A stretch of 63,955 nucleotides of DNA, filler included, from Octopus bimaculoides (lineage: Eukaryota): the NCBI RefSeq assembly GCF_001194135.2. It is 11 parts of 9 records of this genome, joined end to end, with 100 filler letters (N's around TTAATTAATTAA, not from the genome) between each part and the next. Parts side by side here need not be neighbours in the genome. Positions count along the whole stretch, not along the records: positions 24,509 to 36,127 come from NC_069003.1; 10 more parts are not named here. The stretch is one strand, 5' to 3'. A model generated the notes under the pieces. That model was not told the origin of the DNA and ran no database searches. It worked only from the letters and a program-made list of their open reading frames with translations. Shown in pieces: positions 1 through 63,955 of this stretch. The position numbers and the translations under genes are program-made. Position 1 is the stretch's first letter. Every line of letters begins with the position of its first letter.

Positions 1-70
<70 letters not shown>

Positions 71-856
71 TAGGGGAATTTTTTTACATTTTTTGAATAT
101 ATTGATTGGAATGAGATAACACCGAGCAACTTGTGCTTTGGGCATAGGTTCAGTGTGTGTATAAGTTTATATATAAATATCCATATACACAAATATTTAA
201 TTCATATATACCTGTTTCAGAAGCACTGGTCATGCAGGGCCACCACCTTAAACACGTATATGTTATATATATATACATGGTTCTCTATAGTAGTAACAAC
301 TATAGAATGCTGAGTTTTTAATAATAATGTAGATTTTCGCGTTTGAACATGTACAAAACAGTATGTGCGTAGTATTTTAAAACATTTTTCAAGTGTTTAG
401 CCTTATAAATATTTGCAGAAGTAAGACTTATATAATTAATATTTTATTTAAACATATAAATAATGACACTTTTATAACGTTTTACACGCTGAGCAAAAGA
501 AGAGAAAAAGCAGAAAATTGACAGAATGAAAGCGTCTTAGAAACAAATAGTTAGAATGGATAGACGGCAAATGGAGAGGCATATATGAAGAGAAAAGAAT
601 TTAATAGAATGACATGCAGAATAGTGGGAGGAGAAAATGAAATGAAAACAGAAACGAATAAAGAAAATAGTGTCTGCAAGAAATATGAAACTTTTATTGT
701 ATCGTAGCAAGTACATCGTGATATACCTAGTAACGTGAATAGTGTATAAGAATGAAGACATAAAAAAGAGAATAGAGATGGAGTTCGAAATGAGTACTTG
801 TAAGGAGGAGGAGTGCAAGAGGCTAAAAAGTTACAATGACATTTGTAAGCGAGTAG

Positions 857-953
<97 letters not shown>

Positions 954-2923
954 AATATATAGAGAGAAATAAAATTAGAACGAATATAAGAGAAGGTGAA
1001 AGAAACTGAAAGTAAAAGTAGTGTTTGGATACGAAGTGTAATATGATTGCACGATATTTATTTCATAACTGTAATGAATATTTATTTTATCATTTTCGGA
1101 TGCTCAGCAGTTGACATCTCCTTATCAATGTCTTTATGGCATCTCATAGTCCATCATCATGTCTAAGATACAGACATATCTCAGCTGTCGATGTACATTT
1201 TATACTAAGACTTCATTTAAGATTTCCGTGGCATGATTATTGCTTCCTTTTAATATCATAAAGAAATATTCTTCCAATGTCTATATAATATTGGACATCA
1301 ATATCTAATTTCTTTTTGATAATCGAAAACGCTGTCCATACAAGTCCAGATCGTCTATATAGAAAAGATATGCGGAGTTTTTTAAATTCAGATATCGACT
1401 TCTGACTTTTGAGAAGATATGACGAATTTAAAAAGAAACGTATGAAAAACCTGCAGAATGCCATTCTTGTATATATAATAGTAGATGTAATTACTTTTTA
1501 CTCAACTATCTGTATTATAGTTTTATAACATATCTTCCTTAGATGCTGAATAAAATTTGTTCATTGTTATGGGTATGCGGTTAATAATCCATATATGCAA
1601 TAATCTATGAAACCAACGAACCATTGAAGAAACCTCAACCTGTCTACTCTATTTGTTAGAATTAGCAGTCAAATTTCCTTTAAATTTCATGCTACAGACT
1701 TCAATGTAGATAAAGATAATGGATAACGACATGTATTTAATATAATATGCCAGAAACGAAGCCAAGTTATGACTGCTGGAATGCTGGTCGAACGATAAAT
1801 ATGAAAGAGAGGTTGTTAACGGTCTAATCGTTTACCAATGCTTGTCTATCTATCCATCTCTCTCTCTTTCTCTCTCTCTCTCTCTATCTATCTATCGATC
1901 TATCAATTTATTTATCTATCCATCTATTTATCGATCTGTCTGTCTATCTATCTATCGATTTATCTCTGTCTATCTATTTATCTATGAATCAAATTTTATA
2001 TCTATTTCTATATTTCTATATCCATAAACATTTCATATATGCTTAAACTTTTATATTCATAATATTTATATCCATGAACTTTTAAAACTATTATATCCAT
2101 AAGCCTATAAGAGAAACTTAAACATCCCAATACCTCCTTTTACTACAATATCTTTTATTATATTTATATTTTATCTTGTTTATTTTATTTTATTTTATTT
2201 CATCTGCTTTTAACTTTCCTCATTCACCGACTCGCGGCGATATTCTGTTATCTTTCTGTAGTCTAATAACGTTGCCTGCGATACATCAACATATCACATA
2301 TACACACATACACAGATAGACACACAGTGACACAGACACACATACACACACACATACAGATGGCGTAATATAAAGAACGAGAACAACAATATGGCAACGC
2401 ATGAAAAACAATCTTATCAAGTTAATACTTTAATAGAAAGTGAAATTGTTTTAATGTTTCGGGAGCTAGTCCTTTTTTTTTTTTTAAATAGGATTTAAAA
2501 GAACTTTAAACAGAGAGACAGTGATAGATACACATAATTGTGGAGAAAATAATGGGTGAATATTTAGAAATCAGATGCCAATCTTGTAGAAAAGAGCTAA
2601 ATGTTGCACAAAAGGTAGATGAGTGGATAAATTTCTGACTGTTCTTTGTGACTTGAAGAATGAACAAGTGTGAGTGGTGCGTGTGGAATGTATAGATTTA
2701 TAGAGGTTGCTTCGTTGGGGCGCAGGTGATGAGTGCGTCATCGTTAAGTGGATGACTGGAAAGCGTATACGCGACAAGTGTGGTTGAGAGCGTGAGGGAA
2801 TAAGGATGTTACTGAAACACATGGATTGCAGTGCAATGTGTGATTGATCTGTCTGCAAATGTGTAAGCAAATATATAAGTGGGGGATGATAATATTTTAA
2901 AGTAAGCTTTACATACACACACA

Positions 2924-2978
<55 letters not shown>

Positions 2979-4297
2979 ATATATATATATATATATATAT
3001 ATACACCCATGCACATACACATTTGCGTATATATCAGATGGTATTATGGCTGTACGCATATGAATCCCTCGCGTAAGTTGTAGATGGTTTTAATCTGAGA
3101 TTTAAAGACTTGGTGAGGAACGTTCGGATAGGATTTGAAGCCCAATAACAGCTTACATTACTAAAGAAAATTGTTATTTAAGGTATTCGGTGACACTCCA
3201 TTACAAATTACACATAGAAGCCACTCTATGGTCAGTTAATCATTTTTTCCTTGGCAATGCCTCGTAAATCACTACTAACGCTCGTACATATCAAGATAGC
3301 ATATCTGAATTCGATGTACATGGTATATAATTCAACTTGTGTAAAATGAGTAATTTATACAAAATAAAAGTGTGATAGTGTAAGAAAGAAACGTATATAC
3401 AGGAAGCCTACATGTAAGCAAACATTGGACTACGAGAAGTAATGAATGATCGATATAGTGAATATTTAACTGCATCTATGTTATTGAATAGATAAGCATG
3501 CTTAGGCGTTAAGCAAACTCTGTTTGATAATTTTATTTCTCTACCATACTGCACAAATATTTCATTGCTGTAGAAAGGGCTAAATATTTAGGTTATCATA
3601 CTCCGAATTTCGAGATAATAATTGAATTGCATATACAAGTTTTAAAAATATCGGATTAGAGACAACACAAAATCGTTTTATATCCAGAATACGGATTTTC
3701 TTTCTTTTTTTAAAATTTCGAAATGTTAACACTCATATTAAAATGAAGATTGAGATTAAGAATAATGGATGAATAAATATGTCTGCGTCAATCCATTCCC
3801 TTGCGTTCATCTTTATGAAATTGTGTAAGTATAAGGAAATACATATCTAAGCATTGTGCATATATAGAGTTAATGGACTACATTTTTGCACGACAAACGG
3901 AATCTATCTCCCCATTCGTGCCCAGCAGTTTAAAGCTAAGGTCAATATCAACATGATGTATTAAGGCCCTGTGAAACAGGGTCTATCTAACGAGAAACCC
4001 CTTATAACAGCAGCTGCGGAGACATTAGTGCACCGAGGGTTGCATCACAACTAGTTGTACAATGTCCCATCAGCGAGGAATCAATGCAGGGTAGCTCGAA
4101 AGGATCGTTGGGAACAATGAAGTTTCTCGTATATTCGAATTTCCTGTCATTAATTATATACTCAACCAGCACCCAGCACTGAGGAATTCTTGCGGTAAAT
4201 CCAGCAACAATTTTGCAAACACTACCACTGGCAGTGAACTTCATTCATCGGCTAATTACTAGGAACATGCTCAAAACTTGTATATTATATATATATA

Positions 4298-4397
4298 NNN
4301 NNNNNNNNNNNNNNNNNNNNNNNNNNNNNNNNNNNNNNNNNTTAATTAATTAANNNNNNNNNNNNNNNNNNNNNNNNNNNNNNNNNNNNNNNNNNNN
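4298..4397. other. Artificial 100-bp scaffold/contig spacer (N44-TTAATTAATTAA-N44); first of 10
   Basis: Identical 12-mer centred in 44+44 N at 4342, 13387, 20899, 24453, 36172, 41161, 47943, 53516, 60801, 62868; the 12-mer puts stop codons in all six frames. Confidence 0.95.
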
Positions 4398-5157
4398 TGA
4401 AAGATAGAGAAGTTTATTTCTTTGTAATAAAGACAGAGCAGTCTTGTCTGAGACGAAATAGGCAGGGAATGTCATAGAAAGATAATGCATACTAAATTGA
4501 AGAAAAGAGGAAAGCTACAGAGGAAGAAAGTGTGTGTGTGTGTGAGAGAGAGGGAGATAGTTATAAACAGAGACGCGTGAGTGAATAGAGTAATGCAAGC
4601 TTGAGATAATCGTTTAAGTTAGTGTATTAACAAAATAAAATAAGCAATTTGTATATCATACTTGAAATAAATATACTGCTGGAAGCCTTCTAAACTGCAG
4701 TATTCGTCGCGAGAAAGCATCTCTTATAGGCATATAGTGTAAAAAAAAAACTATTTCAGTAGCAGCGGTGGTATTGCTGAATCTGGATTTTTGCTTCTTT
4801 GCACTTCATCGGTGGCACGTATCCACTGACAGCACATACTAAGCGAAAATCAGCCGAGAATTGATATAGTTAAATAGTGATTGAAAACTCACCGATGTTG
4901 CAATTAGCCGGCAAGAAGAATAAAAATTCGTTATTAGCTTAGTTACAGGCTGATCTTAGATAAGGCATAGCACCCGTTCAGCCACCCTGCCAGGGCTACG
5001 GTGAAGTCATGGGACTGCAGCATGATGGATTGTGAAAAGGTAGTAGAAGAGCTCAACNNNNNNNNNNNNNNNNNNNNNNNNNNNNNNNNNNNNNNNNNNN
5101 NNNNNNNNNNNNNNNNNNNNNNNNNNNNNNNNNNNNNNNNNNNNNNNNNNNNNNNNN

Positions 5158-5970
5158 AGGTCTTAGTGGAATACCTTCCTTGTGAATCTTAGGGAGACCG
5201 TACATGTATGGTAGTTTACAGTAGTGTTGAGTCAGCTGTCTGTACTTCATTGGTGTGAAGTGATCCTTGTTCTTGATCAAGATCTGTGACAACTTCCTCT
5301 CTGTTTTCAGAGTTGGGTCTTTCTTTACTCTACTGTAGCTACCATCACTTATAAGACTTGCCAATTTTTCGGTGTAGTCAGACTTGTTCATCACCACTGT
5401 AGCATTTCCCTTGTCCGCTGGGAGAACTATGATGGAATTTTCTCCTTGTAGCCTTTTGATAGCGAACTTTTCTTCCTTAGTGATGTTTGGTTTGGGAAGT
5501 TTCGCTTTCTCACCTTATTTCATCTCCCTGAGCTTTCGGTATCTTTACCGCTATCTCTTCAATAGTATGGAATGCGCTTGATGGTTGTCGCAAAGTTGAG
5601 ACCTTTGTTCAGTACGGCTTCTTCGGAGTCTTCCAGACGTCGGCTACTGCTTTCACAGGTGGGTGATGGACTTCAGTCTTCATTCTCCGACCTTTGAGTT
5701 TCATAAACTTCTTAATCTGGCGTGTCTTCACTGTTTCAAATTCTTTCATGTACGATTTTCCTAGATCTTGTTGGATTCTCTTTCTGTCGTCATCTCTAGT
5801 TATTTTCCTAAGTAATGAAGATTTCGTTATTTTGTTGATGTTTTTTCCAACGGTTGTAATGGATCCTCTTCTAGCTTTATATGAATCTACTGGTGTCATT
5901 ATATTCAAGCCAGGTGGTATTAGCTTTATGTCTCTACATCTACACAGGAAAGTTAGATGGTTTGAAAGAC
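5158..5970 (-). mobile_element. Penelope-like element (Penelope/Poseidon type), N-terminal and pre-RT part of the ORF, frameshifted
   Basis: Minus-strand translations give LNKGLNFA, KPNITKEEKFAIKRL..IIVLPADKGNATVVMNKSDY and YMYGLPKIHKEGIPLRP, which are hallmark PLE pre-RT/RT motifs. Confidence 0.9.
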
Positions 5971-5974
5971 GAGC

Positions 5975-6014
5975 TAGTTGTTCTATATTTAAGAGATGAG
6001 GAATTATTTACATT
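5975..6014 (-). repeat. 3' tail of PLE terminal repeat (pLTR), reverse copy
   Basis: Reverse complement of aatgtaaataattcctcatctcttaaatatagaac, which occurs on + at ~6976-7010; truncated by an N gap. Confidence 0.8.
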
Positions 6015-6407
6015 NNNNNNNNNNNNNNNNNNNNNNNNNNNNNNNNNNNNNNNNNNNNNNNNNNNNNNNNNNNNNNNNNNNNNNNNNNNNNNNNNNNNNN
6101 NNNNNNNNNNNNNNNNNNNNNNNNNNNNNNNNNNNNNNNNNNNNNNNNNNNNNNNNNNNNNNNNNNNNNNNNNNNNNNNNNNNNNNNNNNNNNNNNNNNN
6201 NNNNNNNNNNNNNNNNNNNNNNNNNNNNNNNNNNNNNNNNNNNNNNNNNNNNNNNNNNNNNNNNNNNNNNNNNNNNNNNNNNNNNNNNNNNNNNNNNNNN
6301 NNNNNNNNNNNNNNNNNNNNNNNNNNNNNNNNNNNNNNNNNNNNNNNNNNNNNNNNNNNNNNNNNNNNNNNNNNNNNNNNNNNNNNNNNNNNNNNNNNNN
6401 NNNNNNN

Positions 6408-6740
6408 GTTGTTGTGTCCTAGCATATGTGCTGCTTCTTTTAGTTTTCGTATTTTCCAGTGTTGTTCCCTGTCTATTATTTTAACTTCATCCCACCGGGA
6501 GAGGTGGTTTCCATTTTTCCATACATGATCAGCTATACCCGATTTATCGATATCTCATCGTGTCACAGCTTTGCGATGTTCTTCTACCCTTATTTTGAGG
6601 GGGCGTCATGTTTCGCCTTTGTATAACCTACCACAGCTGCATGGGATGGAGTACACGCAGATTTTTGGTCATATTCTCTTCTGTTAGTGGTTTTACCCGA
6701 AGGAGATATTTGCGAAGTGTTGTATTGCTCTTGAATACTG
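6408..6740 (-). mobile_element. PLE GIY-YIG endonuclease region (degenerate)
   Basis: Minus strand, with frameshifts: IFKSNTTLRKYLLRVKP..VYSIPCSCGRLYKGET.RPLKIRVEEHRKAV..KSGIADHVWKNGNH..WDEVKIIDREQHWKIRKLKEAAHMLGHNN. Confidence 0.88.
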
Positions 6741-6844
6741 CCCTGATGTCATATGTCCGAGTTCGATTCACGGCAGCGACCTGATTAATAATAGTAATAA
6801 TAATAGTAATATATTAATAATAATAATAATAATAATATTAATAG

Positions 6845-7011
6845 TAACATCGATAGGAATGAGAACCCAGGTTCGAAATTTCCCCAAGACACCTGACGAA
6901 GGCTGGAGGGCATATCAGCCGAAACGTTGTGTTAACAACAAACAAGATGAGGACGAATATCCGTCAAATGTAAATAATGTAAATAATTCCTCATCTCTTA
7001 AATATAGAACT
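6845..7011 (+). mobile_element. PLE terminal repeat (pLTR), opposite orientation to the adjacent PLE body
   Basis: Contains a hammerhead motif and ends in the same tail as 5975-6014 (-) and 58205-58253 (+). Confidence 0.75.
6888..6933 (+). ncRNA. Minimal type-I hammerhead ribozyme motif
   Basis: Stem I GACAC(6888-92)/GTGTT(6929-33); core CTGACGA(6893-99)+A; stem II GGCTG/CAGCC; GAAA(6921-24); palindromic helix III ACGT; predicted cleavage after GUU (6928). Confidence 0.8.
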
Positions 7012-7353
7012 AATAATCGGTGACCATAAATTTCATTTGAAGTAGCTTCGGTTTAGAAAAGTACTTTAGTGCTTTACCTCGCTCCATCTACAACGTGAAA
7101 AGTTGTGGACTATATATTATTCGTTTTTGCTATATTTTACAACACGGTTGATATAAATTGTTTGCTGCACTAAAGAAATGCTAAGTAGATTTCCTAATGG
7201 TCATTTTTTTTTTGTTCGATGTGTGCAGTAGCTACTTGTTGAAATTTGAATGCGATGCTAATGTCAGGAACCTGTTGAATGTCTAACGTTTAGTTCTTCT
7301 GCAACCCCTCGATTTATTTTGTGTGAGTCTGTTACAATAATGGCTACCATGTG

Positions 7354-7640
7354 AAGGCGCCTGGCTTAGTGGTAGATTACTCGGCTCACGATTGTAAGGT
7401 CGTGAGTTCGATACCCGGTGTTACGTTGTACTTGAGCAAGACACTTTATGAATGATACCTGTGTTTCAAAGGGCCAGCCTTGGCACATTCTGTTCCACTT
7501 TGAATCTCCCAGAGAAGCATGTTAAGGGTCCGCGTGTCTGTGGAGTGCTCAGCTACTTGCACGTTAATTTCACGATCAAGCTGTTCCCTGGATCGGATCA
7601 ACTGGAACACTTGTCGTCGTACCCGACAGTGCTAGTTTAG
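7354..7640 (+). mobile_element. tRNA-derived SINE, family 1 (internally deleted copy)
   Basis: A-box tggcttagtggt and B-box-like gagttcgatacc; 3' half nearly identical to 17730-17900 (gtgtctgtggagtgctcagc.acttgcacgttaatttcacg..gatcggatcaactggaac). Confidence 0.85.
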
Positions 7641-8357
7641 TTTATATATTTATTTATTTTTTTTTTTATGACCACCATAATTAATCGTTGACAGTCACGG
7701 AAACCGTGAGGGTTTGACAGATTGCAAAAGGAAAGTGGAATTAGAAGTCACAGTGATATTAACATTTGTGTGCAAGCAAAAACGCACATACAGACATATA
7801 CGCAACCTTTCCCATTTTCAAAGCTTTCATCTGCACTACAAAACTTTTGGGCCTGAAGTTGAGTAGTTAGTTAAAAGCCCTCAGTAGTTTCCATGCCTCA
7901 TAAAATAAAATCTCTTTTGTCCTATTTCAATTTGACAGCCTAAGATATGCAAAAAGAAAAAAGAAAAGCAAAACGTTTGTCATGAATCAACAGACTGAAA
8001 TATATGCTTCCAACTTGTAAATTGAAACGCAGTTTAACAGATTTTTTTTTTTTTTTAATAGATATAAAAGTTTAAGATAACATAACACTTAACTACGTCA
8101 TAAAACCTGAATGCCTTCCATAGTCCTCTTCGATAAGAACTAGAGCGAAGATACAGAGCAACAAAGCTATATTGATTTATTAAAATAAAGTGACAACCAT
8201 GAGACATATAATGTTTATTAAGTAAATAAATGTGAAAAGTTTGTCATTCTCAGTAATTCTTCTTGAAGTAAATATCAAAGCGTTAATATTTGGTTGACTA
8301 CGGTCATATATACACACTACCATCTTCGCAGACCAGCGTATTGCATGTAGGCATCAC

Positions 8358-8367
8358 TATATATAAG
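8358..8367 (+). promoter_or_regulatory. Candidate TATA box for the CYP gene
   Basis: TATATATAAG ~65 nt upstream of the ATG at 8431; such motifs are common in AT-rich DNA. Confidence 0.3.
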
Positions 8368-8430
8368 GTTTGATTTTGAGAAGAAATATATTTAGCCGTG
8401 ATCGTGAAAGTGACAGCAACATCAGAACTA

Positions 8431-8806
8431 ATGATGGGTGCCTTCATATTTCAATATTTTACAGAAATCATTAATGTTCAGTGCTTTTTAATCGGATTAG
8501 TTACTCTTCTCATCGCACGATGGTTTATGGCACGATCAAAATGCACCTACAATCTACCTCCGGGTCCAACATCTTTTCCAATAATAGGAAATTTACCTCA
8601 GATAATTACAGTCACAGATCTTAGTGTGAAAATGAAAGAACTTCGAAAACAATATGGAGGCATTTTCAAAATCGATGTCGGTTTTGACACTATGATAATG
8701 GTATGTAAAACAGAATGGATTTTGGAAGGATTGGTCAAGAAAGGAGATCAACTAAAAGGAAGATCCAATTGGTTCTATCTTTTTGATAAAGTATTTCAAA
8801 AGAAAG
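8431..8806 (+). CDS. Cytochrome P450, CYP2 clan, coding exon 1
   Basis: N-terminal membrane anchor (CFLIGLVTLLIARWF), Pro-rich hinge NLPPGPTSFPIIGNL, then KELRKQYGGIF..EGLVKKGDQLKGR; ends phase 1 at AAG|GCAAGT. Confidence 0.92.
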
Positions 8807-8868
8807 GCAAGTCATACATTTAACAAATGTATTCTTTCTTTTTTTCTCTTCATATGTATATATCTAGA

Positions 8869-9400
8869 TGCGTGGACCTTCCGATTTCTCCAGTCCGATC
8901 CTACCACCCTCTTTGTTTTCTCTAAACCAATTCTCCCCTCCTTCAAACGCGGCCGAAGTCTACATGACGTACTAGTTCGTAGCTCCCTCCCTCACTCCCA
9001 CCCATCTTGCATCTTTCCCCTGCTCCGGACCTCTATTCAACACCTCTCTGTTCATCACCAATATCACATCTGTCACTGGAACCAGCCAACATACTATTCA
9101 CATCCGTAACTCATTCTCTTGTATCTCTTCTAATACCATCTATTGTCTCAAATGTACCTTTTGTGGTTCTTTACATGCTGGACTGTCTAGCCGACAGATC
9201 TACAGAACAATTACGAGATATCCGCCTTCAAAAACATACCCACGTCGCTCGTCACTTCTGCTCGGCCAACCACTCCCCTGAACACCTCAGTGTCTTCGGC
9301 CTGGTCTTACACCAGGGAACTACCACCACCAGACTTCGCTAGGTGCAACGGTACATTTTCATGCTAAGAATCCATACACCGTTTGGACATTACAGCCTTC
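8869..9400 (+). mobile_element. PLE (Neptune-like) C-terminal/GIY-YIG remnant in CYP intron 1
   Basis: Frameshifted translations LQSDPTT..FSKPILPSFKRGRSLHDVLVRSSL, LADR.TEQLRDIRLQKHTHVARHFCSANHSPEHLSVFGL and QRYIFMLRIHTPFG match the Neptune-type GIY-YIG region. Confidence 0.8.
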
Positions 9401-9976
9401 TTGTAACAGCTTCCAACTTCCTTCTTCGTTCTCCTTTTCTCTCTCCACTTACCTTTCACACACTTCCACACACCTACATAGGTAACTTACAACTCCAGCA
9501 CTCAATTCAATATACATATCTACTGTACACAGACGTACAAGAACATTTACCTATTATCATAAACACGTACAAAAAAGCTCCTCATCGACACAAATACGCA
9601 AATACAGACATACACTCATACACACACACACACACACGTACAAACAGCGATGCACACACATTCACCCGCACATTACCCATCCTCTCAACCCCACGTCCGA
9701 TTACTGCTGAGTCTTACACTGTTATTCCCTTCAGCTACTAACCTGTTACATCTATTCTTTCATACATAAACACAAACAAACACCCGCACATATACTATCA
9801 TTTCACGCAGCACTCGCTAACATACAAACACGCTACATGAAACGCGCGCACGCGCACACACACACACAAAAGACGTATATACACATATACACACACACAC
9901 TCGCACACAATGGTCATTTTTAGCACTGTCTTGTCTTCAAAGACTACATTCCCTATCTCTCCAACTTCCTGTCAAG

Positions 9977-10163
9977 ATAGAAAACTAGGAGTGAAAATGA
10001 GGTTTCGAGCTTAGCTCTTCGTCGGAAAGAGTCCAGTTAATGTAACAACGCATGTGCTTTGCTCCAGACTATTTGCTCCTACCGTTATTTCCTCCTCTCT
10101 AGAATTTTCCTCTTTCCGACGAAGAGCTATGCTCGAAACGTCATATTCACGCCTATCATTTCT
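9977..10163. repeat. Inverted pair of PLE terminal-repeat fragments, each with a degenerate hammerhead core
   Basis: gtgaaaatgaggtttcgagcttagctcttcgtcggaaagag (9991-10031) is the reverse complement, with few mismatches, of 10109-10149; + copy reads CCGACGA-A-GAGC-tat-GCTC-GAAA-CG-TC. Confidence 0.75.
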
Positions 10164-11050
10164 TTCTAAAACTTTCACTGAACATTAATCTAATACATTC
10201 CTCATGTACGTCCAATTGATGTGTTTACCTATCTGTTGTTTTGTTTTGGTGGGGGATATTTGCCTATATATATATATATATATATATATAGCTTACACCT
10301 ATTGAAGTTCGGTAAATAATTTCTTGTTTCCCTGTTTCCCTGACATTAATATAATCCCTGATTTCACTTTGTACTTAGTTAACACTTTTTTCTGAAGCTT
10401 ATGGATATTGACATCTGATACCAAGTTATTAGCATTGCTATGCCTAAGCAAAATATTAATATGTGTGTGTTTGAATGGACTCATTTATATGTATGCGCTT
10501 TCTTGTATTCTTATGTCCTTTCAGTAAACAAAGCGTTTGCTCAGCATCATAACAGAAGAAATATTTCATTTTTCGGAAGAAAATAAATATACTCATCTAT
10601 GCAATACACAATTCGACATTTCATCATAGATTCATACAAACACACACACACACGCACATGATATCCTGCGAGGGTGGAAAGATGTGATATTTCCAATGCA
10701 GCGCTCAACCTGAGCCTGAGCCTATCTACACTCTTTAATTGTAGTCTTAAGTAAGATCGAAATTTTCAAGGTGTAGAAAATCCAGGTGTCACAATGGTAA
10801 AACCATTGTGTGGGTTTAGGGAAGTGTAAAATATAATCTAAACTAAAGGACAAAGAAAGAGTCTAGCACATCTTTAATGACCAGTTACATTTGTTTCTGT
10901 ACCAACTCTATTTTCAAAGGCAGTGTGTGTATGTATATTTATATTCTCTTATTCTTTTATACGTTTTAGCCATGAGGCTTCAGCCATGCTGGGGCGCCGC
11001 CAGTAAGCTAATAGCCACATTAAAAAAATAACGTAACTCAGTATATTATA

Positions 11051-11177
11051 CAGGGTGTCCACAAAGTCTGGGTACATGGAGTAAATAAAATCATAACATA
11101 AACAAATAAATATAAGAAATAATAATTTCTTAAAGTATGTGTTAATCCACATGTACCCAGACTTTGTGGACACCCTG
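11051..11177. mobile_element. Tc1/mariner-type MITE, 127 bp
   Basis: Perfect 28-bp TIR cagggtgtccacaaagtctgggtacatg at both ends; TA duplication at 11049-50 and 11178-79. Confidence 0.93.
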
Positions 11178-12524
11178 TAGTACGTGAATTCCTTCGAATT
11201 ACGCCTTATTAGGAAATGACTCATTGGTTGGTTAATGTAATTCTGTATATTAAAAAAAACAGAAAGGCCATAAATATGTGTTTATATATATGTAGTTAAC
11301 ACTACAGATAGTAGTAATCTACTATCACAGCGAGTTGGAATTACCATGCCTTCACAACGGAACGAAAGGACCACGTGCGCATGCAAGAAATAACAGTAAA
11401 CTATGAATGTCATTCTCAATTTTAATTTCAATTTTATTTTATTAATAGCCCTCTTCTCTTCTCACATATTTTATACTCACTTTTGATAAGGTTTAAAAAA
11501 AAAACCCAAAACATGTAATGTAAATTAATTAAACACCCAAAAACGTTTTTTTCAAAAAAGTAGCATTTTCATTTTTATTTATCTTTAATATCNNNNNNNN
11601 NNNNNNNNNNNNNNNNNNNNNNNNNNNNNNNNNNNNNNNNNNNNNNNNNNNNNNNNNNNNNNNNNNNNNNNNNNNNNNNNNNNNNNNNNNNNNNNNNNNN
11701 NNNNNNNNNNNNNNNTATATATAACCGGCCGAAATTGCAAGGAGAATCTGGATCTCGACAGAAGAGAGAAAACTCCGAATGACCTGTCCGTGTTTTCTTT
11801 GTATCGTCTATCTGGATGTTTTGTCCCTTTCTTGTATCACCTAACTGTCTGGAGGTTTTGTGTTCTTGTCCCATTCTGTATTATACGTATATATATGATG
11901 GATTCTCTTGTCGTGAACGACAAACGGGGCTTCAATAACATAAAGCGTTAATGATGTTCTATGGACACGAATGTGTCTCTTGGGGGCCTGCTGGTGTCTT
12001 GCAAACCTTTTGGCAGATAGAACAAGTAGAAGTCTCAGTTTGCTTGTGTGCTTGTGGATCATTTACTATGTATTTTCTTGAGTGGACAGCAAGGCTTGCT
12101 TTGCATTACGCCAGAAAACCACAACGACAGGTAAGGTTTTCATTTAGAGAAGTAGCGTCATATATATATATATATATATATACATATGTGTGTATGTATA
12201 TATATAATCACAAACCAGAAGGAAACTACTAAGAAGGCATTGGTTCTATTATAATTTAGGATTTGACAAGTTGTAATTCCAAATCGCTAAAACTCATAAA
12301 CGTCACTCATGTCTATTTTCTTATATAGTACAAGTCTTTTCTGAGCAAGAAAAAGAAATAATCTTCTGTACATATTTGATACATACATTAATCTAATATC
12401 CATGTTTGAATTTCCCTCTTGTGCGTAATTTATTTATATTTTCTAATTTTCTTATCAGTTTTAAAAATCCACCCCACCAAATAAATGTTTGAACGTTCTT
12501 TTCTTACCCTCATAATTGTTTCAG

Positions 12525-12750
12525 GCATATTCTTTGGCATTGGAAAAGAATGGAAAGATGTAAAGAAGTTTACCGTTTCAGCGTTCCGAGATTTAGGAGT
12601 GGGCAAGAGAAAACTAGAAGAACAGATATATTTGGAAATTCAGGAATTGGGTAAAGCTTTTGCCTCCTATAATGGTAAACCGTTCTCCTTGAAAACACAA
12701 TTGGCACAGTTCACTTTGAGTATTATACATCATATAATATTTGGTGAAAG
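12525..12750 (+). CDS. Cytochrome P450, CYP2 clan, coding exon 2
   Basis: Acceptor ttgtttcag|GC, donor AG|gtgagt; (G)IFFGIGKEWKDVKKFTVSAFRDLGVGKRKLEEQIYLEI..FASYNGKPF..SIIHHIIFGER aligns with the CYP2 helix C-E region; phase matches exon 1. Confidence 0.95.
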
Positions 12751-12962
12751 GTGAGTAATATTAAAGGTCTTGAAACAGAAATTTACTTGCTATAAATAAT
12801 TGTTTCAGTTACATTTCTTATTCACGAAATAGTTCACCCCTAGTATTCCCACCAACACACAGACAGAAATGAAAATTCTATTCAAACAGACAAACAACAA
12901 AAAGAATTTTTGATACCAATAAAAGAATAGTTTGGAAACCGGTTTTTAGCAAGAAACTCAAA

Positions 12963-13080
12963 ACGGGTTCAGTCCCACTGCGTGGCACCTTGAGCAAGTG
13001 TCTTCTACTATAGCCTCAAGCCGACCAAAGCCTTGTGAGTGGATTTGGTAGACAGAAACTGAAAGAAGCCCGTCGTATAT
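12963..13080 (+). mobile_element. tRNA-derived SINE, family 2 (5'-truncated head)
   Basis: gggttcagtcccactgcgtggcacctt..gagtggatttggtagac.gaaactgaaagaagcccgtcg; near-identical to copies at 15716, 24243 and 29346. Confidence 0.9.
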
Positions 13081-13089
13081 ATGTATATA

Positions 13090-13180
13090 CTAGCAGAAAT
13101 ACCCGGCGTTGCCCGGGTTAAAGAGAATAATGAAATCTAAAAACGCCGTCTAGACTACGCATCATCTTTATATATAGAGA
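13090..13180 (-). mobile_element. Non-autonomous mini-Helitron, 91 bp
   Basis: On the minus strand it starts TC and ends CTAG, with a GC hairpin CCCGG-gcaacg-CCGGG (13102-13117) 8 nt before the CTAG; inserted between A and T with no TSD. Confidence 0.8.
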
Positions 13181-13443
13181 TGTATATACACACACGCACC
13201 CAAACACACGTATATATATGTATATCAATATAAATATATGAAAGTCAATGAAGTTTCGTAAAAGAAGGTGATCATGTACATACCTTCTTGCTGTTGTGAT
13301 TATAACACCTCATTGTAAACTATGTTCCTTGTTTTTCCTTGTNNNNNNNNNNNNNNNNNNNNNNNNNNNNNNNNNNNNNNNNNNNNTTAATTAATTAANN
13401 NNNNNNNNNNNNNNNNNNNNNNNNNNNNNNNNNNNNNNNNNNT

Positions 13444-14127
13444 GGTATTCGGTGGATTATGTGTACGTAGATTTAAGCTTTCTGGTCTCCCTTTTCTGCG
13501 CTCCCGCTTATTTTGTTGTAAGTGGTTATCTACTTTGTTTAGCTGGTGGTGTTTGGGATGGGCAAATTTGCAGTTTCGTCCCTTTTCCCCATGCCAGCAG
13601 GTACCATTTAGGTAGAATTTACAGATCTGTTTCTTTTTCTCTGTGTGACGTGTTTGGGCTTGAAGCCTGTTTGTGTTTACCGTCTTCTTGTCTGTTCTCC
13701 TGTCTTTGTCGTTTGTGGTGCAGCGTTGACTGTATTCACCATGGCCATTGCATCCCTCATCAGTGGCTACATCACTGATGGCATCTGCCTTATCTTGGTG
13801 ATCCGTTTGGTCCTCCTGAGCCTGAGCACAGTATGTAGGGTCTTCATTGTCCTTTTTAGAGTCCTCGTCTCTCATAATGCCTTCTAGGAGGTCAAGGTGC
13901 GGTTTCACGAGCTCGTAGGAGCGAATAAGCTCCAGTTTCTTTCGATCAATTTGAGCCATTGACCTGTGGAAATTATACCTATCCAGGCTTTCGGCTATTA
14001 GATCATTTGCCAGGTTCCATGCTTGTACAAGAAGGCGAATTTCATCCAGTTGCCAGTTTCGGCGCATCTTTCTCTTCTTGTTAGCGTCGACCTGGCGCTG
14101 TACAAAGCTTCGTCTGCTGATATCCAT
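13444..14127 (-). CDS. Uninterrupted ORF (228 aa up to the gap) with Myb/SANT-like N-terminus and CCCH zinc finger; possibly a retroelement ORF1
   Basis: WQLDEIRLLVQAW..IAESLDRYNFHRSMAQIDRKKLEL resembles trihelix Myb/SANT; CKFYLNGTCWHGEKGRNCKFAH = C-x7-C-x8-C-x3-H (13558-13623); GC-richer than flanks; in-frame stop just upstream of the ATG. Confidence 0.65.
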
Positions 14128-14147
14128 GGTGCACGGTGTTTGAGAGA

Positions 14148-14291
14148 GAGGTTATCTTAAAGTATAGAGAAATACTACTAGAAAGAAAGAAAAGAGAATA
14201 AAGAGGGAATAAAGAGAATAAAGAGAACAAAGAGGTTATCTTAGAGTATAGAGAAATACTACTAGAAAGAAAGAAAAGAGAATAAAGAGGG
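14148..14291. repeat. 84-bp tandem repeat (1.7 visible copies, running into a gap)
   Basis: gaggttatctta.agtatagagaaatactactagaaagaaagaaaagagaataaagaggg starts at 14148 and again at 14232. Confidence 0.9.
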
Positions 14292-14755
14292 NNNNNNNNN
14301 NNNNNNNNNNNNNNNNNNNNNNNNNNNNNNNNNNNNNNNNNNNNNNNNNNNNNNNNNNNNNNNNNNNNNNNNNNNNNNNNNNNNNNNNNNNNNNNNNNNN
14401 NNNNNNNNNNNNNNNNNNNNNNNNNNNNNNNNNNNNNNNNNNNNNNNNNNNNNNNNNNNNNNNNNNNNNNNNNNNNNNNNNNNNNNNNNNNNNNNNNNNN
14501 NNNNNNNNNNNNNNNNNNNNNNNNNNNNNNNNNNNNNNNNNNNNNNNNNNNNNNNNNNNNNNNNNNNNNNNNNNNNNNNNNNNNNNNNNNNNNNNNNNNN
14601 NNNNNNNNNNNNNNNNNNNNNNNNNNNNNNNNNNNNNNNNNNNNNNNNNNNNNNNNNNNNNNNNNNNNNNNNNNNNNNNNNNNNNNNNNNNNNNNNNNNN
14701 NNNNNNNNNNNNNNNNNNNNNNNNNNNNNNNNNNNNNNNNNNNNNNNNNNNNNNN

Positions 14756-14805
<50 letters not shown>

Positions 14806-15080
14806 AGATAACTCAAGAGAGAGAAACAAACAAGACAAAGTGAGAAGAAAAAACGAAAAGTAATAGAGAGAGAGAGGGTGAGGAACAGAGAAACTAAGAC
14901 AGAAAAAGTGAGGGAGAGAAGATGGGATAAGAATAGAGATTTTTGATTGAGAGTGTAAAAACGAGGTGACTATAAGGGAAATTGAGTGAAAACTCCAATA
15001 CTTCAAACACCCTAAGTTTTCAGTATGTAAATAAACTAAATTATTAAGTGAGAGAAACGATTTTAGCGTAAAGAAATGTT

Positions 15081-15490
15081 ATCGCAAATAAACAAAAACA
15101 AAAACTATCGTGTGGGAGAAATTACAGCATCGTAACAAACAAATGTGAAAATTAATTATTTTGTCGTAAATTTTCTTAAAAGAATAAAGAAAAAATTTTG
15201 GAAGAATAGAGAATAAGACTTAGCTCGAATTTTATCTTTACAAGTACAATCTCTCAGCACGTGGTTTCTTCGAAGATCGTAAATAAATTTTTATCGTAAA
15301 TAAACAAAAACACAAACTATTGTGTGAGAGAAATTACAGTATGTTAAAAAACAAAAACAAAAGTGAAATAAATTATTTCGTCGAAAATTTTTAAGAAGAA
15401 TATAATTTAGAAAGAATACAGAATAAAAACTTAGCTCAAATTTCTATCTTAGGTACAATCTCTCAGCACGTGTTTCCTTCGAAGATCGTA
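15081..15490. repeat. ~212-bp diverged tandem duplication
   Basis: atcg.aaataaacaaaaaca.aaactat at 15081 and 15293; gtacaatctctcagcacgtg..cttcgaagatcgtaa at ~15244 and ~15453. Confidence 0.85.
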
Positions 15491-15715
15491 ATTCGCTTTG
15501 GTTTACTGACATTAATGTGCGTTGTATATATACTATTTTCCTTCTCTTTCAACGTATATAATGCAAAGGACCGTCGTTAAACAACAGGTACTGAGTTTTG
15601 TGTCGGTTTCAGCAAATATTTATCTTCGATATGGAAAGATACCTGTTGGTTTCTTCGTCAGAGAGGAACAAACACGTCTTGACACTACGAAACCGGAAGT
15701 ATATATGTATATATA

Positions 15716-15862
15716 CTACGGGTTTCTTTCAGTTTCCGTCTACGTAATCCACTCACAAGGTTTGATCGGCTCAAGGTTATAGTAGAAGACACTTGCCACA
15801 CAGAGGGACTGAATTCGGAACCATCTGGTTGGGAGGGAAGCTTCTCATTGCGCAGCCACTCC
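15716..15862 (-). mobile_element. SINE family 2 head
   Basis: Reverse-complement match to 12963-13080 and 29346-29510. Confidence 0.85.
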
Positions 15863-15866
15863 TGCA

Positions 15867-15900
<34 letters not shown>

Positions 15901-15965
15901 TGTGTGTGTTCGGATATTAGAGAGAGAGAGGGGGATGGAGAGAGAGAGAAAGAGAGAGAGATGGG

Positions 15966-16054
<89 letters not shown>

Positions 16055-17536
16055 GAAGCTACATTCTACTACGAATCGGATTTTCTCATTTCGCAATTTT
16101 TCGGAGACTAGTACAAAATGGAAATTGTACCAACTCCCTGGTTGGGTGATTTCTAACAGTTTTTATCGGTCACTTCAGTGGCCGATTGCTATCAGTTTTA
16201 ATAGTATCAAAGGAAAAGATACTGCACCAACGATCTCCGTAAAGCTTTTTTACCTGCATCGTAGACGCTATTGATATCATCTTCATCTGTAAACTTAGAT
16301 GCGTAAAAAAATGCTGTTCTACGAAGGAATTTCATAGATTTGCTACAGAGAAGGAATTCATGGAAATTCATTAAAGATGCATATTGAGCAAAGTATTAGG
16401 CTCGGGGCGAATGTGTCTGGCAAATTGTTTGTTCGTAATTGGTTGTTTTTGAAATGTTTATATTTATTTCTGACCCATCACTGGGCAAACAGACCTACGA
16501 TTAATGGTATTCCTTCCATGACACTCTCACTTTTAGAGTTTTTCAACTACATCATCTTATATATATCCCATCCCATCATTGAATTTGTTCAGATAACTAT
16601 TGTTATTTTTGTCACTTTTCTTTTTATATCAAGTCGGCTTTGATTACATTATCAAATGTAATCTTAAATATCCTTTTGAAGTTATTAAGTTCTTGTACAA
16701 ACGAAATTTAGCTGTTATTTCTAGGAGAAAGAACGACAATGCAAAGGAGTCCTAGTTGATCCTTTTGTCGCCGAAATAGTATCCACAGATGTACCAGAGA
16801 AAGGAAATTATTTCAGTTCATTAGAAGTGGTAGTCTTTAATTTAATTTGAAGCATATTTTTATATTTATGTGTTCTGCCCAACATTGTACTACCATGTTT
16901 GCATATGAAGTAGCAACAATGCTGCAGATTAATTATCAGTGGTAATATGAATTGAAATTGAGCTTTGTAGGTGGTTCAGCACGAAAAAGTGTCTTAGAAA
17001 TGTTATACATGCGGTTTCGATAGAAAGAAACAGTTAGACAACCTTGCGAGTACCCAACTAACATATATGAATAGCTAGGACTACACCAAACATAGATAAG
17101 CATCCAATGGAAAATTAAAACTTCATCTAGCATTAGACTGAAAACGGCTAAATGAAACAGAATACAAGAGATGTTACGAGAGATGATTAACTATTGATAG
17201 AGTTGCAAGTTGAAATGAATTTTGAGGGTTTGAGGTCTGTAGGTTGGTCAAGCATAAGTGCGTAGCATAAGAATATTTCTTACTGCTTGACAAGATATAA
17301 TGTTATTTCTATCGTATTTTCAATGTCCCTCTTCATTGAAACACTAGGTGGTTCATCTGTAGCTTTAACTGTGTCTTCGGTTATGTCTTTAACTATAGCT
17401 TCAACTGTGGATCAACTCTGGCTTCAATTATGGCTCTAAGTGTGTCTTCAAGTATCTCGGTTGAGTGTAGACAGCAAATGTTTGCGTAGAGTAGAAAAGT
17501 GGAGAGTAATATTGTCGTTGTTTTGTTCATGATAGT

Positions 17537-17912
17537 GGAGGCGCAATGGCCCAGTGGTTAGGGCAGCGGATTCGCGGTCATAGGATCGTGGTTTCGATTC
17601 CCAGACTGTGTGTGTTTATAGAGCAAACACACCTAAAGCTCCACGAGGCTCCGGCAGGGGATGGTGGCGAACCCTGCTGTACTCTTTCACCACAACTTTC
17701 TCTCACTCTTACTTCCTGTTTCTGTTGTGCTTGTAATTCAAAGGGTCAGCCTTGTCACACTGTGTCACGCTGAATATCCCCGAGAACTATGTTAAGGGTA
17801 CACGTGTCTGTGGAGTGCTCAGCCACTTGCACGTTAATTTCACGAGCAGGCTGTTCCGTTGATCGGATCAACTGGAACCCTCGACGTCGTAAGCGACGGA
17901 GTGCCAACAACA
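17537..17912 (+). mobile_element. tRNA-derived SINE, family 1 (near full length)
   Basis: A-box tggcccagtggttagg, B-box ggtttcgattccc, shared body with 7450-7640, (caa) tail. Confidence 0.88.
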
Positions 17913-18292
17913 ATTTCTTCGTGATGAGTCACTACTATAAGCTATTTTATTCCAACATTGTATATCTAGGACAACATTATTCAATGTTTCCTTTCTTTTT
18001 CGAGGTAGCTCACGATTTCATTACAATTACAGTGTCATCTCTAGGGACTTCGCAAGCATTCACTTATTGGTTTTTTATGGTTAAGCCTATGAAATGTTAA
18101 CAGCAACAAGAATGAAACCTTTGGGGAGCGGGAGTAAGAATAATAGAGTCAAGAGCGAAATATGTGTTACGATAACTCTGCAATAGAGCTGCGTGGCAGG
18201 CAACGTTCGATATTGGCTGAGAGGTTCTCAAGTGTGAAAGAATCAACAAAGTGGTCGATTACTACTACTACTGCTGCTGCTGCTGATTCTGC

Positions 18293-18333
<41 letters not shown>

Positions 18334-19400
18334 CTTCCACGTCGGCCTGTTTTGTTGTGGTAGAATGCTATATTCACTACTCTAAGATCTGCTCATGGTG
18401 TTATTCTTAAGACAATAAGTCCTTATTGTATTTTCTTCTCCGCTTTTTTTTTTGTTTTTTAATGAGAAATTTCAATGATTGATTAATTATGCTGTCCTTC
18501 AATTTAATATGCATAAACTGTTTTCCAAAAATTAGGTTTGTTGAGTAATCCTAAGTAATTTTCGCTAAACAGGAAATACCCCAAACGTTCCAGCCAGCAC
18601 AATCTAGATTATTCTGTTTTTGTCCTTTATACAGTATATAAGGTACTATAATTGTCTATGTATTTATATTCAAACTACTGTATTGAAAGCAGCCAAATAA
18701 TCTTCCAAGCATAGTCTCAATCAATCTTCCGAGATCCCCCTTCCCATTGAGGGCTACATCTTGCAACTACTGCATGGTAAGGACTTATAGCTCTTTATAG
18801 TCAAATCCTGAATAATTTGTACAGAGTAGATGCCAACATAAATAAAATATATTTGGCCAATATTTTATACAGGATATTGGTGAGAGCGTTATCAACATTT
18901 TTCATTCATAAATGCATAACGAAAACACTGCAACCTTAGTTACAGTGACACATCGCAGTCCAATGGTCGAAAATACTAACATAGTAATGATCACATGCAG
19001 ATATGCACGCATACATATAACCTAATGTATGCATGCAGACAGACATATACATATCGATTGATAAATGTGTGTGTCTGAGCATCTGGGTTTGTAAGCGTGT
19101 GTAAATTGATAGACTGATAACGCACAGAAAGGAATAGAAGTATTCCATATGAAAAATATGAACTTATGTAGGAGGAGATTTATGTTCTTAGATCTTAAGA
19201 TTCCATTTTTACTGTTGGCAGACATCATTTATTTACTTTTTACCCTTATTTTAGCGTCCAAATAAAAATTCCTATTCCTGCGCACTGGCACAGTGTTGTT
19301 TATTTTCATATTCACAGTGATGTACATGTATGAATATATGCATGTAGGTAGGTAGGACGGTATCTATGTATGCGCGACATATGGATATATAAATGCATAT

Positions 19401-19435
<35 letters not shown>

Positions 19436-19935
19436 NNNNNNNNNNNNNNNNNNNNNNNNNNNNNNNNNNNNNNNNNNNNNNNNNNNNNNNNNNNNNNNNN
19501 NNNNNNNNNNNNNNNNNNNNNNNNNNNNNNNNNNNNNNNNNNNNNNNNNNNNNNNNNNNNNNNNNNNNNNNNNNNNNNNNNNNNNNNNNNNNNNNNNNNN
19601 NNNNNNNNNNNNNNNNNNNNNNNNNNNNNNNNNNNNNNNNNNNNNNNNNNNNNNNNNNNNNNNNNNNNNNNNNNNNNNNNNNNNNNNNNNNNNNNNNNNN
19701 NNNNNNNNNNNNNNNNNNNNNNNNNNNNNNNNNNNNNNNNNNNNNNNNNNNNNNNNNNNNNNNNNNNNNNNNNNNNNNNNNNNNNNNNNNNNNNNNNNNN
19801 NNNNNNNNNNNNNNNNNNNNNNNNNNNNNNNNNNNNNNNNNNNNNNNNNNNNNNNNNNNNNNNNNNNNNNNNNNNNNNNNNNNNNNNNNNNNNNNNNNNN
19901 NNNNNNNNNNNNNNNNNATATATGTCTATCTATCC

Positions 19936-19985
<50 letters not shown>

Positions 19986-20975
19986 ATATGTATATATATA
20001 TATACAGAGACGGAGGGAGAGGTAGAGAGACAGAAAGAGAAGGAGAGCCGATTTTCTCTAAATTCATTAAAGTAACGAAAAGCCAGTGTTTTGGATGGTA
20101 CGTGTAATGTCAGTGGGTGAGGGACTCTAGTGCAGGGAAAATGTTGTTAGCTGAATCTAAATTGAGCACGAATCATATACTTGTCACCTTTTTCTGACAG
20201 TTGCATTATGGCCAGAATAGATTCTTGACTTTTTTAAATCTTTTTTTCAGAATTTGAAGTATTACTTTGTTCATATGTGACAAGGAATTATATATGCGTG
20301 TATGTATGTGTGTAAATATACAGTCTCAGACATATATGCATATACATATATGACTTTCTTTCTCTCTCTTCTTAAATATATATGTGTATGTATACGCCTA
20401 CAATATTGTGTATATGTATGTAATATATTTATGTATATATGTATTGTATTATGTATGCATACATGACGTCATAAAAGAGTCCATTGAACTACTCGAGACT
20501 TTGGAGACTATTTGGAATAAGAGAAGGATTTTTTATGAAGAAAGACAAGAGACATTGCACTAATGCTTGTCCTGCATCACGAATATTCGTGGTTACCCGA
20601 ACAGCTGGGTAACCGTTCGCTCTTTGCCAGTTTCATTTAGTTTCTTCACACGCCTTGTTTCCTTTCTACTTTCCTGGATTCCTAGCAACACCCTTTACCA
20701 GATTAGCGTGACGCAGTTGTAGTCTAATGAAGATCGACTCGAACTTGTGACAGGCTGTTTTGGATTATGTGTTATAAGTAGCATTTACAACCCATATTGT
20801 TCACACATACAAATAAATGCGGAAAAACGTGTGTGCGTAAATGAGAATTATATANNNNNNNNNNNNNNNNNNNNNNNNNNNNNNNNNNNNNNNNNNNNTT
20901 AATTAATTAANNNNNNNNNNNNNNNNNNNNNNNNNNNNNNNNNNNNNNNNNNNNTACATTTTAAATAAATATATA

Positions 20976-21006
<31 letters not shown>

Positions 21007-21450
21007 ATCGTATGTAACGGATAATGTATATGCTGGAATGCGAGGATGATGATGTTGATTCCACGAAAGAAAGACAGTGGCCGAAGTTGTAGATAACATA
21101 TTTATTTCTCCATTAGATATATTTATAGCCAAACCACGACGGGTAGACGTGTTTAAAAACAGTCGGATAGCATACGAGGTAACGAGAGTTATATTTTCTT
21201 GTAAAAGGGTGAATAGCGTTGGACTTATTCCCTGTCGTTCTAGCAGCCGTAACTAAATAGATCAAATGGTGTTGTCGAAATGAAAGTGAGTGAGTAAGAA
21301 AGGAAGAGAGGGGTGAACAGGTCAACTGTATCGTTGGTGAATTCCATAGCTGTCTCTCTATGATGTTCTGTCGAGACGGTATTTCGAACCGGTCGGCCTG
21401 CTCTCTGTCTGTTGTCCCTCCAAATGTTTGTATTTATAGTAATATACTTT

Positions 21451-21659
21451 TCTACTCTAGGCACAAGGGTCGAAATTTTAGGGGAGGGGGCCAGTCGATT
21501 AGATCGATCCCAGTACGCAACTAGTACTTTATTTATCAACCCCGAAAAGATGAAAGACAAAGTCGACCTCGATGGAATTTGAACTCAGAACGTAAAGACA
21601 GACGAAGTACCACTAAGCATTTTGCCCGGCGTGCTAACGTTTCTGGCAGCTCGCCGCCT
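21451..21659 (-). mobile_element. tRNA-derived SINE, family 3
   Basis: About 85% match by eye to 41783-41991; B-box gagttcaaattcc on the minus strand. Confidence 0.88.
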
Positions 21660-22242
21660 GATTTATAGCAATATACACAACAGTTATGCGGATGTGCACA
21701 CCGTTGAAAACAAAGGGTAGGTGAATGTAGGTCGACCGTTATCGTACGTGACCTTTTAATGATACTCACGGTTCACAGGTCAAGAGAGAAATACCTTAAT
21801 CATGGTTTCCTTATTGACATAACAAAAAGTGNNNNNNNNNNNNNNNNNNNNNAATTGCAGAAAATGTATATACAGTCATTTACAAACAACTGAATACTTG
21901 TCAAAAACAGGTGAAGAGAGTGTAGTGGTTCATGCAGGCTTGACGTGGATTCGATCCTCGATCGCCAAATTTAATTTAACAGTTCAACAGCACTTTTCTC
22001 ACGGTAAAACAATAGTTTTTCTGTGAGTGACAGCAGTTACATTTGCCAGATGCCTTCGCTAAGCAGAATAATGGCTTTGCCACTTGACCTCTCTTACCTC
22101 TTCTAGGCTACTAAAAGCTAGAATAGAGATAATAGACCGCCAACGAAATCTATTGTTCTCAACAATATGTCTATCCTTCTGGTTGGTTTTGGATAGTTAT
22201 AAAAGCAAGAACTCCGTAAGCCAAAGTCAGTTAGCGAGAACC

Positions 22243-22482
22243 TTTAAGAGTATGCCAGACTTGTTCGGGAACATACTGGCCGGTGTATAGGCGAAGTGGC
22301 AGCAGAACGAGAGAATCCCCAAATCTGTGAACCGGGGAGTGGTAACACTGATAAGGACGGACCCAAGCAATGGGGATAACATTAATAATTTCAGGCCCAT
22401 AACTCTGCTAAACACAGAGTTAAAAAATTTGGCCAAGGTGTTAGCCAAGAGAGTGAGGCTTGTCGTGGGCGACCTTGTGGGA
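22243..22482 (+). mobile_element. L1/Tx1-group LINE reverse-transcriptase fragment
   Basis: FKSMPDLFGNILAGV*..IPKSVNRGVVTLIRTDPSNGDNINNFRPITLLNTELKNLAKVLAKRV matches the Tx1/L1 RT (F/Y)RPITLLN..KILAK.LA.R motif. Confidence 0.88.
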
Positions 22483-22779
22483 GATTACGAATCTCAGCCA
22501 GGAAGAGAAATTCAGTTTCTACAACACTCACTTTCTTGTGAGAGAGCTAAAAGTCGAACGATACAGGTGCTTGTGAAGTTATGACTGCATAGGTGTTTCA
22601 GGAAAAATGCAGAAAATGTATATACAGTCATTTACAAACGGATGAATACTCGTCAAAAACAGGCCAAGATAGAAATACATTAATCATGGTTCCCTTATTG
22701 ACAGAACAATAAGTGGAGTGGCAAGAGAGAAGTTTTAGATTGGAAATTCGAATCTCAGCCAGGAAGAGAAATTCAATTA

Positions 22780-22813
<34 letters not shown>

Positions 22814-23776
22814 CCATCATCAGTAGATGTTTTTGGTTTAGCACAAAGAAAAAAATGGGCGCCAAAAGTGTTCTGCATATTCTCTTGAAAAACTACATCT
22901 CTTAAAAAGCTTGAGTCCCTCCAGCGAATACATAAATTCGTGGAACAATTCCAACATTTGGGACACTTGACTTGTCTGTACAAGAAATCCATTGCATGGA
23001 CATTAAAACCCGCAAGATTGTGACCATCAATTAGAAATCTCCACAGAAATAGTGATAGCAACAGGATAAAAGAGATAAAAGGAGGTATGCGTTTGAGATC
23101 AATGCATACAACCTTTGAATGCCACAGTCTCCCTGATAGCACTTGCTAAACAACACTGTAAACACTAGAGAGATAAAGGAAAGACATGCGCAGAATTTGA
23201 TAGATAGATAGGGTGCTCTTGACAGTAGTGATTGAAATTATGTCAGATGAATGAGAGAGATAGACAGAGAGATAATAGAGGGAGTGGAGCGAGACGGAGA
23301 GAAGAAAGGACAACGAATCAACAGCTGGTGACTAACGAATTATATAGAACTCTTAAGTCGATACAGTGATTAGCCAGTAATAGGAAGGGACGAATAACCT
23401 ATTTCGATATTCATTCAGTATGTACTTTTCGTGAGGAAATGACGGAGAGATATTCAGTTTTACCACATTTATATCAACCGCTGTCATCGTTAAAAAATGA
23501 AGAAGATAAATAATCTAGGCACAATGGATTATGTAGCCCTAGATACACAGTGTTTTATAATAAGAGGTGATGGTCACAGCTAAGACGTCTTTTTAAACCT
23601 ATAGGTCTGCTTGTTCAGGATTAAAGGGAGTTTAAATAACATCAACATAAGGAGCAGGTGATTATTATTTTAAATATCTTTTATGTGTTTCAGTCGCTGG
23701 ACTGTGGCCATTTTGTACACTTCCCCTCAAAGTAACATAGAGATTTCAATACAGCAGCCCTTTTGTAAGCTTTGTA

Positions 23777-23809
<33 letters not shown>

Positions 23810-24004
23810 TGGGGAGAGAGAACATTGCAAACAATGAATGTAATAAACATGAAATGTAAAAGTCGTATAAATAAAAGGGCATTATCACATATGTATACGC
23901 CCCCGACTTTGTTGCCCCAATAACATCCAGAAAAATGGATACTTTTTAACAAAATTTTCTACAAATACCGCGTAGATGTAGTGACTTCAGAGTACTCTCT
24001 ATTT

Positions 24005-24400
24005 CTTTTCTACTTGTTTCAGTCATTTGACTGTGGCCATGCTGGAGCACCACTTTTAGTCGAGCAAATCGACCCCAGGACTTATTCTTTGCAAGCCTAG
24101 TACTTATTCTATCGGATTTATTTTTGCCGAACCGCTAAGTTACGGGGATGTAAACACACCAGCATCGGTTGTCAAGCGATTTTGAGGGGACAAGCAGACA
24201 CACAAACACACACACATACATACATACATATATATATACATATATACAACGGGCTTCTTTCAGTTTCCGTCTACCAAATCCACTCACAAGGCTTTGGTCG
24301 GCCCGAGGTTATAGTAGAAGACACTTGCCCAAGGTGCCACGCAGTGGGACTGAACCCAGAACCATGCGGTTCGTAAGCAAACTACTTACCACACAGCCAC
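24005..24400 (-). mobile_element. SINE family 2, full-length copy with internal (AC/AT) microsatellite
   Basis: tRNA-like head gtggctgtgtggtaagtag..gggttcagtccc at the right end; 3' body ends gctccagcatggccacagtcaaatgactgaaacaagta. Confidence 0.9.
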
Positions 24401-24980
24401 AACTACGCNNNNNNNNNNNNNNNNNNNNNNNNNNNNNNNNNNNNNNNNNNNNTTAATTAATTAANNNNNNNNNNNNNNNNNNNNNNNNNNNNNNNNNNNN
24501 NNNNNNNNGGGTGGTTAGCTGTAAAAAGTGAAGGTTATCAGTAAAACAGTATTTATCGCTCTTTGAAACGTTTTTAAATACACATTTAATGTAATCTATC
24601 TTTTGACATGCTGGCTACTGCTTAGAGCATATATACACAGCCATGTACTATACATACATACATACATATATACACACGCACAAGAACACACACGTATATA
24701 GTAATAATAAACACAGAAACAATTGGTATTTTAGGATTTATAAAACCGACACTTGTTTCGTTAAAACGACTACCATTATTCGGCAAGGCATGTAGCCAGA
24801 TGTATTATGATCGATTCTGAGAACAAACCTTTCGTTACACACGTACACCCACACACACACACACTATATGTATATGTATATGTATATACATATACATATG
24901 TAAAAAATCAAAAACCAAGGCAGAACGAGTATCTCAAGTCATTTAGAATAATTTAATTAATAGGGTAAGGTGAATTTGAA

Positions 24981-25045
24981 GTCTTACAGCCGTTTCAGGG
25001 ATAACCCAAGTGGCAGGTTAGCATGGATATACCGTCATCAGAGAC
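24981..25045 (-). ncRNA. Hammerhead ribozyme motif (left arm)
   Basis: Minus strand: GTCT-CTGATGA-c-GG..long stem II..CC-t-GAAA-CGGCTG-TA-AGAC; stem I GTCT/AGAC; GUA cleavage triplet. Confidence 0.62.
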
Positions 25046-25437
25046 AAGGTATGAATATTTTAGACAGAGAAAACTTACAATTTACAAGGAATAAAATTCA
25101 CAGTTTATAAGGAATAAAATAGAAGAATGAAGGAGTAAACAGAAGGTAATTATTAAAGGCAGTTAGAAGAATATAGGGAGGAGAGTAATGTTCACAACTC
25201 ATCTTCTTCCAGAGGATACGGATGTCGGTCGGTACTTCCATGAAAGTACAGGTCCTTAGTTACAATCGCAGGTAAATCGAGGCGGTATTTTGGCAGTATT
25301 TTGGCGTTATTCTCCTGCCTAAATTCTTCTAATTACCTTTACTCTTTATACGTCTATTTACTCCTTTATTCCTTATAAACTGTGAATTTTATTCTTTGCA
25401 AACTGTAAATTTTCTCTGTCTAAAATATTCATACCTT

Positions 25438-25502
25438 GTCTCTGATGACGGAATATCCATGCTAACTTGCCACTTGGGTTATCCCAGAAACGGCTGTAAG
25501 AC
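25438..25502 (+). ncRNA. Hammerhead ribozyme motif (right arm)
   Basis: GTCT(25438-41)-CTGATGA(25442-48)-c-stem II-GAAA(25487-90)-CGGCTGTA-AGAC(25499-502); helix III ACGGCTGT is self-complementary with G.U pairs; one extra nt before GAAA. Confidence 0.62.
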
Positions 25503-25648
25503 TTCAAATCCACCTTACCCTATTAATTAAATTATTCTAAATGACTTGAGATACTCGTTCTGCCTTGGTTTTTGACTTTTTCCAGAAGCAGTCACGAGAG
25601 CGACACATACAAAATTTAGCCGTCGTTGCGGCTTCTCTTAAACTTATA

Positions 25649-25706
<58 letters not shown>

Positions 25707-26586
25707 NNNNNNNNNNNNNNNNNNNNNNNNNNNNNNNNNNNNNNNNNNNNNNNNNNNNNNNNNNNNNNNNNNNNNNNNNNNNNNNNNNNNNNNNNNNNNN
25801 NNNNNNNNNNNNNNNNNNNNNNNNNNNNNNNNNNNNNNNNNNNNNNNNNNNNNNNNNNNNNNNNNNNNNNNNNNNNNNNNNNNNNNNNNNNNNNNNNNNN
25901 NNNNNNNNNNNNNNNNNNNNNNNNNNNNNNNNNNNNNNNNNNNNNNNNNNNNNNNNNNNNNNNNNNNNNNNNNNNNNNNNNNNNNNNNNNNNNNNNNNNN
26001 NNNNNNNNNNNNNNNNNNNNNNNNNNNNNNNNNNNNNNNNNNNNNNNNNNNNNNNNNNNNNNNNNNNNNNNNNNNNNNNNNNNNNNNNNNNNNNNNNNNN
26101 NNNNNNNNNNNNNNNNNNNNNNNNNNNNNNNNNNNNNNNNNNNNNNNNNNNNNNNNNNNNNNNNNNNNNNNNNNNNNNNNNNNNNNNNNNNNNNNNNNNN
26201 NNNNNNNNNNNNNNNNNNNNNNNNNNNNNNNNNNNNNNNNNNNNNNNNNNNNNNNNNNNNNNNNNNNNNNNNNNNNNNNNNNNNNNNNNNNNNNNNNNNN
26301 NNNNNNNNNNNNNNNNNNNNNNNNNNNNNNNNNNNNNNNNNNNNNNNNNNNNNNNNNTTCTTTCAAAGATAACATTTCGCTTGTTTATAACGGAAGAAAG
26401 GAATTTCGAAACCTTCCATCGTTTTAGAATTTTGAAATTTGATGAGTCTTGGAGACTTAATAGATTTAGATTTAGAGAATAAATTAATATTCTACTTATA
26501 GTTTCCAGTTTCACACACACATATTACATACATGCATATTTGCATGCATATATACGTACATACGTACGTACATAAATACATACATA

Positions 26587-26707
26587 CGAGAGGTGTATGA
26601 AAAGTCTTGAGCCTTCAGGGCATTTGAGCCTTGAAGTCTTGTACCTTCATCAGAAGTCTTGTACCATGTTTTGTCTTTTTGAAGCTCAAGATTTTCCATA
26701 CACCCTT
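26587..26707. mobile_element. Mariner-derived MITE, ~120 bp
   Basis: Imperfect TIRs ggtgtatgaaaagtcttgagccttca / tgaagctcaagattttccatacacc; TA at 26585-86 and 26708-09. Confidence 0.7.
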
Positions 26708-26840
26708 TAGACAGGGAAAACTTACAGTTTACGAGGAATAAAATTCACAGTTTGTAAGGAATAAAATAGAAAAGATAAAGGAATAAATAGAAGGTATTTA
26801 GTAAAGGCAGTTAGAATATAGGGAGGAGAATAATGTTCAC
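26706..26840 (-). repeat. Third partial copy of the foldback-arm sequence
   Basis: Matches 25058-25196 (tttagacag.gaaaacttaca.tttac.aggaataaaattcacagttt.taaggaataaaatag..ggaggaga.taatgttcac). Confidence 0.85.
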
Positions 26841-27364
26841 ACACACACACACATACATACATACATGCATGCATACATAGATACATACATACGTGGACAC
26901 ATACTTACGCACATATTTATCCACGCATATATCAACGCGTACATATATAATTATATCTACATATATCTACATATATCCTACTCACACATACAGACATACA
27001 GACAAACACATATTTATGTCTATGCGTTTGTGTGTACGTATGTGCATATGTACGCGTGCGCGCACAGACACTCACCCCACCCCCACCCTACACACACACA
27101 CACACCTTATCTTCTGAGTCGATGAACAATGTAATCTTAAGTGAAACAGAATAAAGATATGATGTTTCCTAGGTTCTGTGGGAATTTTTTTTCCCGACTG
27201 GTGGATCACCACATCACCACGTGATCATCCCACCTGTCCAATCTAATTACCGATATTGTTTTGTCTTCAAATATCTTCTCCCTCTCTCTCTCTCTCTTTG
27301 TCCTTACTCCCTCCCTTCCCCCTCTCTCCCTAGGAACTGCCTGTAAAGTGATTCTTACGGTCGA

Positions 27365-27510
27365 TTCTGAGTTCAAATTCCGCCGAGGTCGACTTTGCCT
27401 TTCATCCTTTCGAGGTCGATAAATCAAGTACCAATTGAGTGCTGGGGGTCGATGTAATCGACTATACCTTTCCCCCAAATTTCTACCTATAGTAGAAACT
27501 ATTATTATTA
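27365..27510 (+). mobile_element. SINE family 3 (3' part, with (ATT)n tail)
   Basis: ttctgagttcaaattccgccgaggtcgactttgcctttcatcc matches the reverse complement of 21451-21659 and 41783-41991. Confidence 0.85.
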
Positions 27511-27654
27511 TTATTTTATGTTTGACTTTTGTTTTGCATTTGTACAAGTTGGATCCAAGTCTCACCCAGAGACCTCAAGAGACAACAAGTTAGAAGTTCA
27601 TGTAGGTGTTATGCCTAGGGTACCATATATTTGGATTTGTACAGTTTTGTTCAA

Positions 27655-27723
<69 letters not shown>

Positions 27724-29305
27724 TTGACACCAGAATATAAAGGAAACATTGCAAATAAGAAGTTAACTGAATCAGCAAAAAATTTCTCGAGATTTAAATA
27801 CAGCAGAAGTTAACTTCAATATTGTATCTATAAGCTAGTCACCATTTCCGGATGTCTAAAGCCAGCTTCCTTCCTAATCTATTATAACTTGACTGAATTC
27901 CATTAAATGGAATACGGAAATTGGGTTTTATAACGTTTTATTGTTACTTAACGTATTATTAACGGTCTACTGGAGCAGGAACCCACTAGTGAAGCTCTAC
28001 GTGATCGCTCTACGCGCTAGAAATAGTAACAATGTTCTACTCTCATTCCCTACCGTCTTGAAAGTAAGGAAGACTATGTCGGATCTGACTCACACTTAAC
28101 AACCGACAAACGACCGAAGTAGAGAAGAAGAAATCTTTCGTTTGCGAAATCACATCTCGTCATCTTAAGGACGTATTTGATAAAAGAGTTGTATACAGCA
28201 AGGTTCAATGAAATATAAGAGAATAGTCGATCAGTCGGTGGTTCATATTCTGTTGGCTTAGAAAAAGGCATAATCGATAATATGGTCCTAGGTTCCTGAT
28301 GCACGAGAAAAAAATAGGATGGTCACGGCTGGAATGCATTTGATCAAAAGGCTTGCATAATCAAGGCTGATCTGGAGTTTAGACGATTGAGACAACAATA
28401 ACAAAGACAACGACGGCGACAGAATCAACAACAACGTTGAGAACGACAGCAAGAAGAAGAAGAAGAAGAAGAAGAACAACAACAACAACTACAAGAAGGA
28501 GAAACAGAGAAAGGAGGAGAAGGAAGAGAAGAGGAAAAGAGGTGCAACAATAACAATAGCAACAACAATCTGGAAGCAGAAAAGTGATTGTGTGGAAAGC
28601 AAAGAGAAGATTCTTTTTGGTTTCCACTGTTGTAATATCTTCTCTGAAAGGACGTCAATCTAGCCAGCTGTTTTAACGAGCTAATTAACTCGATTCCCCC
28701 CACCTCCCTCCCACTTCTCTCTCCCTTTCTTTCTCTCTTTCTTTTTGTTCTTTTCTTTCTTCAAACAAAACCTTTTTCGTCTTCATAACGTGGAACATTC
28801 AGAATAGGCCAGACGTTTGTTTACCATTCTAACATTCTGCACAACACACACACACGCACACACACACACACACGCACACACACATACGTACACAGATGAA
28901 CACAGATGAACACACACATAGATGCACATATACACACACAATAGATATACACATGAACTCACACACGTAGACACACACCCATAGACACGAGCGCACATAG
29001 TGAAATTAGTAATTCATACGCACACACACACACATACACACACACACACACACACACGAACATTAGACCAGTAAAGAAGACCGCCATGATGATAATGATG
29101 GACTCTTTCCTGGAGAGTGAGCATTGCACCTGGCGGAGTTTGTGTTGTGTTAACGATGTGTTGAATGCATCTGGTGAAACGTGTTTCACACAAGTTCACA
29201 CGGAGGCCACGGATGGATAAATAATAAAGTAATAAAACTTTCCACTCGAGGCCATCAACTCTGTTCTATAATCTAACCGATAGTTATAAAGGTGACATTC
29301 TTCCT

Positions 29306-29345
<40 letters not shown>

Positions 29346-29346
<1 letters not shown>

Positions 29347-29565
29347 AGTGGTTGCGTGGTAAGTAGGTTGCTTACCAGCCACATGGTTTTGGATTCAGTC
29401 CGACTGCGTGGCATCTCGGGCAAGTATCTTTTGCTATAGCCTCGGGTCGATCAAAGCCTTGTAAGTGGATTTGGTAGACGGAAACTGAAAGAATCCCCTC
29501 GTGTATGTATATATTGAATGTGTGTGTGCCTTTGTGTCTGCGCTTGACAACCGGTGTTGGTGTGT
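29346..29565 (+). mobile_element. SINE family 2 (5' half)
   Basis: gtggttgcgtggtaagtag..ggatttggtagacggaaactgaaagaa..gcttgacaaccggtgttggtgtg. Confidence 0.85.
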
Positions 29566-30311
29566 GAAAGACTTTTGAAATATGAAAGACTTTTGAAATA
29601 TGAAAGACTTTTCTCAAGTTTAAAATGTGGCATTGCTTTTGTTGTTTACATTCGAACGAGGGAGCTTTGTGTCTTTGTTAGAAACCAGTTCTTTCTTGAG
29701 AGAAAGAATTTAAATGATTAAAAACAGAAGACACACACACACACATGTATACACGTAGGAGTGTGTCTATGTGTGTATGTGTACGCATACACAGTAGAGC
29801 CTGTAATATATAACTAATATGTGTCTGTTTGTGTGTGTTTGCAGGAAGATGGATGTGTTTTTGAGTGTGTATCATTTAGGTTATTAGTTCGTTGAACGTA
29901 CGGTGTGTCAGGCCAAGCTGTAGCACCGCCCCTACAGTAATGGCTGTTCTATTTTTCGTGCGCTCTTTGATATATACCCAGGGACCCAACACTGCTGATG
30001 TTTTCAAGTTTCATATCACTAATTGTGAGATCAGTGAGATGATGTGAGCCGTTTTACCTTCGTTAGAAACGATTTCCAGATGGTTGATCTATAACATTAG
30101 AAGGATGTGCATCTCGGCAGCCTTTCAACGTCTCAAAGGGATGTTCTTAGTTGGCAACGCAACTGTTGCAAGTTTCACTGCCGACGTGAGGGTGTGAATG
30201 GGAACCCCACAGATTTCGTGCAAACGCCCCCTTCTTGTTGTTCGTTTTGTCATTACTACGACAAACTTTGGAACAAGACACTACGGCATGATTTCTATCT
30301 ATCTATATCTA

Positions 30312-30381
<70 letters not shown>

Positions 30382-30481
30382 TATCTATCTATCTATCTAT
30401 CTATCTGACTGTTTGTCTGTCTGTCTATGTATGTATGTATGTATGTATCTGTCTGTTTGTCTCTCAACAAATATGTGTGTG

Positions 30482-30530
<49 letters not shown>

Positions 30531-32702
30531 CTGTTTGTGTGTGTGAAATGGATATATATCTACCAATGTAATCATGAACCAGCCCGCGAATCGTCTTCCT
30601 GATTTCGAAACCAAAACCTTCATCACATCATCCTCTGCTGTCTTCAGTTGTATTTATATGAGAGACGGAAATGAATAGGTTTTCCGTCAGACTCGACGAC
30701 GAATATTCCAGTTGTCCAATCAATGAATTATTACGTAAGCGTGATGCGACTATGCTTACATTAATGATTTTAAAAATATTTCAGCAATATTTCGAAAGAA
30801 TTAATTGAAAATTGTGTATAACTGGTACTTATTTTTATCGATCGGGGAAGGGTTAACCATAGAATGTAAAGGGATAACTGAATTCCACAGTTACCTCTCC
30901 GCCCTCCTCTAATAATTATTTCAATCTTTTATTTTGTTTGCCGTCTACCAGTGTGTAACTGGTACTCAATCAACCATCACACACGACGTTGACGTTAGCA
31001 AGATTTGAACTCAGAACGTGTGTATTTCTGCATTTAGCCTTGTATATTACTATTCCCACCACCAGCACCTTTATTGCTGTTCTAAATTTCTACTCGGTTT
31101 TAGCGGTTTAAGTATTTTTAATTAAAACAAAAAGATTAAACGCGTATCTAGGTTTGGATGAAAATTATGGAATAATTGAATTAACGAGCGGGCTTTTGAT
31201 TAAATCGCTGCTTTAGTTCGGTGATTTTGTTAATGCACTCGGACAAAGGGTGAAGGGCATCAATTATTAGATTTGTTTCTTTGCTCTTGTAACGAAACAT
31301 TCGTGTTTAATTAAGAAATGTCTTAATCAAATACTTTCTTTCTGAGAATATATTACAGTGTTGCAATGAAATTGGTTGGCGTTACATGTTCAGCCGTTGT
31401 TAATGCTTCCAGAAGATCATGTTTCAGCGAAATCCATTCAGACGTGAGACTTTTCGCCAACATAATTCTTTTTCTTATAATGTTAATGTCTTATACGTTA
31501 CTCAATGGAGCAAGGTACTACTCATTACCTTTAAAGGTCCTCCTAGATCGGTGAGAATGATAAGGCAAATTCTTTGCCTTCATATCTGTCGGAAAATCAC
31601 TGAAAGAAATATTTTGTGACTGGTATTGGTTGTTGTTGTTGTTGTTGTTGTGATGATGATAGTGGTGTGGTGTTGAGGGTGACGGGAGTTGTGTTGATAA
31701 TGTGGGAAGGGGGTGATGGAGATGGTGGCGATGGTGACGATGGGGCTGTTTAGCACCAAATCAGAACCATGATAAAAAGCGTTCCAACCGTGACATACCT
31801 GCATATTTTTGGTCCATGTGTCCTTCATTTCTTAAAAACATTGTCATGGAAGACTAGTTGCTATTTCTAGCAGGTTGAGCAATGGTATAAAGGGTCGCTT
31901 CCCTGGCGGCGACGCTTCACCCTTTTTCCAACATAAAATCGCTCGATCACAGAGTTTCTCACAAAACACTCAGATGCAAAATACAATAATTTAATATAAG
32001 CTGGTTACCTAAAACTTAATAAACGAAAGATTAACTAATATTTCAGAAAGAGACATCTTTATGGGGGCCATTCTTGCTCCCTGCCTAAGTTCAAGGATGC
32101 CCTGACGTGGGTCCTTTTGTCTTTAGCGTGGAACTTATTCATTGCCCACTCGATTTTTGCTGTTCTCGTACCGATGTACTGGATGAACCCTTTCCCTTAC
32201 AGGTCCTACCTGCTATACCCTGGTGTCCTATCTAGGAAACACACCAGCTGTCAATATCAACCATTCAAATGACAGCAAATCCCGAGTCTAAAGAAAACTG
32301 TGTGACTTACGGAAAACCTTTGTAATACAATTCTAATGAGTTACCATGTAGTTTGTACAATTGCCAAATATTGACCCAGAAATTCTAAAAGATTTCATTC
32401 ATCCACTTTGAAATGATTGTTTGCTAACATTTCAATAAATACACACACCACCCCGTACGCCACCCCAGCGCTTATTATCATTAAAGTGTCTGTTTTGAAA
32501 GGGAGGCGGGGGTGAGGATGTTGCCAGTGGGACAGCAAGAAACAAGTTACAGAAACACAACACAAAACAAATAGAATATATATGTAGGAGGTTGTGTATA
32601 TAAGGTTATATACGTATGTGTGCATGTGTGTATGTATGCGTGTATATATGTATGTATATAGGTGTATATATGAATGAATGTTTGTATGACGATATATTTC
32701 TT

Positions 32703-32743
<41 letters not shown>

Positions 32744-32753
32744 NNNNNNNNNN

Positions 32754-32800
<47 letters not shown>

Positions 32801-34188
32801 GTGTAAACAAGCGGACTGAAAGTATATAATTTCAATACATACACATTGAAATATATATATATATATATATATATAATATTTGTGTGTGTGTGAGTGTGCG
32901 TATGTGTATGTGTGTGTACGTGTACACGCACTCACATACATATATACACAGAGAAACATACAGATAGATATTAAAGTGTATATACGCGCCCCACTGTAAG
33001 TTGAATGGATCAGCCTTCAGCTGTCACGTTTTGGCCATTACGCTGTGTCAAAGGTGAAAGTGTGACGGGTGGTGGAGGTTGGGTGTGTGACTCGTTCCGA
33101 CGCGATGGGGTCCAAGCGAAATACCAGCTCGCGGTGTGCGGACACCGCGTCATACACGAATGCATGGGAAGCTGGTATTCATGTGCTTATGTGTGTAACA
33201 CTGTTTGCTGGCTGTATACACACCATGTGTGTGTGTGTGTGTCTGTGTGTGTGTGTGAGTGAGTGTGAGAGGTANNNNNNNNNNNNNNNNNNNNNNNNNN
33301 NNNNNNNNNNNNNNNNNNNNNNNNNNNNNNNNNNNNNNNNNNNNNNNNNNNNNNNNNNNNNNNNNNNNNNNNNNNNNNNNNNNNNNNNNNNNNNNNNNNN
33401 NNNNNNNNNNNNNNNNNNNNNNNNNNNNNNNNNNNNNNNNNNNNNNNNNNNNNNNNNNNNNNNNNNNNNNNNNNNNNNNNNNNNNNNNNNNNNNNNNNNN
33501 NNNNNNNNNNNNNNNNNNNNNNNNNNNNNNNNNNNNNNNNNNNNNNNNNNNNNNNNNNNNNNNNNNNNNNNNNNNNNNNNNNNNNNNNNNNNNNNNNNNN
33601 NNNNNNNNNNNNNNNNNNNNNNNNNNNNNNNNNNNNNNNNNNNNNNNNNNNNNNNNNNNNNNNNNNNNNNNNNNNNNNNNNNNNNNNNNNNNNNNNNNNN
33701 NNNNNNNNNNNNNNNNNNNNNNNNNNNNNNNNNNNNNNNNNNNNNNNNNNNNNNNNNNNNNNNNNNNNNNNNNNNNNNNNNNNNNNNNNNNNNNNNNNNN
33801 NNNNNNNNNNNNNNNNNNNNNNNNNNNNNNNNNNNNNNNNNNNNNNNNNNNNNNNNNNNNNNNNNNNNNNNNNNNNNNNNNNNNNNNNNNNNNNNNNNNN
33901 NNNNNNNNNNNNNNNNNNNNNNNNNNNNNNNNNNNNNNNNNNNNNNNNNNNNNNNNNNNNNNNNNNNNNNNNNNNNNNNNNNNNNNNNNNNNNNNNNNNN
34001 NNNNNNNNNNNNNNNNNNNNNNNNNNNNNNNNNNNNNNNNNNNNNNNNNNNNNNNNNNNNNNNNNNNNTATATATATATATATATATATATAAGCATATA
34101 TGTATATATATATACAAGAATGAATTTTATAGAAGTTTGTATGTATATAGCGACCGTGAACATATCTGTGTGCTGATACATGTGTGTG

Positions 34189-34248
<60 letters not shown>

Positions 34249-34335
34249 GTGTGTGTATACGTTACGTGTATATCAAGGTGCCCAGAAAGGGCACGAGAGG
34301 TAGAAAGACAGACAGACAGACAGACAGATAGATTG

Positions 34336-34390
<55 letters not shown>

Positions 34391-34499
34391 GTGGTAGTTA
34401 CACGTGCCTATATACATACATATATACATGCATACATACAAACATAAATATATACATACATACACACACACACACATATATACAGTATATGTACATTAT

Positions 34500-34531
<32 letters not shown>

Positions 34532-34666
34532 GTAAATACAGACACATGCATGCATGCATACGTGCGTGCGCCTGTGTCCCTGTCTGCACGAAGCCGTGTT
34601 TAAATGTTGGTCGGGTGCCTTTCTTCTAAACATCCATCTCTCACAGAAACCAAAATATAATGCATT

Positions 34667-35095
34667 CTACTCACTGTGTCGAATCTTCCTGGCGGTGACG
34701 AGCGGAGGACATCGTAAACCCCCATTTCTTGACTTCTGTAAGCGGGACCTATATCTCACTTGGAAGGCTCCGGACCGGGTCCAGGACGACCAGGCACTGA
34801 CGACGCAGTCGAATCGGCCGACACGCCGCCGCGCTTTCAGCCGTGCGCTGCTGTTTCGAGCCAGCGGCCCGGTCAGACCATCAGCAGCATTATTACTATG
34901 TTTTGTCTTTAATGATGACGACGATGATGACAATAATGAAGAGGAAGAGGAGGCAGAAGATGACGACGACGATGTTAATGGCATTAACTGTAGAGACAAA
35001 ACACAGTTAGGGTAGACCACTGTCACAATAAACAAACCCCAACATCCAAGAAGGGGAAGATGCAGACTGGGACCCACTGTGCGTTTGATCCCCAT
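34667..35095 (-). CDS. Putative secreted precursor with reduced thrombospondin type-1 (spondin-like TSR) domain; may splice at 34675
   Basis: ATG in gatATGG context; hydrophobic LLGCWGLFIVTVVY; Ser-rich linker; basic RLKARRR; DCVVSAWSSW..QVRYRSR..RNGGLRCPPL carries the TSR WSxW, RxRxR and NGGxxCPxL motifs; GC/CpG-rich island; donor CACA|GTGAGT at 34675/34674; alternative acceptor ctaac..tttgtctctacag| before 34987. Confidence 0.7.
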   Translation of the reverse strand: MGIKRTVGPSLHLPLLGCWGLFIVTVVYPNCVLSLQLMPLTSSSSSSASSSSSLLSSSSSSLKTKHSNNAADGLTGPLARNSSARLKARRRVGRFDCVVSAWSSWTRSGAFQVRYRSRLQKSRNGGLRCPPLVTARKIRHSE

Positions 35096-35196
35096 ATCGT
35101 CGGTCGATGTTATGTTTCGGATTTTCGGCCTGTTCCAAACATTGACAAACCCGACGAAGATAACAGTGCTCGGTGGGGGGCGCTGTTGATAATAAC

Positions 35197-35231
<35 letters not shown>

Positions 35232-35342
35232 TGATGATGTTGTTTGAGGTGTAGTTGATGAGGTTCCTAAAGCTGTTGTTATCGCTGCTGTAGTTGTTTC
35301 TAGCTGTTGTTGTTGTTGTTGTTGCTGTTGCTGTTGTTGTTG

Positions 35343-35374
<32 letters not shown>

Positions 35375-35558
35375 GGTGGTGGTGGTAGAGGAGGGGTTGC
35401 TGCTGGTGTTGAATGATGCCGTTGTTTAAAGCAGTTGTCGACCAAACAACAGCTACTTTGCCTGCTCCACAGTCATCTGTGAACTGTTGCTTTTTAATAC
35501 ACATATATAATATAATGATGTAAGCAACAACAACAACAACAATAATAAAGACGACGAC

Positions 35559-35596
<38 letters not shown>

Positions 35597-35692
35597 CTAG
35601 TCTAAACACCAAAAGAACTCCCTTGTTTATATCTTCTACAGCTGAGGTGGTTTCCCTCGCTGTATATATTATACAGATACATACATACATAC

Positions 35693-35768
<76 letters not shown>

Positions 35769-35936
35769 TACATACACATATATATATATGTATATATGCA
35801 TGTATATATATATATATATATATATTGATATATATATATGTACACATATATACACATACATACACACATACATACAGGCGTACGTACATATATACATATA
35901 GACATTACATTCATGCATATAAAGACACACACACAA

Positions 35937-35981
<45 letters not shown>

Positions 35982-63222: not shown

Positions 63223-63955
63223 TATATTTACCAAACATTGACTAACATGAGTTATATTGTAGGCAATGATTGTGTGTACAGGTAGAAGGGAAGAAATATT
63301 AAAGTTGCTAGAAACAACAGCCAAATCTCCCTTAAATAACACAAAGTAAACGGAATTTTAAAATTTTTACATCAATGAAATTTTATCGATATGAACTTTC
63401 CAGTCCAGTAATTACGCACTCAACATATAATATAGAGAGTAAGAGTAAAAGAGGGAGAGGGAGAGAGAGAGAGAGAGAGATAGAAAGTGATACATAAACC
63501 CTAACACTAACACCCTAGTGAAAATCATGGTATATTTACCAAACATTGACGAACATGAGATATTGTAGTGAATGTTTTGTGAGAGAGAAGTGGGAGAGAG
63601 AGGAGGAGAAGGAATAGAGATGGGAGCAATGAAGAGAGAGAAAGAGAGAACGGAAGACAGTTATAAAATAGCAATGCGTGCATGTGTTTATAGAAGAAAC
63701 ACAGAAACTAAATCTTATATCTATAATGTTGATGTGTGTATGTTGTTGTCACAGATCACGTATGTGTGGTTGTGTGTTTTTACGTATCTATGTTATGAAA
63801 AATAGGTAAAGAATACTGAGAGGAAAGTTTAATCTATGACTTTGTATGTATCACTTTCTCTCTCTCTCTCTTTTACTCTTACTCTCTATATTATATGTTG
63901 GGCATGTGTGTAAGAACGCCGTTCCAGGTAGAAGGGAAGAAATATAGAAGTTGCT

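What the first reader, a model, noticed from the sequence alone, without database searches (positions are those of the whole stretch)
34667..35095. Putative secreted precursor releasing a cationic, single-disulfide 'minimal TSR' peptide
Architecture: hydrophobic leader, Ser-rich spacer, basic cluster (R85-LKARRR91, R91-V-G-R94), then a ~50-aa domain. The domain keeps the TSR Trp ladder (WSSW, also a C-mannosylation motif), the Arg ladder (RYRSR) and NGGxxCPxL. It has lost the CSxxCG loop and terminal cysteines, keeping only C97 and C129. In spondin-type TSRs the first Cys pairs with the Cys of this CP motif, so the retained pair is self-consistent and suggests a selected reduced fold rather than decay. 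The mature part has many Arg/Lys and almost no acidic residues, compatible with heparin-binding, antimicrobial or signalling roles. I cannot assign it to a named family.
Basis: partly seen in the sequence, partly recalled or inferred. Interest (0 to 1): 0.75.

Follow-up and report, generated by a model that had tools for sequence, protein, structure and literature searches.

The report
First exon of octopus TSR–VWA gene
The flagged reading frame is not a small peptide precursor but the first coding exon of an annotated, uncharacterised Octopus bimaculoides gene for a secreted protein. That protein joins an unusually stripped-down, two-cysteine thrombospondin repeat to a divergent von Willebrand A domain, and the family was found only in octopuses, cuttlefish and their relatives.

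Summary
It has a hydrophobic leader, a Ser-rich spacer and a basic cluster, then a TSR-like module with only C97 and C129.

Residues 1–140 are identical to the N-terminus of XP_014782974.1 (LOC106878303 isoform X1, Octopus bimaculoides, 394 aa). The ORF's stop codon is intronic. The exon ends at CAC A|GTGAGT (34675/34674) and splices to two further exons, outside this piece, that encode a divergent VWA domain. The same junction is present in Argonauta and Sepia genomic DNA. Spliced Sepia esculenta mRNA contigs join the TSR to the VWA domain.

The two-Cys TSR is real and selected:
- Profile comparison with canonical spondin TSRs gives E = 6e-18.
- dN/dS is 0.05–0.12.
- The Cys pattern is identical across four octopod and decapodiform orthologues.

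The upstream basic cluster is absent in the decapodiform orthologues, so release of a free peptide is not supported.

The gene also has a second, alternative first exon. It carries its own signal peptide and a paralogous two-Cys TSR. Function is unknown. The best inference is a cationic, glycan-binding extracellular matrix or adhesion protein.

Verdict: a new variant of a known kind, of modest interest.

The parts
34675..35095 (-). Coding exon 1 of LOC106878303 isoform X1 (421 nt: 140 codons plus the first base of codon 141)
   Evidence: 140/140 aa identical to XP_014782974.1. The same exon boundary is seen in Argonauta hians and Sepia.
34994..35095 (-). Start codon (35093–35095, context GACGATATGG) and predicted signal peptide, residues 1–34 (MGIKR + hydrophobic core + VLS|LQ)
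   Evidence: Hydrophobic 12-residue maximum of KD 2.3 at residues 16–27. All orthologues and the alternative exon have an equivalent N-terminal hydrophobic leader. The cleavage site is inferred from the −3/−1 rule; SignalP was not run.
34913..34975 (-). Ser-rich low-complexity spacer (residues 41–61)
   Evidence: This region is not alignable between orthologues: Thr/Pro-rich in Argonauta, different again in decapodiforms.
34814..34843 (-). Basic cluster RLKARRRVGR (residues 85–94); RVGR is a minimal furin-type RxxR
   Evidence: It is conserved as RxxR in the octopods (O. vulgaris, Argonauta) but absent in the decapodiform orthologues.
34676..34807 (-). Reduced spondin-type (group 2) TSR module, C97–H140. 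It holds C97 (34805–34807), WSSW (34781–34792), RYRSR (34742–34756), NGGLRCPPL (34700–34726) and C129 (34709–34711).
   Evidence: Pfam TSP1_spondin is sub-threshold. hhalign gives 99%, E 5.8e-18. AF2 gives pLDDT 88 and the Foldseek top hits are all TSRs. dN/dS is 0.05–0.12.
34669..34674 (-). Splice donor GTGAGT of intron 1 (phase 1)
   Evidence: Codon 141 is A|AY = Asn in the mature mRNA or protein models. The O. sinensis exon 2 acceptor reads TTTTCAG|AT.
34667..34669 (-). TAG that closes the mechanical ORF. It is intronic and not the protein's stop.
24509..34668 (-). 5' part of intron 1 (more than 10 kb, microsatellite-rich, three N gaps). No further exon of the gene is detectable here.
   Evidence: tblastn of six family proteins against the piece finds only exon 1. 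N runs lie at 25707–26357, 32744–32753 and 33275–34068.

Best explanation
The ORF is the first coding exon of Octopus bimaculoides LOC106878303 (isoform X1; UniProt A0A0L8G9S4, 'VWFA domain-containing protein').

Shown:
- The exon encodes the start codon, a signal-peptide-like leader, a fast-evolving low-complexity spacer and one TSR module.
- It ends at a phase-1 donor (A|GTGAGT).
- It is spliced to two more exons, outside this piece, that encode a conserved linker and a divergent VWA domain. The product is a 394-aa protein.
- The TSR is a spondin-type (group 2) repeat that has lost Cys 2, 3, 5 and 6.
- It keeps only the pair that, in the Tan et al. group-2 scheme, ties the start of strand A to strand C, together with the Trp ladder (WSxW) and the Arg ladder (RxRxR).
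- This form is conserved under strong purifying selection in every orthologue recovered, from octopods and decapodiforms.

Inferred:
- The protein is secreted.
- The stacked Trp/Arg core plus one disulfide holds the small three-stranded module together.
- Its very basic surface (net about +9; basic residues on the BC loop and strand C) binds sulfated glycans or other polyanions, as described for basic TSRs of F-spondin and ADAMTS-4.
- The VWA domain has an altered MIDAS (DxSxC, and no TDG-type Asp). It would provide a protein–protein contact that probably does not depend on canonical metal-ion coordination.
- Seven invariant Cys in the mature chain is an odd number and may allow a disulfide-linked dimer.
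- Overall it would act as a cationic matrix, adhesion or bridging protein, not as a released peptide.

The gene also has a second, upstream alternative first exon with its own leader and a paralogous two-Cys TSR. Two TSR 'heads' can therefore be put on one VWA body.
For: Identity and splicing:
- 140/140 identity to XP_014782974.1.
- The donor is at the same codon in Octopus, Argonauta and Sepia genomic DNA.
- The Sepia esculenta mRNA reads AAGA|ATAAATAT where the genomic DNA reads AAGA|GTGAGT.
- The mRNA contigs come from larval RNA-seq runs; SRR25114244 is listed in PMC10442824.

Domains and selection:
- VWA is above Pfam's gathering score in all full-length members (27–33 bits against 23.8), covering profile positions 4–172 of 174.
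- TSR homology.
- The TSR fold model has pLDDT 88 and the best PDB matches are TSRs of C6, C8, C9, UNC5A and TSP-1.
- Two-Cys pattern and motif conservation.
- dN/dS is 0.05–0.12.
- Predicted disulfide pattern of group-2 TSRs and GAG binding by basic TSRs: PMC2173040.
- Charge figures.
- MIDAS and Cys positions.

Alternative first exon:
- It appears in the RefSeq X2 models of O. bimaculoides and O. sinensis.
- It is found as an intact ORF with a donor 7.4 kb upstream of the X1 exon in Argonauta.
Against: - Nothing about function was tested. There is no tissue expression, no proteomic detection and no described homologue. The octopus mucus proteome's VWFA proteins are other genes.
- The full-length AF2 model failed (pLDDT 33 with 4 sequences). 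A family profile finds nothing in PDB sequences. The VWA assignment therefore rests on a modest Pfam score.
- The TSR model was built on an alignment dominated by canonical TSRs. It is a homology model, not independent evidence. The C97–C129 distance could not be read out.
- With five further Cys downstream, the pairing C97–C129 is inferred, not shown.
- The signal peptide is judged by eye and by hydropathy only.
- The X1 exon was not found in the O. sinensis locus. A 100-N gap lies in the expected intron.
Confidence: 0.85

Rival explanations
1. The locus makes a small secreted precursor. A free, cationic, single-disulfide ~45–50-aa TSR peptide is released and acts as an antimicrobial, heparin-binding or signalling peptide. 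Release would occur either because translation ends at the TAG (intron retention) or by furin-type cleavage at RVGR|F and RKIR|H.
For: - RxxR motifs flank the module in O. bimaculoides (RVGR at 91–94, RKIR at 136–139).
- The upstream one is kept in O. vulgaris and Argonauta.
- Reading through the donor hits a stop after two codons in Octopus, Argonauta and Sepia.
- The module is very basic.
Against: - The annotated product and the only transcript contigs recovered are spliced TSR–VWA forms.
- The 136-aa '…SE*' ORFs of Sepia come from different runs (ERR accessions with contig numbers in the millions). They look like genomic reads, not mRNA.
- The upstream basic site is absent in the decapodiform orthologues (PIDRKDC, PIDRTDC).
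- RKIR/RKIK aligns with strand C of the TSR itself, so it is probably structural.
- A stop soon after a phase-1 GTRAGTA donor is expected from the donor consensus alone.
Confidence: 0.07
2. A decaying or pseudogenised TSR exon: a relic of a six-Cys TSR gene that no longer makes a functional product.
For: - Four of the six canonical Cys are missing.
- The Pfam score is below threshold.
- The surroundings are repeat-rich and gapped.
Against: - The ORF is intact, with a conserved start, donor and Cys pair, in all four orthologues from octopods and decapodiforms.
- dN/dS is 0.05–0.12 with saturated synonymous sites.
- It is transcribed and spliced in Sepia esculenta larvae.
Confidence: 0.01
3. An internal exon of a large multi-TSR protein such as SCO-spondin, hemicentin or an ADAMTS-like protein.
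For: - The best phmmer hits by summed score are proteins with 10–37 TSRs.
- An AG acceptor-like site sits at 34988/34987.
- One automated O. vulgaris model (CAI9739457.1, 536 aa) joins upstream sequence into the exon near that point.
Against: - The closest relative by identity (65%, one matched stretch) and all other orthologues are 385–426-aa single-TSR proteins that start with their own leader.
- No other TSR exon is present in the piece.
- The Argonauta gene has three coding exons within 6.3 kb.
Confidence: 0.01

Closest known systems
Spondin-type (group 2) thrombospondin type 1 repeat (Pfam PF19028 TSP1_spondin; F-spondin, mindin, UNC5, N-terminal TSRs of complement C6–C9)
   Same: - A Cys precedes the WSxW Trp ladder.
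- It has the RxRxR Arg ladder and the GGxxCPxL turn.
- The predicted fold has three strands.
- The retained Cys pair corresponds to the strand A–strand C disulfide predicted for group 2.
- The exon ends in phase 1.
   Different: - It lacks the CSxxCG loop and both C-terminal Cys: two of six Cys, one disulfide instead of three.
- It therefore also lacks the CxxS/TCxxG O-fucosylation site.
- It scores below Pfam's threshold (15–26 bits against 41).
- Among 1452 TSR domains in the nearest 150 hit proteins, only 2 show the same C1+C4-only pattern.
Apicomplexan TRAP/MIC2-type adhesins (VWA + TSR)
   Same: The same two domain kinds sit in one extracellular protein. The TSR is a group-2 type with a basic, glycan-binding face (PMC2173040). 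MIC2 TSRs are among the structural matches.
   Different: - The order is reversed: TRAP has VWA then TSR.
- TRAP is membrane-anchored and has an intact MIDAS. Those two points are from my own knowledge of the family and were not tested here.
- No sequence relationship beyond the domain level was found.
Midkine / pleiotrophin (HB-GAM): small cationic heparin-binding proteins built of TSR-like half-domains
   Same: They are very basic, TSR-derived β-sheet modules with a reduced or altered cysteine scheme.
   Different: Those are free-standing small proteins with several disulfides per domain. Here the module is the N-terminal domain of a 394-aa chain. No sequence match to them was seen in any search.
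VWA-domain extracellular matrix proteins of molluscs (for example Pif/BMSP shell-matrix proteins; PMC11291548 listed)
   Same: Secreted molluscan proteins with a VWA domain.
   Different: Those combine VWA with chitin-binding domains and have no TSR. The family profile here retrieved no non-cephalopod protein at all.

Membership tests
Thrombospondin type 1 repeat, spondin type (PF19028) | Curated Pfam gathering score (41 bits) | tested here: not met
   22.8–25.9 bits for the window ORF; 15–20 bits for orthologues.
Thrombospondin type 1 repeat, spondin type (PF19028) | Homology to canonical TSRs by profile–profile comparison | tested here: met
   hhalign probability 99%, E 5.8e-18, 45 aligned columns. 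phmmer gives 264 hits at E ≤ 0.001; 149 of the 150 best listed match by several repeats.
Thrombospondin type 1 repeat, spondin type (PF19028) | Trp ladder (WxxW) and Arg ladder (RxRxR) forming the CWR core | tested here: met
   WSSW 102–105 and RYRSR 114–118. W, W and two R are invariant in all six family modules.
Thrombospondin type 1 repeat, spondin type (PF19028) | Six cysteines / three disulfides | tested here: not met
   Only C1 and C4 are present. The C2 position holds R or L and the C5 position holds I or L in the family.
Thrombospondin type 1 repeat, spondin type (PF19028) | Three-stranded layered fold | tested here: inconclusive
   The AF2 model has pLDDT 88 and TMq 0.6–0.75 to solved TSRs. 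However, the alignment was dominated by canonical TSRs, and no experimental structure or Cys–Cys distance is available.
von Willebrand factor type A domain (PF00092) | Pfam gathering score over the full domain | tested here: met
   28.6 bits against 23.8 for XP_014782974.1, profile positions 4–172 of 174; 27–33 bits in four other members. This domain is encoded outside the window piece.
von Willebrand factor type A domain (PF00092) | Complete MIDAS (DxSxS … T … D) | tested here: not met
   The first motif reads D206-D-S208-L-C210. 'LVLSSW' stands where lTDG is usual. The mapping to the Pfam consensus is from the reported profile coordinates and my recollection of the consensus.
von Willebrand factor type A domain (PF00092) | Rossmann-like α/β fold | tested here: inconclusive
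   The full-length AF2 model is unusable (pLDDT 33). The family profile finds no PDB sequence.
   The stop is intronic. The spliced product is 394 aa.
   The upstream RxxR is present only in octopods. Decapodiforms have PIDRKDC or PIDRTDC.
   A hydrophobic leader is present in all members. No dedicated predictor is available.

The most novel reading that the evidence does not exclude
Coleoid cephalopods evolved a lineage-restricted secreted protein in which a TSR pared down to a single disulfide serves as an exchangeable ligand-binding head. Two alternative first exons, each with its own promoter, signal peptide and divergent two-Cys TSR, are spliced onto one common VWA body. X1 is strongly constrained and very basic; X2 evolves faster and is less basic. 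This gives two binding specificities from one gene. In octopods the X1 head could additionally be shed at its flanking RxxR sites as a free cationic TSR peptide.
Probability: 0.2. Interest if true: 0.5.

Novelty: new variant of a known kind. Interest (0 to 1): 0.3.

Why it matters
The result corrects a tempting misreading. An ORF that ends in a stop two codons past a splice donor is not a mini-gene.

It also adds an unannotated domain to a RefSeq/UniProt entry that is currently labelled only 'VWFA domain-containing'.

The module itself is a natural experiment in how little a TSR needs. Here the Trp/Arg ladder and one of three disulfides have been kept under strong purifying selection in every octopod and decapodiform orthologue recovered. 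This is relevant to TSR folding, and to the POFUT2-dependent quality control that needs the missing CxxS/TCxxG site.

The family was recovered only from coleoid cephalopods, and it has paired alternative TSR first exons. That makes it a candidate lineage-specific extracellular matrix or adhesion component. Nothing here points to a function of wide importance.

Tried and rejected
1. The first word-indexed homologue search with the 142-aa ORF found only one weak TSR hit (E 0.87). The exact-sequence look-up of the read-through ORF found nothing, because databases hold the spliced product.
2. I first read the donor as CAG|GTGAGT (phase 2). Re-reading the bases, and the Asn at codon 141 in the orthologues, showed it is A|GTGAGT (phase 1).
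3. tblastn of six family proteins against the piece found no downstream exon. Any exon hidden in the N gaps cannot be excluded.
4. The AF2 model of TSR+linker+VWA with a 4-sequence alignment was unusable (pLDDT 33).
5. A family profile against PDB sequences gave no hit even at E ≤ 10.
6. Exact look-ups of the O. vulgaris protein and the O. bimaculoides X2 protein found no genomic locus on record.
7. Literature searches:
   - No paper mentions LOC106878303, LOC115223402, XP_014782974 or A0A0L8G9S4.
   - The 'VWFA domain-containing proteins' of the octopus skin-mucus proteome are other genes, A0A0L8G3A3 and A0A0L8HJM8.
   - The TSR mention in a cephalopod venom preprint concerns cephalotoxins.
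8. The 136-aa '…ARKIKSE*' ORFs in Sepia looked at first like a short isoform. They come from different runs with genomic-style contigs.
9. P0157 ('MFNIFSDRQ…') is a genomic read-through of the exon 2 acceptor, not a third 5' exon.
10. No tRNA-like sequence was found in the piece to explain the interspersed repeat.

Full report
**What is in the sequence**

The minus-strand ORF 34667..35095 (142 aa) exists as described.
- Cys at 18, 31, 97 and 129
- basic run R85–R94
- WSSW at 102–105
- RYRSR at 114–118
- NGGLRCPPL at 124–132

The ORF is the only GC-rich (50%), coding-looking island in an 11.6-kb piece. The rest consists of microsatellites, interspersed repeats and three N gaps. The 47-aa TSR part has 10 K/R against 1 D/E, pI 11.8 and net charge about +9.

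The last bases before the stop read CGA CAC A|GTGAGT AG. This is a consensus splice donor, so the TAG belongs to an intron.

**Is it a TSR?**

Four tests bear on this.
- Pfam's TSP1_spondin model aligns residues 97–136 to profile positions 1–45 of 52. The score is 22.8–25.9 bits, below the curated 41.
- phmmer of the exon against 1.84 billion representative proteins gave 264 hits at E ≤ 0.001. Of the 150 best listed, 149 match by several TSR repeats each.
- A profile of the six family modules against a profile of canonical spondin-type TSRs gave 99% probability and E = 5.8e-18. The family has Arg/Leu at the second-Cys position and Ile/Leu at the fifth-Cys position.
- An AlphaFold2 model of the module had pLDDT 88. 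It was built on 119 TSR sequences. Its best PDB matches are all TSRs (complement C6, C8β, C9, UNC5A, TSP-1, Sema5A, MIC2, properdin, F-spondin), with TM-scores of 0.6–0.75 normalised to the query.

Because that alignment is dominated by canonical TSRs, the model is a homology model and not independent proof. The Cys–Cys distance could not be read out.

Tan et al. 2002 predict from alignment that in F-spondin-type (group 2) TSRs the top disulfide joins the beginning of strand A to strand C (PMC2173040). Those are the two positions retained here.

**What gene is it?**

One phmmer hit stood out. P0044 is 385 aa, 65% identical, and matches by a single stretch. It has the same two-Cys module, followed by about 250 more residues.

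Searching with P0044, and then with a family profile, retrieved only seven clusters. Every cluster whose species could be identified is from a coleoid cephalopod: Octopus vulgaris, O. sinensis, Argonauta hians, Acanthosepion pharaonis and Sepia esculenta. The cluster listing added XP_014782974.1, 'uncharacterized protein LOC106878303 isoform X1 [Octopus bimaculoides]', 394 aa (UniProt A0A0L8G9S4, 'VWFA domain-containing protein').

Its first 140 residues are identical, 140 of 140, to the window's exon. Residue 141 is Asn in the protein (A|AY) and Ser in the read-through ORF (A|GT). The window is therefore O. bimaculoides. The ORF is coding exon 1, at 35095–34675.

**Proof of the splice**

- In Argonauta hians the gene has three coding exons. 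The first ends at …CGC CAC A|GTAAGT, the same codon.
- In Sepia, genomic contigs read …ATT AAG A|GTGAGTAA.
- The S. esculenta mRNA contigs read …ATT AAG A|AT AAA TAT… and continue into the rest of the protein.
- Two of those mRNA runs are larval RNA-seq of S. esculenta (SRR25114244 in PMC10442824 and SRR31864755 in PMC11917092).
- The O. sinensis exon 2 acceptor is TTTTCAG|AT CGT CAA, which completes codon 141 as AAT.
- No other exon of the gene lies in the piece. Intron 1 is therefore longer than 10 kb, or the next exon sits in an N gap.

**Architecture of the protein**

All full-length members share this layout:
- a hydrophobic N-terminal leader
- a non-conserved low-complexity spacer
- the two-Cys TSR
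- a conserved linker (LxFxExSRRFL…IRGG)
- a VWA domain that passes Pfam's gathering score (27–33 bits against 23.8) over almost the whole profile

The VWA domain is very divergent. The family profile finds no other VWA protein in the word-indexed database and nothing in PDB sequences. A four-sequence AF2 run failed, with pLDDT 33.

The first MIDAS motif reads D206-x-S208-x-C210. The usual TDG is replaced by SSW.

The mature chain has seven invariant Cys, two in the TSR and five downstream. Its calculated pI is 10.25.

**Selection**

Nei–Gojobori estimates were made over the 42-codon module.

| Comparison | dN/dS |
|---|---|
| Octopus–Argonauta | 0.08 |
| Octopus–Sepia | 0.12 |
| the two decapodiform sequences | 0.05 |

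Synonymous sites are at or near saturation in these comparisons. The Cys pair, both Trp, the Arg ladder and NGGLxCPPLVTARK are conserved across the four orthologues.

Such forms are rare but not unique. Among 1452 TSR domains in the 150 best-hit proteins, 1078 have six Cys and 175 have four. Only two repeats keep just C1 and C4. They are penultimate repeats of two multi-TSR proteins recovered from environmental or sequencing-run assemblies; one has a marine meta-omic cluster member.

**Processing**

The basic cluster gives RVGR|F in O. bimaculoides. Equivalent RxxR motifs occur in O. vulgaris and Argonauta. The decapodiform orthologues have PIDRKDC and PIDRTDC instead.

The downstream RKIR (RKIK in Sepia esculenta) aligns with strand C of the TSR.

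The stop just after the donor occurs in all three lineages. However, it follows from the GTRAGTA consensus read in phase 1.

Release of a free peptide is therefore not excluded in octopods, but nothing supports it.

**A second first exon**

RefSeq isoform X2 of O. bimaculoides and the O. sinensis model replace exon 1 with a different exon. It encodes its own leader and a paralogous two-Cys TSR (CLVSKWSQWERYDEIFFVRRR…GGKECPF…).

- It scores 15 bits on TSP1_spondin.
- It ends in the same phase: G|GT, completing GAT.
- In O. sinensis it lies 46 kb upstream of exon 2.
- In Argonauta an intact homologue lies 7.4 kb upstream of the X1 exon.
- Its dN/dS is about 0.44 between these two species, and the adjoining intron shows no similarity.

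It is therefore conserved but evolves faster than X1. It is not in the window piece. By the Argonauta order it should lie beyond coordinate 36127.

The X1 exon was not found in the O. sinensis locus. That locus has a 100-N gap in the expected intron.

**Mechanism (inferred)**

The most likely product is a secreted, strongly cationic TSR–VWA protein.
- The TSR's basic BC loop and strand C would bind sulfated glycans, by analogy with the basic TSRs of F-spondin and ADAMTS-4 (PMC2173040).
- The MIDAS-altered VWA domain would make a protein contact.
- The odd Cys count may allow covalent dimers.

No expression, proteomic or literature evidence on function was found.

**Verdict**

The gene is already annotated but uncharacterised, and its TSR module is not annotated. 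I rate it a new variant of a known kind, with interest about 0.3.

Noticed in passing
outside the window piece; L005 2598-2813 (Argonauta hians), L013 9968-10186 (Octopus sinensis): The gene has an alternative first coding exon (RefSeq isoform X2). It carries its own signal peptide and a second, paralogous two-Cys TSR. It lies upstream of the X1 exon in Argonauta and ends in the same splice phase. Its dN/dS is about 0.44, against 0.08 for the X1 module.
   Followed up: partly
L013 (O. sinensis) 10192-56031, N gap 42119-42218: The orthologue of the window's exon (X1) is not detectable anywhere in the 83-kb O. sinensis locus, although O. vulgaris and O. bimaculoides have it. A 100-N assembly gap sits in the intron where it is expected. 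That may explain why RefSeq has only the X2-type model for that species.
   Followed up: partly
window 24899-25118 and 25365-25584; also 26706-26771: There is an inverted repeat with 220-nt arms, 95% complementary and 246 nt apart, inside intron 1. A third partial copy (66 nt, 94%) lies 1.6 kb away. It is probably an interspersed element (MITE or SINE-like). No tRNA-like sequence was found.
   Followed up: partly
window 35189-35386: Three trinucleotide arrays sit 95–290 nt upstream of the start codon on the gene's strand, in the likely 5' UTR or promoter: (ATT)n, (CAA)n and (CCA)n. They create long spurious ORFs in other frames (poly-Q, poly-T, poly-I).
   Followed up: no
window 34554-35015 (+): A 153-aa ORF lies antisense to exon 1 (…NDDDDDDNNEEEEEAEDDDDD…). 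It mirrors the Ser-rich spacer and has no homologue. It is treated as a by-product of the coding strand's composition.
   Followed up: no
P0100 residues 582-633; P0142 residues 374-427 (multi-TSR proteins from environmental or run assemblies, one search hits): Two multi-TSR proteins each have one repeat, the penultimate, that keeps only the first and fourth Cys (for example CKVSKWAAWNAHKGNKLQRKRSIRVFPKFGGKKCPVLVQTKVH). The same reduction has therefore arisen independently outside animals.
   Followed up: partly
P0153 / P0159 (O. vulgaris models CAI9739458.1, CAI9739457.1): The O. vulgaris models contain a 25-aa tandem duplication (AAGDPRRARNSSARP…RVGR twice) just before the TSR. These may be annotation or assembly artefacts.
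   Followed up: no
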